Source: a virus
Taxonomy: Duplodnaviria > Caudoviricetes
Strand: one strand, 5' to 3'
Virus record (IMG/VR): IMGVR_UViG_2832187548_000002
Span: 157 to 64,156 of that record
DNA: 64,000 bases
The notes below the pieces were generated by a model, which was given only the letters and a program-made list of their open reading frames with translations, was not told where the DNA came from and searched no databases. Both the position numbers and the translations under genes were made by a program. This document shows, piece by piece, positions 1 to 64,000 of the stretch (position 1 is the stretch's first letter; each line of letters starts with the position of its first letter).

Positions 1-1176
1 ATCGAGGGGGTATATCGAAAAGGTACGCTGCCCGGCGCGACGGACGACGAGAGCCCAGCCAATGGCCTCGACGTGCTGGATTACAGTCAGGCCGTTGCCA
101 AGGTTAAAGAGACGATTGCCGACCTTCGCGCCAAGGCGGTGATAGAGGCCTCGGGACCGGTGCAAACAGTACGCACCGCCGTGGACGCCTATATTGCTGC
201 CAGGGAGAAGAAGGAGGCCGCGCAACGGCCGGGCAAGCCGTTGAAGCGGGATGCCCGCTCGCGGTTGACGGGACACGTTCTCAGCGTCGAATCAATTTCG
301 GACAAGTCGCTTCACGAACTGACGGAAGACGACCTTTCGAAATGGCTCGACGGCCTTGACGGGCTGGTGGTGACGTCGGTCAAGCGGCTGGTGAATGATT
401 TCAAGGCCGCTCTGAATGCCGCTGCCGGCACGAAGGGTGCACCACCTGGTTTGCCCGCCATCATCAAGAAGGGGCTGAAAGTCACTGGGGGCGGGTCGGC
501 CGGCGACCGCGATATTCAGGTGCTGCCGGATGCGGAGATCCGCGCCATCATCGCCGCAGCCAAAACGGTCGACGACCGCGACGGGTGGGAGGGGGACTGG
601 TACCGGCTGGTGCTCCTTCTGTCCGCGACCGGTGCTCGATTCGGTCAAACGTCTCGGCATGTTGTCGGCGACGTCCAACGCCACAACAACCGAATCATGG
701 TCCCGGTGTCCTTCAAGGGGACAGGCGAAAAGAAGGTGTCCCGATTCGCGGTCCCCATTGGGCAAGATGTCGTCGACGCGCTGCGACCGGCCATCGCCGG
801 CAGAAAGAGCACTGATCCGCTTTTGGAGCGCTGGCGCTACCGGCAAGAAAGCCCAATCGTGTGGGTGAAGGACCGGCGCGGCCCGTGGCAGAACGCAACG
901 GAAATGTCGCGCCTGTGGCGGAAGACGCTTGAGGTGGCAGAGCTACCGGTCGACATCATTCCGTACGCGCTGCGCCATTCCAGCATCGTGCGGGGGCTGC
1001 GCGCCATGCTGCCGGTGCGCCTCGTCGCGGCACTGCACGACACTTCCACGGAAATGATCGAAAAGCACTATTCGGCATACATCATTGACGCCATGGACGA
1101 GGTGGCGGCACGCGCCGTCATTCCGCTTGGGGCGGTTTCGGATCCGCCTGCCAAGCTGGTAAAATCGACCGGCTAG
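1..1176 (+). CDS. int: Tyrosine recombinase/integrase (5' end truncated by window)
   Basis: Frame open from base 1; motifs TGARFGQ, YALRHS and C-terminal IEKHY catalytic Tyr. Confidence 0.9.
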   Translation: MEGVYRKGTLPGATDDESPANGLDVLDYSQAVAKVKETIADLRAKAVIEASGPVQTVRTAVDAYIAAREKKEAAQRPGKPLKRDARSRLTGHVLSVESISDKSLHELTEDDLSKWLDGLDGLVVTSVKRLVNDFKAALNAAAGTKGAPPGLPAIIKKGLKVTGGGSAGDRDIQVLPDAEIRAIIAAAKTVDDRDGWEGDWYRLVLLLSATGARFGQTSRHVVGDVQRHNNRIMVPVSFKGTGEKKVSRFAVPIGQDVVDALRPAIAGRKSTDPLLERWRYRQESPIVWVKDRRGPWQNATEMSRLWRKTLEVAELPVDIIPYALRHSSIVRGLRAMLPVRLVAALHDTSTEMIEKHYSAYIIDAMDEVAARAVIPLGAVSDPPAKLVKSTG

Positions 1177-1187
1177 TGTTTTCAAAG

Positions 1188-1215
1188 TTGCAAACATATT
1201 TGCAATATGCAAATA
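1188..1215. promoter_or_regulatory. Operator family A (TTGCAAACATATTTGCAA plus third half-site)
   Basis: 18-bp palindrome at 1188-1205 overlapping TATTTGCA-ATA-TGCAAATA; recurs at 39703, 43101, 47825, 58878. Confidence 0.75.
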
Positions 1216-1255
1216 CTCTCGCACGTTCACTTGAAAGCGTGCGAGGTTCTACGCA

Positions 1256-1498
1256 ATGTCGCAGATACAGGGGAGCGGGGGCGCAGACACCGCCCCGCCC
1301 CAAAAACTAGCCTACACGGTCAAAGAGGCCTGCGAGGCAACCACCCTCAAAATGTCGGCGCTGTACTACCTGCTGCGAGAGGGAAAATTGCGCGCTCGCA
1401 AGATCGGCCGCCGCACCGTCGTGCTTGCCGATGACTTGAAGGCCTATCTTGACAGCCTTCCAGCGGCGGAACTGACGCCAAGGGAGGGCAAGCAATGA
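1256..1498 (+). CDS. Excisionase-like HTH DNA-binding protein
   Basis: LAYTVKEACEA...LYYLLREGKLRARKIGRRTVV pattern; directly downstream of integrase. Confidence 0.8.
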   Translation: MSQIQGSGGADTAPPQKLAYTVKEACEATTLKMSALYYLLREGKLRARKIGRRTVVLADDLKAYLDSLPAAELTPREGKQ

Positions 1499-1620
1499 CC
1501 TTCCTCGTCTATAGCGCCGCTGTCCTCGTCGCCAACAATCCTATCCTCACCGCTGTCATCGCCGCGAACGTGCTGGTGCTGGCCGGCTTCGTCGTCAGGG
1601 GGCTGCGTCGTGTCAGCTGA
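1495..1620 (+). CDS. Small membrane protein (41 aa)
   Basis: ATGA overlap with upstream gene, GGAGG RBS; MTFLVYSAAVLVANNPILTAVIAANVLVLAGFVVRGLRRVS; below ORF-track cutoff. Confidence 0.55.
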   Translation: MTFLVYSAAVLVANNPILTAVIAANVLVLAGFVVRGLRRVS

Positions 1621-2179
1621 AAACGCGAAACCAATTCCGCGCCCGATTGAAACCTGCCCCCGTGACGGGACGATTGTTCGACTTCTCGTCGACTACACGG
1701 ACGGTGACGGCGCGCTGGAAGACAGCGACCAACCTACGTGGACAATAGGCTTCAATCAGCAGGAGACCGCCGACGATGACGAATGGTTGCTCGCTGGTTG
1801 GAACTGGACGCACGATTGTTTCACGCAGGGGCATGGCACTCCGATAGGCTGGCTTCCGTTTCATGGCGAAGACAGTCGGGCGATCGTAGACGTGCTTGCC
1901 GAGCGCCGTCGACAGGTGACGGTGGAAGGCTGGACGCCCGAGCACGACGACGCGCACACCGATTTCAGTATGACGAAGGCAGCGATTGCCTACGCAATGA
2001 CGGCGGCAGCGCGCATATATGTCACGAATTTGCGCCGCGCCGTAGCGTGGTGGCCGTGGGCCGCGAAGTGGTGGAAGCCTAAAGGACGCCGCCAGGACCT
2101 GGTCCGAGCCGCCGCCCTCATCATCGCTGAAATCGAGCGGTTGGACCGCGCCGCCGAAAGGGGGACGCCATGCCGGTGA
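1610..2179 (+). CDS. Phage hypothetical protein (PIETxPxDGT N-terminal domain; AERRRQ...WPW...LVRAAALIIAEIERLD C-terminal domain)
   Basis: Both motifs recur in phage early regions; overlapping operon layout. Confidence 0.75.
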   Translation: MSAENAKPIPRPIETCPRDGTIVRLLVDYTDGDGALEDSDQPTWTIGFNQQETADDDEWLLAGWNWTHDCFTQGHGTPIGWLPFHGEDSRAIVDVLAERRRQVTVEGWTPEHDDAHTDFSMTKAAIAYAMTAAARIYVTNLRRAVAWWPWAAKWWKPKGRRQDLVRAAALIIAEIERLDRAAERGTPCR

Positions 2180-2442
2180 AAGACGGTGGGGCGGCGTTCC
2201 CCTTGGGCCTGAAAGGCAAGGTCGTGTTCGGTGGAGGGCGCTACGACGGCGCGCACGTGCCCGAGTATCAACCGATCCACGAAGGCATGTCATTACGGGA
2301 TTGGTTCGCCGGACAGGCTTTGGCCGGCCTTGCCGCATACCCTGGTCGCGAAGGCGAACGCAACGAGCCTCATCACTTCGCCAGATGGGCATATGCCTTG
2401 GCCGACGCGATGATCCTCGCGAGGGGCGGCGGCGATGTATGA
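2170..2442 (+). CDS. Phage hypothetical protein (GMSLRDWFAGQAL family)
   Basis: GMSLRDWFA...AYALADAMILAR motif common in phage early genes. Confidence 0.8.
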   Translation: MPVKDGGAAFPLGLKGKVVFGGGRYDGAHVPEYQPIHEGMSLRDWFAGQALAGLAAYPGREGERNEPHHFARWAYALADAMILARGGGDV

Positions 2443-2689
2443 CAGCGACGCACCTTCCTTCACGCACCTGCGCTCGGCAAGCCACATGGCGCGCAAGCCT
2501 TACACCTGCTGCCGTTGCCGGCAGGAGATCGAGGCGGGCAACAGATACGACGTGAATGTGTATCTTTCGGATGGCGATTTCATCCACGAACGCATGCACG
2601 TCGGGGCATACCTCTACCCGTCCGGCTGCCCATCCATTCGCGAGAAAGATATCGCCGACATGCGCGGCGCGGGTGAGGGCGCGCCATGA
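2435..2689 (+). CDS. Hypothetical protein, Cys/His zinc-ribbon-like
   Basis: ARKPYTCCRCRQEI; overlaps both neighbours. Confidence 0.65.
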   Translation: MYDSDAPSFTHLRSASHMARKPYTCCRCRQEIEAGNRYDVNVYLSDGDFIHERMHVGAYLYPSGCPSIREKDIADMRGAGEGAP

Positions 2690-2976
2690 GCACGCTGCAC
2701 CTATCTCTCAAGGGCGAGTATTTCGACGCCATCAAGGCCGGGACGAAACCGAGGGAATACCGGCGCGTCAACGCTTTCTGGTGCAAGCGCCTACTCGGGC
2801 GGACCTATGACAGCATCGTCCTGACACGGGGATACCCAAAGGCCGGCGACGACGATCGTCGCATCGTCCGTCAGTGGCGCGGCTCCACCATCGAGACAAT
2901 CACGCATCCGCACTTCGGCCCCGACCCGGTCGAGGTGTTCGCAATCGACGTTACGGGGGAACACAATGCAGATTGA
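2686..2976 (+). CDS. ASCH/PUA-like domain protein
   Basis: LHLSLKGEYFDAIKAGTKPREYR is the ASCH GxKxxExR signature. Confidence 0.8.
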   Translation: MSTLHLSLKGEYFDAIKAGTKPREYRRVNAFWCKRLLGRTYDSIVLTRGYPKAGDDDRRIVRQWRGSTIETITHPHFGPDPVEVFAIDVTGEHNAD

Positions 2977-3700
2977 CCGCGAAGCCGCCAAGAAGGCGGC
3001 ATATGCCTTTGCAACTGCCAACAACATGGGCGCGCCGGGCAGTGCCGAAGACGAGGCCGAGGCCATCCAAATGGTTTGCGACCTTGTCGGCCACTACTTC
3101 GCCGCCGCGCCTGCGGGGAAGCCGGTAGCGTGGACACCCGAAAGCTTGCGCGAACATGCGCGTGATCAAGGCTGGTACATTCGGGAAAGCGCGTCTGTTC
3201 CCGACCTCCTCACGGGCGGGTGGAAGCATCCGTATTCCGTCACCGTCAGCGATAGAGAGTTGCTGACCATTCTGAATGCCGCCAAGCCGGCACCAGCGCA
3301 GTTAGGTGGCGATGGCGACCCGTTGCGAACGGCGGTCGGCACGCTTCTCGACTATATCGGCTGCTACGTCCCCGAGCATCGGGAAGCCGCCACAGTCGAA
3401 GCGGTGCGGTTGGTGATGGGCCTTACGCGCTTCCGGTATGCCGAGGTGCAGAAGCATCTGGATCAGGTCGCCGACATCGCAGCGCAGCTTGAGAAGGAAA
3501 AGCGGGATCCGGCCCGTGCCATCACCTTCACCTATATGAACTGGCGCGGCGAAGTGGGCGAACGGAACGCTGTGCCGATCTCCATTCATTACGGCGCGAC
3601 GGAATGGCACCCCGAGCCGCAATGGCTGATGCGCGCCTTCGACCTCGACAAGCAGGCCGAACGCGACTTCGCGCTCAAAGATACGTCGATGGCGGTGTGA
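2966..3700 (+). CDS. Hypothetical protein with C-terminal WYL-like domain
   Basis: ITFTYMNWRGEVGERNAVP...QWLMRAFDLDKQAERDFAL. Confidence 0.7.
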   Translation: MQIDREAAKKAAYAFATANNMGAPGSAEDEAEAIQMVCDLVGHYFAAAPAGKPVAWTPESLREHARDQGWYIRESASVPDLLTGGWKHPYSVTVSDRELLTILNAAKPAPAQLGGDGDPLRTAVGTLLDYIGCYVPEHREAATVEAVRLVMGLTRFRYAEVQKHLDQVADIAAQLEKEKRDPARAITFTYMNWRGEVGERNAVPISIHYGATEWHPEPQWLMRAFDLDKQAERDFALKDTSMAV

Positions 3701-3701
3701 T

Positions 3702-3860
3702 ATGACCGATCAGCCCAAAAGAACCAAATACACCTTCTCCATTGACCGCAATGTCCTGGCACTCCTGATCTGCATCATGGCGGGCGCGGTGATGTGCACC
3801 GGGCATGACGGCTGGGGCTGGCTCATCTTCATAGCCTTTCTGGTTGTCCTGGCGGCGTGA
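3702..3860 (+). CDS. Small two-TM membrane protein (52 aa)
   Basis: MTDQPKRTKYTFSIDRNVLALLICIMAGAVMCTGHDGWGWLIFIAFLVVLAA fills the gap; stop overlaps next start. Confidence 0.6.
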   Translation: MTDQPKRTKYTFSIDRNVLALLICIMAGAVMCTGHDGWGWLIFIAFLVVLAA

Positions 3861-4090
3861 TGCCCAAGAAACCGCCCACTGATATCGAGAAGGTGCTAGC
3901 CGCCGCCTCCGTCACGATGGCGCTTGACCGGCACAAACTGCTGTCGACGACGGCGCGAGACGCTCACCTGCGCTACGCCCGCCGGCTGTGGCCGCAGGCC
4001 ATCCGTGACGAAATCCGCAAGCTGACGAAACAGGTCAAATACCTGCGCAGCCATCTGCCAGGTGGAAGGAAGAACCATGATCACAATTAG
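3860..4090 (+). CDS. Hypothetical protein
   Basis: Operon-coupled ORF. Confidence 0.55.
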   Translation: MPKKPPTDIEKVLAAASVTMALDRHKLLSTTARDAHLRYARRLWPQAIRDEIRKLTKQVKYLRSHLPGGRKNHDHN

Positions 4091-4286
4091 CTTTTCCTAC
4101 GGCGCTGCCGCCCTCTTCGTCTGGCTGCTGGGCTTCATGTTCACCGCCTCGTTCATGCATGAGAACCGGCCCGGCACCGGTACCGTCATCAAACTCTTGG
4201 CCTGCGCCCTGTGGCTTTTCTATTGGCCGCTGTTCTTCGCGGTTCTCTGCGGCGTGAAGGTTGCGGAGTGGGAGGACCGGCTGTGA
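4077..4286 (+). CDS. Small membrane protein
   Basis: Two hydrophobic segments; GGAAG RBS. Confidence 0.6.
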   Translation: MITISFSYGAAALFVWLLGFMFTASFMHENRPGTGTVIKLLACALWLFYWPLFFAVLCGVKVAEWEDRL

Positions 4287-4462
4287 AGGAACGTGCGCCC
4301 GTCTCAGTGACAACCGGCCACGGGAAGATGAGCCCCCAAGCTGCGGTTGGCTACGGCTGCTGGCCCGACGAGGACGGCCGCCAAACGAAGCATCGGAAAT
4401 TGAGGCCGCGCGGGGCCAAGAAGGTAAAAACCCTGCGGACACACCGGGAGCCCAAGCCATGA
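4283..4462 (+). CDS. Small basic hypothetical protein
   Basis: GTGA and ATGA overlaps with flanking genes. Confidence 0.45.
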   Translation: MKERAPVSVTTGHGKMSPQAAVGYGCWPDEDGRQTKHRKLRPRGAKKVKTLRTHREPKP

Positions 4463-5085
4463 CCGTCTACGTCGACGACATGCACAAGGTGCCGCTGGGC
4501 CAGTTCCGGCGTATGAAGATGTCGCACATGATCGCCGATACCGAGGAAGAATTGCACGCCATGGCCAGAAAAATCGGCGTCGCGCGCAAGTGGTACCAGG
4601 GTGACCATTACGACATCGCCATGAGCAAGAGGGCACTGGCCGTCGCGGCTGGGGCGGTTGAGATACCCATGCGCACGCTGGCGTTCATGGCAAACAATCG
4701 GCGCTCGGGGTATCCGATGGGCACGCCCGAGACGGCGCGAGCTATCGCCATGGAGCGAATGGCGGTTGTGAGGGGGAAGCGGGAATCCGACCGGGCCGGG
4801 TGGCACTCCCCCGAATCCAACCTCGTCGGCGCGACGTGGCGCATGTTCGATGAAACATATGAGGGCACGACGCTCCCGAAGGCCGAATTGCGGACGGATG
4901 CCGGTGAGTTGGTCGCCTATGTCCTCGACGCTGGCTATGCCTGCTATCCACATGCCCGCCAGCCGGAGACCGGTGAGGACGTCAGAGGCGGGGCGTTCAT
5001 CGACCGCGCTGCCGCCTTGCTATGGGCGAGGAAGACGGCCGGCGTGAAATCTTCCGACGACGAGGCCCCGCCGTGTTCGACCTGA
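4459..5085 (+). CDS. DUF4031-domain protein with C-terminal extension
   Basis: MTVYVDD...MSHMIADTEEELHAMARKIG...WYQGDHYDI; start moved to ATG 4459 after GGAG. Confidence 0.8.
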   Translation: MTVYVDDMHKVPLGQFRRMKMSHMIADTEEELHAMARKIGVARKWYQGDHYDIAMSKRALAVAAGAVEIPMRTLAFMANNRRSGYPMGTPETARAIAMERMAVVRGKRESDRAGWHSPESNLVGATWRMFDETYEGTTLPKAELRTDAGELVAYVLDAGYACYPHARQPETGEDVRGGAFIDRAAALLWARKTAGVKSSDDEAPPCST

Positions 5086-5423
5086 AATCGCCTTGCAAAA
5101 ATTGCCCGTTCCGAATTGGGCTGGGGTCGATGTTCCGGCTTCCACCCGGGCGCTTGGATGAGATCCAGCGCGCCACCTCGTTTCAGTGCCACAAGACGGT
5201 GGACTATTCCGACGACGAATGTCCGTCGCCAGGAGACAAGCCGCAGCAATGCGCCGGCTTAATGGCTGTCCTTCACCGAGAGGGCGAGCCCAATCAGATA
5301 ATGCGGGTGGCGGAACGCCTGCAGGCGCTGCCGCTCGATGAATTGGACCCGCGGCGCGAGGCGTACGCCACTTGGGATGACGTGAAACGGGCGCATGCCG
5401 AAGGGATCGAGCCGCGCCGGTGA
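5073..5423 (+). CDS. Cys-rich phage hypothetical protein
   Basis: PCKNCPFR...FQCHK...QCAG metal-binding pattern. Confidence 0.7.
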   Translation: MFDLKSPCKNCPFRIGLGSMFRLPPGRLDEIQRATSFQCHKTVDYSDDECPSPGDKPQQCAGLMAVLHREGEPNQIMRVAERLQALPLDELDPRREAYATWDDVKRAHAEGIEPRR

Positions 5424-5434
5424 CACAGTAGCCG

Positions 5435-5719
5435 TCAAATGCTGCCATCTTCGAGCCGCTGAGAATCGAGAATCACGCGCATGCCTTGCCGAAGCAAGAT
5501 GAGGTTTCTTGGCCGCTCCTTTACCGCTTCCTTGAACGCTGCCCGTGCCATCATGATGCCGTCGCACGCGGCGATAGTCTGATATGGTTCTTCCCGATTG
5601 GGCTTGGCGTCGGTCTGCCCAGGATCCGGCCGCCACCCCCAATCCTCGACGCAATATTGGTTTCCGCCTTCGGCCGGCACGAAGAACATGTGCATCCGGA
5701 CCCATCCGTAAATTGTCAT
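5435..5719 (-). CDS. Small LexA-box-preceded protein (candidate antirepressor)
   Basis: C-terminal ARAAFKEAVKERPRNLILLRQGMRVILDS; SOS box upstream. Confidence 0.7.
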   Translation of the reverse strand: MTIYGWVRMHMFFVPAEGGNQYCVEDWGWRPDPGQTDAKPNREEPYQTIAACDGIMMARAAFKEAVKERPRNLILLRQGMRVILDSQRLEDGSI

Positions 5720-5743
5720 CGGAACATGCTCGCCTCAGTGTGT

Positions 5744-5758
5744 GTTCTTATTTTGTTC
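5744..5758 (-). promoter_or_regulatory. Alphaproteobacterial LexA (SOS) box GTTC-N7-GTTC
   Basis: GTTCTTATTTTGTTC overlaps the -10 (CAAAAT) of a minus-strand TTGACG-N17 promoter (5778-5750). Confidence 0.8.
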
Positions 5759-5817
5759 TCGCAAGGATCGAGCGTCAAGACAGGGCTGATCGCGTTGCGC
5801 CCTATCGCCCCGTGTAG

Positions 5818-5832
5818 TATACGGTACGTATA
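5818..5832. promoter_or_regulatory. Operator family B (TATACG-N3-CGTATA)
   Basis: TATACG-GTA-CGTATA abuts the AGGAG RBS of the HTH gene; three further copies in the prophage. Confidence 0.7.
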
Positions 5833-5841
5833 GGAGTTCCG

Positions 5842-6111
5842 ATGTCAGACCGCCGCCAACAGCTTGAAGATATGATGTCTTCTGCCGAAATGTCGCAGAC
5901 CACGTTATCGGCCGTGCTTGGCGTCAGCCTGAACACCGTCAGCCGCTGGCTTGCCAACACGCGGCACGCCATCCCGGTGCCGGAATATGCCTTCGCTTTC
6001 CTGGCCGCATACAATGCCGTGGCGAAATCCCACAGGCCGCAACTGCTGGCCAAGCTTATGAGCGAAAAAAGCGCCCCGGCCGCGAGGGCAGGGGCGTCTG
6101 ATTCTCAATAG
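5842..6111 (+). CDS. XRE-family HTH regulator
   Basis: MSQTTLSAVLGVSLNTVSRW helix-turn-helix; AGGAG RBS. Confidence 0.85.
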   Translation: MSDRRQQLEDMMSSAEMSQTTLSAVLGVSLNTVSRWLANTRHAIPVPEYAFAFLAAYNAVAKSHRPQLLAKLMSEKSAPAARAGASDSQ

Positions 6112-6311
6112 CGATTTTCGGCCCGCAAGGGTCGTTGCGGAGGCTCGGTTGCAGCGCCTACGGGCTGGGGCTCGGGCTGCGCCTCAACGGTGCATTCCTC
6201 AATCATCCGTGCCGCCAGCATAAGCGGCGTCATGCCCAGCTGCGCCGCCCTGGCCTCGATGCCGGCGGCAATGCGCAGCGTCCGCGCTGTCACCCTATGA
6301 GCTTTCATCAT
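6105..6311 (-). CDS. Small hypothetical protein at end of late operon
   Basis: 68-aa ORF MMKAHRV...; overlaps upstream gene. Confidence 0.45.
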   Translation of the reverse strand: MMKAHRVTARTLRIAAGIEARAAQLGMTPLMLAARMIEECTVEAQPEPQPVGAATEPPQRPLRAENRY

Positions 6312-6687
6312 GGGGCCTCCTGGACTTGTTGCGCATAATAGCGGCCCTGCGCTCCCGCCGCTCAATTGCCCGTTGGGCGTTTTCTCGGTCTTCGCGTTCC
6401 CGCCGCTCGGCCTCGATGGCCCTTTGCTTGGCGATACGCCTGTCAACCTCCGCGTCGACCTCTTCGCGCCACACGGTTTTGTCGTGCTGCTCTTCCAAGA
6501 TTTCGCGGATCCGTTTGATATCGGCCCGCATGGCATCGTCGGAGCCATTGACGGCCGGCAGACGTGCCGGCGCGGTGGAGTTCTTGCTCCGAAAATAGTT
6601 GGCGACACCTTTGTAAAAAGCCGCCGCTATACCACCCGCAACGATCGCCCACCCGTACCACGCGTCAGAATCAGGGGGCGTCGGCAT
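6295..6687 (-). CDS. Membrane-anchored coiled-coil protein (lysis cassette)
   Basis: N-terminal TM (WYGWAIVAGGIAAAFY) and charged helical tail. Confidence 0.65.
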   Translation of the reverse strand: MPTPPDSDAWYGWAIVAGGIAAAFYKGVANYFRSKNSTAPARLPAVNGSDDAMRADIKRIREILEEQHDKTVWREEVDAEVDRRIAKQRAIEAERREREDRENAQRAIERRERRAAIMRNKSRRPHDESS

Positions 6688-7132
6688 TCCGATACATCCT
6701 TTCGGCGTCGCCGGCCTCGTCGGCGATAGTGGTCGCAAGAAACAAATCGCCCACCATCAAGCCCAGATAGGTGACGACGCCGATTGAGGATATGTCCGCT
6801 TGCCAAAGGCCTATGACGATCAGCCCCCACGCGCTTGCCGAAAGCCATGCCGTGCCCGCCCGCACAAGCGGAGAGAACCGGCGGAACACTTTGAACGTGC
6901 CGTTGAGTGTCAGGGCAACGAGCCGAATGAAAGCCACCAGCATGAAGACGATTCCCCACGTCTCTTCTGCCGCCACAGACTGCATGATGTCGTAGGCGGG
7001 GGAGCGGCCGAAAACTGCATCCGGTTTCAGGATGACATAGGCGCATCCTGCCAGGATGCTTGCCAACAGCCATTCCCAAAACCGTTCGCGGAAATGCAGC
7101 TTGGCCCCGAGGATAACGCGCGACACAATCAT
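6671..7132 (-). CDS. Multi-TM membrane protein, holin candidate
   Basis: About four hydrophobic helices; follows spanins. Confidence 0.6.
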   Translation of the reverse strand: MIVSRVILGAKLHFRERFWEWLLASILAGCAYVILKPDAVFGRSPAYDIMQSVAAEETWGIVFMLVAFIRLVALTLNGTFKVFRRFSPLVRAGTAWLSASAWGLIVIGLWQADISSIGVVTYLGLMVGDLFLATTIADEAGDAERMYRNADAP

Positions 7133-7350
7133 GTCCGTGGCCTCGGTCGGGGCCAGTGGCAGGCCGCGACACCGCTTTCTATGGTGTCGTCTATCCAGCC
7201 CTGGTCAGCTGGCGTCTTGCCGTGAACGACGGTTTTTGGTGCTTCGAACACCCTGCACTCACCGCCGCTCACACTTGCCGGTCGAAGTGTCCCACACGCC
7301 GCCAGCGTCAACGCAAGCGCGACGAGTATTCCGAGCCTTGGCAGCCGCAT
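7129..7350 (-). CDS. o-spanin (Rz1-like lipoprotein)
   Basis: Lipobox LAAC, Pro-containing, overlaps i-spanin in another frame. Confidence 0.75.
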   Translation of the reverse strand: MRLPRLGILVALALTLAACGTLRPASVSGGECRVFEAPKTVVHGKTPADQGWIDDTIESGVAACHWPRPRPRT

Positions 7351-7498
7351 CTACTGCGCTCCTATCTTGCTTTTCGATTCGGGTGAGTTCCCGCTGTCCG
7401 CCGGCTTCCAAAAGTGCGGTGGCTATCCACCCGAGGAAGCCGACGACGACAACAACGGCGACGATGATCAGCCAGCCGCGAACGGAGATGAGGCCCAT
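7259..7498 (-). CDS. i-spanin (Rz-like)
   Basis: N-terminal TM, short helical periplasmic part, C-terminal Cys; follows endolysin. Confidence 0.7.
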   Translation of the reverse strand: MGLISVRGWLIIVAVVVVVGFLGWIATALLEAGGQRELTRIEKQDRSAVDAAAKARNTRRACVDAGGVWDTSTGKCERR

Positions 7499-7501
7499 GG
7501 C

Positions 7502-8503
7502 TCACCCCTCGACGTCGGCGCGAACGTCCTGCAGGACGCCCACGATCTGATGTCGCAGAAGCAGCACGACGACGAGGGCGACAAGGGCGACGCCGCCGAT
7601 GGCAAGCACGGTTTGCCAGTCTGCGCCAAGCAGTCCGGACAATGCCGAGCCGACGCCACCGCCGATGCCGAGTAGCCAGCCGCCTAAGCCCGTGCGGCGC
7701 TTCACAGCCTTGTCCACCTCGACGGGAACGGTCGGACGGTCGACGGGTACCGGAACCGTCACGGTCTTTTCCACCTGCACCGGTGCCGCCTGCACGTCGG
7801 CGGTGCGGGCAGTGGCCTTCGTCAGGTTTACCAAGGCGGTGTGGAGCGCGGCCCGCGTGCGCGGCCCTGCATCGCCGTCGACAGGCGACAGCTTTGCAGC
7901 CGTCTGGAACTGCCGCACGTCGTTGGGGCCGTAGCCCAGCAGGACAAGGGCGACCTTCGCATACCAATCGAGGCGGTCGGCGAATCCGTTCAAGCCGCCG
8001 TTTATCTTCTTCGTGATCGTCTCGATGTCGTTTCGGTCGGCGTAGCGGTTGAGCCCACGCGTCGACCAATACCAGAGGGGGCCAACACCTTCCCACGGGT
8101 CGGTGTTCATCAAATCCGGCTTCGCCTCGAAATCTGGCGTGTTGGGATCGATATTCTTCCGGCACCAATCGCGGAACGCCGCGGTGTTCGCCCGCCCGGT
8201 AATCTGAATGCCAGTCCGGCCCATGAAGCGATGGCCGTCACCAGGCTGTGTGTTGCCGAGATCGGCGCGCCCCTCGTACTTCTTCTGGGCCGGCGTCGGC
8301 CCCCAAATCTCCCGGTCCCACTTGAAGGCGCCGGACTCGTGAAGATCCTGCGCCAGGTAGTGGGCGATGCGGTGAGGTTGGTCGAGGCCGAGCCGCGCGC
8401 CGTAGGCATTCAGGCCGGCAATGACGCTGTTGGCGTTGGCCACCTGCGCGGACGAAAGCGGCCCGGCAATCTTGCGGATGATATCGAGGGTAACGGGCGT
8501 CAT
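7502..8503 (-). CDS. Endolysin, GH19 family, with peptidoglycan-binding domain and C-terminal TM segments
   Basis: AHYLAQDLHES, DGHRFMGRTGIQITGRAN, ITKKINGGLNG (GH19); VRQFQ...VDGDAGPRTRAAL (PG-binding). Confidence 0.9.
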   Translation of the reverse strand: MTPVTLDIIRKIAGPLSSAQVANANSVIAGLNAYGARLGLDQPHRIAHYLAQDLHESGAFKWDREIWGPTPAQKKYEGRADLGNTQPGDGHRFMGRTGIQITGRANTAAFRDWCRKNIDPNTPDFEAKPDLMNTDPWEGVGPLWYWSTRGLNRYADRNDIETITKKINGGLNGFADRLDWYAKVALVLLGYGPNDVRQFQTAAKLSPVDGDAGPRTRAALHTALVNLTKATARTADVQAAPVQVEKTVTVPVPVDRPTVPVEVDKAVKRRTGLGGWLLGIGGGVGSALSGLLGADWQTVLAIGGVALVALVVVLLLRHQIVGVLQDVRADVEG

Positions 8504-8524
8504 GGATAGCTCCAACGTGGTGAC

Positions 8525-8863
8525 TTAGGGGCGGGGGGACACGCGCACTTTGGCCGTGCCCGACATGCCGAGCGCCCTGGCGCTGGCAGGGTTCAAATCG
8601 ATGACGCGCCCCCGAATGAATGGCCCGCGGTCGTTGACGCGACACACGACGGCGCGGCCTGTGCGGAGGTCGGTAACATGCAGACGGCTGCCAAATCGTG
8701 CAGTCCGATGGGCGCAAGTGCGCTCGGAAGTCGGGAAACGTTCGCCATTCGCGGTGCGGGATCCGCTTTCGCTGCCGTACCAACTGGCGACGCCCGTTTC
8801 TGCTTTTCCGGTTGTGATGATGGCGCACGACAGCGCGCCGGCTGCCGCCAGTACTTTCAACAT
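8525..8863 (-). CDS. RlpA-like DPBB lytic transglycosylase with signal peptide
   Basis: GVASWYG...TANGERF...CAHRT...RVNDRGPFIRGRVIDL. Confidence 0.85.
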   Translation of the reverse strand: MLKVLAAAGALSCAIITTGKAETGVASWYGSESGSRTANGERFPTSERTCAHRTARFGSRLHVTDLRTGRAVVCRVNDRGPFIRGRVIDLNPASARALGMSGTAKVRVSPRP

Positions 8864-8971
8864 TGAGTTTTCCTAAAGGGGGGCGGCAGAATATTTGCCG
8901 CACTAATGGCTCTGGACTTCAAGCGCAGAGCACCGCTACCATCCGCCTCAGCTATATGGGGAGGCGACTAC

Positions 8972-9559
8972 ATGAATGTGCGGGCACTACTTATTGCGGC
9001 GATCGCTATTGTCGGCGCAAACTCGGCAATGGCTGACGATGCCAACACGGGTATTCTACGCGCTGTGCTCGAAGACGGCGGAAAATGCCGACAGGAAGAG
9101 ACGGAGGCCAGCAAAGCGGCGTGCTTTGAACAGGCTATTTCGGTCGCTCAAGGCAAATACGACGCTTCAATTGCAACGGCGGAAAAGGATGCGGACGAAA
9201 AGCCTAAGTCTTACAAGGTTGTGGACTCGGATGATCTTTACGTCTCACCCAACAAATACAAAGGTACGGCCGTCGAGTGGCGAAACGCGCAATGCCTGTA
9301 CGCTGATAAAGACGAATACCGCTGTGCAAGCAATGGCCGTGGCATGACCGTCATGATTGTAGCCAGGAAAATCACGCCAGATAACGAGCGGACGATGCTC
9401 GAAAATGACTGCGACTCGGTGAAGTCGACATTTACAAAAAAGTGCCGTCGTACAATTCGATTTACGCTTTTGGGTTCGACCATGGATGACATCGGCGGCA
9501 TCGAAAATAAGCGCGTCGTATTGCTGGCGAAGGAACTGGAGATCTTCAAGGGCAAATAA
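8972..9559 (+). CDS. Secreted/periplasmic protein (moron)
   Basis: Signal peptide ending AMA; multiple Cys; opposite strand to late operon; GGGAGG RBS; visibly lower GC. Confidence 0.8.
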   Translation: MNVRALLIAAIAIVGANSAMADDANTGILRAVLEDGGKCRQEETEASKAACFEQAISVAQGKYDASIATAEKDADEKPKSYKVVDSDDLYVSPNKYKGTAVEWRNAQCLYADKDEYRCASNGRGMTVMIVARKITPDNERTMLENDCDSVKSTFTKKCRRTIRFTLLGSTMDDIGGIENKRVVLLAKELEIFKGK

Positions 9560-9562
9560 TGG

Positions 9563-10618
9563 CTACTTGCCCTTGGCCGCCGTCTTGCTTCCGCGACTGT
9601 CCTTCCCGGATTCGCCGGCTGGCTTCTTCACTGACAGCGACGTGGTCCAACCAGACCGGGAATAATTCTGTGTCACGGTGTCGATGGTGTACGTGCCGTC
9701 AACACCGGGGCGGGCGCCGATCAGGATAACGGTTGCCTCGGGCTGGGGGGCGGTGCTGCCATCCACGACGATGGTGCCGCCGCCCTTTTCCCGCTCGGAC
9801 GTTTTGGCGTGCGATTTCGCCCGAGCCTTCGCCTCGTCCTTATCGGCGGCTGTAAACCGGTCGACGAATTCGGCCTTAGCGCCGTCGTCCTGGACCTGCT
9901 GCTCTTCCTCTACCCATTTGGCCTGCTTCTTGTCGTAGTGCCGAACCTTGATCGTCTTGTATCGAGGGCGCCCCATTTCGGGGCTGATATCCCATGAAAT
10001 GAGGTTCACGCCCATCACCGCGGCGAACGTCGGCAAATCCTGCCCGCTTGCGCTTTTGCCTGCGTTCCTGTCGGCGACGATGGCCTTGCGCCCTACGACC
10101 TTGAAGGTGCCGCCCACCTCCCGCGCCACGCGCTGTGCGAAGGCGAGAAAGCTTTCATTCTGCATGGCCCAATATTCGCGGGTGATTTCCGCCAAGGATG
10201 GGGCGACCACGACTTCGTCAATGTCCGAATCCTTGGCGGCGTCGGACAGCACTTCGCCGATCTTCTTCTTATCCCAATGCTTTTTGCGAGGCTGCTTCGC
10301 CTTTGAATTCGTGTCAGCACTCTTGGCGGACACCGATAGCGTCATACCGCTGGACCGGGATCCCTTCGAAGTAACCTCGTCGACCGTACCAGTGAATGCG
10401 ATTTGGGACGGGTTCTCATCATTCCCGAGTTCAACGGACACTGGCACGCCCTGGCGCGGCAGCAGAATCTGCCCGTTGCGATCGTCGAATTCGAATTGGC
10501 AGGTGTCTTGTGTGTTGCCGGCCTTGTCGGTGATGGTGATGTCCGTCAGGTAAGGCATGATCGCCGACGAGACGTTTTGCCCATCAATCGTGACAACGCA
10601 TATGGTTTTGGTGGCCAT
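9563..10618 (-). CDS. Phage late control D / baseplate hub protein
   Basis: ITITDKAG...D...QNESFLAFAQRVA; follows gpX and gpU. Confidence 0.85.
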   Translation of the reverse strand: MATKTICVVTIDGQNVSSAIMPYLTDITITDKAGNTQDTCQFEFDDRNGQILLPRQGVPVSVELGNDENPSQIAFTGTVDEVTSKGSRSSGMTLSVSAKSADTNSKAKQPRKKHWDKKKIGEVLSDAAKDSDIDEVVVAPSLAEITREYWAMQNESFLAFAQRVAREVGGTFKVVGRKAIVADRNAGKSASGQDLPTFAAVMGVNLISWDISPEMGRPRYKTIKVRHYDKKQAKWVEEEQQVQDDGAKAEFVDRFTAADKDEAKARAKSHAKTSEREKGGGTIVVDGSTAPQPEATVILIGARPGVDGTYTIDTVTQNYSRSGWTTSLSVKKPAGESGKDSRGSKTAAKGK

Positions 10619-10621
10619 GGT

Positions 10622-10852
10622 TCAATCCCACAGGCGGACGGCAGGCCGACGAGGTGTCACTACGTCGGGTGCCTCGATAGGGATTTTGAACACCGTGCCA
10701 ACGGGCAGGATAGGCCCGAGGTCGGCAAGTCCTTCGTTGGCGGCAAGCGTCCGTTCCAGCAGGCCGGGCACCACGCGCTTGAAGCGCCGCCACAGAATGA
10801 GATCCACCATCAGGTTGTCACCTCGGACGGTGACGGTCTCGTAATCGGTCAT
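10622..10852 (-). CDS. Tail protein X (P2 gpX, LysM-like)
   Basis: LAANEGLADLGPILPVGTVFKIP...VRLWD. Confidence 0.9.
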   Translation of the reverse strand: MTDYETVTVRGDNLMVDLILWRRFKRVVPGLLERTLAANEGLADLGPILPVGTVFKIPIEAPDVVTPRRPAVRLWD

Positions 10853-11271
10853 TGCAACAGCCAGGAAATGGAGGCGAAGAAGTCAGGGCCGGACGGCGGC
10901 TCGTCCCGTTTCAGGGTGAGCGACGCGTCAATGACGCGTCCGACTCCGTGCGGCCCCAGATAGGTGGATTTCTCAGAGCAGCCGCCGACACAGAACCACC
11001 CGAGGGGCACGCCATCGCCGCGCATGAAGTATTGGGCGATGCCCGATTGCCGCATTGCGTCGAGATCGGACAAGCTGCCCAGCCCGCCAAGCTTTTCGGG
11101 GAACAGCTTGATCGTGATGGTGAAGCTTTCGGGGCCGTCGCCGACGAATTCGAGGGGAGGGCGACGCCCCATGACCGGTTTCTCGACGAGCCCGGCTTCG
11201 GTGGTGCGCTCGTAATCCGTGATGTTCACGGGATAGACTTCGAAGATGACGGGTCCAAGAATGGCAAGCAT
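10849..11271 (-). CDS. P2 gpU-like tail protein
   Basis: MLAILGPVIFEV...RRPPLEFVGDGPESFTI. Confidence 0.9.
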   Translation of the reverse strand: MLAILGPVIFEVYPVNITDYERTTEAGLVEKPVMGRRPPLEFVGDGPESFTITIKLFPEKLGGLGSLSDLDAMRQSGIAQYFMRGDGVPLGWFCVGGCSEKSTYLGPHGVGRVIDASLTLKRDEPPSGPDFFASISWLLQ

Positions 11272-11279
11272 GGTGAGTC

Positions 11280-13904
11280 CTATGGCCCGGCCCCGATGCC
11301 GACGTCAGCATTGACGCCTCGCACCGCCTGGCCGCTGGTTGGCGAGCGCACAAACATTCCGTTGATTTTCTCGATGGTGGCCACAAGCTGGTTTGCCGCC
11401 GCCTGCGCCGCCTGAATGGACGAAAGGTCGATTTTCGGTGCTGCCGTCACATCGAGGGCGCTTTTGATTTCGCCGCCCGCTTGCTTCGCCTTGTCCACGT
11501 CATCTTGATAGTTCTGGCCACCAGACGACGGAGGGGTCCACCCGGCATTTGGGGCTCGAGAGACGCCGGCAGCGCCCTGCGGGTATTTCGCAGCCATGCC
11601 GCGCAATGACATGTCGGAAGTCGCGGGCGCAGTTGCCCACGTGTTCGGCCCCTCTTTATAGCCACCCCACATGCGTCTGGCGCGATCCCAAATCGACAGA
11701 TTGAATTCTGCCTCGGGGTCGTATGGCTTCCCGGTTCTGGTTGTCGTGGGATGGGGAAGCTTCGGGAACAGATAGTCCATTCCCTCTTGCCCAGCCGCCA
11801 AGATGGCAGCACCCACGCTTATGCCGGCGGCTACATTCCATTTCCCACCCTTCTTGCCGCCCTTCGCGCCGCCTGCTGCATCAGCAGCGCCACCGGTAGC
11901 AGCTGCGCCCTGCAGAGCCCTCGCGGCTACCGTCAATTCACCGGCCGCCGCTGTCAGGGCAGTGGCTGATTTGAATTCCAGTAGGTTGTTTACGAGTCCC
12001 CAAGCGCCTGAGAACTCGGCAACCTTGCTGGCTGCCAATCCGGCGGCGCTGCCGAACGCCAACAGATTGGGATTGGCTTCGGCAAGCCCTTGCACAAATT
12101 TCCCCGTGGCGTCGGTAATATTGGTGAGGAATCCGCCTGTCCCGGAATTGTCGAGGGAGCGGCCCACAGCCGTTTCGAGGTTCTTCACCGCACCTTCAAA
12201 GCGGGAAACTGCACCGTCGAAACCGCCCATACGCTCATCAGAGACGGACTTTGCGTAGCCGTCCGAATGATTGTTGAGTTCGTCGATCATGTGCTTGAAG
12301 GTCTTGGAATCTCCAAGCGCGGTAGCAATGCGGCCGCCCTGCTTCGAACCGAATACGGCGTTTGCAAGGGCGAGGTTGCCCGCAATCTTCGGCATCAGAT
12401 CTTCAATGAGGGCGTTGATATCCACGCCGCGCATCGAGGCATCGCGGAACCGGTTCGCCATACCGGCAATGCTCTTCTTGGCCTTGGCGTCGTCGCCGTC
12501 GAGATTGTCAGCCAGGACACCCATAACGGCCGGCGTGAATTTGGCCGGGTCCGAAATCATCGACTTGTCTTCGAAGATTTTCTTAAGCCCGGCCCGGGCC
12601 TCTTCGTTGAGCGCCACGCCGTATTGCGCCGCCACGTTCTTGACGAACGGGTCCACCTCGATGCGGTCGGGGTTGCGCTGGTAGTTGGAATAGTCCAGCC
12701 CGTTGGCGAGCATGGCTTCCTTCGCGCCGCGGGTCGGTTTCTGCCCGAAGGCCATGAGAGCGCGGAAGGCAACGCCTGCCTCGTCGCCGCCGATGTTGGC
12801 CTTTTTGCTGATAGCGCCGAACGCCAACAGGTTTTGTTCGCTGATACCAGCCATGTACGCCGGCGTGCCGCCATACTTGTAAATCTGACGGATATCCTCG
12901 GGCGTCATGCCGGATATTTTCGAGGCCTTCACCTGCACGTCAGCGGTCTGCCTTGCCGCCTCCGCAGCAGCCGCCACCGTCGAGACGTCCTTTTTGAAGG
13001 TGAAGATCGCGCCTTCCATCTGCTTCACAGCATCTGGCAGCGACAGGTCGAAACCCTGGCCGAGCGTGGCAGCGTCCGGCATCATGCCAAGGATGGCGTC
13101 ACGCCTGACACCGCGCGCGGCAAGATCGCGCTGGGCTTCCAACACCTGCACGTCATTGTATTTGGTGGTGGCACCCATGTGGATGGCCTGGTCGATGAGC
13201 GGCGCTTGCTCCGCATCGGTGATGCCCATCACCGCCTTGCCGTACCGGCGTTCCTTGTCGAACTCGCGATAGGTGTGGCCGACACCTCGCACGGCCTCGC
13301 TTGCCTTCGCGCCGACGTACATGGCCCCACCCGACGCCATGGTGCCGATGACGGCTCGTCGGCGCTCGCGGCGGGCTTCCAATTTCGCGGCGTTCTGTTC
13401 GGCAAGGACTTGTTTGCGGAGGGCGGCCGTCGTCTGCTCGATGGCCTCTTTGACGCGGTTTTCAGCCGTCACCAGCTTGTTTGCCGAGTTCCCGAACGCG
13501 CCGAATTCTTTTTCGGCCTGCTGGATCGCGAACTTCTGGCTGCTGATGGCATCCGTGGTTCGCTTCACATGCTGGGCGGCCTTCTCATAGGCCCTCTGCA
13601 TGCGCTCGGTCGGGTTCGCCGAAGCCTGCAGCGCATTGCCGAGTTCCCGAACCCGCTGGCGTGCCTTGTCATAGGTGGCCGTGAGTTCGGAAAGCCGCTG
13701 CTGCATCGTCCGAACTGAGCCGACCCGCCCCAGCTGTTCCTGCTGCTTGCGGAGTTCGTTCGTCAGCTTCTGCATGGCAGCGGAACCGCTGCCAACTTCC
13801 TTTTCCGCCTGCGAGATCTTCTTGAGGGATTCCGCCACCTTTTTGGCGTGTGCGGAAGCATCATCCTGCAGCTTGATGATCAGTTCGGCGATAGATGCAG
13901 TCAT
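11280..13904 (-). CDS. Tail tape measure protein
   Basis: 874 aa, Ala-rich helical protein downstream of chaperones. Confidence 0.9.
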   Translation of the reverse strand: MTASIAELIIKLQDDASAHAKKVAESLKKISQAEKEVGSGSAAMQKLTNELRKQQEQLGRVGSVRTMQQRLSELTATYDKARQRVRELGNALQASANPTERMQRAYEKAAQHVKRTTDAISSQKFAIQQAEKEFGAFGNSANKLVTAENRVKEAIEQTTAALRKQVLAEQNAAKLEARRERRRAVIGTMASGGAMYVGAKASEAVRGVGHTYREFDKERRYGKAVMGITDAEQAPLIDQAIHMGATTKYNDVQVLEAQRDLAARGVRRDAILGMMPDAATLGQGFDLSLPDAVKQMEGAIFTFKKDVSTVAAAAEAARQTADVQVKASKISGMTPEDIRQIYKYGGTPAYMAGISEQNLLAFGAISKKANIGGDEAGVAFRALMAFGQKPTRGAKEAMLANGLDYSNYQRNPDRIEVDPFVKNVAAQYGVALNEEARAGLKKIFEDKSMISDPAKFTPAVMGVLADNLDGDDAKAKKSIAGMANRFRDASMRGVDINALIEDLMPKIAGNLALANAVFGSKQGGRIATALGDSKTFKHMIDELNNHSDGYAKSVSDERMGGFDGAVSRFEGAVKNLETAVGRSLDNSGTGGFLTNITDATGKFVQGLAEANPNLLAFGSAAGLAASKVAEFSGAWGLVNNLLEFKSATALTAAAGELTVAARALQGAAATGGAADAAGGAKGGKKGGKWNVAAGISVGAAILAAGQEGMDYLFPKLPHPTTTRTGKPYDPEAEFNLSIWDRARRMWGGYKEGPNTWATAPATSDMSLRGMAAKYPQGAAGVSRAPNAGWTPPSSGGQNYQDDVDKAKQAGGEIKSALDVTAAPKIDLSSIQAAQAAANQLVATIEKINGMFVRSPTSGQAVRGVNADVGIGAGP

Positions 13905-14098
13905 TCGAGGGGTGCCCCTGCGCCTTCCTTGAGGAGCCGCGCCTCATCCCACCATTCGATCAATTCGTGCCAATCCATGGCTCGAATCTCTTGGAGGGAA
14001 AGGCGCGGAAATGTCGCCATCACCAGGGCGGCTAGGCGTCGCCAGCCGCCGGGGACTGCGCGGGCGCCGGGGCGTCCAGGTAGCGGCGGGGCAAAAAA
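13901..14098 (-). CDS. Tail chaperone -1 frameshift extension (gpE+E'-like)
   Basis: Slippery TTTTTTG at 14098-14092; -1 frame open to TGA overlapping TMP start, encoding ...LQEIRAMDWHELIEWWDEA... Confidence 0.75.
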   Translation of the reverse strand, partial: FFAPPLPGRPGARAVPGGWRRLAALVMATFPRLSLQEIRAMDWHELIEWWDEARLLKEGAGAPLE

Positions 14099-14433
14099 CG
14101 GGCTGCCACCTCGTCCACCTTGTCGGCGTCGTCGACGTCGAGGATGGCAAATACCTCATCCGGAATATCGAACATGGGAAAGCGCGTCGGGGCCTTCTCG
14201 CCGCGGGATTCGGCATTCCGAACCCGGTCGGTGAAGCCTTCGATTTCCTCAACCGTCATGCGGCGTACGCCAACGCTGTAGAAGGTGGTGCCGCCGAACT
14301 CGACCGGCCATTCGAGGGGCACGGTCGTGAAGCGCTCGGACGCGCGGACGTGCGTCGGGGCGGGCGTGGCCGTCTTGGCGGTGGATTCGGGCGAGGTGGA
14401 AGCGGCGGCTTCGGACGAGGCATTTGCGTTCAC
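14032..14433 (-). CDS. Tail assembly chaperone (gpE/gp41-like)
   Basis: VPLEWPVEFGG...VRRMTV...LDVDDADKV; between tube and TMP genes. Confidence 0.85.
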   Translation of the reverse strand: MNANASSEAAASTSPESTAKTATPAPTHVRASERFTTVPLEWPVEFGGTTFYSVGVRRMTVEEIEGFTDRVRNAESRGEKAPTRFPMFDIPDEVFAILDVDDADKVDEVAARFLPRRYLDAPAPAQSPAAGDA

Positions 14434-14498
14434 GGGTATGATTCCATGTGAAAAAGGGGCGGCCGCGCGAACGCGGCCGTCGATGTCGAGGCGAATTG

Positions 14499-15038
14499 TC
14501 AGGAGGCGTTGGGGATCCGCAGGATGCGGTTCACGTCGGTGTTCTGGTCTTCCTCACCCGTGCGCAGGGTGTTGGTCCAGAAATCCCAATAGAAGATTTC
14601 CGCACCGTCGAAGTGGATTTCGTAGTGCGTGATCTCATTGAGAGCGTAGGAGAAGCCGAGGCCCTGGCCGCGGGTGAACTGGTCGGCGGTGGCCTTGCCG
14701 AGGCGGGCTTCGGCGATGACCTTCACCTCGATGGCGCGGCCGGTGCGCTTGTCGCGGATGACGCCATAGGCCGTATAGGTGTTCTTGAGGCGGGTCCCGA
14801 GGCCGAATTGCTTCAGCAGGTCCGGATCCCAGCCCTTGAGCTTGAACGAGAAATTCAGCTTGTTAACGCCCACCTCGAATTCGACACCGACATAGCTGCC
14901 GCCAGGGTGATGGTCGGCGTACTGCGCCTGCAGGTCGGAAAAGGTGACGTCCTCAATGGTGAGGTGCTTGGACTTCGTGGGGTCGGTGTCGCCGCAATAC
15001 AGGTTGGCGGCTTCCATGAAGTACAGGGAATTGGACAT
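14499..15038 (-). CDS. Major tail tube protein (P2 FII-like)
   Basis: Position after sheath; MSNSLYFMEAANL start; size 179 aa. Confidence 0.85.
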   Translation of the reverse strand: MSNSLYFMEAANLYCGDTDPTKSKHLTIEDVTFSDLQAQYADHHPGGSYVGVEFEVGVNKLNFSFKLKGWDPDLLKQFGLGTRLKNTYTAYGVIRDKRTGRAIEVKVIAEARLGKATADQFTRGQGLGFSYALNEITHYEIHFDGAEIFYWDFWTNTLRTGEEDQNTDVNRILRIPNAS

Positions 15039-15114
15039 AGTGCAGGCTCCAAAGCAAGGCAGCCGCACCCGATGGTGCGGGCTGCGGCTGCTGCGTTACG
15101 AGGGTGGTGGCGGG

Positions 15115-16632
15115 TTAGGCTGCGAGGTCGAGTTGCGACATCAGGTCAGTCAACAGCGTATCCAGCGCCGGCCGGTAACGGGCCGAACTGAGGCCGATGA
15201 AGCGCAGCGGCGCGGGTTCCTCAGCGGCGAAGCCGATGAAGATCTTGCCCTGCCGCAGCTTCTCGGGGCTGTTGGAAGTCGTATCGAACCTGATTTTGTA
15301 GCCGAGAATGTCATCATCGGCCTTCAAGTCGCGGAGCGCGAATTCCATGGTGTTCAACACCGCCTGCAACGCCTGGCCGGTGATGTTGAAGCGCCCGAGG
15401 TAATAGCGCAGCGTCTTGATAAAGATCAGGTGGATATAGTCGCGCCCGCGCACCTGGTTGTAGAACTGCCAAAGTTCGTCGGGGCTGCAGGTGTCCGTGC
15501 CGACATAGACATAGCCGCCGTCCCCGATAGCGCCATCGGTGCTGTTGCCGCGAACGACCACGCCGATGTTGTGGGAAAGCAGCGTCTGCCCCTCGTTCGC
15601 GCCATCGAGGATGGAGAACGAGATCGGACGGCTGACGCCGACGATTCCGTTGATGGGCTGATTGGCCCAAGAGCGGAAGGGGCGGCCGTTGAATTCATGG
15701 TCGCGACGAACGGCCACGCCGATGATGTAGGGCGACATCGGCACCACGACGATGTTGCCGGCCTCGTCCAGAATCTTGGCGGCCGGGTCGACCGGGATGA
15801 TGCGCTTGGACGAGATAGTAGAGCGCCAAGCAATGCCATCCGTCATAGTGGTGGCCGGCCCGTCCACGACAGAAACCGCCATCAGCTGATCCAGCAGACC
15901 GCCAAGACTGGCAATGATTGCATTGGATCCGGTATCCACAGTCACCGTGGCGGTGGGAAGGGCCTTGTCGGCCGCGTTGCCGCCACCTGCGAACGTCGCC
16001 GTCACAACACCGGACAGGTTCGCGCCAACCGTGTCGATGACCACCGACACGACAGTGTCGACCGGGCCGGTCGTGCCGTCGCCCATCACAGCATGAGCGG
16101 TGGGCAGGATCTTGTTCGGGTCGCTGCCGCCGCCAGTGAACGAGATGGTGGGCGCTTCGGTCAGCTTGGAGCCGTTGGCCGTCAAACTTACAGCCGAGAC
16201 ATACCCAACGTTCTGGGAAGTGAAGCCGGGCACGCAGATGAGCCGCGGCGTGATGCCGAGTTCTTCACCTGCATCGAGAAGGGCGAACATGCCGGTGCGC
16301 GCATTGATGTCGCCGCGAAGATTGGCGATCGTCTGCGCGGTATTGGCTCCCGGCTGCACGCGGACAACCACCACCTGCGCAGCTACCTGCAACTGCCCAA
16401 GCTGCGCGTTGATGGCCTGAATAGCGCGGTAGATCGTGCCGGCCTTGCCCAGCTTCGCCAGCTTGCCGGCGTCGTTCGAAAAGAACGTAACCGGCTGGTC
16501 ATAGGGGAATTCGGCCGCGTCGGCATCGGGTGCAACGCCGACGATGCCGACACCGCTCATGTTGGAAGTGATTGCCGGCAACGGCTCGTTGTCGACACTC
16601 GTAATCGACATGCCGAAAGTGGGCGTGCTCAT
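15115..16632 (-). CDS. Tail sheath protein (P2 FI-like)
   Basis: PRLICVPGF, SWANQPINGI, NSPEKLRQGKI...PAPL. Confidence 0.9.
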   Translation of the reverse strand: MSTPTFGMSITSVDNEPLPAITSNMSGVGIVGVAPDADAAEFPYDQPVTFFSNDAGKLAKLGKAGTIYRAIQAINAQLGQLQVAAQVVVVRVQPGANTAQTIANLRGDINARTGMFALLDAGEELGITPRLICVPGFTSQNVGYVSAVSLTANGSKLTEAPTISFTGGGSDPNKILPTAHAVMGDGTTGPVDTVVSVVIDTVGANLSGVVTATFAGGGNAADKALPTATVTVDTGSNAIIASLGGLLDQLMAVSVVDGPATTMTDGIAWRSTISSKRIIPVDPAAKILDEAGNIVVVPMSPYIIGVAVRRDHEFNGRPFRSWANQPINGIVGVSRPISFSILDGANEGQTLLSHNIGVVVRGNSTDGAIGDGGYVYVGTDTCSPDELWQFYNQVRGRDYIHLIFIKTLRYYLGRFNITGQALQAVLNTMEFALRDLKADDDILGYKIRFDTTSNSPEKLRQGKIFIGFAAEEPAPLRFIGLSSARYRPALDTLLTDLMSQLDLAA

Positions 16633-16644
16633 AGGGCGCTCCAT

Positions 16645-16674
16645 AAAAAAACCCCGCCGTGGCGGGGCGGGGTT
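16645..16674 (-). terminator. Intrinsic terminator upstream of sheath gene
   Basis: GC-rich CCCCGCC hairpin followed by T-run on minus strand. Confidence 0.6.
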
Positions 16675-16711
16675 GAACTAGGTGGGCTGTCAGCCGTGAG
16701 GGTTTGAACGG

Positions 16712-17317
16712 CTAGACGATGATGTAGACGGTGGCGGTGGCTACGGTGGCCACGGCAGGCGGATTGACCTCGGCAAACCCGGAAGGAACGTTTTCCAGCG
16801 ACGAAGCAGCGAACAGGCCTGTTGCCACTTCACCTGCGCGAGTCACGGCCACAGCCGGGTAAATGGCGCCGGAAAAGGCGATATCGATGCCGCCGCTACC
16901 GGTCGCCGGATCCGGCGACGTCCCGCCGAACCACGCGTCATTGTTGGCCCGTAGCCAGAACTTCCGCAGCGTCGGGTCGACTGCGACCCAAACCTTCATG
17001 CCGTTGGAACGGGCAGCGGGGGCCGTCGAAATCTTGTTGCCGTTGAAATACAGGCCTTCGTCACCGGGCCAGAAGCCGTATCCGTTGGCTTCGCCGCCAA
17101 GATAGCTGCTGGTGTAGACACCGGCGTTGGCTACCCCTAACGCCACTTGCCCATTGCCATCGGTATCGTCGAGGCGAAGGCCGAAGACGCTTTTCGTGGT
17201 TATCGGGTCCACGGCGATGCCGCAGACTGAATATGCGGTTGCCGCCGTGATCGTTAGGTTGCCGTTACTCAACACCATCTGGGCATGCCAGTGCGTCGGA
17301 TCCCACGACGTGCTCAA
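16712..17317 (-). CDS. SPRY/concanavalin-like tail accessory protein
   Basis: LSNGNLT...VAVDPTLRKFWL...NDAWFG...IYPAV. Confidence 0.7.
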   Translation of the reverse strand: MSTSWDPTHWHAQMVLSNGNLTITAATAYSVCGIAVDPITTKSVFGLRLDDTDGNGQVALGVANAGVYTSSYLGGEANGYGFWPGDEGLYFNGNKISTAPAARSNGMKVWVAVDPTLRKFWLRANNDAWFGGTSPDPATGSGGIDIAFSGAIYPAVAVTRAGEVATGLFAASSLENVPSGFAEVNPPAVATVATATVYIIV

Positions 17318-17745
17318 CGCTGCACCTTCAACGCAATCGAAAGCTTGGTCGCGGCGGTGTTGCTGTCGACAATGAAGGTGAAGACGTCACCGGAAGCGAC
17401 GGCGGTTGTCCAGCCCGTGAGGGCCGTTGAAGTAGCCTTCGCAGCTGCCGCCAAGGTAGGAGGGGCGCTGGCCGTAATCTTGTCGGCGACCGTAGGCGGT
17501 GCAGCCGCAAAGGTGCATTTGTAGATGTTGACGACGGCATCGCCCGACACGTCCGCGAGCAAGGTCCAATCTTTTGCCGTCCCGGCGACGGGAACCGGGA
17601 TCGTCACTTTTGTGCCAGCGGGGATGACAGAACCGCCGCCGTCGAAGACGGCAACAATGGCGGCCGGTGAAACCCGCCCGACAATGGCCTTTATCTCGGC
17701 CGCTATCCGCGACGCGAGATCGTTGACACCGGCTGCTAGGCTCAT
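17314..17745 (-). CDS. Virion accessory protein
   Basis: Operon-coupled; N-terminal helix similar to upstream ORF. Confidence 0.7.
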   Translation of the reverse strand: MSLAAGVNDLASRIAAEIKAIVGRVSPAAIVAVFDGGGSVIPAGTKVTIPVPVAGTAKDWTLLADVSGDAVVNIYKCTFAAAPPTVADKITASAPPTLAAAAKATSTALTGWTTAVASGDVFTFIVDSNTAATKLSIALKVQR

Positions 17746-18227
17746 GCCAAGCCCGCCTCGAAGGTGGTCACGAAATTGGTGGCCGGGTCGCCGACACCGA
17801 TATTTGCGCAGGCCTGGGCCTGCTGCGGCGCGGTGAGCGTCTGCGCCGCATCGAAGCGAACCCGATTGCCGAGCGCGGTGGTCACGGTGCCGGAGAAGTT
17901 GGCATCATTGCCGAGGGCCGCCGCCAGTTCTTGAAGGGTATCGAGGGCAGAGGGGACGCCGTTCAAGATCCCGTCGATTGCAGCCGTAAGCGTCTGTTGG
18001 ATTTTCGATGACGACCAAGTCGACCCGGTACTCGTCGCCCCATCATCGATACCGCTGGCGGCCGAAACCGCTGCCTTCACTTCGTTGATTGCCGCGACAA
18101 GATTGGCCTTCGCTGTTGTCGTCAAACCGGACAAGTCACCGGCATTGCCGTTGACTAGCGTGCGCACCGCCTTGAATTCAGTTGCGATACGGGTTGCAAG
18201 GTTCTGGATATTGGTGGCGAATGACAT
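17742..18227 (-). CDS. Tail-fibre-related protein
   Basis: LTTTAKANLVAAINEV, TWSSSKI, ALDTLQELAAALGNDANF, QQAQACANIG fibre motifs. Confidence 0.8.
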   Translation of the reverse strand: MSFATNIQNLATRIATEFKAVRTLVNGNAGDLSGLTTTAKANLVAAINEVKAAVSAASGIDDGATSTGSTWSSSKIQQTLTAAIDGILNGVPSALDTLQELAAALGNDANFSGTVTTALGNRVRFDAAQTLTAPQQAQACANIGVGDPATNFVTTFEAGLA

Positions 18228-18382
18228 CACACGATCCCATTGTTGAAAATCAGGGTAAGGTCGGGGAGGTCATCAAGAACCGTATCCCCATCTTTGCCGG
18301 CAGGCCCCGGCGGGCCGGGTACCTCAACGACCACGACTTCCGGCTCCGACGAAACGATGACCTCGATGACGTCAATCGTCAT
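18227..18382 (-). CDS. Small protein with short collagen-like stretch
   Basis: GPPGPAGKDG; GAGGA RBS; overlaps neighbours. Confidence 0.6.
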   Translation of the reverse strand: MTIDVIEVIVSSEPEVVVVEVPGPPGPAGKDGDTVLDDLPDLTLIFNNGIV

Positions 18383-18710
18383 TGGCCCATTCCTCCACGG
18401 TGACGGAGCCGTACAACGGGGATCCCTGCCAGTCGCCGACCCGCCGTTCCAGTTCGTACCTGGCAACGTTCTGCCCCGTTGGCAGCAAGCGCGTTTCCAA
18501 CGGTGGGATCGTCAACCAGATGCGCCCGGTGGCGGCATCGAACGTCAGGCCGGAGCCAACCGTCTTGCGGATTTTTCCGCCTGCCCAAGTGATGATGAAG
18601 ACGAAATCAGATCCGTCCATTTGGGCGGGCGTTCGGTCTTTGTTGAGGAGCACGAACCCGCGTTCGAAGGTGTTGCCCTTCCAAATCGAAATGTTGAGCC
18701 GCACTGGCAT
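18372..18710 (-). CDS. BppU-N-like fibre adaptor
   Basis: NISIWKGNTF...DAATGRIWLTI...YELE...LYGSVTV. Confidence 0.65.
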   Translation of the reverse strand: MPVRLNISIWKGNTFERGFVLLNKDRTPAQMDGSDFVFIITWAGGKIRKTVGSGLTFDAATGRIWLTIPPLETRLLPTGQNVARYELERRVGDWQGSPLYGSVTVEEWANDD

Positions 18711-18720
18711 GGTTGATCAC

Positions 18721-19257
18721 TCACGCAAGGAGGATGAGTGCCGCACCCCAGAGGGCGCCCGTCATCAGTTCCCCTACGGCGATGCCGGGGGATTTGATCC
18801 GCCAACCGATTTCGTAAGCCGCAACTTGCAGCGGCCCGAGGATAAGCCACAGCCAGCCGAAGTTGATTGCCATGGGGATCAGAAAGAGAGTGGTGCGGAA
18901 CCCGAAGGCGACATGAGGATTGCCACCGGCCGCCCGAATGAAAAGCGCCTCATACCAAGAGGGCTGACGCTCATTGATGGGGCCTGGTCCACGGCCGAGT
19001 CCCTGCAGGAAACCCCATGCAGGCGTTGACCATGCAAGCCAGCACAAAGCGAAAATCAGGCTCGATGCCCAGCCGGGCAACCCCAACGTGGACACGCCGG
19101 CCGCCCAAGCCATCATGGCCACGAACGGCGCTGCGGTAATGTCGCCATTACCGGGGATGCGCTGCAGTAGCCCGACCACCCGAGTGCCGAAAAGGCCGCC
19201 GCCGCCCCGAACATGGTTGGCAATTGCGAACGCGGGGATCAAAAGCAGGCTCACCAT
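18721..19257 (-). CDS. Multi-TM membrane protein
   Basis: Several hydrophobic helices; NHVRGG and GELMTGALWG motifs. Confidence 0.7.
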   Translation of the reverse strand: MVSLLLIPAFAIANHVRGGGGLFGTRVVGLLQRIPGNGDITAAPFVAMMAWAAGVSTLGLPGWASSLIFALCWLAWSTPAWGFLQGLGRGPGPINERQPSWYEALFIRAAGGNPHVAFGFRTTLFLIPMAINFGWLWLILGPLQVAAYEIGWRIKSPGIAVGELMTGALWGAALILLA

Positions 19258-19361
19258 TTGCCGATTTCCTTTGCCGTGCGCGCCCAAATGGGCGTGTCAG
19301 GCTGGCGCGTGGCGCACGACGTCAAGGCGAGCGCCAGCAACCCGCAAAGCAGGATGCGCAT
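19251..19361 (-). CDS. Small lipoprotein (36 aa)
   Basis: MRILLCGLLALALTSCATRQPDTPIWARTAKEIGKW; lipobox LTSC; AGGAG RBS; not in ORF track. Confidence 0.65.
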   Translation of the reverse strand: MRILLCGLLALALTSCATRQPDTPIWARTAKEIGKW

Positions 19362-19383
19362 TGCCACTCCTATGTGTTTGAGA

Positions 19384-19911
19384 TCAGGTGCCGAGAGTTG
19401 CGCCGGCGCGCCAAATCGCGTCGGCTTGTTCGTCGGTCATGCCGTTGGCTTCTAGGAACGCCTGAACGAAGGCGTGGTGACGATGGAAGGCTTGATTCCC
19501 GCGTAGCAGCATCGTCGCCGTGAACCGTTCGCCCTCGGGCAGCGTCGCAATGAAAGCGGCGAACGGCGCGGGCAGCGGGCCGGTAATCGCGTCCTCGGCT
19601 TCCTGTTGCGTGATGATTCCCGCGATGGCTGCGGCGGCAAAGAATTGCCAGCGCGATAGCTCCTCGGGGACGGGTGGGGGTGGGGCGTCGGCGACGTCAT
19701 ATTTTGTCATGACGAAGCCGGTTTCGGACATGACGTAGTAGGGCTCCCCAACCGTCACCTTGCCGGGGGGAACGACAAACGCGCCAGGAACAGCCAAGTC
19801 CACTGCAGCCAGCTCAAAAGGGGACCACAGCTGTTCGATGATGGCGGGATGCTGGATATCGTCGATCGGCTCGCCTCGCCAAGGCTGCAAGGTCGATATG
19901 CGGACAAGCAT
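19384..19911 (-). CDS. Tail fibre assembly-like protein
   Basis: PPPVPEELSRWQF...GMTDEQADAIWRAGATL, typical of fibre-chaperone C-termini. Confidence 0.7.
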   Translation of the reverse strand: MLVRISTLQPWRGEPIDDIQHPAIIEQLWSPFELAAVDLAVPGAFVVPPGKVTVGEPYYVMSETGFVMTKYDVADAPPPPVPEELSRWQFFAAAAIAGIITQQEAEDAITGPLPAPFAAFIATLPEGERFTATMLLRGNQAFHRHHAFVQAFLEANGMTDEQADAIWRAGATLGT

Positions 19912-19933
19912 GTGCGAGTTCCAATGTTCGAAG

Positions 19934-20605
19934 CTAAGAAATGGTGATGCGGAGGCCACCCGTCGCACCGGCGCCGCCAGGATTGCCCGCCGTACCGCCA
20001 GCGCCGCCGGCTCCGACGACGCTTGTTAGGGTGCTGCCAGGGATGGGGGCGCCGGCTTGGCCGTAGTAGTAGGTCTTCTTGAAGTACCCGCCGCCGCCGC
20101 CAGCGCCGCAATACGCACCCGACGCGTTGAGGCCAGAGCCACCACCGCCACCGTATGGGGTTCCCGGCTCGCCACCGCCGCTGTAGCGGGCGGCGCCACC
20201 GGTGCCCCCACCAAAGCCAACGCCGCCGCTATCGCCCCCCTTGCCGCCAGGATTGGACGACGCATAGGCCCCGCCACCACGCTGGCCAGAGATATTCACA
20301 TCACCGCCCGTGGCGATGCCCCCGAGGCCGCCAAGCGAACTGTTGCTGAGGGTTCCGGCTGGCGGTTGACCACCTTGCGCATAGAGCGACAGGGCGGCAA
20401 CGGTCGTGTCGCCGCCAGCCGTTCCGCGCCCGTAGCTGCTAGCCGTGGTGCTGCAACCACCCGCGGCAGCGGCAAAGCCCTCAATGACCATCACGTTGTA
20501 TTGCGGAACAACGTCATTGAAGGTTCCAGCTGTGCCATGTGTAATCACCTGCGGCACAACGGCCCGAAGAAAGCCGATCATTGTTGCAGTATCGCCGGGC
20601 AACAT
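19934..20605 (-). CDS. Glycine-rich tail fibre protein
   Basis: GGGGG-rich; VVGAGGAGG...GGAGATGGLRITIS. Confidence 0.75.
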   Translation of the reverse strand: MLPGDTATMIGFLRAVVPQVITHGTAGTFNDVVPQYNVMVIEGFAAAAGGCSTTASSYGRGTAGGDTTVAALSLYAQGGQPPAGTLSNSSLGGLGGIATGGDVNISGQRGGGAYASSNPGGKGGDSGGVGFGGGTGGAARYSGGGEPGTPYGGGGGSGLNASGAYCGAGGGGGYFKKTYYYGQAGAPIPGSTLTSVVGAGGAGGTAGNPGGAGATGGLRITIS

Positions 20606-21894
20606 CAGTTGATTGCCTTGACTAGGTTGGCATGGATCCGCTCGCTACCCGGCGCAACCGATTCAACCTGATAATAGAGCTTGTCCCATGCATTATCGCC
20701 GGTCGACAGCGCCGGGATGACGCCATTCGCGAACTTCCAGCAAGAGGCGAAGGATAATGTTTGGCCACCCGGGGTGCCTTGGTAGATCGAGATATAACCC
20801 GTCTGGCCAGCCTTCATGCCAGTGGGGATTGCCAACGTCGTGTTGCCTCCCATCACAAACCAATGGTTGATCTTGGTGAAATCCAAGGTCAGCGAGGATG
20901 CCCATGTGGCAGGCTTGGGGGCGGCCGCACTCCAAACCTCATCGGTCACCAGCACCTTGCCGGCCACGTTGGCGGCATATTCTGCCCCGGTCGCCCAATC
21001 TTTGAACGCGGCGCTTTTTACAAGCGCGCCGGCTACCTTCAGAGTGCCAGACTTCAGATCGAAGCCGGAAGCATCCAGTAAGGCAAGCGCGGTGCCGTCC
21101 TGCTTCGTGAAATAGTGGCTGTCGACGCTGACCGTGTGCTGCGTGACACTCGGGCCGAACGATATGCCGGCGAACCCTGCGGATGCCGTGTCGTTCTTGA
21201 CATAGAGGAAGCCATAGACGTTCGCCCGGCCCGTCGAAAGCTTGTATTGGGCGTTCGAATTATTCGCAGTTGCCGCGTTCCGGACTTCCGCCGAAACGTC
21301 GAAGCCACCCGACGTCTTCGCGTAAACGAGGGCTGATCCGCTTGCGGACCAACGGGCATCAAGTTCGTTTTTCACGAAAGCCGTGCTGGCGGCGCGGGTA
21401 TTCGCCGTTCCCAACGCCTCGGTCGGTACGAACAGATAGCCGGTATATTGGCCGCTTACCGCATTTAGGCCGGTGAAGTTCTGTTGCGCTGTCCAGGACT
21501 GGTTAACATTCAACCGCGCCACATTCGACGACGACAAGGTGCTATCCCAATCGGCGAGGTTGTTGGCACTGACGACGCCAGGTATCCACCCGGTGGCACT
21601 CTTGATCAGAACCTGCAGGTTTGCCGCACCAGCAACGTCGACGTCGGTTAAATCGTCGAGTCCGAAGGATGCGCCGACGTTGAGCTTACCGTTCAGCGCT
21701 TCTTGCAGGCCGGGAATATCTGCAAAGCCGTGCTGGTGAATTTTCGCGGCCTTGCCATCCAAAGCCGTCAGAATAGCGCCAACGTCCTGCCCGATCATGA
21801 TAATTGCAACACGGATGCGCGGAAACTCTTGCGCTACCGTGTTGGTCTCGTCGGGCGTCGGGTAGTTTCGCACCGGCTCGTGAGAGTCAGCCAT
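20605..21894 (-). CDS. Tail fibre protein
   Basis: HQHGFADIPGLQEALNGK, LDDLTDVD, AASTAFVK fibre motifs. Confidence 0.8.
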   Translation of the reverse strand: MADSHEPVRNYPTPDETNTVAQEFPRIRVAIIMIGQDVGAILTALDGKAAKIHQHGFADIPGLQEALNGKLNVGASFGLDDLTDVDVAGAANLQVLIKSATGWIPGVVSANNLADWDSTLSSSNVARLNVNQSWTAQQNFTGLNAVSGQYTGYLFVPTEALGTANTRAASTAFVKNELDARWSASGSALVYAKTSGGFDVSAEVRNAATANNSNAQYKLSTGRANVYGFLYVKNDTASAGFAGISFGPSVTQHTVSVDSHYFTKQDGTALALLDASGFDLKSGTLKVAGALVKSAAFKDWATGAEYAANVAGKVLVTDEVWSAAAPKPATWASSLTLDFTKINHWFVMGGNTTLAIPTGMKAGQTGYISIYQGTPGGQTLSFASCWKFANGVIPALSTGDNAWDKLYYQVESVAPGSERIHANLVKAIN

Positions 21895-21904
21895 CTGTCA
21901 GGCC

Positions 21905-24900
21905 TCAATGAGTGAAAGCGCGGAGGTCCGCGATAGAGGGCCGGGCAGAGGGGCCACCGTTCAAGGTGATCTTGAGCCGCCCGTTAAGGCCCGTGAATGC
22001 CGGCAGCTGATGGGCAGGCTCGGTCCAGCCGTCGCCAAGGGGCTGGGTTGCGCCGGGCACCTCGGGAACAGGAACCCAGACCCCATCTGAGTTGTCCATT
22101 TCGATGGTGGCGCCGGAACCGGCCGGGATAAGCTTGGCAAATACGGCATCGAGGGTGACCGGGTTGCCAGCCGCCCACGCCTTGGTGATGTACGTTCCGG
22201 TGGGACGGATCCGCCCGCAGATGATTTGAACGCCGGGGTATAGGATCGGCGAAATGTTCGTACTGCCTTCTAGGACAGCCCGAACCTTCACGTGTTCCGT
22301 CACGTACTCAGCAAAGGACCACGTCTGGCCCGGCATGAGGGCAATCACCTCACCCGTTGCCCGCACGAATTCGAAGTGAAAGCGGGCATCTTCCGTGGGG
22401 ATATCGACGGTGCCACGGATAGTGATGTCGGACACCTGATCTAGGTCGCCGGCCCACAATTCGACGGTCAACGTCGTCGAGGTATATTTCGCCGCGACTT
22501 CTTCGAAGCAATGGTCGGCATCCAGCATAACCAGCCAGCTGGCCCGGTTCGACGACGAGAAGAGGTCGCCAATCGTATAGGGCTGCGCTGCAATGCGCTG
22601 TTGCGTCACCGGGTCGACATCGCCGAGCTTGGCGATTGCGACGGCATGCTCCGCATCGTCGGTAAGGATGACGTTGCAGAACAAGTCGTTATCCACCAGA
22701 TAGATCGGCGCGCCGAAGCGAGGCTTCACCGGAACGCCAATGGTGACGGTGTTCATGTTGATGAATGCTTCGGCCATCACCTCTTGCGTCGGCTCGCCGT
22801 TGTCCATCGTGGCCAACTGCACGCGCACGCCCTTGGCCCGGTTGCCGATCTCGGTGAACTTGAAGTTCAAGCCGATGATTTGGCGAGGCTCGGGAACGGC
22901 GAAGGACTGTGCGAGCGGGTCCTTGCTGCCGCCACGCGTCGGCTCGCTGCCTGTATTGATCGACGTGTTGGGCGTGCGAACCACCGTCGTTGTCCGAACG
23001 ACGTTGGTCACGTTGGTGATGTTGTTGATGATCGTCACCGGCGGGGGCGCATCGCGGCTGATGAGCGTCACCATGCGTGCCGTCACGACGTCAATGTCAT
23101 GGTTGCCCACATAGAGCGCCTCTGCGAAGGTGTCGGCGGCTCCGGTGGCACGAACGCGAGAGGTGCCAACAGGGATATTGGGCGGCACGGTGATGTTCAC
23201 GACAAGCACACCGTTCCCATCGGCAGTTTGCGTCCCGGCCGGCTTCACGTCGATGCCGGCAAACGTCAGCGTCGCGAGATTCTCACCGGCGCCGAAACCG
23301 TTGATGGTGCATTTCACCGGGATCTCTCGAATGAACGACCCGGTTTCCTGCGTGGTGTCCTCGACGACCGTTAGGGTTTGCTCACCCGGCGGCTGTCCTG
23401 GCGCGGCCACGAATTCTTGCGTGATGGGCGACAGGTAATTTGTGACGGTCTCTTTCCAATAATCCACATTCGGCTCGAGCCGGAGTTCTGCCGGCATCGA
23501 ATTGAAGTTGGCATGCGGATTGATTTTCATGCTGCTTGAGGCAATCGGCTGGCTGATTACCACTTCTTCGGTGTAGGGCAGCGTCACCAGATTGTTGCCG
23601 ACCGGGATGATTTCGATCAGGTCGACCGCCAGCTGCAGCACCCCGCGGTTCACGGCTGCCGTCTGCGGCGCGCCCTGGTCGCGGTAAAAGTCCGTCGTGA
23701 AATTGTCAGTGAAGATGCCGCGCTTGGCGACTGGTGAGGACGCGGCGATCTTCGAAAGAGACGCCTGCCGGTCCAACGTCGCAGCCACCGCGAACAGAAG
23801 CGCTTTCATACGCGCAATCTCGTCCTGCGACGTCCGGCGGGTCCCGTTGTTGTTCACGACGGGAAGAGACATCCACGTGTTGGTCACTTCCGCCAGCTTA
23901 AGAAGGCCATAGGGCGGCTGGGGAGCCATCAAGCTTTGGCGCGTCGAGATACCCTTGACGTAAACGGGCAGGCCGAACCGGTCTAGGCAGACGAGGTCCA
24001 CGCGTGGCAGCTTGGAGGTGTAGAACACCAACACCGGTTGCCCATTGACGCCGCCCGTCACCTTGATCGTCGTCGGCGTAACCTCGTCCGGCAGAACCGG
24101 GGAGTTGTAAAGATAGGTGACGCTGTACGTGCTGGCAGCGGCGGGTTCGGCACCGCCAGGTGCCCAAGAAACGTTCCCGTTCGAAAGCACATAGTCGGTA
24201 TTGCCGGCGAAGGTGGTAGCCCCCTGCGTGATCTGCTCAATGGCGACAACGGACGAAAACTGCAAAGCATCCGTCCCGCCCGGCACGGGGCCGCGCACCA
24301 CACTTTGCGTCGTGCGCTTGACTATCACCACGGAAGAAACCGCCGCAATCGGCGGGCGCTGCACGGTGATGGTGTGTTGCCCGCCGGTGGGCGAAGTCCA
24401 CATCGAGGTTTCGGCCGCGACGGTTTCGACGTCGAATTCCTCTGGCACGACGAGAGGCAGCGCGCCATAGCGGATCTTCTTGTAGCCAAGAATATTCGCC
24501 TCGCCAGCTGCGATGGAAAACACCTGTCCTTCGCCGCGGTTGCCGATTGCCTGGACCATGTTGCCAGATACGATGTAGTGCCCAGCAAGGCCGTAATCGT
24601 AGCCAGCTATCAGGTTTTGAATACCAGACAGTGCAGACGGCGGGGTTTGGTCAATGACGGTGCCGCGCTGCAGGAAATACACCTGATAGAAGGCACCCGG
24701 CTGGTTGTCGTTCTCCAGCGCCCACACGAGGGATTCGATTACACGGGCGCCGATAGGTTCATTCTCGGCCTCTGTGCCCGGCCCAAGCCCTCGCAGCGAC
24801 GGATCGTCTTCGTGCGTGATGGTGGTGGTCTGCAGGCGAACACCGATCTGCACATCGCCCGTCATGGGGACGTCGTGGAATATGGCTGCGCCGACCGGGC

Positions 24901-25171
24901 GCACGTCGCCATTTACGAAGACGGTTCCCGACGACAACGTGACGGTTTTCGAGACGGCATCAACGATGATGTCGCAACCGGTCTGCCTGTCGCCATCACG
25001 GGCCGTCATGTTGGCGACGCGCTGGTTGCGGCGCATCTCCATGGTTGCGCCTTCATTGAAGGTGGCGCCGTCGACGAAAGACCGTTCGGAGAACAGGGCG
25101 CGCGACCAATTCGGATTGGCCGGCGCACGGTCATAGGTCATCGGCGGGGCGCCCGCGACTTCGAATGGCAT
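21905..25171 (-). CDS. Large baseplate/fibre protein (DUF4815-like)
   Basis: 1088 aa after gpI; KRGIFTDNF, INPHANF, DPLAQSF motifs. Confidence 0.8.
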   Translation of the reverse strand: MPFEVAGAPPMTYDRAPANPNWSRALFSERSFVDGATFNEGATMEMRRNQRVANMTARDGDRQTGCDIIVDAVSKTVTLSSGTVFVNGDVRPVGAAIFHDVPMTGDVQIGVRLQTTTITHEDDPSLRGLGPGTEAENEPIGARVIESLVWALENDNQPGAFYQVYFLQRGTVIDQTPPSALSGIQNLIAGYDYGLAGHYIVSGNMVQAIGNRGEGQVFSIAAGEANILGYKKIRYGALPLVVPEEFDVETVAAETSMWTSPTGGQHTITVQRPPIAAVSSVVIVKRTTQSVVRGPVPGGTDALQFSSVVAIEQITQGATTFAGNTDYVLSNGNVSWAPGGAEPAAASTYSVTYLYNSPVLPDEVTPTTIKVTGGVNGQPVLVFYTSKLPRVDLVCLDRFGLPVYVKGISTRQSLMAPQPPYGLLKLAEVTNTWMSLPVVNNNGTRRTSQDEIARMKALLFAVAATLDRQASLSKIAASSPVAKRGIFTDNFTTDFYRDQGAPQTAAVNRGVLQLAVDLIEIIPVGNNLVTLPYTEEVVISQPIASSSMKINPHANFNSMPAELRLEPNVDYWKETVTNYLSPITQEFVAAPGQPPGEQTLTVVEDTTQETGSFIREIPVKCTINGFGAGENLATLTFAGIDVKPAGTQTADGNGVLVVNITVPPNIPVGTSRVRATGAADTFAEALYVGNHDIDVVTARMVTLISRDAPPPVTIINNITNVTNVVRTTTVVRTPNTSINTGSEPTRGGSKDPLAQSFAVPEPRQIIGLNFKFTEIGNRAKGVRVQLATMDNGEPTQEVMAEAFINMNTVTIGVPVKPRFGAPIYLVDNDLFCNVILTDDAEHAVAIAKLGDVDPVTQQRIAAQPYTIGDLFSSSNRASWLVMLDADHCFEEVAAKYTSTTLTVELWAGDLDQVSDITIRGTVDIPTEDARFHFEFVRATGEVIALMPGQTWSFAEYVTEHVKVRAVLEGSTNISPILYPGVQIICGRIRPTGTYITKAWAAGNPVTLDAVFAKLIPAGSGATIEMDNSDGVWVPVPEVPGATQPLGDGWTEPAHQLPAFTGLNGRLKITLNGGPSARPSIADLRAFTH

Positions 25172-25182
25172 GGAGTCGAACC

Positions 25183-26295
25183 TCAGAATGTCAGGAGAAA
25201 GGTGCAGCGCTCCCGTACGGTGAGGCCGAACGGGATAGAGACGGCCGACCCCGCCAAGGGGATGCCGCCCGAAAACTGGTCAGGGGTAAGCCACATCAAG
25301 CCCGGCTTGAGCCCCACAGCAGGGCCGCCGCCAAAGACGGGTGCAACCGAAGCTGCTGCCGAGCCAGAGCCGTCGCCGAAATCGGTGCGCGCACGCAGCA
25401 CCATGGCCGTGGGCGTTGTGGTGAGCGTCGTCCATTTGCTCGCGCCCACCTGGTATTCGCCAGCCGACGAAACGGCCACGGGATGAATGACAGCGCGGCG
25501 GAAACCAATCGGGTTGCCATCGGCGTCGTCGAAGCGGAGCCATGGCTGATAGGCCGTTACGGCCTCGGCAATGGCATTGCGGCGGGCCTGCGCTGCGGGA
25601 ACCGACCACACGAAATCTTCGTCAACCCATAGGTTGTTGTCGCTCCCCCAAGGGCCGCCTTCATCAACAGGCGGAATCCACGCATCGAGGGCGGTAAGTT
25701 CGGCCTGCGTCAGTGCCCGGGTGAAGTCGTAATTCCGACCGAAGGACCATTTCGCGCCGATACCGGGAAGGGTGACGCCGGAATTGTCCGAATAGATCGC
25801 ATTCGACGCTTTTGACTTGGACGTGACGAAAGCGCGGACGTCATAGCCCGCGAAGCCTCGGCTAAATTTCGAGCGGACGGGCGGCGATAGGCTGACAATG
25901 CCGTCGATGCGTTCCAAGTCCGGCAGGTCGTGGTCGCGCACCCGGTCAAGCTGGATTTGGAACCTGTTCCAGCGCCTGCGCCAGGTGGGTTCTTCCTCCA
26001 ATGTGCCGCCGTAGCCGAGCCATCCGAGGCCCATAAAGATGGCGGCCGGTGTTCCCCTCACGCGCTGCCACTGAATACCTTCGCGGATCAGCTGATAGAG
26101 GCTGGGCACATAGGGAGACAATTCTCCGAGCCCATACTCATAGATGAGGTACGGCAGGAACGAAGGTGGCGGATTGCCAAGCTTCAAACCGCGCAGTGCG
26201 GTGACGTTGGGGTCGACAAGCCCATAGATGTCGGAGGCCAGGGAAATCGCCTTCCCGAGGGGAGGCGATGCCGGCGGAAGCAGATCTTCGGCCAT
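25183..26295 (-). CDS. Tail protein I (P2 gpI-like)
   Basis: LLPP...FLPYLIYEYGL...RVRGTPAAI. Confidence 0.85.
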   Translation of the reverse strand: MAEDLLPPASPPLGKAISLASDIYGLVDPNVTALRGLKLGNPPPSFLPYLIYEYGLGELSPYVPSLYQLIREGIQWQRVRGTPAAIFMGLGWLGYGGTLEEEPTWRRRWNRFQIQLDRVRDHDLPDLERIDGIVSLSPPVRSKFSRGFAGYDVRAFVTSKSKASNAIYSDNSGVTLPGIGAKWSFGRNYDFTRALTQAELTALDAWIPPVDEGGPWGSDNNLWVDEDFVWSVPAAQARRNAIAEAVTAYQPWLRFDDADGNPIGFRRAVIHPVAVSSAGEYQVGASKWTTLTTTPTAMVLRARTDFGDGSGSAAASVAPVFGGGPAVGLKPGLMWLTPDQFSGGIPLAGSAVSIPFGLTVRERCTFLLTF

Positions 26296-26296
26296 G

Positions 26297-27154
26297 TCAG
26301 TACGCGCGGCCGCGGTTGTTCAAAACGATGTTTCGGATCGAAATGGCCTGTTCCGGCGACGCCACGACGTCGGCAGCCGGGGAGATAACCGCCACCTTCT
26401 GCACGCCAGCCTTCATGAGGCGGGCCGATATCCATGCGCGGACGAGGTCGAAGCCGAGACCGGTTTCGCTTGTCCACGCCGCCCGCAGGCCATCTGATAG
26501 CGTTTGAATGACGCTGTCGGGGGTTTCCGGCAGGAGCCATATGTCGGCCTCGATGTCCACCACGCTGAAAACGGCAGACCGAACCACTATGGTGTCATTC
26601 ACCATGCGCACCGCAGGGTCGTTCACAGCGGCGCGGACGAGGGCCAACAAAGGCTCATCCGCTACGCCATTGTTGTCGGCCGCATACACCGCGATGTAGA
26701 CGGTGGGATCGTCGCCATCGCGATACACCACGGCGTCGGCGACACGCACGCTCGCCCCCAACGCAACGGAGCGATACCGGGGCGCGGTGCCACCAGTTGA
26801 CCGGCCCTGAATTGCGAGGATGACGCGACGCTTGAAAGCGTCATCGAGTTCGCCCGGCAACCTCACCACGCCATAGAATGCCGCCAAGTGGTCGAGGTCC
26901 GACTTTTGCGCCCCTGCCAGCAGGTTCGCCCACACCACATAGTTGATGCGCTCGCGCACCAGCGTTTCGCGGCCGGCGAACGTCTCAATGAGGATCCGCA
27001 GCGGCTCGTCTTCCAAATCGATGACGCCGGCAGCGTCGGGGAAGAGTTCCAGCAGGCGGTCGCGCATGCGCGCGATAATCACCTCGGAATCTACTTCCTC
27101 AATGGCAGTCGGGGGCGGATACCCCGACAGGTCGAAAACGGTTGAATCAGCCAT
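26297..27154 (-). CDS. Baseplate J protein
   Basis: DLSGYPPPTAIEE...DLDHLAAFYGVVRL...STGGT. Confidence 0.9.
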   Translation of the reverse strand: MADSTVFDLSGYPPPTAIEEVDSEVIIARMRDRLLELFPDAAGVIDLEDEPLRILIETFAGRETLVRERINYVVWANLLAGAQKSDLDHLAAFYGVVRLPGELDDAFKRRVILAIQGRSTGGTAPRYRSVALGASVRVADAVVYRDGDDPTVYIAVYAADNNGVADEPLLALVRAAVNDPAVRMVNDTIVVRSAVFSVVDIEADIWLLPETPDSVIQTLSDGLRAAWTSETGLGFDLVRAWISARLMKAGVQKVAVISPAADVVASPEQAISIRNIVLNNRGRAY

Positions 27155-27560
27155 TTTGTGTCGGGGTCGTATCGATGATGGTAACGGCTGCGGTGCCGAT
27201 GTTGGACACCAGCACGCGCTTGTTGCCGTAGACCGTGAAATCCCCAAGCGGCGCGCGCGGTCGCCACTGCACTTCGATTTGAAGCCCGGCCTTACCGCCG
27301 CGGTCGACTGACACTGGCGTAACGCGCGTCAGTACCACCCGAGGGTCCTGCAGCAAGGCGATGCCGACAGCTGCGAAGAAACGAAGGAACGTTTCCGGGA
27401 CCATGTTCTCGCCAAGCAGGCGGGGCGTTGCGCTACCGAAGTCGCGGCGCAAGAAGCGTTCCCCGAAGTTGGTCGAGAAAATGATCCCCATGCCCTGAAC
27501 GGTGGACTCCCATCCCTCGATGCGACGTCCGGTCGTCCAGTTCAAACCGACAAGCGGCAT
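27147..27560 (-). CDS. Baseplate wedge gpW/gp25-like protein
   Basis: GLNWTTGR...IFSTNFGERFLRRDFGS. Confidence 0.85.
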   Translation of the reverse strand: MPLVGLNWTTGRRIEGWESTVQGMGIIFSTNFGERFLRRDFGSATPRLLGENMVPETFLRFFAAVGIALLQDPRVVLTRVTPVSVDRGGKAGLQIEVQWRPRAPLGDFTVYGNKRVLVSNIGTAAVTIIDTTPTQNG

Positions 27561-27566
27561 TGCGGA

Positions 27567-27758
27567 TCAGGCCTTGCCGCCTTTGGGCGCGGGCTTGTCC
27601 TCGTCGGGCCTCTTCTCGGGCGCCAACTCGATGGTGCCGAGCATCAGTTCGTATTCCGCCTGGTTGGCCGTAAGCCAAAGCTTGCCATCCTTGGGCTTGC
27701 GGGCACCGGCAACGAACGGGCCGGCCTTGTCGGTGACAAGATAGAGCTTCTTTTCCAT
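27567..27758 (-). CDS. Small hypothetical virion protein
   Basis: Between gpV and gpW; GAGG RBS. Confidence 0.6.
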   Translation of the reverse strand: MEKKLYLVTDKAGPFVAGARKPKDGKLWLTANQAEYELMLGTIELAPEKRPDEDKPAPKGGKA

Positions 27759-27766
27759 TGGGAACC

Positions 27767-28351
27767 TCATGCAGGCGGCCCGGTATTCGCCGGGCCGGGC
27801 AAAACGCCTGTGTGAATATGATCGTGTCCGACGTTCTTGCCCTCGTGTTCGAAGGCACCGCCCGAGGCCTTGAAGTCACCTTCAATGGTAACGTTGCCCT
27901 TGATCGTGACGTCTGACACGATGGCGACTTTGTCGTTGATGGTGACGGATACACCGCCTTTGGTGACCTGCAGGTCGCTGCCATCCAGCTTGATGCGGAA
28001 GCCGCCATAGGTGGCAACGTTCTCGTCGCCTTTCGTGCTGGGGCTCGGGTTCGCATCCGATTTCGTCATCGGGATAGCGAGCCCCTGGCGAAAGTCGCCG
28101 GCACCGGCAAGCGCCGTCATCTGTTGCCCGATCGACGGTGGTGTGTGCACCTTCAATGCGCCCATGAACTGCGCATATGGGATGGGCGCGGACAGGAAAG
28201 GTTCGTCATCGGTTCCGCCCAGCCGCAGCCGGACGGTTCCTGCATCAGCGTCAACGGAGTGCACCGGCCCCTGCGTGACCATGCCGTCCAGCTTGCGCTC
28301 GACTTCGGCGATCCTCGCCAGGAGGTGCGCCAGCACGTCGTCAAACGTCAT
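27767..28351 (-). CDS. Baseplate spike gpV
   Basis: PPSIGQQM and C-terminal HIHTGV iron-binding motif. Confidence 0.9.
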   Translation of the reverse strand: MTFDDVLAHLLARIAEVERKLDGMVTQGPVHSVDADAGTVRLRLGGTDDEPFLSAPIPYAQFMGALKVHTPPSIGQQMTALAGAGDFRQGLAIPMTKSDANPSPSTKGDENVATYGGFRIKLDGSDLQVTKGGVSVTINDKVAIVSDVTIKGNVTIEGDFKASGGAFEHEGKNVGHDHIHTGVLPGPANTGPPA

Positions 28352-29118
28352 GGCGCCGGCGTGCTGTCGGCGATGACTAGGTCACCGGCTTCTGCATCCT
28401 CAACCGTCCATTGTGTAATGGCGGCCGAGTCGGGCGGCTGCAAACGGCCAAGACCAATGCCGTGAATAGCCTCAGAAGTGAGGCCCAGCGCGTAGCGGGC
28501 CTCTTCCCACTCGGGGATATCGGCCGGGCTCTCAATGGCGCGTTGCATCAGATCAGCAAACGGCTGCATGTCGGGCTCGGCCCGCATCGCGTCGAGGAAT
28601 TCGCCCCACGGCGTGGCCGGGTCGATTTCACCGAACTGCGGATCGGCTATCAGTTCCACGGTAAGGATGTATTCGCGCGCCTGCACGCGAACGCCTTTTT
28701 CCGTCTCGATGATGAACGGGCGGCTCGTCAGTTCCTTGACGCCTACCGTGAACAGCTTCCACAGCCGCCCCCATGGGGTGGTGTCGTCGTCCAACGCGCG
28801 CGTGATTTGCCGCCAGACGAGGGCATAGACAAGATCCGATGCCGAGTTGCGCACGGCCAACGGCGTGCCCTCGACGACAACCTTATCGGCGGGCAAGTGC
28901 ACGTGGATGGAAATATCGGCCAAGCGGTCGATGGCCAACATATCGCGCCCGCAGGCTTTGCCGCCATCTTCGCCGCCGAACACGGCAATGCGGACACCAT
29001 CGAGGACAGCCCCGAGGGGGTTTTGCGGGGCAAATGTCACGTCATTGTCTGCAAGCGTGCGGCCACGAAGCGCATAGGTGAGCGAGACACCAGCGGCAAA
29101 GGCGATGATGCTGCTCAC
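28348..29118 (-). CDS. Putative tail completion protein
   Basis: Position between head-tail joining gene and gpV; GTGA overlap. Confidence 0.55.
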   Translation of the reverse strand: MSSIIAFAAGVSLTYALRGRTLADNDVTFAPQNPLGAVLDGVRIAVFGGEDGGKACGRDMLAIDRLADISIHVHLPADKVVVEGTPLAVRNSASDLVYALVWRQITRALDDDTTPWGRLWKLFTVGVKELTSRPFIIETEKGVRVQAREYILTVELIADPQFGEIDPATPWGEFLDAMRAEPDMQPFADLMQRAIESPADIPEWEEARYALGLTSEAIHGIGLGRLQPPDSAAITQWTVEDAEAGDLVIADSTPAP

Positions 29119-29519
29119 TTCGTGATCCTCACGCACTTGAAGGCGACGCGTCCGACTTCGCTCGGGTGGGGTGAGACCACCTCATACTTAGATCTGTCGG
29201 CGCGCTTCGTGGCGATGATGTCACCTTCCTGCGGCCATGCCCTGGTGCCGAAGTCGTTGACATCGAAGTCAATCACGACGCGATCCAGCAGGCGGTCGAC
29301 TTGGTCGGCATTGCGGGACCCGCGCCCTTCGTTCCGTCCTGCGAAGGTGCGCTCGTCGACGATGCCGACGATATCGTATTCCACGCGAGACGGATCCGGC
29401 CCGCCGACGACAAAAGCACCATTGGATTGCGGCAAGACGCGGAGGTCTTCACCGAATGCCGTTGCAAGGGCGGGGCCGGCGTCCTGCCACATGCTGGCGA
29501 AGTCGGATAGCGAAACCAT
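29115..29519 (-). CDS. Head-tail joining/closure protein
   Basis: Follows capsid gene; FGE...PQEGDII pattern. Confidence 0.6.
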   Translation of the reverse strand: MVSLSDFASMWQDAGPALATAFGEDLRVLPQSNGAFVVGGPDPSRVEYDIVGIVDERTFAGRNEGRGSRNADQVDRLLDRVVIDFDVNDFGTRAWPQEGDIIATKRADRSKYEVVSPHPSEVGRVAFKCVRITK

Positions 29520-29585
29520 GATGGTTCCCTTTCGGCTCATTGAAGCGCCCGCATCACTGCGGGCGCTCTGTCAGCCGAAGACGGC

Positions 29586-30656
29586 TTATTCCGTCACCGT
29601 GCGGAGGATTTCCGGACGCGTGCAGATGAACAGCGGATAGCTGTAGATTTCGAGGTCGACGAAGCGCGGATTGGTGCGCTTTTCGATTTCGATTTCCGAA
29701 TACATGTCGCGGCCGGGAGTGTTGACGTACGCGAACGCCTCGCCGGGCGACTGCGCGCGCATGAAAACGCCGGGCGCGTTGATGGGGAACAACTTCGCTT
29801 CCTTCGGACGGACGCCCATTGCCTGGCGGGTACCCGGCTCGGCTTTCTCGTCGAAGTCATCGACACCGCGATAGTTGATCCACAGCACGCCGCCATACCA
29901 GTAGACGGCGAAGGCGCCGGTGAGACTATCGGCCGCCGGGCCGAAGGCGTTCCGGAGGGCCTGGGCCTGCACGGTGTTGAGGTAGGTTTCACGCACCGTC
30001 TTGTGGTTGGTCAGCTTGTCAAAGAAGCTGTCACCGCAGAGAGCCGCCGCATAGGTATTCGGCAGCCACAGGCCCTGCGCCGCGCGCGCCATCGGACGCA
30101 GGACTTTCTGCCTGATGGCAAGCTCCACGTCGGTGGTGGCGGTGCTCAATCCCAGCGAGATCGGATCCGGCCGCTCGATATTGAATTCGGCAAACCAGTC
30201 AACAATCACCGTGCCGTCCGCGTCGAGAACAAGGCCATTGATCATGCCAAGGCGATGGTTCTCGAAGGTGAGTTCCAGATCGCGGCGAAGCTCGGTCTGC
30301 TTCTCGACCACCAGTTCCTGCACCTGCATAAGTTCGGTTTCCGAACCGAATGCACGGATGCCTTGGATTTCCGCAGCGTTGACACGGTCGCCCTTGGCAA
30401 GGCGCACGGTATCGAAGCGCCGCAGCTTGCGCTTGTTGGTGCGGCCCTGTTCCAGCGGGGCACCGCGCGCCGACGTCTGGATGATGGCCAGCTTCTTGCC
30501 CTTCTCTTCGATCGAAGCGAATTCGGTGCGAATGGGCATTGGGCGGGCCAGATTGAGCGACCCCAGCAGCATCGGTTCGTAGGGGATGCGCTGAATGGTG
30601 CCGGTCAGGGAGCCCATGGAAAAGGCGTCCTGACGGAAAATGTCCATGTGTGCCAT
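29586..30656 (-). CDS. Major capsid protein (lambda gpE family)
   Basis: DIFRQDAFS...EIQGIRAFG...YSYPLFICTRPEIL. Confidence 0.92.
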   Translation of the reverse strand: MAHMDIFRQDAFSMGSLTGTIQRIPYEPMLLGSLNLARPMPIRTEFASIEEKGKKLAIIQTSARGAPLEQGRTNKRKLRRFDTVRLAKGDRVNAAEIQGIRAFGSETELMQVQELVVEKQTELRRDLELTFENHRLGMINGLVLDADGTVIVDWFAEFNIERPDPISLGLSTATTDVELAIRQKVLRPMARAAQGLWLPNTYAAALCGDSFFDKLTNHKTVRETYLNTVQAQALRNAFGPAADSLTGAFAVYWYGGVLWINYRGVDDFDEKAEPGTRQAMGVRPKEAKLFPINAPGVFMRAQSPGEAFAYVNTPGRDMYSEIEIEKRTNPRFVDLEIYSYPLFICTRPEILRTVTE

Positions 30657-30690
30657 GGTCGTGCCTCTCTATTATTCCGTGACGACCACG

Positions 30691-31320
30691 TCAGCGGAGG
30701 ATGATGCCTGCCATCTTCAGCTGCGCGACGGCGGTCGCGCGCTGGTCATTGGTGATGCTGGCGGGGAAAACGATTTCGTCGTGGTGCACTTCGCAGTCAC
30801 GGACGAAGGCGACGCCATGCACCTCGGCGTCAGCCGCGAAGGCAGGCGCGTAAAGAATGCCGGCGGCGACCTGGCTGCCATCGTTCGCGGTGGGATTCAG
30901 CCTGACAAACTTACCGCCGCCAGCCGTGACCGAGATATGGAAGCCATCACCAGCCACGAAGGCGGTGGCGCCGGCCGTGATGGTGAAACCCACGTCATCG
31001 GAATAGGCGGTGCCTGCCGTGCCGGCGGCCATCGTCTTGCCGAGTGGGTCCGTGACGGTGAAAGCGGTAGCCGAGGTGAATTCCACCTCGTAAACACCAT
31101 CGAGCGCGCCAGTCAAAACGGTGACTGCCGAGATCGTGCCATTACCGGTGTTGCCGTCAACGGCCGACGCGGTGGCCGAACCGTTGCCGTTGAAGCCGAG
31201 CACGGTACCGGCCTCAAGATTGGCACCTGCACCGATGATGATGGCTTCGCGAGAACGATAGCCTGCGGCCTCGCTTACCAGAAATTCGGCCGCATGGCGG
31301 CCTTCCGTGAAGACGGTCAT
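30691..31320 (-). CDS. Head decoration protein (gpD family) with inserted beta domain
   Basis: EFLVSEAAGYRSRE...AGTVLG ... DGSQVAAGIL; Gly/Thr-rich insertion between. Confidence 0.85.
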   Translation of the reverse strand: MTVFTEGRHAAEFLVSEAAGYRSREAIIIGAGANLEAGTVLGFNGNGSATASAVDGNTGNGTISAVTVLTGALDGVYEVEFTSATAFTVTDPLGKTMAAGTAGTAYSDDVGFTITAGATAFVAGDGFHISVTAGGGKFVRLNPTANDGSQVAAGILYAPAFAADAEVHGVAFVRDCEVHHDEIVFPASITNDQRATAVAQLKMAGIILR

Positions 31321-31357
31321 GGGGAACTCCTAAGGGTCCGTCAGATGGTGGGAGGGG

Positions 31358-32782
31358 TTAGCGCTTGAAGCCGAACCGCTGGCTGACACGCTCGATGGCA
31401 CGGTTGTAGCCTGCGGTTACGGCATCCGTGGTGTTGCCTTCCCTCACCGTGTGGGAGGTCGACAGGTTGTGCGTTTCGATCGCCTCGTCGGCTTCGGCGG
31501 CGGCGTCGAGGATTGATTTGCGGGCCGCGTCGACCGAAACCCGGCCTGAAATGGCTTTGGCCAGATCGAACGAAACGCCCATCTTGGCCGCCTGCGCGGA
31601 AAGGGACGCCAGTTCGCTGCAGCGCTGGGTTTCGAGGGCGGCGGCGTCCAACGACTGCGGCGCAGCCGCTGCGGGCTGACGCTTGGGCGCGGTAGCGGTC
31701 GGTGCTGCGGCGGGCGCATCCGCCTCGCCTTCGCCCTCGTCGTCACCTTCGCCGGTGCCTTCGCTGGTCTGGTTGTCGAGGGTGCGGTCTTCCTCGATGT
31801 CCGCCGTGGCGTTGGCATTCGCCTGCGGCTTTCCGCGCTGCGTCCTGGACATGACATAAGTCCTTTGCTGATCCACCGCAAAGCGGCGGGTTGCGGTTGA
31901 GGGCGTCTCGTCGAGATATTCGGCAAAGGCCTGCATGGCCTCGGCAAGCGTGCCCAGTTCGTCGGCAAAGCCGACATCAATGGCTTTCTGCCCGCGATAG
32001 ACGCGGGCTTGAGTGTCGCGCACGGCCTCCGCGCTCATGCGCCGATTGGCAGCGACGAGGTCGACGAACGAAGCGTACAGGTCGTCAATGTCGTCCTGCT
32101 CTTCCGCCTTGGCTTCGTCGGACAGCGGAATGTGGGGATTGCCGTCAATCTTCCGCTCGCCGGCATAGATAAAGGTCCACTTCTGGCCCGCCATCTGATC
32201 GGCCTTGGTGACGTCGACATGAGCAGCGACAACGCCGACCGACCCCACCACGCCCATTTGCGGGATCCAGATTTTGTCGGCTGCCGAGGCGATGGCGAAA
32301 GCAGCAGAGGCGGCCGCCTCGTTCGCGATGGCCCACATGGGCTTTTCGTTGACGCGGCTGATTTCCGCGATGGACGAAACCAGATCGAAGCAGCCGCTCG
32401 CCTGCCCACCAAAGCTGTCGATATCGAGCATGATTCCGCGAACGGCGGGGCTTTCGGCCATCTCGATAACGGCGGCCTCGATGCGCTGATAGCTGGCCAT
32501 GCCGGACATGGCGTCGAGCCAGGATCCGCGACGAACAAGGGTGCCGTAGACGGGCAGCACAGCAATTCCGCCGTCTGCCAGGTAGCCGCCGTGCTCGAAA
32601 TTCCCGGCAGTGCTGCCGCCACCACGCGCCTCACGTTCGGGACGTTCGGCGGTGGCCTCAATGGGTTGGCCTGAAAGCAACCGCGCGCCAATGGCATCGA
32701 GGATGGTTTGCAGCTTCTTGCCCTGCAGCAGGTGCGGTGTGTTGAACACCTGCGACACCAGGGAAGGGAGGTCGCGGCTCAT
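31358..32782 (-). CDS. S49 capsid maturation protease fused to scaffold (lambda C/Nu3-like)
   Basis: LDIDSFGG, AASAAFAIASAAD, GSVGVV; possible internal scaffold start ATG 31852 after AAAGGA. Confidence 0.9.
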   Translation of the reverse strand: MSRDLPSLVSQVFNTPHLLQGKKLQTILDAIGARLLSGQPIEATAERPEREARGGGSTAGNFEHGGYLADGGIAVLPVYGTLVRRGSWLDAMSGMASYQRIEAAVIEMAESPAVRGIMLDIDSFGGQASGCFDLVSSIAEISRVNEKPMWAIANEAAASAAFAIASAADKIWIPQMGVVGSVGVVAAHVDVTKADQMAGQKWTFIYAGERKIDGNPHIPLSDEAKAEEQDDIDDLYASFVDLVAANRRMSAEAVRDTQARVYRGQKAIDVGFADELGTLAEAMQAFAEYLDETPSTATRRFAVDQQRTYVMSRTQRGKPQANANATADIEEDRTLDNQTSEGTGEGDDEGEGEADAPAAAPTATAPKRQPAAAAPQSLDAAALETQRCSELASLSAQAAKMGVSFDLAKAISGRVSVDAARKSILDAAAEADEAIETHNLSTSHTVREGNTTDAVTAGYNRAIERVSQRFGFKR

Positions 32783-34440
32783 TCTGCGGCCCCTTTCTTC
32801 TTGGGCTTGGCTGGGGCCGGCGCGGGGGCCGCCGGCTTCGGTTCCGGACGTTTGGCCGCCTCTTGAGCTGCCTCGTCTTTGGCGTCCTGCACGTCCTGCG
32901 GATCCGGATTCTCGTCCTGCGGGTCGGCGTATCCGGTCCCGGCCGGAACGGCGTTCGTCATGCCAACAGAGGAAACCCGGCGCGGGTCGCTGTCGAAGAT
33001 GAATTTGCGCCGATCAGCATCGGCGTTTTCACGCTCGATATCGTCGTCAACGCCTTCCCTGTCACCGCCGCGCGCGGCAATGACGGAGGTGCGGCTCTTG
33101 AAGCCGGCGCGGACGGCTTTGATATCGGCCGTCACGTCGTTGTTCGGATCGATGTATTCCATGTGGGGCGGCAACCATTCGGTGTCGTCCTCAACGGAAA
33201 AATCGTCCTCGCCATCAAGTTCGTCGAGGTACCCGAATCCGATGCCGATTTCGGCCCACCACGCGACGATCGGCTCCAGCGCCTGCGGAATGATGGTGTT
33301 GGCCTGATACTGCGATACGCGACGGCGGAAGTTCTGAATATCCGTGCGGACATTCGAGAAATTGCCCTTGGTGCAATCGCCAGTGAGGTAGGCATAGGGC
33401 ACCCCAAGCGCCACCGACAGGTACAGGGTGGTCCGGTACATGAACGGCTCGTACGATCCGCCGACGTCAGCCGGTTGGCTGAAATTCATCTTCTCGCCGC
33501 GGTTCAGTTCGACGATCGCACCCGGCTCGAGCGGGATATCGCCGTCTTCGTCCTCTTCGCCGTCGATCGGGCTATCTTCGCCCTGCTTCTCGACGAAACC
33601 GGCGTAGAGCGCAGCGGTCTTTTTTCGGTCGAGTTCGGCATCATCGTAGATGTCGAATATGAATGCGCGCACCATGGCGCGGGCCATCTTAGGCACGCCG
33701 CGGATTTGTCCGCCCTGGCGTCCGTCGAACACATGCAAGACGTCTTCCGCCGGCACGCGGGACCGGGTGTTCCCATCAGGCGGAAATTGCGTCTGCGTGT
33801 CGTCAGGGTGCACCCGCCAGAAGTGATAGGCGACACGCCGTCCGATCTTGTCGAATTCGATCCCCATGCGGATGACGTTTCCGCCTGGCAGATTGTCATT
33901 GTAGGCGAGGTCCAGCATTTCGGACGGCAACACCTGAATCTGCATGGGGACGGTGCCGGGCATGTCATCGCGACGACGACGGCGACGCCGCACAAACACT
34001 TCGCCGGCTATATAAGCCTCGCGCACGATCTTCTCTTGCAGACCACTAAAGCCCGTCTGCCCATCGGCGTCGGCGCGACGGCACCAGCGCTTGAACTTCT
34101 TCTTGAGGGCCTTGCGCTTTTTGGGATCGGAGATCGCGAAATTAGGCGTGATGCCGTCGCCGACAGCCCAACCGGCCCAGACGTCGACCGCATTGCCGCA
34201 CAGGCCATTGTTCTCGACGAGGAAGCGGGCGCGCTTTACCAGCGTGCGGCCGGCCGCCTGCAACGCAACGTTTACGTGAACGTGCGACGGCTGAAAATTC
34301 GCAAGACGTCGGCCGTAGCCAGCGCCTTCGAAGGAGGATGCCGAGCCAAGCGGGCCGAACGGGCGAAACGCGCCCGATGCGTCCATGACTCGCGGGTTCC
34401 TGCCGTCCAGGCCGACCCTATAGCGCGGCTTGGGCGTCAT
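32779..34440 (-). CDS. Portal protein (lambda family)
   Basis: IRMGIEFDKIGRRVAYHF, GQIRGVP, LTGD..NFS. Confidence 0.93.
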   Translation of the reverse strand: MTPKPRYRVGLDGRNPRVMDASGAFRPFGPLGSASSFEGAGYGRRLANFQPSHVHVNVALQAAGRTLVKRARFLVENNGLCGNAVDVWAGWAVGDGITPNFAISDPKKRKALKKKFKRWCRRADADGQTGFSGLQEKIVREAYIAGEVFVRRRRRRRDDMPGTVPMQIQVLPSEMLDLAYNDNLPGGNVIRMGIEFDKIGRRVAYHFWRVHPDDTQTQFPPDGNTRSRVPAEDVLHVFDGRQGGQIRGVPKMARAMVRAFIFDIYDDAELDRKKTAALYAGFVEKQGEDSPIDGEEDEDGDIPLEPGAIVELNRGEKMNFSQPADVGGSYEPFMYRTTLYLSVALGVPYAYLTGDCTKGNFSNVRTDIQNFRRRVSQYQANTIIPQALEPIVAWWAEIGIGFGYLDELDGEDDFSVEDDTEWLPPHMEYIDPNNDVTADIKAVRAGFKSRTSVIAARGGDREGVDDDIERENADADRRKFIFDSDPRRVSSVGMTNAVPAGTGYADPQDENPDPQDVQDAKDEAAQEAAKRPEPKPAAPAPAPAKPKKKGAAE

Positions 34441-34655
34441 CCTAGTGCCTTCGATGTCTTGTGATAACGGATGCGGGACCGGCGGGTGCCCATCAGGTCA
34501 GCAATCGCAGACCTGATGTCATCAATGGCCGACTGCAGTTCGCCCATGTCCCGGTATTGGATCGATTTGTCACCGTGCCGGATAATCAGGACGCCCGAAC
34601 GTTTGGCGCGGCGGAGCTTTCGCAGCTCCACCTGCAATTCTTCGAGCGTTTCCAT
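34437..34655 (-). CDS. gpW-like head-tail joining protein
   Basis: SGVLIIRHGDKSIQYR; between terminase and portal. Confidence 0.85.
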   Translation of the reverse strand: METLEELQVELRKLRRAKRSGVLIIRHGDKSIQYRDMGELQSAIDDIRSAIADLMGTRRSRIRYHKTSKALG

Positions 34656-34661
34656 GGCGGC

Positions 34662-36593
34662 TCACATGTAGGTTGACCGGACGACGCGCCGCCCTCTCGA
34701 TTTCGAGGCCTTTGGGGCCGGGATGGGGGCCGGAACGGGCTCGGGAGTGCTGACGTCCGCCGTAGATTCCGGTTGCTGGGGCGTTCGGCCGTCGCGTTCG
34801 GCCTTCGCTACCCGTTCGGCGACTTTCGCCGCCTGCTGATCCAGTTTCAGGCCCATGGAATAGAGGCCATGAAGCGCCGCATAGGCGTAGACACGGCAGT
34901 CAAGGGCTTCATTTCGCTTGCCATCTTCCTTCCACCAGTACTTTTGCGGGAATCCGTTCCTGAACTTCGTTCGGATGACTTCCGCCGTCAGCTGATCGAA
35001 GTAAGCGGCATCCCGATTGCGCGGGAAATGGCATGCGCCGGCACCGGAAGCTGTGGCCCCGACGCGCTTGAGGCGCTTGTGAATGGTGTCTTTGGCGGCC
35101 GAGACGCCAACCATGTAGAAACTCGATCCCGTTTTCTTCGAGCGAGAGGCTTTGCGGGGCCAAATCTTGGCGTGGAACTGGTTTGAACCTTTAATGGCCC
35201 AAATTTTCCGCCTGGTCCGCTTGTCGCAGTACGCATAAACCCGGCTGGTGTTGCTGCCGCCAGTGTCAACGCAGGCTGCTTGGAGCCGCATGCCTTCCTC
35301 ATAGCCGAGGTGGGGCCATGACGACTGCAAGAGTTCGTCCAGGTCCTCCCAAACGCCGTCTTCCTCGGGGTCGCCGGGCAAGACGCGATATTCGAGAGAC
35401 CACGATTCCTCACCTGCACCCCAGCCGACGATCTCCGCTTCAAGGCGATCCGGCTGAACGTCAACGCCGCCAGTGATGACAGCGATACGGACCGGCACTT
35501 CGTTGCCCCAATCCTCGACGAGCTTAACGAGGCCCTCGGAATCAACGCGCTCGACCGCCTCTTCCCATTCCTCGCCAAGCACGGTGTTCACGAACACCTG
35601 CAGCAGCGCAGGATCCGGCCGCCCGTCGTCGCCGTGGCAAGCCTGAAAGTCTCGCGCGCAATCGGCCCATGACTGCCAGGGGCTGTACAGCGAACTGATG
35701 TGGTAGGATCGAAGGCCCGGCCGCGTCGACTCGGCGGTTGGGATCCATTCGCCCTTGGCCATCAGCGGCGATTTGCGGTGTTCCGCGTGCGGATGGTCGC
35801 AGAACTTGCACCGGAACTGTGCGAGGTCCGGACGTCCCTTCGGCCACTTGATCTGCTTCCAAGTGAACGGCTGCATTTCGCCGCAATTGTCGCAAGGGAC
35901 GTTGAAATAGCGCTGATCGCCTTCGCGGAACGCCTTGCCGATGCGGCTGAAACCAGCAACACCGGGCGTCGACAGCATGAAGATCTTGCGCCGGACGAAG
36001 TTTGCCGTGCGCTTGATAGCCAGCCAGACGGGGTCGCCTTCCTGATCGACGTTCAACGGATACGCGTCCACCTCGTCTAGGATGAGGTAGCGGATCGACA
36101 TCGAACGCAGCGCCGAAGCCGAGTTCGCGCCGGTCAGAATCAGGATGCCGCCCGGGTACTCCTTCTCAAACATGGTGTTTGAAGAGTCCCGAGAGCGGGC
36201 CGGGCCGATGCGCTCGGACAGCGCCGGGCTGTCCGCAATCATGGGATCAAGGCGGGCTTTCGAGAACCGCTTGACCATCTTATCGGTGGGCATCACGTAC
36301 AGCGCCGGGGCTGGGCTGTGATGGATGCAGTAGCCGACCAGATTGAAGCCGGCCTCGGACATGCCGATTTGGGCGCCCTTCATGACCACCGTCTGTTCAA
36401 CGGTAGAATATGAGGACTGGTTGTCCATGATTTCGCGCAGGTAGGGCGTGCGCGCCGTCCGCCACTTGCCAGGCTCTGCCGAGCCCTTGGACGACAAATA
36501 GCGGTGTTCGTCAGCCCATTCGCTGACGGTGTACGGCGGGTCGGGTTGCTGTGACTCCAGCAACACCGCCTCGCACCGATATGCGCCCTCCAT
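34662..36593 (-). CDS. Terminase large subunit (GpA family)
   Basis: RTPYLREIMD, KGAQIGMSE, LILDEVDAYP, GVDVQ, NEALDCRVYA. Confidence 0.95.
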   Translation of the reverse strand: MEGAYRCEAVLLESQQPDPPYTVSEWADEHRYLSSKGSAEPGKWRTARTPYLREIMDNQSSYSTVEQTVVMKGAQIGMSEAGFNLVGYCIHHSPAPALYVMPTDKMVKRFSKARLDPMIADSPALSERIGPARSRDSSNTMFEKEYPGGILILTGANSASALRSMSIRYLILDEVDAYPLNVDQEGDPVWLAIKRTANFVRRKIFMLSTPGVAGFSRIGKAFREGDQRYFNVPCDNCGEMQPFTWKQIKWPKGRPDLAQFRCKFCDHPHAEHRKSPLMAKGEWIPTAESTRPGLRSYHISSLYSPWQSWADCARDFQACHGDDGRPDPALLQVFVNTVLGEEWEEAVERVDSEGLVKLVEDWGNEVPVRIAVITGGVDVQPDRLEAEIVGWGAGEESWSLEYRVLPGDPEEDGVWEDLDELLQSSWPHLGYEEGMRLQAACVDTGGSNTSRVYAYCDKRTRRKIWAIKGSNQFHAKIWPRKASRSKKTGSSFYMVGVSAAKDTIHKRLKRVGATASGAGACHFPRNRDAAYFDQLTAEVIRTKFRNGFPQKYWWKEDGKRNEALDCRVYAYAALHGLYSMGLKLDQQAAKVAERVAKAERDGRTPQQPESTADVSTPEPVPAPIPAPKASKSRGRRVVRSTYM

Positions 36594-37129
36594 TATGTGG
36601 ACGCGGACGGATTCGGTATGCCCGGCACGGTCGGCCGCGTGTTCGAAATCTCAATCAGCTGATCGCGCACGCAGCGGTCAAGGGACGCCATTACGGCTTT
36701 GGCATCGGCTCCGACATCGCCGGCAATCTCTTGCCCGTAGCGATTGGCGAAGTTCAGCCATTTGTCACGGATCAAACGCGAAAAGTTGGCAAGCGCCAAT
36801 TCAACGTCCGCCTTGTGGACGGTCTCGCCGCGGCGCTTCTTCAACTCTTCCTCAAGCAAGGCGATCTGCAGTGACTTTTCTTCGACCTTGAGGTCGTCGA
36901 AATCCTGCGCGGCCTTCTTGGACCGCCGCGGCGTCGCGACTGTCGGCGGCCGCCCACGCCCTCGCACCTTTGACAAATCGCGTGTCGAGTTCCAGCGGTC
37001 GACCTGTGTGTCAGGGTCGATCAAGCCGTCAGCACCGACGATAACGCGCCCGCTTTTGACGGCCTTGTGAATGGCCGTGGGGCTGACGCCCACCAGCTTG
37101 GCGAACTGCGACGAATTCAGCCCCGGCAT
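36593..37129 (-). CDS. Terminase small subunit (Nu1-like)
   Basis: N-terminal wHTH FAKLVGVSPTAIHKAVKSGR; directly upstream of TerL. Confidence 0.85.
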   Translation of the reverse strand: MPGLNSSQFAKLVGVSPTAIHKAVKSGRVIVGADGLIDPDTQVDRWNSTRDLSKVRGRGRPPTVATPRRSKKAAQDFDDLKVEEKSLQIALLEEELKKRRGETVHKADVELALANFSRLIRDKWLNFANRYGQEIAGDVGADAKAVMASLDRCVRDQLIEISNTRPTVPGIPNPSAST

Positions 37130-37166
37130 TTCCTGATCATTTCCAATGCTTTAGTGCACATTGCAC

Positions 37167-37181
37167 TATACGGGACGTATA
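37167..37181. promoter_or_regulatory. Operator family B overlapping a TATAAT -10
   Basis: TATACG-GGA-CGTATA; TATAAT at 37178-37183. Confidence 0.7.
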
Positions 37182-37241
37182 ATGTTTGATATGGTCCGGA
37201 TCATCAGCAACGGGGCCAACGCCCCATCAATGGAGCCCGCC

Positions 37242-37865
37242 ATGAAGTCGCATTCCGTGAAGTCCAACGCCAAGCGCGCCGCCCGCAAGCTGTATGAGAA
37301 TATCCCCGGCATCTGGCCGATTGAGCCGGTGCAGGCTGGTGACAGCGGGCAGTGGTATCCGGCTATTTCAGCGCCCGAGGATTTGCGGGAACGACTGATC
37401 GCCAATGGCGTCGACCAAATCGCCATCATCCAGTGGCAGGCCCCGGCCGATGGCGTGCAGAAGACGCCGATTGCGATGGCCGAAGCCGGGCCGGAAATGC
37501 AAACGCGCGAGACGATGCTCGTCACCACGGCCAAGCCGAAAAGCAAGCTTCGCACGGTGTTTGAATCGATCCCGCCGCATGTCCCGTCGACCCGCGATGA
37601 AATCCTTGCCCGTCGCGAAGAGCGCCGCCAGCGTCACTCCGCCAAGGCAGAAGCCGAGGCAGCAGCGCCGAAGGTCGACAAGAACACGATGGTGCTTGAT
37701 CTGATCCGCAGGCCCGAAGGTGCGACGACGGACGAAATCACGGCGGCAACGAACTGGCTCAAGCACAGCGTGCGGCGGTTCATTTCCGTGGCGAACTCAA
37801 AACACAAGATGGGCATCATCGGCCGCCGCGAAGGCAAGGTCAGCCGGTACCGTATCCCCGCCTGA
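37242..37865 (+). CDS. DUF3489-like wHTH protein
   Basis: C-terminal VLDLIRRPEGATTDEITAATNWLKHSVR; GGAG RBS; own terminator. Confidence 0.8.
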   Translation: MKSHSVKSNAKRAARKLYENIPGIWPIEPVQAGDSGQWYPAISAPEDLRERLIANGVDQIAIIQWQAPADGVQKTPIAMAEAGPEMQTRETMLVTTAKPKSKLRTVFESIPPHVPSTRDEILARREERRQRHSAKAEAEAAAPKVDKNTMVLDLIRRPEGATTDEITAATNWLKHSVRRFISVANSKHKMGIIGRREGKVSRYRIPA

Positions 37866-37887
37866 CGTCAGCGCCAGGACTGCCAAG

Positions 37888-37914
37888 AGCCGCTCCGAAA
37901 GGGGCGGCTTTTTT
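37888..37914 (+). terminator. Intrinsic terminator
   Basis: AGCCGCTCC-GAAA-GGGGCGGCT followed by T-run. Confidence 0.8.
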
Positions 37915-38002
37915 GCGATCCGATCCCCGAAAGCCGAAAAACGGGATTTTCGGGCCGGGGCATTTTTTAACCCAAACCAGAGGCCACCCTCTAGCGAAGG
38001 CT

Positions 38003-38048
38003 TGCGGGCGGCGTTACCCGCACCCCGCGCCCCGCCTCGGAAGTACCT
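38003..38048 (-). other. Predicted cos site (cosN 38007-38018, cosQ-like 38042-38048)
   Basis: Minus strand AGGTACT...TGCG|GGTAACGCCGCC|CGCA mirrors the lambda cosQ/cosN layout and spacing; upstream of terS. Confidence 0.65.
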
Positions 38049-38152
38049 TCGGGGGGATAGGGGTGGGGGGTGGGGGTGCCGTCGCCGATGGGCTGGGGAG
38101 GCCCGCAGAGGGGCTTTGCGACGTCAGGCGCTGGGGTCGAGGCCATGAGATA

Positions 38153-38722
38153 TCATGCCCGCCCTGCGCCTCCTGGGCCTGCTACAGCGCGGTCAAGCTG
38201 ACGCTTCACATTCACCTCTAGGCGTTCCTTGCCATAGGTGATGAGTACCCGCTCCACGGCGTGCTCTGTCATGACTTGGGCTATGCCTGCACCGAAGTGC
38301 GCCTCAAGGGCGTTGTGCCTACCCGACTTCTCATTGTAGCCGCGGGTATTGGTGAAGACATTTCCGCCCAAACTGTCCACCACGAATGCATGTGGATAGA
38401 ATTGAGCCTTGCCCCAGATGACAGCGCCGACGCCTTTGGCGTTCTGGTGTGCGCCAAAGTGCTTCGTGTTGATAGGCCTGCCTGACCCTACTACCGTGGC
38501 TTTGAGTGTGGCCGGTGTTGACCACGGCCTGATGTCCAGGCCTCGCTCTACCACTGCGGTGGGCAGCGATGATTCCTTGCGAACGACTTGCACGCTTTTC
38601 CGGCGCGTCTGCCGGGCGGTGTCGTTTACTGCGGTCGAAAGCCCCTGCTTGATGCGTTCGGGGCTAAGGCGGGAAGCGAATTCTTCGACGGCGCTCGCTG
38701 TGCCATCGATGTAGAGACGCAT
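38153..38722 (-). CDS. gpZ-like minor tail/neck protein
   Basis: AVNDTARQTR...FYPHAFV...R.AL...FG; first gene of late operon. Confidence 0.65.
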   Translation of the reverse strand: MRLYIDGTASAVEEFASRLSPERIKQGLSTAVNDTARQTRRKSVQVVRKESSLPTAVVERGLDIRPWSTPATLKATVVGSGRPINTKHFGAHQNAKGVGAVIWGKAQFYPHAFVVDSLGGNVFTNTRGYNEKSGRHNALEAHFGAGIAQVMTEHAVERVLITYGKERLEVNVKRQLDRAVAGPGGAGRA

Positions 38723-38733
38723 TGCCAAGCCTC

Positions 38734-38763
38734 AAAGAAAAACCCGCCCTTGCGGGGCGGGTT
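38734..38763 (-). terminator. tR'-like terminator ahead of late operon
   Basis: AACCCGCCC hairpin with GCAA loop followed by TTTTTCTTT. Confidence 0.7.
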
Positions 38764-38861
38764 CAGCAGCGGGGGACCGAGACGAGGGCGCCGCTATGTG
38801 TCGGGCTCCGCTAAGGCTTTTGGCCTCTCCAAGTCCCCGGCGCACTGCGGCACGCTGGGGA

Positions 38862-38890
38862 AATCTGGTCAAAAAACGTGCACCTGTCAA
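38862..38890 (-). promoter_or_regulatory. Putative late promoter (pR'-like)
   Basis: TTGACA-N17-CAGATT just after the late regulator gene and about 100 nt before the terminator. Confidence 0.5.
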
Positions 38891-38907
38891 AGGGAATTTT
38901 CAAAACG

Positions 38908-39666
38908 TCAATTCGTTTGCGTCGTTGCGTATGCTTGCGGGTTTTTGGCGGCTCGCCTCTCGGCTTTCTCACGCCGCCGTTCGGCCCATGACTTCCGCTT
39001 TTCGTTCTGTTGATTCGACCACGACAGGTCGCGGGCTGCCGGGTTGTCCGTGGGCCGGGGGCCTGGTGCGATGTATTTCCCGATGCGGTGGCGCTCGCTG
39101 TCGGTGTTCGGGTTGGGCAAGTTCCAGTTGTCTGCCAGGCGGTTGAGGCCTTGGCGCAGGCGCTTGATACGTCGAGTTCCACCGGCCCTGTCATCGTATC
39201 CGCAGACGCTGAGAACGAGAGAGCCGAGGGGCGTCAATCCAACTGGCCCAAGCACGGGTTCACGGGCATAGCCCTCTTGCCGCTCGACCTGAAAGGGCAC
39301 TTCCGTTTGCAGTGGCATGGCAAGGCCGGTTGCCAGTAGCAGCGACCACAGCTGCTTGCGTGCATCGACCCCGGTATCGAGCCCGCCGCCGCCGCCCTTG
39401 GCTTCGCCATAGGACGCGGTCACGCTGGGCAGGTGAATGGCACGACGAAACACCTTGGCCAGCAGGATCCCGGCTTCGTATTCCCGTGACGTGATCATGC
39501 GTCGCCGGGCGTAGCTGTCCAAGACGGTGGGTTCCAGCAGGTTCACGCCGTACGTGAGAACCATTCCCCCGTTGCTGACGTCACGGGGCACGATGGCATG
39601 CGGTGATTTCTGAGTGCGGGCCGGTGAGCCCATATCGACGTCTACGGCTGAATCTGTCGCTGCCAT
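38908..39666 (-). CDS. Putative late-gene regulator (Q-position protein)
   Basis: LDSYARRRMITSREYEAG...LVLSVCG...LRQGLNRLADNW; located just upstream of late promoter and cos. Confidence 0.65.
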   Translation of the reverse strand: MAATDSAVDVDMGSPARTQKSPHAIVPRDVSNGGMVLTYGVNLLEPTVLDSYARRRMITSREYEAGILLAKVFRRAIHLPSVTASYGEAKGGGGGLDTGVDARKQLWSLLLATGLAMPLQTEVPFQVERQEGYAREPVLGPVGLTPLGSLVLSVCGYDDRAGGTRRIKRLRQGLNRLADNWNLPNPNTDSERHRIGKYIAPGPRPTDNPAARDLSWSNQQNEKRKSWAERRREKAERRAAKNPQAYATTQTN

Positions 39667-39702
39667 GGTTGCCCCTGATTTGCTGGGGCCGAATATATCG
39701 AT

Positions 39703-39728
39703 GCGCAAACGTATTTGCAAAACGTCAA
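39703..39728 (-). promoter_or_regulatory. Operator family A in spacer of a TTGACG promoter
   Basis: GCGCAAACGTATTTGCAA followed by AACGTCAA. Confidence 0.65.
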
Positions 39729-39759
39729 TAAAAGCCCGAGGGCAGGATTAGCGCCGCGC

Positions 39760-40085
39760 ATGAAAATCAATGACTTAGGCCCGTAACGATCCGAAAAGCC
39801 CCGTTACGGGGGTCGTTACAATGATCGTTACACCTCTAAGCTACTGATATATATATTATATTATATGATTATATATATAGATGTAACGATGTAACGGCGT
39901 GATGACGTCGCATATGCGCGCTACGGGCGTGTGGGCGCGTGCATCGTGTGCGTGTCTGCATATGGGTATTTTTCCGCGTTACAGCGTTACACTTCGCTGC
40001 TAATCACGATTTTTTCTTGCGATTTCATCGAGTTAAGGGCGTAACGATCCGTGTAACGGAGGGTGTAACGATTGGCGTAACGGGC
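39760..40085. repeat. Putative replication origin: 12 GTAACG/CGTTAC iterons around an AT-rich core
   Basis: Copies at 39783, 39802, 39814, 39826, 39883, 39891, 39977, 39985, 40041, 40053, 40065, 40077; TA-rich 39846-39880. Confidence 0.75.
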
Positions 40086-40100
40086 GCGCGTGGGCTGGAT

Positions 40101-40436
40101 TCAGGCCGGTTTCGGCCCCGCCATGACACGGTAATACAGCGGCTCGAACGGCAGGGAATCCATGGTGACGACGGTGCGCCATTCCCCATTCCACAAATGC
40201 GCGCCTGATATCCAGTAGCCGGACGCGGGAACTGCGCTGGCCTTTCCAGCGACGATAAACGAGTAATCGCCGCCATTGCCTGCGGCATCGGTGAGCCTGT
40301 CCATGGTGCTATCGTCGAGGCGCTGCCAAGCGGTCTCTTCCACCGCCTTGACCATCGCCTCGACGCGCCGACGCGACAGGGCAGGCATGCCGAGTGCGGC
40401 GCGGATGGCAGCAAGTCGTTCGTCGGTGATGGCCAC
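40101..40436 (-). CDS. Hypothetical protein
   Basis: GTG start after GGAGG; start uncertain. Confidence 0.55.
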   Translation of the reverse strand: MAITDERLAAIRAALGMPALSRRRVEAMVKAVEETAWQRLDDSTMDRLTDAAGNGGDYSFIVAGKASAVPASGYWISGAHLWNGEWRTVVTMDSLPFEPLYYRVMAGPKPA

Positions 40437-40441
40437 GGCAC

Positions 40442-40705
40442 TCACCTCCGGTTGGCTGACGCCTCTCGCAAAACAGCGAGACGCCTCGACACCTCGTCGG
40501 CGATTTGTTCGGCACTGCCCCAAAAAGCGACCTCTTTGGCCTCTTCTTGCACATTGCGCACGACTTTCTCGACTGTCCTGTCAGGCACCCCGGCAGCAAG
40601 CGCCACTTGAACGGAGACGCTCATCTTTTTCCAAGGCTCGATAGCCTGCCGCACAAACGAGCCGCCCACTGCCATTGACAAGGATATCATGTTGTCTTTG
40701 GTCAT
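40442..40705 (-). CDS. Hypothetical protein
   Basis: ATGA overlap with upstream ORF. Confidence 0.6.
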   Translation of the reverse strand: MTKDNMISLSMAVGGSFVRQAIEPWKKMSVSVQVALAAGVPDRTVEKVVRNVQEEAKEVAFWGSAEQIADEVSRRLAVLREASANRR

Positions 40706-40947
40706 TCCGTCCCCCTTACTTTCTGATCTGCACGGGCATTGTCGACGCCAGCAGCCCACTGGACGTACGCTTTGCTGCCGGGTGGAAAAAGGTGATTAGG
40801 CTCGTCTGGCATCGAATAACCAACGGCGTAAGCGTTGCCACCGCCCCCCATGCCTCGATACTTCTCAACATCGGGCCGCATTTCACGAAGCTGGTCGTAG
40901 ACCTGCTGATGCATTGCATTCTTGAAGCGGCGTCGGCGGATTTTCAT
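40702..40947 (-). CDS. Hypothetical protein
   Basis: ATGA-coupled. Confidence 0.65.
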   Translation of the reverse strand: MKIRRRRFKNAMHQQVYDQLREMRPDVEKYRGMGGGGNAYAVGYSMPDEPNHLFPPGSKAYVQWAAGVDNARADQKVRGTE

Positions 40948-41198
40948 TCTGTCCCCACCTCAATTAAATCGGCCGCATCAAGCCATTGCTGCCACACGCG
41001 TTCAACGGCAAGTTTTGCAGCGCCGAGCGAGTCCGCTTCACCGTCGCCGGCCGTAACTCTTCTCATGTGAACGGCGCGATTGGCATCATAATAGAACGTG
41101 CCGTCATCGCGCTGGCCGGCAATGCCCACGACAAGTTCGCCCTGGTAGGCAAACCAGATGTCGTCCTGCTGTTTCCATCGCAAGCCCAAGGTCACGCC
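40944..41198 (-). CDS. Hypothetical protein
   Basis: GGGAGG RBS before GTG; coupled to neighbours. Confidence 0.6.
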   Translation of the reverse strand, partial: GVTLGLRWKQQDDIWFAYQGELVVGIAGQRDDGTFYYDANRAVHMRRVTAGDGEADSLGAAKLAVERVWQQWLDAADLIEVGTE

Positions 41199-41713
41199 CT
41201 CCCGCAATAGCCTTCGCGCACGGCGAAGTTGTACAATTCAGCCTCAAGCGTGGGCAGGTCATCGGGGGAGGCATGGAACTCGGTGTTGCCGATATCCAGC
41301 AACCACCCACCATCCTTTTCCTTAACGATGTACAGCTTTGCCATGTACACGTTGCCCGCCAGCTTCATAGGGTAATAGGCTTCCCCTATGAAGGCCTCGA
41401 CATCGTCGACCGCTTCCGCCGTCTGCTGAAACTCTTCGAATGAATAGACATCGGCGTTCGCCGTGTCGACGGCGGCAAGCACAGCCTGCCAATCGTCGCC
41501 GCTGTAGGCCTCAGCCTCGCCTACCATGACGGAAAAGCGGGGAAGGTCGGGGATATCGCGCTTTTCAGGTTGGACATGATCGACGAATACCGTGGCGAGG
41601 CCAGCGGCCCAGCTGGGGCACATGTCATTATGCCAGGACTGGTCAACCCAATGGGCCGGAATTGCGGGCAGAGTGGCCGGGTCGAAGTCGGGGAATTCGG
41701 TGCGGTAGGACAT
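41192..41713 (-). CDS. Acidic hypothetical protein
   Basis: MSYRTEFPDFD...DQSWHNDMCPSW; GAGG RBS. Confidence 0.7.
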   Translation of the reverse strand: MSYRTEFPDFDPATLPAIPAHWVDQSWHNDMCPSWAAGLATVFVDHVQPEKRDIPDLPRFSVMVGEAEAYSGDDWQAVLAAVDTANADVYSFEEFQQTAEAVDDVEAFIGEAYYPMKLAGNVYMAKLYIVKEKDGGWLLDIGNTEFHASPDDLPTLEAELYNFAVREGYCGRA

Positions 41714-41721
41714 GGCGGGCC

Positions 41722-41901
41722 TCAGTCGAGGAAGGACAAAACAAGCTGATAGTCGGCGGGGTTCGCGTGGCGCTTCCAGCCACGGCGGTCGGCCTCGACG
41801 AGGCGACGGCAAGCCGCGAGCACCACGGTTTCGCCGGCATCCTTCGCGGCTTCGAGAACTTGCCAGACGATGCGCATGCGGGGCGTGGTGTAGATGGACA
41901 T
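41722..41901 (-). CDS. Small hypothetical protein, first gene after operator-B promoter
   Basis: GGAG RBS; promoter at 41927-41955. Confidence 0.7.
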   Translation of the reverse strand: MSIYTTPRMRIVWQVLEAAKDAGETVVLAACRRLVEADRRGWKRHANPADYQLVLSFLD

Positions 41902-41908
41902 TGGCTTG

Positions 41909-41957
41909 CTCCGTTTCGATGATTGGATACTATACGTAATGTATAGTTCCGTCAAGC
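41909..41957 (-). promoter_or_regulatory. Promoter/operator B cassette
   Basis: TTGACG-N17-TAGTAT with TATACG-TAA-TGTATA (41931-41945); near-duplicate at 43040-43087. Confidence 0.7.
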
Positions 41958-42099
41958 CTAACACGCTGATTTAGATCAGATTTTTCGTAGGCGATAAAAT
42001 CGGTGCCATGTCTGCGCGGTGAAATTTTCCGACTTATGGACCTTCTCATGAGCGCGGCGCCTTCCTAATTGGGAAGCCCTAGCAATGGAGGTGCATCAA

Positions 42100-42339
42100 A
42101 TGGGAAAGCCGAGAGAGCCAGACCTGTACGAAATCGCCACACAGATAGCCGTCGATGCCGGGGCTATCGAACGGGACGACGAGCGGGACGGACGGACTAT
42201 TGACAATTTCGACGACGAGGCAGCCGAAGAGGCCCGCAAAGTCGGTGCGCAAATGGTCGATGACGGGGAGGTCGATTGCACGCATGAAGAAATGCGGCGG
42301 GCGATAGACGACGTGATCGCGGACGCGGCATCCGAATAG
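42100..42339 (+). CDS. Small highly acidic protein
   Basis: GGAGGT RBS; about 25 of 79 residues D/E. Confidence 0.75.
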   Translation: MGKPREPDLYEIATQIAVDAGAIERDDERDGRTIDNFDDEAAEEARKVGAQMVDDGEVDCTHEEMRRAIDDVIADAASE

Positions 42340-42354
42340 CCGCTCCGGCCGGGC

Positions 42355-42573
42355 TCACCCCTCGTCGTCGTCGCCTAGGTCGATGGCCTCACCAGGGCGG
42401 GGAGGGGTAGGGCACAAGCGCGCCTCGATTTCACGGAACGCGCGCCAGAGTTCGCCGCGCCACGGCTTTGTTGCCGCCAAGGCATCGGCATGCGCGATGC
42501 CCTCCGCGTGAAACCCTGTCGTCAACAGGGCGCGGAAGGCTTCGCATAGGTCGGGGTTGCTGGCGCGGGGCAT
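42355..42573 (-). CDS. Hypothetical protein
   Basis: TGATG overlap with upstream ORF. Confidence 0.55.
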   Translation of the reverse strand: MPRASNPDLCEAFRALLTTGFHAEGIAHADALAATKPWRGELWRAFREIEARLCPTPPRPGEAIDLGDDDEG

Positions 42574-42803
42574 CAGGCCTGTTTCTCGCGTTCGGCATAG
42601 AGTGCGCAATCTTTGCCGTCATCAGGCCCCGGTTGCCACCGGGATGGTGGCCATCTGTACCATGCCTTGTGCGCAACGGCCGGTAACGTCGGCTCGGGCG
42701 GGTCGGGCGCAAGGCATGGATACGACAAACCTCGACGGGGGCTGATACGCCCCAGCTTGTCGGGCTTGACGTCGAGGTATTTGCAGGTGCGGCAGGTGGG
42801 CAT
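42573..42803 (-). CDS. Cys-containing hypothetical protein
   Basis: TCRTCKY...C...C. Confidence 0.6.
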   Translation of the reverse strand: MPTCRTCKYLDVKPDKLGRISPRRGLSYPCLAPDPPEPTLPAVAHKAWYRWPPSRWQPGPDDGKDCALYAEREKQA

Positions 42804-42808
42804 GGGTC

Positions 42809-43030
42809 TCACCACAAGTACTTTTTGTCGCTGTTTGTGAACGTAACTAGACGCGCCCTGAAATCCTCAAAGCCCTCATGGTAAGCCTTCTCGGCAGCCT
42901 TCTGCATGCGGAGTTCTAGCTCGGAGGCCAAATCTTCGATGCTAAGGCCCCTCAACTCATCGGCATCCGGCACCCATCCGACTGCGAATTCATCACCATC
43001 CTTCTTCTTGATTTTCACATCTTTGGCCAT
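42809..43030 (-). CDS. Small hypothetical protein, first gene after operator-B promoter
   Basis: GGAGG RBS. Confidence 0.7.
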   Translation of the reverse strand: MAKDVKIKKKDGDEFAVGWVPDADELRGLSIEDLASELELRMQKAAEKAYHEGFEDFRARLVTFTNSDKKYLW

Positions 43031-43039
43031 TTCTGAGCC

Positions 43040-43087
43040 CTCCGTTTCGATGGCTTAACTATACGCTACGTATAGTCCACGTCAAGC
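43040..43087 (-). promoter_or_regulatory. Promoter/operator B cassette
   Basis: TTGACG-N16-TATAGT with ACTATACG-CTA-CGTATAGT (43058-43076). Confidence 0.75.
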
Positions 43088-43091
43088 GAGA

Positions 43092-43118
43092 ATTTGCATA
43101 TTGCAAACATGTTTGCAA
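43092..43118. promoter_or_regulatory. Operator family A, perfect 18-bp palindrome
   Basis: TTGCAAACATGTTTGCAA at 43101-43118 plus upstream half-site; near reverse-complement of the 1188 site. Confidence 0.75.
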
Positions 43119-43171
43119 AACAGTAACGTCTTTGCAGCCTGGCAAACGCCCGGCGTAGCGGAGATTCGAAG

Positions 43172-43510
43172 ATGGAAGAGAAAGAGAAACGCGGGGCGCG
43201 GGCCTACGCTCTGGCCTGCAGGGATCTGGAACAAAAGATCCTGCAAGTCTTCACCGACCACGCCAACGCAATCCGGACCGCCGTTCATCCCGACCACGAA
43301 GAACACACGGTCGAACTGGTCATCACGGGTGGGGTGCGTGCCATGTTCTGCGCTGCCTATCACACACTGGCTTGTGTGTCGTTTGGCGAAGATGCGCAGC
43401 GCCGCGCGGAAATCCGGCAATTCTTTTACGAAGCGCTGGCCGATATCGAGGCGTCCCGAAAGCTCCCGCCCGTTTACGACCCCTCGAATGTGCCCGAGGT
43501 GGTGCAATGA
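43172..43510 (+). CDS. Hypothetical protein
   Basis: GGAG RBS; ATGA overlap with next gene. Confidence 0.7.
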   Translation: MEEKEKRGARAYALACRDLEQKILQVFTDHANAIRTAVHPDHEEHTVELVITGGVRAMFCAAYHTLACVSFGEDAQRRAEIRQFFYEALADIEASRKLPPVYDPSNVPEVVQ

Positions 43511-44718
43511 ACGCCCTCGTCTCACGCCGGGCGCTGATTGCAGCCCTTAAGCTGGCGCTGCCGGGTGTCGACAAGTTGGGCGCGCTGCCGTTCCGCTATG
43601 TCTGGCTCGAGGTGATAGAAAATCACCTGCGGGTGCGCACGTACAATGCCGAGATCGCTATTGACGTGACAGTTCGCGCGGAAGGGCGCGGCGCGACGGA
43701 AGGATCTGTCTTCGTGCCGATGTCGCGCTTGCTGCGCGTCCTGTCCGCCATGGAAGACGATGAAATCCACCTCGTCGCGATCTCCGGCCGCCTTGTTCTA
43801 GGGGGCAGGCGGCAGCGCATGCAGATGCTGGGCTTGGCTGAGAAAATCGGCGATGTCATGCCCGAGTCCGGCCCGCCGCCGCTTTTCTCACTCCCGCTTG
43901 CCGAGGGGCAGTTGCACGGCATCATTCGGCCCGTCTATCACGCTGCCAGCTATGAAGAGACGCGGTACTATCTGAACGGCGTCTGTCTGCAGAACGATAG
44001 CGACGGCAAATTGCAGTTGCTGCGGACGATAGCCACCAATGGTCATATGCTGGAAAGCCGCGCGACGGGCGTCCTCCAGCAGCTGCCGAACCTGTCCGTC
44101 ATCATCCCGCATGTGGCCGTCAAGGCGATCCTGCAAACCTCGCCAGACGTCGAGGCCCGGCTCGAACTGTTCGGCGACGAGAAGCGCCCATATCATATTG
44201 GCCGGTATGTCGGCGATAACTTCGAAATCCGGTTCAAGTTGATCGACGGCACCTATCCCGACTGGCGGCGCGTTGTGCCGGATGTCGCCGGCGGCGCGTT
44301 TGTGGACGTGTCCGCCCTCGAATTGCGCAGGGCGCTGCGTTTCGTCCGTTCTTCGATAGGTGGCAGTTTCAGGTGCACTTGCCTGTTGCCGATCAGCGAT
44401 AGCGAGATCGGACTCCGTTACATCGAGGACGGTGGCGACTACATCACCACGGCCCGCATCCCCGGCACCTCAACACCAGATCTCAAGGACAAGCCTTTCG
44501 TGCCTGTGGGCCTCAATGCCGAGTATCTGGCCACCCTCGTCGAAACGGCAGTGGGAACCCTCCGCATAAAGCAGTCCAGCACGGACTTGGGGCCTATCGT
44601 CCTACAGCATGAAGGCATCCCCTATGCCGTCACGCTGATGATGCCGATGCGCATGGACGACAAGTTGCGCAATTTGAAGGAGCCCGAGGTTCCGGCCGAG
44701 GCCACCGCCGATGCCTGA
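43507..44718 (+). CDS. DNA polymerase III beta sliding clamp-like protein
   Basis: EETRYYLNGV, ATNGHML, VIIP, LIDGTYPDWRRVVP, GLNAEYL, LMMPMR. Confidence 0.85.
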   Translation: MNALVSRRALIAALKLALPGVDKLGALPFRYVWLEVIENHLRVRTYNAEIAIDVTVRAEGRGATEGSVFVPMSRLLRVLSAMEDDEIHLVAISGRLVLGGRRQRMQMLGLAEKIGDVMPESGPPPLFSLPLAEGQLHGIIRPVYHAASYEETRYYLNGVCLQNDSDGKLQLLRTIATNGHMLESRATGVLQQLPNLSVIIPHVAVKAILQTSPDVEARLELFGDEKRPYHIGRYVGDNFEIRFKLIDGTYPDWRRVVPDVAGGAFVDVSALELRRALRFVRSSIGGSFRCTCLLPISDSEIGLRYIEDGGDYITTARIPGTSTPDLKDKPFVPVGLNAEYLATLVETAVGTLRIKQSSTDLGPIVLQHEGIPYAVTLMMPMRMDDKLRNLKEPEVPAEATADA

Positions 44719-44926
44719 AAACAACCTGACGGGCTGCCGGTCACAAATCTGCCCGCGCCGCAAGGAATGCCTGCGCAACCCGGCCGCGCCGAATGCAGGC
44801 GAACACCACACCTTTTTCAGGCTGGGGGTGCCTATGGCGCCCTCCGAAACCGAGGACTGCGAACTCTTCGTGCTGAGTTCGCTTGGCCATCTGGCCGGAG
44901 AGGGCAAATACAATGGCAGGCGATAA
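44711..44926 (+). CDS. Small Cys-containing hypothetical protein
   Basis: C-x4-C-x5-C-R...C; overlaps neighbours. Confidence 0.55.
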   Translation: MPENNLTGCRSQICPRRKECLRNPAAPNAGEHHTFFRLGVPMAPSETEDCELFVLSSLGHLAGEGKYNGRR

Positions 44927-45143
44927 TTTGCTTGAGATCGACGAGGTGACGGTCGAGGGCTGCACGTGTGGCCGGGTGCACGTCATGCTGTTTGCCGGCG
45001 GTCGCGTTGTTGCGCGCATGACGAACAGCCCGCAAGGCACTGTTGAGGTCGCCACCAGCATGGTGCGCGCCGCGCACACCGCCCGCCGTTTCGAGGCGAC
45101 CGACGTTCCCGACACCATCGGCACACCAGTGGGGCGGGCATGA
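44913..45143 (+). CDS. Hypothetical protein
   Basis: Operon-coupled; CTCG motif. Confidence 0.55.
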   Translation: MAGDNLLEIDEVTVEGCTCGRVHVMLFAGGRVVARMTNSPQGTVEVATSMVRAAHTARRFEATDVPDTIGTPVGRA

Positions 45144-45436
45144 GCACAGAAACATGGCGCGCTGGCAAGCCGGTGCTGCGCCTCACGCCTCGGCAGTTCC
45201 TGGACCTGCCGGAATACAGCACCACCTTTCCGACCGGAACAACACCGGGCAAGCGGTGGCGCCGCCTCGACGGGGCCTATGACACAGTTTTCATCCGCAA
45301 GGGCGGTAAGCCCAAGTGGATGATTGGGGAATACGACCCGAACGATGACGGCAAAGGCCCGCGCATCAAAATCAACTGGTACCGGCCTGTCATTGTAGTG
45401 CGGGCTGGCGCGGTGATCCTCGATGACGCCGCTTGA
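45140..45436 (+). CDS. Hypothetical protein
   Basis: LPEYSTTFPTGTTPGKRWRR; ATGA overlap. Confidence 0.65.
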   Translation: MSTETWRAGKPVLRLTPRQFLDLPEYSTTFPTGTTPGKRWRRLDGAYDTVFIRKGGKPKWMIGEYDPNDDGKGPRIKINWYRPVIVVRAGAVILDDAA

Positions 45437-45899
45437 TGTCGTACGTGAGGCCGCGGCCACCTATAAGGTCCCGGCGCATCAGTTGATGGGCGGGCGCTAC
45501 CAGGGCAGGTATTCCACCGCCAGGCTTTATGCCGTCCGCCAGCTGCGCAAGGCCTTCCCCCGCCTCAAACATGCCGAGGTGGCCGAACTGGTTGGGGTGG
45601 GGGCGCGCAGAATTTCGGCGATGGCCAATTCTAAGCGGATCATCATTCCGCCCAACAACGTCGACCCTATGGAAGTCATCAAGCAGGTTGCGGCCGAACA
45701 CGGAATCGCGCCGGCCGATATCCTCAAGCCCGGCCGGTTCAAGCACCTGGTCGCCGCCAGATATGACGCAATCCGCCTCGTCCACGCCATGCGGCCGGAC
45801 TTGCCGTATCTGGAATTGGCCAGGATCTTCAAGCGCGACGGCAGCACGATACGCTACGCGCTATCCAGGCCGGCAGCCGATACGGGCGCACCGAACTAA
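45423..45899 (+). CDS. Protein with tandem DnaA C-terminal (domain IV)-like HTH repeats
   Basis: Two repeats; second: VIKQVAAEHGIAPADIL...R...LVAAR...ELARIFKRDGSTIRYAL. Confidence 0.75.
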   Translation: MTPLDVVREAAATYKVPAHQLMGGRYQGRYSTARLYAVRQLRKAFPRLKHAEVAELVGVGARRISAMANSKRIIIPPNNVDPMEVIKQVAAEHGIAPADILKPGRFKHLVAARYDAIRLVHAMRPDLPYLELARIFKRDGSTIRYALSRPAADTGAPN

Positions 45900-45946
45900 G
45901 TCCCTGAAAAAGATCATGAAAATGCAAAAATTCCGCAGGTCAAGGC

Positions 45947-45977
45947 TTGCGGAAATGCACTCTTTAGTGCATATTAT
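45947..45977 (+). promoter_or_regulatory. Promoter with palindrome ATGCACT-CTTT-AGTGCAT
   Basis: TTGCGG-N17-CATATT; inverted repeat 45955-45972. Confidence 0.55.
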
Positions 45978-46029
45978 TCAAGCGCTGAGGGGGCGGGATG
46001 GTCCCGCCCCGCGCTGGAGGTAAGAGGGA

Positions 46030-46110
46030 ATGAAGCTGCAATACTTCGCCCTTGCCCTTCAGGTGACAGTGGCGATCATGCTCCTAGTGAGCCTGATCCA
46101 CCACTGGTAA
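46030..46110 (+). CDS. 26-aa hydrophobic peptide
   Basis: MKLQYFALALQVTVAIMLLVSLIHHW; GGAGGTAAGAGGGA upstream; flanked by hairpins. Confidence 0.6.
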   Translation: MKLQYFALALQVTVAIMLLVSLIHHW

Positions 46111-46172
46111 ACTGAAGCCCGCCCGTCCCGGCTGCACCCGGGGCGGGCACCTCCAAACATAAGGTGGAAGGC

Positions 46173-46415
46173 ATGCGAGGGCAAGATTTCCTGCGGTGGA
46201 TGGACGTGGTAGGCGCGCGCTTTGCTGGCGACGTCGCCGAGCGCCTCGGCACGGGTAGGAACATAGCCCAACGATGGCTTGCACTGGCGAAGGCGGGGGA
46301 GGACGTGCCGGTCCAGCATTCATATGCGCTGGCAATGTCCGCCCTCGCCAGCGGCCTGAAACCATGGGGCTCGAGCCCCGATGCGAAAGGAGCCGGAAAT
46401 GACAATGCGGAGTAA
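46173..46415 (+). CDS. Small HTH regulator
   Basis: DVAERLGTGRNIAQRW...ALAMSALASGLKPW. Confidence 0.7.
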   Translation: MRGQDFLRWMDVVGARFAGDVAERLGTGRNIAQRWLALAKAGEDVPVQHSYALAMSALASGLKPWGSSPDAKGAGNDNAE

Positions 46416-46491
46416 CAAACTAGCGTGGGCGTCGATCGCCGTGTCTGTCGTGATTATCGGCCTGTTGGCCGTCCAGTACCTGCACGGCTGA
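46399..46491 (+). CDS. 30-aa single-TM peptide
   Basis: MTMRSNKLAWASIAVSVVIIGLLAVQYLHG; AAAGGAG RBS. Confidence 0.6.
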   Translation: MTMRSNKLAWASIAVSVVIIGLLAVQYLHG

Positions 46492-46511
46492 GATCTGACG
46501 CCGTAGAATCG

Positions 46512-46552
46512 GAAGCCCCGCCGCGTCCATGACACGCGGCGGGGCTTCTTTA
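46512..46552. terminator. Strong hairpin between convergent units (probably bidirectional terminator)
   Basis: 15-bp perfect stem GAAGCCCCGCCGCGT/ACGCGGCGGGGCTTC; T-run on plus side. Confidence 0.7.
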
Positions 46553-47737
46553 TGTGGGCCGGATTGGGTACCGGGGCAATTTCAAGCGCGAAGCGCTACA
46601 ATCAACGTCGGTCCCCCGAACGTGCTCACCACATACGCCTATGAGGGGCAGAGCCTCAATTCTGCCGTAGGCCTCGCGGGTTCTGGCGCTCACCGCGTCT
46701 CACATTCAAACAGACTGGACCGCTCGCTTCCCACCCGGATTTTCACCGGCCTTAGCCTCGTCCGTCCGCTGCCTGAAAACTCGCCAGCGGGGCCGGGTCT
46801 CTAGCAACGCAGTGATCAGCTGCGCCCCATACTCCCGGCCCCTTCTCTGCTAGGCGTGCCGTTGCCCCTTCGGGCGAATGCTGCACGGACGACACCCGCA
46901 AGTGCCATTCTTGGCGGCCGTGCCCGCCACCTGCCGTCTGTTCGGCTCTTCGGGCATCCCGGCAGGTGGATGCTCCGTCAGCCCCTGCGCAGCGAGAAGG
47001 GTCCCACGCAGGCTCGGAAATTCCTGCCTCGGCTCGGCCCCGGCCTAACGGGGCTGTTCCACTTAAGGACTGCGATCCCCTTTTCCTTTCGGCGGGGCGA
47101 GGTAAAGCCGCCATTGCTGGCGTTCGGCGCACTTCGTGCCCTCTTGGGCGAAACCGGGTGAAGGGAAACAGCCGCGTGTGCTCCGGCCTATCCCTTCACT
47201 GCCCGTCTCTGACTCGCCAGCTTGGCCCGGGCCACGGGCCGGGGGCGGTGCTACGGAACAACGTTGCCCATTCGGGCGAATATCGGGCGAGGGGAATGAC
47301 CGTCGTCTCTCCCCTCGCTCTTGCCGGTGTGGGCTTTAGCGCCGGCCGCGCGCAAAATGACCGATCCCACTTCTACCAAGTCACGCATCCCGGCTTAGAC
47401 TTGGAATAGAGGCTGCTTAACGTCGTGGCCAAAGCCGTGACGCCGGGCTCTACTATTTCGCGGGGGTGCCTCTCGGGTAGTCACTCCCGGTCGGCTGAGA
47501 GGCTGACTAGGCCACTCCCCCCATTCCGTTGCCCATTCGGGCGAAACCGACAGAGTTTTACGACATGCAGCCAATTGGTCGAATATTGCCTTTCGGCCGG
47601 TGAATTACCCGAGGCGCTTTTTAAGCCGCTCGCCCATCGGCCCGGTTCTCTCCGCTCCGAGATCTCGCTCTCGGCGGCAAAGGCGCTGCAGGAACCGGAA
47701 ACCCCGCCCACCTTCTCGTATGCCCGCTAGGGCAAAT
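46551..47737 (-). ncRNA. Candidate large structured ncRNA or ncRNA array downstream of phage tRNA
   Basis: About 1.19 kb with no credible ORF, dense helices and GNRA loops, five conserved hairpins; lies between tRNA CCA and a terminator. Confidence 0.6.
46860..47736 (-). repeat. Five dispersed TGCCC-N4-GGGCRAA hairpin repeats
   Basis: 46860-46878, 47135-47152, 47262-47280, 47527-47545, 47717-47736. Confidence 0.85.
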
Positions 47738-47814
47738 TGGTTGCAGAGACCGGATTCGAACCGGTGACCCATTGGGTATGAACCAATCGCGCTAGACCGC
47801 TGCGCCACTCTGCT
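47738..47814 (-). tRNA. Phage tRNA with CAT anticodon (Met/fMet-like)
   Basis: Full cloverleaf, TTCGAAT T-loop, anticodon loop TTCATAC, encoded CCA; 77 nt. Confidence 0.9.
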
Positions 47815-47821
47815 GTCACCG

Positions 47822-47850
47822 AAGATGCAAACATATTTGCAAAATGTCAA
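47822..47850 (-). promoter_or_regulatory. tRNA/ncRNA promoter with operator A in spacer
   Basis: TTGACA-N17-CATCTT; ATGCAAACATATTTGCAA at 47825-47842. Confidence 0.7.
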
Positions 47851-47853
47851 CAC

Positions 47854-50598
47854 TCAATCCGCGCCAACAAGCGATGAAATGTGGAACATGAAGACTTTCT
47901 TGGGCGCGCCGTTGATCCGCATGGTTTTTCCCTCGTATACGCACGCAGGGTGTTGCTTGAGAACACCAGCCCAGCGCTTCCCAGCCCATGCCGTCTTTTC
48001 ATATAGACGGTTCAAGCCGTCGTGATCGGATCCGAAATACACTTCGCCGAAGCCGGGACACTCTGATTCGCCCGGAATCACCTTGATGCCGATTTTGGCG
48101 AGGGCCTGTTGCGCGGCCAAGTCCGAGCTTTCGAGAGAGTGCGGCGCGGCCTGCTGCGAAGCGGCATAGATGAGCGCGGAAATATTGTCCCGGCGTGACG
48201 GGTTCACCTCGATGCGCTGGTCAAGCAGATGGCTGACAGCCTGGTCGTGGTCCGCTTCCGTCTTCTGGCGCTCGGCCGCTGACAATGCCCAGCCATTGGC
48301 GTCGAGGATCTCGCGCGCTTCCTCGGGCGTCAGTTCGGTGTCGTGCAGAAGAGACCACCAGCCGGCAAGCGGCGCGGAAATGGTGTCCGCCATGCGGGCG
48401 TTGCCGGACTTGGCGGCGATCGCCGAACGGAAGGACGCCCAATTGTGCCGTATGGCATTCACCTGCCGAAGCGCACGCGCAAACAGACGGCTCCCAAAGT
48501 CGGGCGTCATCAGTTCCGCGAACTTGCGCACCACGTATTGGAAATTCGCTTCGCGTTCGGCCTTCTGATCCTCCGTTTCCTCTTCCGGCGCGCCTTCAAG
48601 CTTAAACTCAATGATGCGCGATTGGTCGGCCGCTTGCACGGCGCCTGTGTTGATGGACGAAAAAATGAAGCAGCTCCGAAGATGGAATTCGGTAGCCCGG
48701 CCACTGGCGCCGCCCTTGACGATTTTCGCACCCTTCTTCGATGACATCTGACGGGCGAGGTCCACGATCAGCTGCAGCCGTTCGCGGGCCTTCTCGTTCT
48801 GGCTTTCCGCCTCGTCGAAGATGACGGGCAGCGCATCGCGGCCCAGCTGCTGCCGGATCGCGGCCTCGGTCGTAGCGCCCTCATACTGGACAGCGAGGTC
48901 GCCCAAGATTTCCTTGGCCTTCTCCACGATGAATGTCTTGCCCGAGCCGCGCGCGCCGGTAAGCCACGCGTGTGTGCGCCAGGGCAGCACGCCGCAGATG
49001 GGCGCGACGAACAGCCAGCCGGCGAACAGCGGTGCCATGTCGGATGAGCGCCATGGAAGAGTACCGACAGCCTCAATCAGGCGTTCGCCACCAGCCGGGT
49101 CGAGGGGCTTGCACCGCTGCAATTCGATCTCGGGGCCGCTCTCATAGATATTGCGGCTGTCCTCGATGTGCATGGTCGGCATCGCTTTGCCGTCAACAAG
49201 CAAGCGGTTGCCGAGGTGAAGGACGACGCGCCCCTTGTCGATAACGAGGCCGCGGCCGACCACTCGGCTGGACTTGTAATAGCCAGCTGCGGTGCATGCG
49301 CGAATCATCGTGGCGCGCGCCTCGCTCCAATTGCACCCCGACTTGGCCGGGAATTCCGATTCCCAATAGCTGATATCGGCAAGGCTGCAGAAATAGGCCT
49401 CATTGTGCTGGGGAGGCGTCAAGGCCGTCACGATGTGGCTCGATGCGGACATATAATAATATGTCGTGCCGCCGGTGCCCGCCCCGTCATAGCCCAAGGG
49501 TATCGGGCCAAAGTCGCCGGGCATCCTGGCCATGGGCCTGGGCGTATCCGGCTGTTCGTCGGCCGTGCGTTCCGCTCGAGCCTCTGCCAGGCTGACGACA
49601 TTGTTCCCGGTAACTCGGGCCTCCACCATGTCGCGCGCAGGTTCGGGTTTGGGCTTGGGAAAGAACGCCTCTTTCACGGCGTCGAGGCCAGCGAGGGCGT
49701 GCAGATCATTGAAATCGGTGGGCGCCTTCCCGTCTGGCAGCAGTTCACCTGAAAATCGCGGGACAACCAACGTAGCGTTTATGGCACGCGCCGCGTCCGT
49801 TGCCTTCGTCACGCCGGGGTTGCCGGTGGTGAGGTGGTCGTTATCTGCGGCGAAGATGATTTTATGGTCCGGATACTTCTTCCGTATCGCCACCGCAACG
49901 GCAGCGAGGTTGCCGGCGTCAAAGGCAATGACGGTGCAGAAGCCCGTGGCCATGTGCACGGTGGCGGCCGTCGCGTAACCCTCGGCAATGACAATGGTGT
50001 CTGTCAGCTTGCCAACGGACCAATAGTTGCCGCCCTTTTTCCCGCCGACGAGGAAGCGCTTTCGGCCATCGGCCGCGATAGTTTGGACAGACCAAAGCTT
50101 GCCGTCCGACGACTTCAACGGGATCAGTAGCTTCCCGTCCTTCGTCATTTTCATGGCGTTGAACGGCTTCACCAGCTTGCGGACAAGATACGGGTGGTCG
50201 GCAGCGGCCGGGATGGCAGCCGCCATCATCTTGGCCGCTTTGTCCGCCGCCTCGGCATGGATTTTCGCCAGTTCGGCAGCCTGATTTTTCTTGTCTTCCT
50301 CGATCCGCTTTTTCAGCGCCGCGCGCTCTTCCGGTGTCATGGACTGGCCGCGCTTGGCCGTCCACGTCTCTTTCACGCCTTCCAAATAGTCGCCGAACGC
50401 GCCCGATGCCGGCTCGTTCAGGTGGAGAATGTACCAAAGGTGTTTCTTGTTCTTCGCCCGTCCGTTGTGGTCGACGCGGTGCAATTTGCCGTCCGCGATA
50501 AGCGGGCCGTCAAACGTGCAGCCAGCATTGGCCATGGCATCGCGGAAGGCGTCTTCTAGATCGGCTTCGGTATGCGCTTGCGTCGTCACAATCCGCAC
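47854..50598 (-). CDS. Toprim primase-helicase fusion
   Basis: HPYLVRK, IAEGYATA, FAADND, TDFNDL (Toprim); Walker A GARGSGKT and Walker B IFDEAE. Confidence 0.9.
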   Translation of the reverse strand: MRIVTTQAHTEADLEDAFRDAMANAGCTFDGPLIADGKLHRVDHNGRAKNKKHLWYILHLNEPASGAFGDYLEGVKETWTAKRGQSMTPEERAALKKRIEEDKKNQAAELAKIHAEAADKAAKMMAAAIPAAADHPYLVRKLVKPFNAMKMTKDGKLLIPLKSSDGKLWSVQTIAADGRKRFLVGGKKGGNYWSVGKLTDTIVIAEGYATAATVHMATGFCTVIAFDAGNLAAVAVAIRKKYPDHKIIFAADNDHLTTGNPGVTKATDAARAINATLVVPRFSGELLPDGKAPTDFNDLHALAGLDAVKEAFFPKPKPEPARDMVEARVTGNNVVSLAEARAERTADEQPDTPRPMARMPGDFGPIPLGYDGAGTGGTTYYYMSASSHIVTALTPPQHNEAYFCSLADISYWESEFPAKSGCNWSEARATMIRACTAAGYYKSSRVVGRGLVIDKGRVVLHLGNRLLVDGKAMPTMHIEDSRNIYESGPEIELQRCKPLDPAGGERLIEAVGTLPWRSSDMAPLFAGWLFVAPICGVLPWRTHAWLTGARGSGKTFIVEKAKEILGDLAVQYEGATTEAAIRQQLGRDALPVIFDEAESQNEKARERLQLIVDLARQMSSKKGAKIVKGGASGRATEFHLRSCFIFSSINTGAVQAADQSRIIEFKLEGAPEEETEDQKAEREANFQYVVRKFAELMTPDFGSRLFARALRQVNAIRHNWASFRSAIAAKSGNARMADTISAPLAGWWSLLHDTELTPEEAREILDANGWALSAAERQKTEADHDQAVSHLLDQRIEVNPSRRDNISALIYAASQQAAPHSLESSDLAAQQALAKIGIKVIPGESECPGFGEVYFGSDHDGLNRLYEKTAWAGKRWAGVLKQHPACVYEGKTMRINGAPKKVFMFHISSLVGAD

Positions 50599-51512
50599 CC
50601 CGCCTCAGCTGCACACGGCAAGGCCAACAGATTACCTTGGCCCCTGGCCTCAGCTGATGAAAAGTCGATGTCGGCGAGCGGTCGCAGTGAGCGGTGCACA
50701 AATTCCTGATGTTTCATGCCGGGCGTATTGCGGATCAGGGCGTCAATCTCACAGGCAGCCGCAAATGCTTCGGGGTCGTTCTCCTTCAACCACCGCCATT
50801 CCGCATTTTCCCTGAAAGGACAGTAGACGCACGCCGACTTTGGCGGCACGGGATACCCGTTTCGTTTCAACCATTCGATGCAATCGCCGCGCGACATTCT
50901 GAGTTCGAGCAATGGGAAGCGATTGACTGCCCATGCATCGAAGGATGCGCCGGCTCGTATGACCTCATCGGTAGAAATCCCGATCCAAATTTCGCACGAA
51001 CGGGCCGGAATTCGTTGGCGAGGCTGGAATCCCATCAGTGCCCGGTGGGCCTTCGTCAGCGGCTCGACCTTGAATTCGCGGGTGCACTGGCGTCTGCCCA
51101 TGCCGCCATTGGCGGTAAAGAAGGGGGCAACCGTGAACCGATGGCCTGATGACTGCTGCCGGTGACGGATATCATCGGAAAGCTTGCGTCCTGCGCTGAC
51201 GCGCTTCACCTCCATCTGCCCATTGGTCATGCGTGTGATCTCGCCTTCCAGCCAGTCGAGGTGACGCATCACGGACGCCGGCTCGTCGCCGGTGTCGGCA
51301 AACAGTATGACGTCAGGCCGGGGCCGAAGGTCGCCGCGCGCCGCCATAAGGGCAAGCGTGGTTGACTGGACACCGGCCCCGAGGGAAAGGGCGCGGAGTT
51401 TGACGCCTTCGACAGGCCCCCAACTCCACCCGCCCTTGCGCGTTTTGGTCCGTTGCCGCCGCCCGCCAACGCTTTTCGGCTCTTCGGTGGGACTCAGAAC
51501 AAGTTCCGTCAC
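50586..51512 (-). CDS. PAPS-reductase-like / adenine nucleotide alpha hydrolase family protein
   Basis: SLGAGVQS PP-loop, FADTGDE, RQCTREFK, KSACVYCPF. Confidence 0.75.
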   Translation of the reverse strand: MTELVLSPTEEPKSVGGRRQRTKTRKGGWSWGPVEGVKLRALSLGAGVQSTTLALMAARGDLRPRPDVILFADTGDEPASVMRHLDWLEGEITRMTNGQMEVKRVSAGRKLSDDIRHRQQSSGHRFTVAPFFTANGGMGRRQCTREFKVEPLTKAHRALMGFQPRQRIPARSCEIWIGISTDEVIRAGASFDAWAVNRFPLLELRMSRGDCIEWLKRNGYPVPPKSACVYCPFRENAEWRWLKENDPEAFAAACEIDALIRNTPGMKHQEFVHRSLRPLADIDFSSAEARGQGNLLALPCAAEAGCGL

Positions 51513-51910
51513 GGGCGCCCCCGCCGCAATGCTTCGGCCGCCTCGTCTTCGGAACGGACAGGAAAGGAAATTCCACCCGCATCATTCACGGCACGGATAA
51601 AATTGCGCTGCAGCTTGGTCGGCGGTTTGCCGTCGGGAGTTTTCACCTCGGGCGCCATGAAGATGGCGACGCGCTTCCCCACCATGTCGGGTGTAACCAC
51701 GACACTGTGCCAGCCGATGATATCGGCAGAGCCTTCGCAGAGGCCGAACCGGATTGGGCGTGGATGGCGCAGTAGAAGCGTGTCGCGCGTGTAGTCTCTA
51801 TGGACGACGTCGCCAACCCAGCCCATGCCGACGTTGTTCCGAAACGCCACTGTGCCGGCGATGTCCGACAGCCGCATGATGATGCGGCGCATAAGGTTGC
51901 CTTCCGACAT
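51509..51910 (-). CDS. VRR-NUC family nuclease
   Basis: FRNNVG, GSADIIG, EVKT...Q..FI..V...GG. Confidence 0.85.
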   Translation of the reverse strand: MSEGNLMRRIIMRLSDIAGTVAFRNNVGMGWVGDVVHRDYTRDTLLLRHPRPIRFGLCEGSADIIGWHSVVVTPDMVGKRVAIFMAPEVKTPDGKPPTKLQRNFIRAVNDAGGISFPVRSEDEAAEALRRGRP

Positions 51911-52251
51911 CACAGGCGCACCAGTGTCATGAGGATGCCTGTCACTGCGCAGCCGCAGATATAAGCGACTACCCACCGGCTGGGGGTGACGTAGCCAAGC
52001 AGTACTCGCGCCCGGTAGAACCGGGGCAGGGGAGGAACGAGATTTTCCGGCTTGACCGAGTCAACTACCACGTCGGCGTAGCGATACAGGGCCTCGGCAG
52101 TGGCGCGCGCGCCCACGACGCGGTGCATTTCGTCGATCGCCGCCGCCATCGCGCCCCGGCATACTGCGGCGCGGAACTCGGGGGACTGGTTACGGGTGCC
52201 GGCAAGCCAATTGCGAACAATGCCGCGAGCCGTGGAAATTGTGTCGGTCAT
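51910..52251 (-). CDS. Hypothetical protein with C-terminal TM
   Basis: Coupled to neighbours. Confidence 0.6.
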   Translation of the reverse strand: MTDTISTARGIVRNWLAGTRNQSPEFRAAVCRGAMAAAIDEMHRVVGARATAEALYRYADVVVDSVKPENLVPPLPRFYRARVLLGYVTPSRWVVAYICGCAVTGILMTLVRL

Positions 52252-52997
52252 GCCAGCAGTTCCCCCTGCTTCCACTCTTCAATAAACATGTCCTCTGCGA
52301 TGGCCTTTTCGATGCGGCGGCATGCGAGGTCGAAATAACGGGGATCCTTCTCGATCCCGATGAAGCGACGGCCATTTTTGGCCGCTGCGATGCCTGTGGT
52401 GCCGCTGCCCATGAACGGGTCCAGGAGCGTTTGGCCCATGCTGGTGAAATCGAAGATGAGATCGGTCATCAGCTTGACGGGCTTCTCTGTCGGGTGCGTC
52501 CCGTCTCGCCCGCGGCTGTTCGTGTTGCAGGTCCACACGCCCCGCTTGCCGCCCGCGAACCACTTAGCGTGCCCGCGTCCCGCCCAAGCCGCGATCATCA
52601 TTTCTGCGCCCTGGGCTGGGCCTTGGCCGTTGAACTGCGGGGCGGCGTCCGGCTTCACCCACACGCAGGCGCGCTTGTATTTCGCGCCATGGGTCTCGAT
52701 GGCATCCCGCCAGGCTGCAACGCCCTCGGGTGTGCAGAACACCAGCAGCCAGCCGTTCGACAGGCGGACCATTTCCTTCGTCGCAGCATCGCGAATTCCC
52801 GTGATGCTGGCGAAATCGATCTCTTTGAGGTTGGGGCCTTTGTCTTTGCGAAGCGCCTTTGCATGCGCTTTCGCATCGTGCACGTCGTCCTCGTATGGCG
52901 GGTCGCTGAAAACGTGATCCACCGGGTCGAGCGTGGGCATGATGTCGAGGCAAGAACCCTCGTACAGGGTGCAGGGGCCAATAATGGTAGGCGTCAC
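52248..52997 (-). CDS. DNA amino-methyltransferase (N6A/N4C, beta class)
   Basis: DPPY followed by HPTEKP and DPFMGSGTTG. Confidence 0.92.
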   Translation of the reverse strand: MTPTIIGPCTLYEGSCLDIMPTLDPVDHVFSDPPYEDDVHDAKAHAKALRKDKGPNLKEIDFASITGIRDAATKEMVRLSNGWLLVFCTPEGVAAWRDAIETHGAKYKRACVWVKPDAAPQFNGQGPAQGAEMMIAAWAGRGHAKWFAGGKRGVWTCNTNSRGRDGTHPTEKPVKLMTDLIFDFTSMGQTLLDPFMGSGTTGIAAAKNGRRFIGIEKDPRYFDLACRRIEKAIAEDMFIEEWKQGELLA

Positions 52998-54433
52998 CGG
53001 AACAGCCCCCCGTAATCGCGGTTGGCCTTTGCGTTCCGGCTCTGCATGACCTTCTTGGCCCAAAAGCCGGGGTTCTTGTATCCGCGCAGCTTGCCCAGCT
53101 GGATCAGTTCGGCCTCCGTCGTGGCCTTCCAAACCTCGACGCGTTCGGCCTTCTGCTGCTGTGCCTTGCGCACCTCCGTAAGTTCGCCTTCGGCCTCGAG
53201 AAGTGTCCGGCCCTCGACCGGATACTCGTATCCGCAGCGGCTGCAGACGGGTGCAGGCCGGTGAGCGTGGTAGCAATGCGGACAGCGCCGCATTTCGACC
53301 TGCGCCTCTTCCTCGTCGTTGAACTCGTCGGACTTCCGCTTGCGCTTTTTCCGGCCCTCAAGCGTCCATTCCCGATCATCGTCGGGATAGCCGTGGCCAC
53401 GTCCGCCAAGGTGGGTTGGAACGCTGTTGCCGGCGTGGTCGAGAATGATGGCCTCGGTCTTGCCTTCCGCAATGCGAAGGGCACGGCCGACCTGCTGCAG
53501 GTAAAGGGCCGTCGACCGTGTCGGCCGCGCCAGGGTGGCAACCTCGATGGCGGGCAAGTCGAAGCCTTCCGAAACGAGGTCCACCGACGACAGCACCTGA
53601 ATGCGGCCCGCTGTAAAGTCGTCAATGAGGTCGTCGCGAACCTTGGAATCGGTGTCGCCGTCGATATGGGCGGCGCGGTAGCCGGCGGCATTGAAACGGT
53701 CGACGACCGCAAGCGAATGCTTCACGCTGACGCAAAACACCATGTTGCGCTTGCCGGGCGCGATGCGGTGATAGTGCTCCACCATGTCGCCGATGAGCTT
53801 CGGCTTTTGCATGGCTGCCGACAGGTCATCCCTGTTGAAGTCGTTGCCACCCGCACGAACGCCGTCGAGGTCGGGCATCGCAGGCTGAAAAAGGCGATAG
53901 GGCGAGAGGTATCCGTTCTCTATCAGCCACGACACCTTTGGCCCCGGCACAAGCGTTTGGAACCACTGCGCAAGGCCATTGCCGTCCATACGCTCGGGTG
54001 TGGCGCTGAGGCCGACGTGCTTGGCAGACGCGTACTGCTCCATGACGCGTGCCCATGACGCTGCAGCGACGTGGTGCGCCTCATCCCAAAGCACCAAATC
54101 AAAGTGCTTGAAGAAGTCCAACCGGTTGGCCAGCGTCTGGATACCGCAGATCTGAATAGGCGCTCGCCTGTCACCGGTAATGCCGGCGCTGACGATGCCG
54201 AACGGAAGTCCGGCCCGGGTGAAGGTTTTCGCCGTCTGTTTGATGAGTTCGCGACGGTGGCAGATAAAGCCGACGCGAAGCCCCTTGCTTAAGGCGCTGC
54301 CGGACATGAACGAGGCCAGCACGGTTTTGCCCGAGCCGGTAGGGGATTGAAGCAGGACGCGGTCGAACGAACGCAGGGCGACCCGCGTGTCCTGAATCAT
54401 TTTGCCCTGGTAATCACGAAGGGAGACGCTCAC
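52994..54433 (-). CDS. SF2 DEAD/DEAH helicase with C-terminal Zn ribbon
   Basis: LRDYQ, PTGSGKT, DEAHH, SATP, EGFDLP, QQVGRALR, CPHC...CSRCG. Confidence 0.92.
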   Translation of the reverse strand: MSVSLRDYQGKMIQDTRVALRSFDRVLLQSPTGSGKTVLASFMSGSALSKGLRVGFICHRRELIKQTAKTFTRAGLPFGIVSAGITGDRRAPIQICGIQTLANRLDFFKHFDLVLWDEAHHVAAASWARVMEQYASAKHVGLSATPERMDGNGLAQWFQTLVPGPKVSWLIENGYLSPYRLFQPAMPDLDGVRAGGNDFNRDDLSAAMQKPKLIGDMVEHYHRIAPGKRNMVFCVSVKHSLAVVDRFNAAGYRAAHIDGDTDSKVRDDLIDDFTAGRIQVLSSVDLVSEGFDLPAIEVATLARPTRSTALYLQQVGRALRIAEGKTEAIILDHAGNSVPTHLGGRGHGYPDDDREWTLEGRKKRKRKSDEFNDEEEAQVEMRRCPHCYHAHRPAPVCSRCGYEYPVEGRTLLEAEGELTEVRKAQQQKAERVEVWKATTEAELIQLGKLRGYKNPGFWAKKVMQSRNAKANRDYGGLFR

Positions 54434-56199
54434 GAGTTCGCCCCCTCGATGATGGAGCGAACCATGTCTATGCGACGGCCAATCCACTGCATGACGTTGG
54501 TCGACATGGACAGGCCGAGCGCCTGGTAGCGCGGCCCATCGGCCGCCATTTTCTTCCCGACCGGAATAAGGGTGTAGCCATCGGGGAAACCCTGCAGGCG
54601 TTCACATTCCACGGGCATGAGGCGGCGCACGCGCCAGTGCGTCAGGACGCCAGCGGTGTAGCCGTCGCCGTCGAGGGCGCCGGAAATCTCAAGGTCGGAC
54701 GTAGGATCCTGCCGGGCGTTGAACGCTATGGCAGGCGGTGCGCCGGAATTGGCGTGGCTGGTGACATGCCCACCGGCCCGCAAGGTCGGGGAGACTTCCT
54801 CCGTCGCATCCGCACCATGGTCTTTCGAACTGAACGCGATGGCGCCCACACCGATGCCGTCGCGTCCGCCGTTCGGCGTCACGATGGTGTTGGCGGTCCC
54901 GTCCTGTCGAAACTCCAATTGCCGAACGTCGCCACGCCCGCGAACCGCCAACGTGATGGGCTCGGCAACAAGCAAGCCCTCGCGGCTTTCATGGTCGCCG
55001 TACTGGTTGCCGGTGAGGGCAGGGGCGACGGGGGCCGCGCCGACTTCCACCGGAATCAGGTGGGAATGCCCGTGCCGCAGATCCTGCCCGCTTGCCCCTT
55101 GCAGCTTGCCATAGCTGGCATCAAGCGTGCTGACGACTTCCTGTATCCGCACCGGAACGATAGGCGTGCCACGTCCCGTGCCGTCTTCGCTGGCGTCGAA
55201 TCCTTCGCCGCGAAGCGAATGGGCAACGAAGGTTTCGCTCTCAAAATCGAGGTGTCCATGCGGCCCGCCGTGCGCCAGGACAGACGTTGCTACCTCAATC
55301 GGGCCACGGGTATTGTTCCCGCCGAACGCCAGGACAAGCCCACCGTCAAGGTCAACGTCGGTGCCGAGGCCACCGCCTGCGTTCACGCGAGCGCTGAGAG
55401 TCGGTGCAACGGGTTGCACTGCGACGACAGGGTCTTGCCCCCGGCCTTCTCCGGCTCTGGCTACGCCGCAGCCGCTTCCGACAATGCTTGGTGCAACGTC
55501 GGCGGCAACGCCTTGCCCCGGTTGGCGGCGCGGCGCAGAATTCCCATGCACGCTTTCGCGCTCAAAAAGTACCGCTGCGGCACGTCGCCAGTCACCAATA
55601 TATCCGACAACGAACACACGGCGTCGACGCTGTGGGATGGCGCGCGGAAACCCGTCCACTCGGACGAATTGAGTGTCAAGCACGCGCCATGCAAGTCCGT
55701 ATGCGCCCTGGTAGCCTTCGACAACGCCCGAAGATCGCCATCCTCCTGCGGGGACGGTGACGCGCTTTCCGGAGAGGAGTCCCAGAAGGCTTGCAAAGTC
55801 GCGTCCTCCTTTGCTTGAAAGGACGCCGAAGACGTTTTCCCAGACCAGCCATGTGGGCCGATATCGGCGAGCAATTGCGCCATAGACGAGCATGAGGTTG
55901 CCACGTTCGCCGTCCAATCCCGCTCTGAGGCCGGCGAGGCTGAAATCTTGGCAGGGGGTTCCGCCGACGAGAAGATCGATAGCTGCATCAGGCCATTCCC
56001 GGTATTTCGTCATGTCCCCGAGGTTGGGAACGTCGGGGTAGTGGTGGGCGAGCACGCGGGAAGCGAAGTCAGGGCCGCGACGGTAATTGTGCTCGGGGTC
56101 GAATTGGGCGAATGCCCACGGCTGCCAGCCAAGCGGACGCCATGCGACGCTCGCGGCCTCGATGCCACTGCACACGCTGAGATAGGTGAAAGGCCTCAT
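54430..56199 (-). CDS. DNA cytosine-5 methyltransferase with long variable region
   Basis: SVCSGIEA, GGTPCQ, WENV, QRRRRVF, RRLMPVECERLQGFP, RYQALG. Confidence 0.92.
   Translation of the reverse strand: MRPFTYLSVCSGIEAASVAWRPLGWQPWAFAQFDPEHNYRRGPDFASRVLAHHYPDVPNLGDMTKYREWPDAAIDLLVGGTPCQDFSLAGLRAGLDGERGNLMLVYGAIARRYRPTWLVWENVFGVLSSKGGRDFASLLGLLSGKRVTVPAGGWRSSGVVEGYQGAYGLAWRVLDTQFVRVDGFPRAIPQRRRRVFVVGYIGDWRRAAAVLFERESVHGNSAPRRQPGQGVAADVAPSIVGSGCGVARAGEGRGQDPVVAVQPVAPTLSARVNAGGGLGTDVDLDGGLVLAFGGNNTRGPIEVATSVLAHGGPHGHLDFESETFVAHSLRGEGFDASEDGTGRGTPIVPVRIQEVVSTLDASYGKLQGASGQDLRHGHSHLIPVEVGAAPVAPALTGNQYGDHESREGLLVAEPITLAVRGRGDVRQLEFRQDGTANTIVTPNGGRDGIGVGAIAFSSKDHGADATEEVSPTLRAGGHVTSHANSGAPPAIAFNARQDPTSDLEISGALDGDGYTAGVLTHWRVRRLMPVECERLQGFPDGYTLIPVGKKMAADGPRYQALGLSMSTNVMQWIGRRIDMVRSIIEGANS
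55461..55988 (-). CDS. Nested out-of-frame ORF in C5 MTase (candidate beta-type subunit)
   Basis: 175 aa ending in protein-like SLSDILVTGDVPQRYFLSAKACMGILRRAANRGKALP. Confidence 0.55.
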   Translation of the reverse strand: MQLSIFSSAEPPAKISASPASERDWTANVATSCSSMAQLLADIGPHGWSGKTSSASFQAKEDATLQAFWDSSPESASPSPQEDGDLRALSKATRAHTDLHGACLTLNSSEWTGFRAPSHSVDAVCSLSDILVTGDVPQRYFLSAKACMGILRRAANRGKALPPTLHQALSEAAAA

Positions 56200-56546
56200 T
56201 GCACGGCCTCGCACACATTCACACGCCCGGCGCGGCGCTGTGTGCTGCGCAGTTCAAGGAACGCTTCGGCGTCCATGCCGCCGCGCTCGTTGTTGCAGCG
56301 CCAGCAGGACAGGACGAGGTTCGACAGGACGTCGGCGCCGCCTTTGACCTTCGGGATAACGTGATCTTCTGTGGCGGCGTGCTTGGGGTGACGCTGCCCA
56401 GCCTTGACCTTGACGATGGAAACCCGGCGTTCACACCAGAAGCAAACGCCATGGTCACGTTCCATCAGGGCGCTGAGGCGCTGCCGTCGCTGGAACCGAT
56501 CTAGGAAGCCTTGTGCAGCCCAAGCCGCAGGGGAACGAGGCGTCAT
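56196..56546 (-). CDS. HNH endonuclease
   Basis: CFWC...TEDHVIPKVKGG...NLVLSCWRCNNERG. Confidence 0.9.
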   Translation of the reverse strand: MTPRSPAAWAAQGFLDRFQRRQRLSALMERDHGVCFWCERRVSIVKVKAGQRHPKHAATEDHVIPKVKGGADVLSNLVLSCWRCNNERGGMDAEAFLELRSTQRRAGRVNVCEAVQ

Positions 56547-56950
56547 GCGGATGCCTCCGCAGTGATCGCGGCAACCGCTGTAGCCTCGGATTTGATGATA
56601 TCCGCCACTTTCTGGCGCATATCGGCGGGAATGCTGTACCCCTTACCCCAAATGGTATTGATCTCAACACCGAATGGGGTCAACTTCCGCCGCACCTTGC
56701 AAATCAGCACGTCGATGATTTTGACGTGTGGGATTTCGTCGGCGGAGAACACATGCGAATAGGCCGCTGTCAGCAGCTGTTCTTTTGTAGCCTGCTCGCG
56801 GCTCAACAAGGCCTTGAACAAGCGTTCTTCAAGTGCGGTCAGACGGAAGCGGGCGGGCAACCAGCCGGGCGGAACAAGGGCGGATTTCAGATAGTCCACC
56901 TCTGCCTTCAGCCTGTCGTTCTCTTCCCGCAGTCGGGCGAGTTCCTGCAT
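56543..56950 (-). CDS. Receiver-less OmpR/CtrA-type winged-helix regulator
   Basis: KIIDVLICKVRRKL...INTIWGKGY; N-terminal coiled coil. Confidence 0.85.
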   Translation of the reverse strand: MQELARLREENDRLKAEVDYLKSALVPPGWLPARFRLTALEERLFKALLSREQATKEQLLTAAYSHVFSADEIPHVKIIDVLICKVRRKLTPFGVEINTIWGKGYSIPADMRQKVADIIKSEATAVAAITAEASA

Positions 56951-56954
56951 GACA

Positions 56955-57494
56955 TCACACCTTCGGTTTGAAGGCGGAACGGCTGGGGGAAGGATCGCCC
57001 ATAAGGTCGGCGGTAACGTCCGCTCGCCGCGTTACGGGCGGCGCCGGAGTGCGCGGAGCCGGCTTGGGCACGGGCCAGAAGCCCACGGGTACGTCAATAA
57101 GTATGGCCCGCTGCAACAGATTCGCGTCGGGCTCGACGGCGATGCGGTCGCCAATGAAGGCGATGCCATCGGGCAGAGGGAAGCGCAGCAGAACAACTTT
57201 ATCGCCGCCCACCACCCTCTTGCCGCGCGGGGCGTCGATTGTTTCGAACCTGCCGAGGTTATCGGCTTTGATGCGAATAGTTCTTGTGCCCTTGTTGTAG
57301 GCGATTGCGAAACGAGGGCCGTGCATCAGGATGTGCGCGACGTCAGGCGGCGCCGTATTCAACCGGAATGTCAGGCTGACGCGCCGCGCGCCGCTCTTGC
57401 CCATCGCAATTGTCGCCATGGTGCAGGGGTGTTTGGTCGGCTTGCCGCTCTCGGGCAGAATTTCTTGAAAGCCGTCGTCATTCTGGCTGGCCAT
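56955..57494 (-). CDS. Hypothetical protein
   Basis: Operon-coupled; C-terminal DVTADLMGDP. Confidence 0.65.
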   Translation of the reverse strand: MASQNDDGFQEILPESGKPTKHPCTMATIAMGKSGARRVSLTFRLNTAPPDVAHILMHGPRFAIAYNKGTRTIRIKADNLGRFETIDAPRGKRVVGGDKVVLLRFPLPDGIAFIGDRIAVEPDANLLQRAILIDVPVGFWPVPKPAPRTPAPPVTRRADVTADLMGDPSPSRSAFKPKV

Positions 57495-57737
57495 TTAGAA
57501 CAAATCTCCCGTCGTCGCCGCCTCGACGGGCGGCGCTTGTTTCGCGCGGTTTGCCAGGGCCTGGTCACGACGGGGCCAGTGCTCAAAGCACCACCAAACC
57601 CCGGCCTTTCCCTTCAGCAGGGCGACGCCTTCGCCATACGTTCCGTCTGCCTCGCAGCCCTCTGCGCAGCAGGGGTGGAGAAACACCGGGTGGGTGTTTC
57701 CCGGCACCATGGCGAGGCGTGGAAGTTTGGCGTTCAT
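57495..57737 (-). CDS. Small Cys/His zinc-finger-like protein
   Basis: HPCCAEGC...WWCFEH. Confidence 0.65.
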   Translation of the reverse strand: MNAKLPRLAMVPGNTHPVFLHPCCAEGCEADGTYGEGVALLKGKAGVWWCFEHWPRRDQALANRAKQAPPVEAATTGDLF

Positions 57738-57823
57738 CGTTTGCGACTCTGTCAATGAATTTGCATTATGCAAACACTGAGCGCGCAGGCAAGCGGTTTG
57801 TCGCCGGCAGCGTTAACGACGTC

Positions 57824-58093
57824 CTACTTTTCCGCCATTACGTCTTTTGGTTTACCAAGTAGGTCATCATAAGAAAATGGGATGCCCAACCTATCCGCCA
57901 GATCGAATACTTTGGCATGATGCTTCATTGGAATTGTGCCTACTAAACCGTCAGCACGTCTTTCGGGGTTATTCCAGCATGAAACAGTAGATGGCGATAC
58001 GCCTATGCCTTGGGCAAATGCTCGATAGTTCCCGTTAGTCAACTTTTTGACCACCATTTCCAATGGTTTTTTTTCTGCGGTGGATAAACTCAT
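57824..58093 (-). CDS. Cro-like HTH repressor
   Basis: YRAFAQGIGVSPSTVSCW...GTIP; divergent from cI. Confidence 0.8.
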   Translation of the reverse strand: MSLSTAEKKPLEMVVKKLTNGNYRAFAQGIGVSPSTVSCWNNPERRADGLVGTIPMKHHAKVFDLADRLGIPFSYDDLLGKPKDVMAEK

Positions 58094-58181
58094 TGATCCG
58101 TTCCGTGTATAAGAGTTTGCGCGTGCATTTGCGGGCCTTTGCGGGCTATTGACAAAAAACGCAAACAGAGGGGTGTGAGAA

Positions 58182-58784
58182 ATGAACCGAGTCGATAAAA
58201 GGTGGTTTCTGGATAGAATCGCCGACGTCGGCACGTCTCAGCGCAGAATCGGCGCTGCAATAGGCGTCGACCCCTCCACTATGTCGCTTCTGTTGGCGGG
58301 CAAACGTCGAATGACGGTGGAGGTAGCCCGAAACCTTGCTTTGCACCTGCAAACGAGCGTGGACGAGGTAATAGCCAGGGCAGGCATTCCGATTGAACCC
58401 GACAATGCCGAACGGTTGCCCATAATCGGCTATGTTGGCGGGGACGGTACCATAAGCTTGGACGCTGAGCCGAAGGGCAAAGTCCCGCCGCCACCCGCCA
58501 TTGTCGGCGATGTATCCGCGCTCGTGATGCGGACGGCGCAAACCGAACTCGACTTCATGAACGGCTGGACCGCGTATATCGGGCCGGAAGAGCGCCGCGA
58601 TTTCGACCGCCACATTGACCGGTTCGTGATTGCGAAAATGCCGAATGAGGCCCCTGTGCTGCGCGTTATTCGGCGCGGCGCTTCCCCCGACGTCTACACC
58701 CTCACTGGCAGCGGGACGTCGGAGCCAATGCACGACGTGCGCCTTGAATGGATCCGGCGCGTGCTTCTCTTCCGCCCGCTCTGA
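58182..58784 (+). CDS. CI-like repressor (XRE HTH plus degenerate S24-like domain)
   Basis: SQRRIGAAIGVDPSTMSLLLAGKRRMT; PIIGYVG-type C-terminal domain; divergent from cro. Confidence 0.85.
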   Translation: MNRVDKRWFLDRIADVGTSQRRIGAAIGVDPSTMSLLLAGKRRMTVEVARNLALHLQTSVDEVIARAGIPIEPDNAERLPIIGYVGGDGTISLDAEPKGKVPPPPAIVGDVSALVMRTAQTELDFMNGWTAYIGPEERRDFDRHIDRFVIAKMPNEAPVLRVIRRGASPDVYTLTGSGTSEPMHDVRLEWIRRVLLFRPL

Positions 58785-58867
58785 TCCGCATTTCACGTCA
58801 ACAACTCGCATCGAGCCGCGCCCATTAGCGTTAACACGCTATCGTCACATTTGGCACGCAAGTGCCC

Positions 58868-58905
58868 TTGACGACTCCCAAAACATATTTGCAATATACA
58901 AATAC
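58868..58905 (+). promoter_or_regulatory. Early promoter with operator A
   Basis: TTGACG then CCAAAACATATTTGCAATATACAAATAC, nearly identical to the 1190-1216 site. Confidence 0.7.
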
Positions 58906-58963
58906 TGACTCGCTGACGCAAATTTGCGGTCGGTCGGTGGCGAGTCATTTTGGGGGGTCATTT

Positions 58964-59947
58964 ATGCCTACGGCAGGACGGTTGCGGTATCCTTATACTA
59001 AATCAATTTGGATTACCGCCAAGACGGAAGAAGATTGGCACAAGCTGCGCGGTGACGACATCACGGCAACTGACGCTGCGGCACTCTTTGGAGTGTCGCC
59101 ATATTCGACGCCTTTCGAATTATATCATCGCAAGGCGGGGACACTCGAAGTCAGCTTCGAGACCACGGAAAGAATGCTTTGGGGGCAGCGTTTGCAAAAC
59201 GCAATTGCCGAGGGCATTTGCGCGGATCGCGGGTGGAAAATCATCAACCGCTCGCCGTGGTTGTATGTCCGCAGCCCGCACTTCGTCGGGATGGGGGCCA
59301 GCCCCGATTACATCATCCACAGCCCCGAGCGCGGGGTGGGCCTGCTGGAAATCAAGAACGTCGATTGGCGCATCGCCAAGGACGGTTGGTCGAAAGAAGA
59401 GGCCCCGGTCCACATCGAACTTCAAATTCAACACCAGCTTGAATGCTCGCAACTGTCATGGGGCGCTATCGGTGGCCTCATTGGCGGCAACGAAGCACAG
59501 GTGTTCGAACGCGAGCGTGACACGGAAGTCGGTGCCGAGATCGGGAACCGCGTCATGGACATGTTGCGTCGCGTTCGCGACAACGACCCGCCCGGCCCGA
59601 ACTATCTGGACGATTTCGACGTCATCAAACGGATTTACCGCGATGCCATGCCGGGCAAGGTCATGGACCTGTCGGATCCGGCCCATTCGGTAATGGCGGC
59701 ACACATCAAGGAATTGTGCGCTGCCGAGCGTGCGGCGGATGCCGCCATGAAGCTTGCCGAGGAAGACAAGAAGCGGGCGCAAGCCGAACTGATCGTCATC
59801 ATGAACGACCACGAACGTGTGTCGGGCATGAAGGAGTTCCGGCTGTCTGCGGTCACGGTGCACACCCCCGAACAGACCGTCACGCGCCGGGCATCGTCCT
59901 ATCGCCGTCTCACCATCACGCCGGTGAAAGAGAGCGCCAGCGCGTAA
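58964..59947 (+). CDS. YqaJ-like viral recombination exonuclease
   Basis: ITATDAAALFGVSPYSTPFELY, GASPDY, LLEIKN, QIQHQL. Confidence 0.9.
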   Translation: MPTAGRLRYPYTKSIWITAKTEEDWHKLRGDDITATDAAALFGVSPYSTPFELYHRKAGTLEVSFETTERMLWGQRLQNAIAEGICADRGWKIINRSPWLYVRSPHFVGMGASPDYIIHSPERGVGLLEIKNVDWRIAKDGWSKEEAPVHIELQIQHQLECSQLSWGAIGGLIGGNEAQVFERERDTEVGAEIGNRVMDMLRRVRDNDPPGPNYLDDFDVIKRIYRDAMPGKVMDLSDPAHSVMAAHIKELCAAERAADAAMKLAEEDKKRAQAELIVIMNDHERVSGMKEFRLSAVTVHTPEQTVTRRASSYRRLTITPVKESASA

Positions 59948-59988
59948 GCGCGCTGGACACCTGCAGCACGTCCAACACGGAGCCTACA

Positions 59989-60957
59989 ATGTCTGAATCA
60001 ACCGCACTCGCGGTCGCCGACTCGCGCCCGCACGCCTCTTCGCAACACGTGTCCGTCTGGCAGTCGCCGGCCTCCTTCGAAGCGGCCCAGCGGATGGCCA
60101 ACGCCCTGGTGCATTCGTCGATGGCGCCGGTAAGCTATCGCGAAAACATGGGCGATGCCCTTATCGCCCTCGACATCGCCCAGCGCATCAACGCCAGCCC
60201 GCTTATGGTGATGCAGAACCTCAATATCATTGAGGGGCGGCCGTCCTGGGCATCGCAGTTCATCATTGCTGCCCTCAACGCCTGCGGCAAGTTCTCGCCA
60301 ATCCGCTTCCGCATCGTCGACGAAGGCGAGAAGACCGTTTCCTATGAGCGCTGGACCGGCCCGAAGGGGGATCGGAAGAAGGAAACGATTTCTGCCAAGG
60401 TACGCAACAAGACCTGCATCGCCACGGCGGTCGAGAAGGCAACCGGCGAGGTCCTGGAAGGCCCCGAGGCTTCTATCGCCATGGCGGTGGCGGAAGGCTG
60501 GTATCACCGCAGCGGCTCCAAGTGGGTGACGATGCCAGATCTCATGCTGCGCTACCGCGCGGCTGCATTCTTCGGCCGGCTGTACGCGCCCGACCTGCTT
60601 ATGGGCTTCCAGACTAACGACGAAGTGAGCGACTTGCAGGACGTCGAATATACGGTCGTGCAGGAAGCCCCAGCCCGGCAGCAGGCACAAACACAGGCCG
60701 CACCCGTCGAGGTTTCCAGCGGCCGGCAGCGCCGCCCGCGCGGCGTGCAGGCGGCTATGGAGAAGGACGACGCTGGGCAGGCCGCCCAAGCCAAGCAGGC
60801 GGCTGCTACGGCCCCTGCACAGGCCCGCACGGCTGCCCCGACCGCCCCGAAGGAAGAGGAAGCCCCGCCGGTCGACCACTATGATGGCCCCGAGGATGGG
60901 GACAACGGCGACTTTGACGGCAACTATGGCGACTCCGAAGACGGGGACACCATCTGA
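59989..60957 (+). CDS. RecT-like ssDNA annealing protein
   Basis: PLMVMQNL.IIEGRPSW, SKWVTMPDLMLRYRAAAFFGR; acidic tail; follows YqaJ. Confidence 0.8.
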   Translation: MSESTALAVADSRPHASSQHVSVWQSPASFEAAQRMANALVHSSMAPVSYRENMGDALIALDIAQRINASPLMVMQNLNIIEGRPSWASQFIIAALNACGKFSPIRFRIVDEGEKTVSYERWTGPKGDRKKETISAKVRNKTCIATAVEKATGEVLEGPEASIAMAVAEGWYHRSGSKWVTMPDLMLRYRAAAFFGRLYAPDLLMGFQTNDEVSDLQDVEYTVVQEAPARQQAQTQAAPVEVSSGRQRRPRGVQAAMEKDDAGQAAQAKQAAATAPAQARTAAPTAPKEEEAPPVDHYDGPEDGDNGDFDGNYGDSEDGDTI

Positions 60958-61175
60958 TGGCAGCCGGCCCCGCTCCAACAGCGGCGCAGTTCCTGACGCC
61001 CGTCCAACTGTCCGAACGGTGGGGCGGGGCCGTCAGCGTGCGTACGCTTGAACGCTGGCGTTCCGAAAACAAAGGCCCGGCGTTCGTCAAACTCAACGGC
61101 ACGGTGATCTATCGCATTGCCGTCATCGAGGCCTATGAGGCCGCAAACACGGGCGGTGGGGGGGCACGCAAATGA
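60957..61175 (+). CDS. AlpA/Xis-like HTH protein
   Basis: FLTPVQLSERW...RTLERWR...GPAFVKL...VIY. Confidence 0.85.
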   Translation: MAAGPAPTAAQFLTPVQLSERWGGAVSVRTLERWRSENKGPAFVKLNGTVIYRIAVIEAYEAANTGGGGARK

Positions 61176-61312
61176 TTTGCGGCGCCACCGTGGAAGGCGT
61201 CTACGCCGTCGCCGTCGCCGCGTTCATGGCCGGCGGCGCCGTGTCTCTCGTCTTCTGCCTGATCTTCTCTCACAGGAATTCACCCGATGGCCGACAAGAT
61301 TCGGACAGCTGA
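61172..61312 (+). CDS. Small single-TM protein (46 aa)
   Basis: ATGA overlap; MICGATVEGVYAVAVAAFMAGGAVSLVFCLIF... Confidence 0.5.
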   Translation: MICGATVEGVYAVAVAAFMAGGAVSLVFCLIFSHRNSPDGRQDSDS

Positions 61313-62108
61313 CGTGCGGGCGGCATTGCGGCGCCGCTATCCCGCTCCCGAGTACGCCACGCTCTTCGAAGTCGGCGACGCTACCGGTGCCAGACATACC
61401 CGCTTTGCCGACGCCATGGTCATGGGGCTATGGCCTAGCCGCGGGCTCGAACTGTGGGGCATGGAGATCAAGATCTCGCGCAAGGATTGGGCGAAGGAGC
61501 GCGCGCAGCCACAGAAGGCCGAAACCATCGCGGCATACTGCGACCGGTGGTGGTTGGTGACCGCCCCGAACGTGGTGCGGGACGAGGCAGAGATTCCGCT
61601 TGCGTGGGGCTGGCTGGAATTCAACGGCAGGGCCTTTGTCCGCCGCCGTGACGCCCAAAAAACGGAAACCGCGCCGATAGACCGGAAATTCCTGGCCGCC
61701 CTTCTGCGGCGCTCCGACGAGGCCACGGCGGCCATGGTAGAGGCGCGGGTCGCCGAGCGCACCAAAGACGTGCAGGAACGTGCTGCCAAGCAGCTGGAAG
61801 ACAACGCCGCCGTCATTGAGACGGAGGTCCAGAACCGGACCCGTGCCTATCAAAAACTCAAGGAAGAGGTCGACGCGTTCGAAAAGGCGGCAGGTTTCAG
61901 GATCTCGCAAGGCTACGGCTGGGGCGGCAGTGGCGACGAAATGGGGCGCTTGGTCGGCGCTATCCGCACCCTCGGCATTGACAATGCATACGGAGGGCTG
62001 GCCACAACCGCGAAGCGGCTGGCTGATTTCGCCCATGGCATCAACAAACAGCTTGCCGCGCTGGGGCTTCCACCCCGAGCGGAGAAGGACGATTCCGCCA
62101 ATGCTTAA
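61287..62108 (+). CDS. MmcB-like PD-(D/E)XK nuclease-fold protein
   Basis: FEV...RFADA...GMEIKISRKDW...K...CDRWWLV...IPLAWG. Confidence 0.75.
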   Translation: MADKIRTADVRAALRRRYPAPEYATLFEVGDATGARHTRFADAMVMGLWPSRGLELWGMEIKISRKDWAKERAQPQKAETIAAYCDRWWLVTAPNVVRDEAEIPLAWGWLEFNGRAFVRRRDAQKTETAPIDRKFLAALLRRSDEATAAMVEARVAERTKDVQERAAKQLEDNAAVIETEVQNRTRAYQKLKEEVDAFEKAAGFRISQGYGWGGSGDEMGRLVGAIRTLGIDNAYGGLATTAKRLADFAHGINKQLAALGLPPRAEKDDSANA

Positions 62109-62511
62109 AGTCTACACCGCGTCCAAACTGGTGCACGGGCCGAAATGGCGTCTGACTGGCCGCGACGAGCCGGGCATCTATTTTCATGCCCGGTGGCTGA
62201 AACATAACGCCATCGGGACGCCAGACATTCCCGAGGAAGCCGAAGATTTCTGGCTGCAAGATGAGCAGGACGTCCGCCAGGCGGATGCCGTGCTTGTCTA
62301 TGCGGAGAAAGGGGAGCACCTGCGCGGGGCGCTCGTCGAGGCGGGCATGGCCTTGGCCTACGGGGTTCCCGTCTTCGTCGTCGGCGAACACGAAGACTAT
62401 GGGACGTGGCAGGAGCACCCCGGCGTTCGGAAGGTGCCGGACATCAAAACGGCCCTCAAGGTCATTGCGGGCCTTCAGCCCAGCTACCGACGAATGCAAC
62501 GGCTTCGGTAA
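62101..62511 (+). CDS. Nucleoside 2-deoxyribosyltransferase-like protein
   Basis: KVYTAS...DEQDVRQADAVLVY...GALVEAGMALAYGVPVFVVG. Confidence 0.75.
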   Translation: MLKVYTASKLVHGPKWRLTGRDEPGIYFHARWLKHNAIGTPDIPEEAEDFWLQDEQDVRQADAVLVYAEKGEHLRGALVEAGMALAYGVPVFVVGEHEDYGTWQEHPGVRKVPDIKTALKVIAGLQPSYRRMQRLR

Positions 62512-62523
62512 GCCAGAATCACC

Positions 62524-62551
62524 AAGCGCCGCAGGAAACTGCGGCGTTTTT
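62524..62551 (+). terminator. Intrinsic terminator
   Basis: GCGCCGCAG-GAAA-CTGCGGCGT followed by T-run. Confidence 0.8.
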
Positions 62552-62600
62552 CATTTCAGGGCTGATTTTGCGCTGATTTGCACCACGCTTCACCGGTATG

Positions 62601-62621
62601 TATTACCTAGATATTACCTAG
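62601..62621. repeat. Tandem TATTACCTAG repeats, putative integrase arm-type sites
   Basis: TATTACCTAG-A-TATTACCTAG about 35 bp from tRNA 3' end; IHF-like TAAGTGCTTGA at 62640-62650. Confidence 0.55.
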
Positions 62622-62656
62622 TTTTCCGGGGAAGGCACCTAAGTGCTTGATATTGC

Positions 62657-62732
62657 TGGCGCTCCCAAGGGGACTCGAACCCCTGTTTTCGCCGTGAGAG
62701 GGCGACGTCCTAGGCCACTAGACGATGGGAGC
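62657..62732 (-). tRNA. tRNA-Glu(CTC), integration target
   Basis: GCTCCCA...TGGGAGCG-CCA cloverleaf; anticodon loop CTCTCAC. Confidence 0.95.
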
Positions 62733-62953
62733 AGCGGCAAGGAGTGCGCCTATAGCGGCAAATCAGGACGGCGGCAAGCGGCAATCTGCGCAATCTGCCT
62801 GTTTATGGTTTGAATTCTTCGCATGGCAGGCATTCACGCCTGAAGCGTTCCGCAATTCGACAGAAACGGCCTGAATTGCAAAGGCGCGTCGAAACAAAGA
62901 GTTAGGGAATAATCACGTTTCCACTCAGCCCCATTTTGCTCTAGTACCCGCCT

Positions 62954-64000
62954 ATGAATAGCATCGACAGCAACTCCGAAGAGACGTTTTTTGAGGCCAC
63001 AGAAGCCGGCGAGCGCATCGACCGCTTCCTGGCGCGCCAATGCCAGGCGGCCGATAGCAGGCCCGATCTGCAGCCCTTGTCGCGCACGCGCATCAAGGCC
63101 CTGATCGAGGCCGGTCATGCCAGTATCGACGGCCGGGCGGTGCTCGATGCCGGCCAGATCCTCAAGCCGGGGCAGCGGGTGGCGCTTCGGGTCCCGGAAC
63201 CCGAGCCTGCCGAACCGCAGGGCGAAGACATTCCCCTTGCCGTTGTGTATGAGGACGACGACCTCCTGGTCATCGACAAGCCGGTCGGCCTGGTGGTGCA
63301 TCCGGCCGCTGGCCATGAAAGCGGCACGCTGGTGAATGCGCTCATCGCCCATTGCGGTGATTCGCTGTCAGGCGTGGGCGGTGTGAGACGGCCCGGCATC
63401 GTGCATCGCCTCGACAAGGACACGTCGGGCCTGCTGGTGGTTGCCAAGAACGACAGGGCCCATCAGGGCCTGGCGGCCCAGTTTGCCGATCACGGCCGCA
63501 CGGGACCGCTGGAGCGGGCCTATCTCGCCTTCGTCTGGGGCGCCACGCGCCCGCACGGCACCATCGAGACCGGTATCGACCGCTCGACCCGCAATCGCGA
63601 GAAGATGGCCGTGGTGGCGCTCGGGCGCGGGCGGGAAGCCATTACCCATTATTCGCTGGTGGAAGCCCTGGGCAGTCAGGCCTCGGGCAACCATGGTGGC
63701 CAGCCGCTGGTCAGCCTGGTGGAATGCCGGCTGGAGACCGGCAGGACACACCAGATCCGCGTCCATATGGCCCATCTCGGCCATCCGCTGCTCGGCGATG
63801 CGGTCTATGGCAGCGGCTTCAAGACCAAGGCTGCCCTGCTGCCGGAGGTTCCACGCGCTGTGCTCGCCGGCCTTGGGCGGCAGGCGCTGCATGCCCGGCT
63901 GCTCGGTTTCGAGCATCCGGTCGATGGCAGGCATCTCGTGTTCGAAAGCCCGTTGCCTGCCGATCTCGCCGCCTTGGCCGAGGCCCTGCGCAGCGGTTAA
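62954..64000 (+). CDS. rluD: RluA-family 23S rRNA pseudouridine synthase (host)
   Basis: S4 domain; VIDKPVGLVVHP, GIVHRLDKDTSG, LETGRTHQIRVH. Confidence 0.9.
   Translation: MNSIDSNSEETFFEATEAGERIDRFLARQCQAADSRPDLQPLSRTRIKALIEAGHASIDGRAVLDAGQILKPGQRVALRVPEPEPAEPQGEDIPLAVVYEDDDLLVIDKPVGLVVHPAAGHESGTLVNALIAHCGDSLSGVGGVRRPGIVHRLDKDTSGLLVVAKNDRAHQGLAAQFADHGRTGPLERAYLAFVWGATRPHGTIETGIDRSTRNREKMAVVALGRGREAITHYSLVEALGSQASGNHGGQPLVSLVECRLETGRTHQIRVHMAHLGHPLLGDAVYGSGFKTKAALLPEVPRAVLAGLGRQALHARLLGFEHPVDGRHLVFESPLPADLAALAEALRSG

Follow-up and report, generated by a model that had tools for sequence, protein, structure and literature searches.

Gene content and layout of the locus

The window analyzed in this study was a stretch of 64,000 nucleotides from an IMG/VR virus record. 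Positions 46551-47850, read on the minus strand, hold a tRNA gene followed by about 1.19 kb of gene-free sequence. Neighboring genes encode a primase (47854-50598), a DnaA-C HTH protein (45423-45899) and pol III beta (43372-44718), placing the island within the replication module. The features at its two ends are listed below.

47822-47850, minus strand: promoter-like site, TTGACA-17 nt-CATCTT, 8 nt upstream of the tRNA, with a good -35 and a weak -10
47826-47841, both strands: palindromic operator of 16 bp, TGCAAA-N4-TTTGCA, inside the promoter-like spacer
47738-47814, minus strand: tRNA, anticodon CAU, CCA end encoded (ARAGORN, anticodon CAT; Rfam tRNA model, 59.8 bits, gathering score 29)
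46512-46548, both strands: perfect hairpin with 15-nt arms, 100% complementary (inverted-repeat scan)

The tRNA(CAT) had been named in an earlier, sequence-only reading of this DNA and was confirmed by both ARAGORN and Rfam; across the whole window, the Rfam scan at gathering scores returned tRNAs alone (n = 2). Pair 1-72 of the tRNA is non-standard, as flagged in the Rfam alignment, and its identity may be either Met or Ile2. The promoter proposed in the sequence-only reading held in part. The pattern TTGACA-N17-CATCTT has a single match in the window, where 0.01 would be expected, and the operator palindrome gives eight strand-matches at five sites (1189, 39704, 43102, 47826 and 58878) against 0.25 expected, a count reached by none of 100 shuffles; the site at 39704 has the same TTGACR-TTT-operator layout as that at 47826. 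However, the second hexamer is poor, and a stricter consensus scan called neither a promoter at 47822-47850 nor a terminator at 46512-46548. The terminal hairpin is also real, but its U-run lies on the plus strand, 3' of an ORF of 36 aa that has a ribosome-binding site (46381-46491), and so favors the strand opposite to the island; at best, this hairpin is probably a bidirectional terminator.

The claim that about 1.19 kb contains no credible ORF was borne out. Positions 46551-47737 showed no sign of coding, as the profile of GC by codon position was flat, while the flanking genes differed from it. The largest internal ORFs (126, 147 and 101 aa) had no Pfam or PHROG match, and two of these three returned nothing in tblastn against 50,697 phage records. 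All helices named in the sequence-only reading were found in place, although its description of the stretch as dense in helices applied to the long ones only: perfect stems of at least 9 bp numbered 4 against 0.41 +/- 0.63 after shuffling (0 of 300 shuffles reached 4), whereas the 9 perfect stems of at least 7 bp were within chance (6.7 +/- 2.4 shuffled; 66 of 300 shuffles reached 9). The GC content of the island is 0.59-0.69 throughout, with no AT-rich stretch. As a whole, the original observation thus kept its tRNA, gene-free stretch and 15-bp hairpin, with helix density, promoter and terminator qualified.

The R1 hairpin motif

Two elements had been overlooked, the first of which is a 19-nt motif, R1 (UUCGCCC-GAAU-GGGCAACG). 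Three unpaired nucleotides, UUC, are followed by a GCCC/GGGC hairpin (stem of 4 bp, loop of 4 nt) and then by AACG(A), which is again single-stranded.

47709-47744, minus strand: weak, degenerate fifth R1 (7.9 bits, E 0.061 within 1.36 kb, fifth-best match)
47527-47545, minus strand: R1 copy 1, exact 19-mer (40.2 bits)
47262-47280, minus strand: R1 copy 2, exact 19-mer (37.9 bits)
47134-47152, minus strand: R1 copy 3, variant with loop AAGA, altered 3' tail and 2 mismatches (21.3 bits)
46860-46878, minus strand: R1 copy 4, loop GAAG (29.6 bits)

Because the four strong copies belonged to the seed of the model, their bit scores cannot count as independent; the pattern count can, and it was 4 in the window against 0.14 expected, a number reached by 0 of 100 shuffles. 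The copies are direct repeats in one orientation with irregular spacings of 265, 128 and 274 nt, and the defining elements of the motif (UUC, GCCC-N4-GGGC and AACG, on the tRNA strand and in a local cluster) are all present. The hairpin of the weak copy, GCCC-UAGC-GGGC, starts 4 nt past the tRNA CCA.

The exact 19-mer was found at 20 IMG/VR loci, 33 metagenome loci and 12 loci in species genomes, and the sequence surrounding it was unrelated between lineages. Strong matches to the R1 model (E<1e-4) formed a single cluster per virus record and were confined to one or two clusters in five host genomes, as in prophages, indicating that R1 is not a genome-wide repeat. Most loci carried 1-2 copies. 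Spacings in the arrays ranged irregularly from 69 to 274 nt, and among the known RNAs in them were tRNAs, skipping-rope (L021), Proteo-phage-1 (L080), a permuted tmRNA (L085) and an mmgR-like match (L012). The inner hairpin of the L021 skipping-rope resembles R1, and we considered R1 as a part of that RNA; this was rejected, as the window copies gave no skipping-rope match at E<=10.

All 74 matches to the R1 model, from 45 sources, kept to one strand per locus, and this was the tRNA strand in 10/10 IMG/VR loci with a tRNA. On crude ORF maps, R1 also pointed the same way as the closest ORF upstream of it at most loci, with exceptions that include L007 and L028. The stem was paired in 99.7% of cells, with four two-sided changes, no one-sided change and one break, although this covariation rests on 4 cells of a near-invariant stem, in matches selected with a model that favors paired stems. 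The hairpin had a median pairing probability of 0.94 across 60 natural contexts, and its flanks behaved as less-paired linkers followed by stems. Because the strand is shared with tRNAs, the stem changes are compensatory and the hairpin is predicted to be paired in its natural contexts, R1 would act as RNA.

R1 could instead act as DNA, either as a recombination linker for RNA/tRNA cassettes or as a set of iteron-like initiator sites of an origin. The position of the island beside primase, DnaA-like and beta-clamp genes would suit such a role, as would the single orientation of the direct repeats, a cassette-like extra segment between two R1 copies in a soil relative (described below) and the mosaicism around R1 in related pairs such as L005/L020. 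We regard a DNA role as very unlikely. Elsewhere, R1 lies beside terminase genes or within tRNA arrays and not in replication modules, and 20 loci with primase homologues, from 18 of 401 genomes, had no tRNA, array or convincing R1 within 1.5 kb. The wide and irregular spacing and the high GC content are unlike an iteron origin, in which direct repeats lie close together beside an initiator gene and an AT-rich region for unwinding, and a strand that is always that of the tRNAs and compensatory stem changes matter for RNA only. Exchange at a conserved 19-mer could itself arise as a side effect of a function in RNA.

The position of R1 relative to tRNAs suggested what that function may be. R1 starts 2-3 nt past the tRNA 3' end in L004, L060, L082 and L090, as does the weak copy in the window, and "CCA plus 1-2 nt" directly precedes R1 in 11/73 copies against a background of 3.5%; R1 may therefore be punctuation. 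Most likely, it would expose a U-rich linker beside a small stable hairpin to a host endoribonuclease, for which the candidate is an RNase E-type enzyme like that which processes tRNA 3' trailers. We propose an RNase E-type cleavage signal tentatively, with clearly less than even confidence. The near-invariance of the R1 loop and flanks suits recognition by a sequence-specific protein no less than cleavage by an RNase of relaxed specificity.

A site for a sequence-specific RNA-binding protein is an alternative, with the island serving as a CsrB-type sponge or as a nut-like series for antitermination or anti-Rho action, by which RNA polymerase would get across 1.2 kb of untranslated RNA. CsrB/RsmZ sponges and lambdoid nut boxB sites repeat a small hairpin with a conserved loop along a single untranslated RNA, as is predicted for R1, and the small R1 hairpin, with its 4-nt loop starting in G, presumably resembles boxB. 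A loop and single-stranded flanks almost invariant across unrelated phages are typical of protein recognition, and the window has four to five irregularly spaced copies with unrelated sequence between them. A long untranslated transcript requires protection from Rho. Even so, we judge a protein site to be unlikely. The one or two copies at most loci are few for a sponge, and R1 loops do not carry the GGA motif of CsrB/RsmZ. A link to NusG-like antiterminators was rejected, as these occurred in only 3 of the 18 records with R1, and the window has none. Lambdoid nut sites (boxA plus boxB) come singly or in pairs in an early operon and work with an N-type or NusG-type antiterminator; N-type proteins are too small and diverse for searching. 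No protein family was common to more than 3/6 R1-bearing phage genomes (BLASTP 1e-4, a search that may miss remote homologues), which points to a host factor, and the placement of R1 2-3 nt past tRNA 3' ends is better explained by processing.

R2 and the segments between R1 copies

The R1 copies divide the gene-free stretch into five segments, the last of which contains the second overlooked element, R2.

47546-47708, minus strand: M0, non-coding (z 0.39, computed for 47546-47737; nhmmer of 47546-47716 found nothing)
47281-47526, minus strand: M1, with a 9-bp hairpin GCGAGGGGA/UCCCCUCGC (z -2.56, equalled by 1/200 shuffles)
47153-47261, minus strand: M2, with two hairpins, one of them GUGAAGGGA/UCCCUUCAC (z -1.39)
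46879-47133, minus strand: M3, following R1 copy 3 (z -0.54)
46778-46859, minus strand: M4a, flanked by R1 copy 4 and R2, with a long hairpin GGGGCCGGG...CCCGGCCCC
46707-46777, minus strand: R2, 71-nt element (64.2 bits, E ~1e-15)
46551-46706, minus strand: M4c, island tail, with a 47-codon ORF (46550-46693) that has no coding signal; no homologue found

The structure of R2 comprises P1, which is an outer stem, a pair of conserved internal-loop strands of ~14 nt (CGGACRAGGCU.. and GGUGGGAWGCGAG.GG) and a short 3-bp hairpin (P2), all of which are present in the window copy. As that copy was one of the 8 seed sequences of the model, its independent support comes from its 82% BLAST identity to Streptomyces phages and from pairs kept through compensatory change. 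In 35 distinct sequences, 14/15 pairs showed two-sided changes and 89.5% of cells were paired against 53.9% after shuffling; the covariation score was 0.845 against 0.189 in shuffles and at most 0.141 in slid controls. These values come from a model-based alignment, which was used because a raw MAFFT alignment with RNAalifold missed the outer stem through register shifts.

By BLAST, R2 was found in 91 records of cultured Streptomyces and Arthrobacter phages, and no annotated feature lay under the match in the 40 matches listed. It was also found in 37 uncultured viral contigs, and the DNA around R2 in the phages that carry it ranged from 23 to 65% GC. Neither R2 nor R1 matched anything in Rfam 15. 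Judged from these sequences, R2 is apparently a widespread phage RNA family that is not in Rfam. A tRNA on the same strand lay within 1.5 kb of 35/44 R2 matches; 10 matches started 2-11 nt past a tRNA and 7 ended 0-19 nt ahead of one. The window copy does not abut a tRNA, the nearest being 961 nt upstream, and lies 82 nt past an R1 copy; the order R1 then R2 also occurs in L080. In Streptomyces phages, R2 precedes by 30-105 nt an ORF of ~262 aa (a VWA-domain protein in the Karimac annotation), and these ORFs formed one blastp cluster of 7. A role as cis-regulator of one downstream gene was nevertheless rejected, as the next ORFs outside the Streptomyces phages were unrelated or absent.

The remaining segments gave a different picture. 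Folding z-scores for M0 to M4 were 0.39, -2.56, -1.39, -0.54 and -0.39, so that all but M1 folded no better than shuffles. With nhmmer, each segment was compared with all ~90 fetched loci, and M0-M3, M4a and M4c had no homologue there; two matches at E 0.15 and 0.3 were rejected. The opening 13 nt of M3 also follow R1 in two unrelated arrays (L004 and L066). We considered an M3-type family in these three loci, defined by the 13-nt start and by UAGGCCGG ~95-117 nt in, but too little was shared to claim it. Because only R1 and R2 have detectable homologues, ~1 kb of the island is without comparative support as functional RNA.

Most of the stretch, the tRNA and R2 excepted, may be without function and consist of decayed tRNA/RNA genes and spacer that keeps a trailer motif. 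The segments without homologues and the ordinary folding energies of all but M1 would agree with decay. One segment in L082 ends in ...CAACCA, the same acceptor-like tail as the adjacent tRNA, and this sequence suggests that decayed tRNA copies may be present in some arrays. We consider decay of the window island to be quite unlikely, as temperate phage genomes are tightly packed and 1 kb of junk would be costly, the R1 copies are still nearly perfect, long perfect hairpins are enriched, and sludge and soil copies are near-identical over the parts covered.

Relatives of the whole stretch were sought in several ways. No homologue was found in 401 Hyphomicrobiales/Rhizobiales genomes, 50,697 phage records or the ~90 fetched loci; the single DNA match in the 401 genomes (59 nt at 80% identity) was taken as chance. 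Comparison with the five R1-bearing host genomes gave motif-sized matches only. No syntenic relatives were found through the primase in viral contigs, the nearest primases being at most 48% identical, and a search of metagenomes for R1 pairs spaced 231-261 nt had 0 matches. L018, in which a large ORF, tRNA-Met, R1 and a convergent ORF follow one another, was rejected as a syntenic locus; its large ORF matches the terminase of the window and is no homologue of the primase. The near-identical soil relative showed gain or loss, and replacement, of sub-segments relative to the window, including ~88 additional nt that separate two copies of the R1 copy 2 motif, which indicated that the island is modular. 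Two of its three breakpoints (47026 and 47414) lie inside segments and not at R1.

These comparisons bear on the proposal in the sequence-only reading of one large RNA, possibly a GOLLD-like variant. GOLLD and ROOL are described as non-coding RNAs that occur in prophages beside tRNA genes and are possibly co-transcribed with them (PMC5737381). The island is likewise non-coding, in a prophage and near a tRNA, a likeness of context only that is not diagnostic. A single ornate RNA of 1.19 kb, with R1 copies as structural building blocks, would fit this setting, and the four perfect hairpins of at least 9 bp and the folding of M1 would favor it. However, cmscan at E<=10, run over both strands of 46300-48000, returned the tRNA and sub-threshold chance matches only, with no GOLLD, ROOL or other Rfam family, so the GOLLD-like variant was abandoned. 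The single large RNA fared no better. The whole stretch is not conserved as a unit, four of its five segments fold like shuffles, sub-segments are gained and replaced in the close soil relative, the 1-4 copies in other R1 arrays accompany entirely different content, and R2 stands alone between tRNAs elsewhere; we therefore hold it to be highly improbable. The other form of the proposal, a string of about five structured RNAs, held in its main lines: five segments are divided by R1, and one contains a covarying RNA. Lytic expression, as proposed in the same reading, would be plausible; the spacer of the promoter-like site holds the repeated operator.

Proposed organization and comparison with known systems

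The best explanation of 46551-47850 (minus strand) is a non-coding RNA island in a temperate phage with an alphaproteobacterial host, where a promoter-like site with a repeated operator would be followed by tRNA(CAU) and five non-coding segments, each opened by R1. We infer transcription as one unit, giving a single precursor that would be cut at R1 to release the tRNA and a number of separate small RNAs, pieces that would be stable and functional. R1 would serve as RNA-level punctuation between modules, and its hairpin would also keep adjacent modules folding independently. R2 would be one of the released RNAs, which elsewhere occupies the place of a tRNA in tRNA arrays. Taken as a whole, this modular, punctuated tRNA/small-RNA string is a reading to which we give slightly better than even confidence.

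In a broader and more speculative form, R1 islands would be a phage small-RNA cassette system, with R1 as both an RNA processing mark and a DNA crossover point. By this means, tRNAs, tmRNA, R2, skipping-rope, Proteo-phage-1 and further RNAs could be shuffled between unrelated phages. R2, tRNA-sized and in tRNA slots, would be an RNA that depends on tRNA processing and may act on translation or on tRNA-targeting defense machinery, for example as a decoy, while M0-M3 would be further undescribed RNA classes. All of these parts together are doubtful, and we offer the cassette system only as a fairly unlikely combination.

Several known systems share features with the punctuated string. The tRNA region of T4 also encodes small stable RNAs (species 1 and 2), and such phage tRNA clusters resemble the island in their co-orientation and in the release by tRNA-processing machinery that we propose; they differ in that the R1 delimiter and the R2 family are absent from Rfam 15. 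Skipping-rope (RF02924) and Proteo-phage-1 (RF03044) are small structured RNAs of R1 arrays, but neither is in the window, and the structure of R2 is distinct. CRISPR arrays and phage-borne repeat mimics likewise combine a short hairpin repeat with variable sequence and follow the logic of processing one precursor; CRISPR repeats are about 28-37 nt long, at regular intervals, with unstructured spacers of similar length; R1, however, is 19 nt long and irregularly spaced, and the intervening "spacers" are structured, so the array does not qualify as CRISPR. In the literature searched, we found no account of R1, R2 or R1-punctuated arrays, and the motif strings gave only unrelated matches in full text (PRRSV, tardigrade proteins).

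That small RNAs adjoin phage tRNA genes was known already, and their organization is poorly understood. R1 provides a simple 19-nt handle for finding such islands in many alphaproteobacterial phages and prophages, and the R1 survey shows islands made of interchangeable units. R2 adds a structurally well-supported family in cultured Streptomyces and Arthrobacter phages. Both elements are relevant to the means by which infecting phages supply tRNAs and other RNAs.

Setting and coding content of the island

The window comes from a provirus record, 64,156 bases long, that CheckV rates as 84% complete. The tRNA(CAT) expected on the minus strand was placed there by both ARAGORN and Rfam, and its 1-72 pair was non-standard in the Rfam alignment. 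The surrounding features were as follows:

29.6-37.1 kb, head and packaging genes
43372-44718, strand opposite to the tRNA, pol III beta homologue, downstream of the tRNA
45423-45899, strand opposite to the tRNA, DnaA-C-terminal HTH protein, downstream of the tRNA
47738-47814, minus strand, tRNA, anticodon CAT
47854-50598, minus strand, primase/helicase of 914 aa (phrog_35358, Toprim domains), upstream of the tRNA

A PAPS-reductase-like gene (phrog_424; 50586-51512, minus strand) overlapped the start of the primase gene.

The sequence-only reading had described about 1.19 kb without a credible ORF beyond the tRNA, and this was borne out. Across 46551-47737, GC by codon position lacked the contrast that the flanking genes have, the three largest ORFs had no Pfam or PHROG match, and two of the three had no tblastn match in 50,697 phage records; a non-coding character of the stretch was well supported by these comparisons. 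The same reading had proposed a GOLLD-like variant and a search against Rfam for GOLLD, ROOL and others. At gathering thresholds, Rfam 15 recognized two tRNAs and nothing else in the whole window, and at E<=10 in 46300-48000 it returned the tRNA and sub-threshold matches, most of them on the terminal hairpin, with neither GOLLD nor ROOL among them. Identity with GOLLD or ROOL was dropped on this result.

The R1 hairpin and the segments it bounds

The stretch contains a repeated 19-nt hairpin motif, R1 (UUCGCCCGAAUGGGCAACG), which the sequence-only reading overlooked. It lies on the minus strand at 47545, 47280, 47152 (a variant) and 46878, four matches against 0.14 expected, and a degenerate copy directly after the tRNA on the right strand was the fifth-best match in the stretch (7.9 bits, E 0.061). 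The resulting five segments, 109-328 nt long, have no other sequence in common. Two unrelated arrays, L004 and L066, have behind their R1 the same 13 nt that follow the third copy here (47133-47121, a AGUGCGCCGAAC-type start), and in all three segments UAGGCCGG follows about 95-117 nt beyond that start; segments of this type may form another RNA family.

The exact 19-mer was found at 20 IMG/VR loci, 33 metagenome loci and 12 loci of species genomes. Seven of the metagenome loci, all from one gene family, and about 7 of the 12 in genomes were judged chance matches inside genes, since the motif there lacked its preceding A/U and following A. Genuine-looking genome loci were those of Bosea (2), Pleomorphomonas, Martelella and a Methylophilaceae MAG, and across lineages the likeness was limited to R1 and a few flanking bases. 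Strong covariance-model matches (E<1e-4) formed one cluster per virus record and only one or two in whole host genomes; a second array of four copies, lacking a tRNA, was that of Pleomorphomonas (L042). The tRNA strand was that of R1 in 10 of 10 tRNA-bearing IMG/VR loci, and on a crude ORF map the nearest upstream ORF was co-directional in most loci, exceptions including L007 and L028. On these sequence patterns, a phage-specific, strand-specific and tRNA-linked signal was well supported.

In 74 model matches from 45 sources, the R1 stem was paired in 99.7% of cells, with four two-sided changes, no one-sided change and one break, a small signal, from matches picked by a model that itself takes pairing into account. 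When the motif was folded in 60 of its natural contexts, the median probability of the hairpin was 0.94. Stems lay on either side, and the preceding 8 nt and the AAC that follows were more open than average. These results suggested that R1 acts as RNA.

The description of the stretch as dense in helices held in part. All the helices named were found, but perfect stems of at least 7 bp were not commoner than chance (9 against 6.7 +/- 2.4 in dinucleotide shuffles), whereas those of at least 9 bp were (4 against 0.41, four being reached in 0 of 300 shuffles). Minimum free energy z-scores of the five segments were 0.39, -2.56, -1.39, -0.54 and -0.39. Taken by itself, folding therefore supports local hairpins and one segment, M1 (47281-47526), not an ornate 1.2-kb fold.

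Apart from R1 and R2, a structured element described below, the segments had no homologue in the fetched loci, 401 genomes of the order or the phage collection, and the island was absent from the loci of primase relatives, which were at most 48% identical. Activated-sludge DNA contigs, each single and of low depth, were identical to the window over the portions covered. In a soil relative, also a single low-depth contig, substitutions were few and the structure differed at three points: an additional stretch of about 88 nt lay between two copies of the second R1, and the sequence departed beyond 47026 and beyond 47414, both within segments. Given the missing segment homologues, the island-less primase relatives and the differences in the soil relative, the island is taken to be modular and quick to change; this speaks against one co-folded RNA and disfavors the single large RNA proposed earlier. 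The alternative of a string of about five structured RNAs fared better, as R1 delimits five segments and R2 is structured, but only M1 folded beyond its shuffles.

The R2 family

BLAST of the stretch against phages returned the tRNA and 64-67 nt at 46711-46774, the latter at 81-82% identity in unannotated DNA within the tRNA clusters of six Streptomyces phages. This is R2, a 71-nt element (46707-46777, minus strand) lying 82 nt past the fourth R1 copy and 961 nt from the tRNA. In aligned examples, the outer stem and a 3-bp inner stem were kept by compensatory changes, and insertions of 15-69 nt were confined to the inner loop. A model built from 8 sequences scored the window copy at 64.2 bits. 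It also found R2 once in L080, an R1-bearing contig, and in 37 IMG/VR contigs gathered by a degenerate pattern. Among 35 distinct sequences, 89.5% of cells paired against 53.9% in shuffles, 14 of 15 pairs showed two-sided changes, and the covariation score was 0.845 against 0.189 in shuffles and at most 0.141 with slid partners; the alignment is model-fitted, which favors structure, but the margin is nonetheless large. A genuine structured RNA family was well supported by this covariation. Neither the window copy of R2 nor that of phage Braelyn matched Rfam at E<=10, and no feature was annotated under R2 among the matches listed (40 of 91 cultured-phage records).

Same-strand tRNAs lay within 1.5 kb of 35 of the 44 R2 copies. 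Ten copies start 2-11 nt past a tRNA, seven stop 0-19 nt short of one, and the surrounding GC ranged from 23% to 65%. Because of this adjacency and range, R2 is predicted to be a tRNA-sized RNA that fills tRNA slots in very different phages. In Streptomyces phage Braelyn, R2 lies about 30 nt past an unannotated tRNA-like gene (L022 2393-2468, record 92044-92119; Rfam tRNA, 32 bits) whose anticodon is UCG by position; sister phages carry an annotated counterpart, tRNA-Arg(tcg). In Streptomyces phages L044-L050, the conserved hairpin found between tRNA-Arg and R2 opens with TTGACA, and a CAnACT-type hexamer comes about 17-18 nt further on. R2 there may start at a candidate promoter and lead into an ORF of about 262 aa, which is annotated as a VWA-domain protein in Karimac.

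Proposed expression and punctuation of the island

The promoter proposed before the tRNA stood in part: TTGACA-N17-CATCTT occurs once in the window (47822-47850), but its -10 is weak, and a strict consensus scan of 45300-48300 called no promoter and no terminator. The operator noted in its spacer proved to be a genuine repeated 16-bp palindrome, TGCAAA-N4-TTTGCA, with five window sites (1189-1204, 39704-39719, 43102-43117, 47826-47841 and 58878-58893) against 0.25 matches expected. A half-site, ATTTGCATAT, adjoins three of the five, and two sites are placed 3 nt past a TTGACR -35 box, the 39704 site repeating the -35/TTT/operator layout found before the tRNA. The five palindromes are probably the operator set of a phage repressor, and repressor control of the candidate tRNA promoter is plausible because of the repeated operator and the same layout at 39704. 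At the other end, the reported hairpin (46512-46548) is perfect, with 15-nt arms, but its U-run lies 3' on the plus strand, so that for the minus strand it would at best be a bidirectional terminator. Hairpin and U-run directly follow a 36-codon plus-strand ORF (46381-46491) with a strong ribosome-binding site and a hydrophobic peptide, which may be a small membrane protein gene converging on the RNA island.

R1 starts 2-3 nt past the tRNA 3' end in four loci (L004, L060, L082, L090). CCA plus 1-2 nt preceded 11 of 73 copies against a 3.5% background, and CA plus 1-2 nt preceded 28 of 73 against 12.4%. Independent, previously named RNAs inside R1 arrays were tRNAs, skipping-rope (L021) and Proteo-phage-1 (L080), along with a permuted tmRNA (L085) and an mmgR-like match (L012). 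The tmRNA gene, of alphaproteobacterial type (241-454, minus strand, 106.5 bits), sits in a phage-like tRNA array on a metagenome contig, about 255 nt past an R1 copy. The metagenome contig L082 (1261 nt) carries four R1 copies downstream of a tRNA-Met, spaced 110, 100 and 266 nt apart. One of the segments between them ends in the tRNA's own ...CAACCA tail, so that certain segments of such arrays may be tRNA copies that have decayed or are unusual.

The simplest reading of these arrangements is that R1 would be a common trailer or spacer signal dividing the RNA genes of one transcript. In bacterial tRNA maturation, RNase E cuts U/A-rich single-stranded trailers near the CCA, and the remainder is trimmed by exonucleases. 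R1, with its invariant W-UUC linker next to a small hairpin, would fit trailer cutting of the RNase E type. NusG-like genes occurred in only 3 of 18 R1-bearing records, and no protein family was common to more than three of the six largely complete R1-bearing phage genomes; these counts thus give no sign of a phage-encoded reader of R1 and make a host factor the likelier one.

In full-text literature searches, and in passages of PMC5737381, R1, R2 and punctuated arrays of this kind went undescribed. Transcription of the island from the candidate promoter is putative, as are cleavage at R1 and a role for segments M0-M3. The feature itself is real and interesting, and its sequence points to an island in which punctuation sets a tRNA and small RNAs apart, rather than to a GOLLD-like giant.
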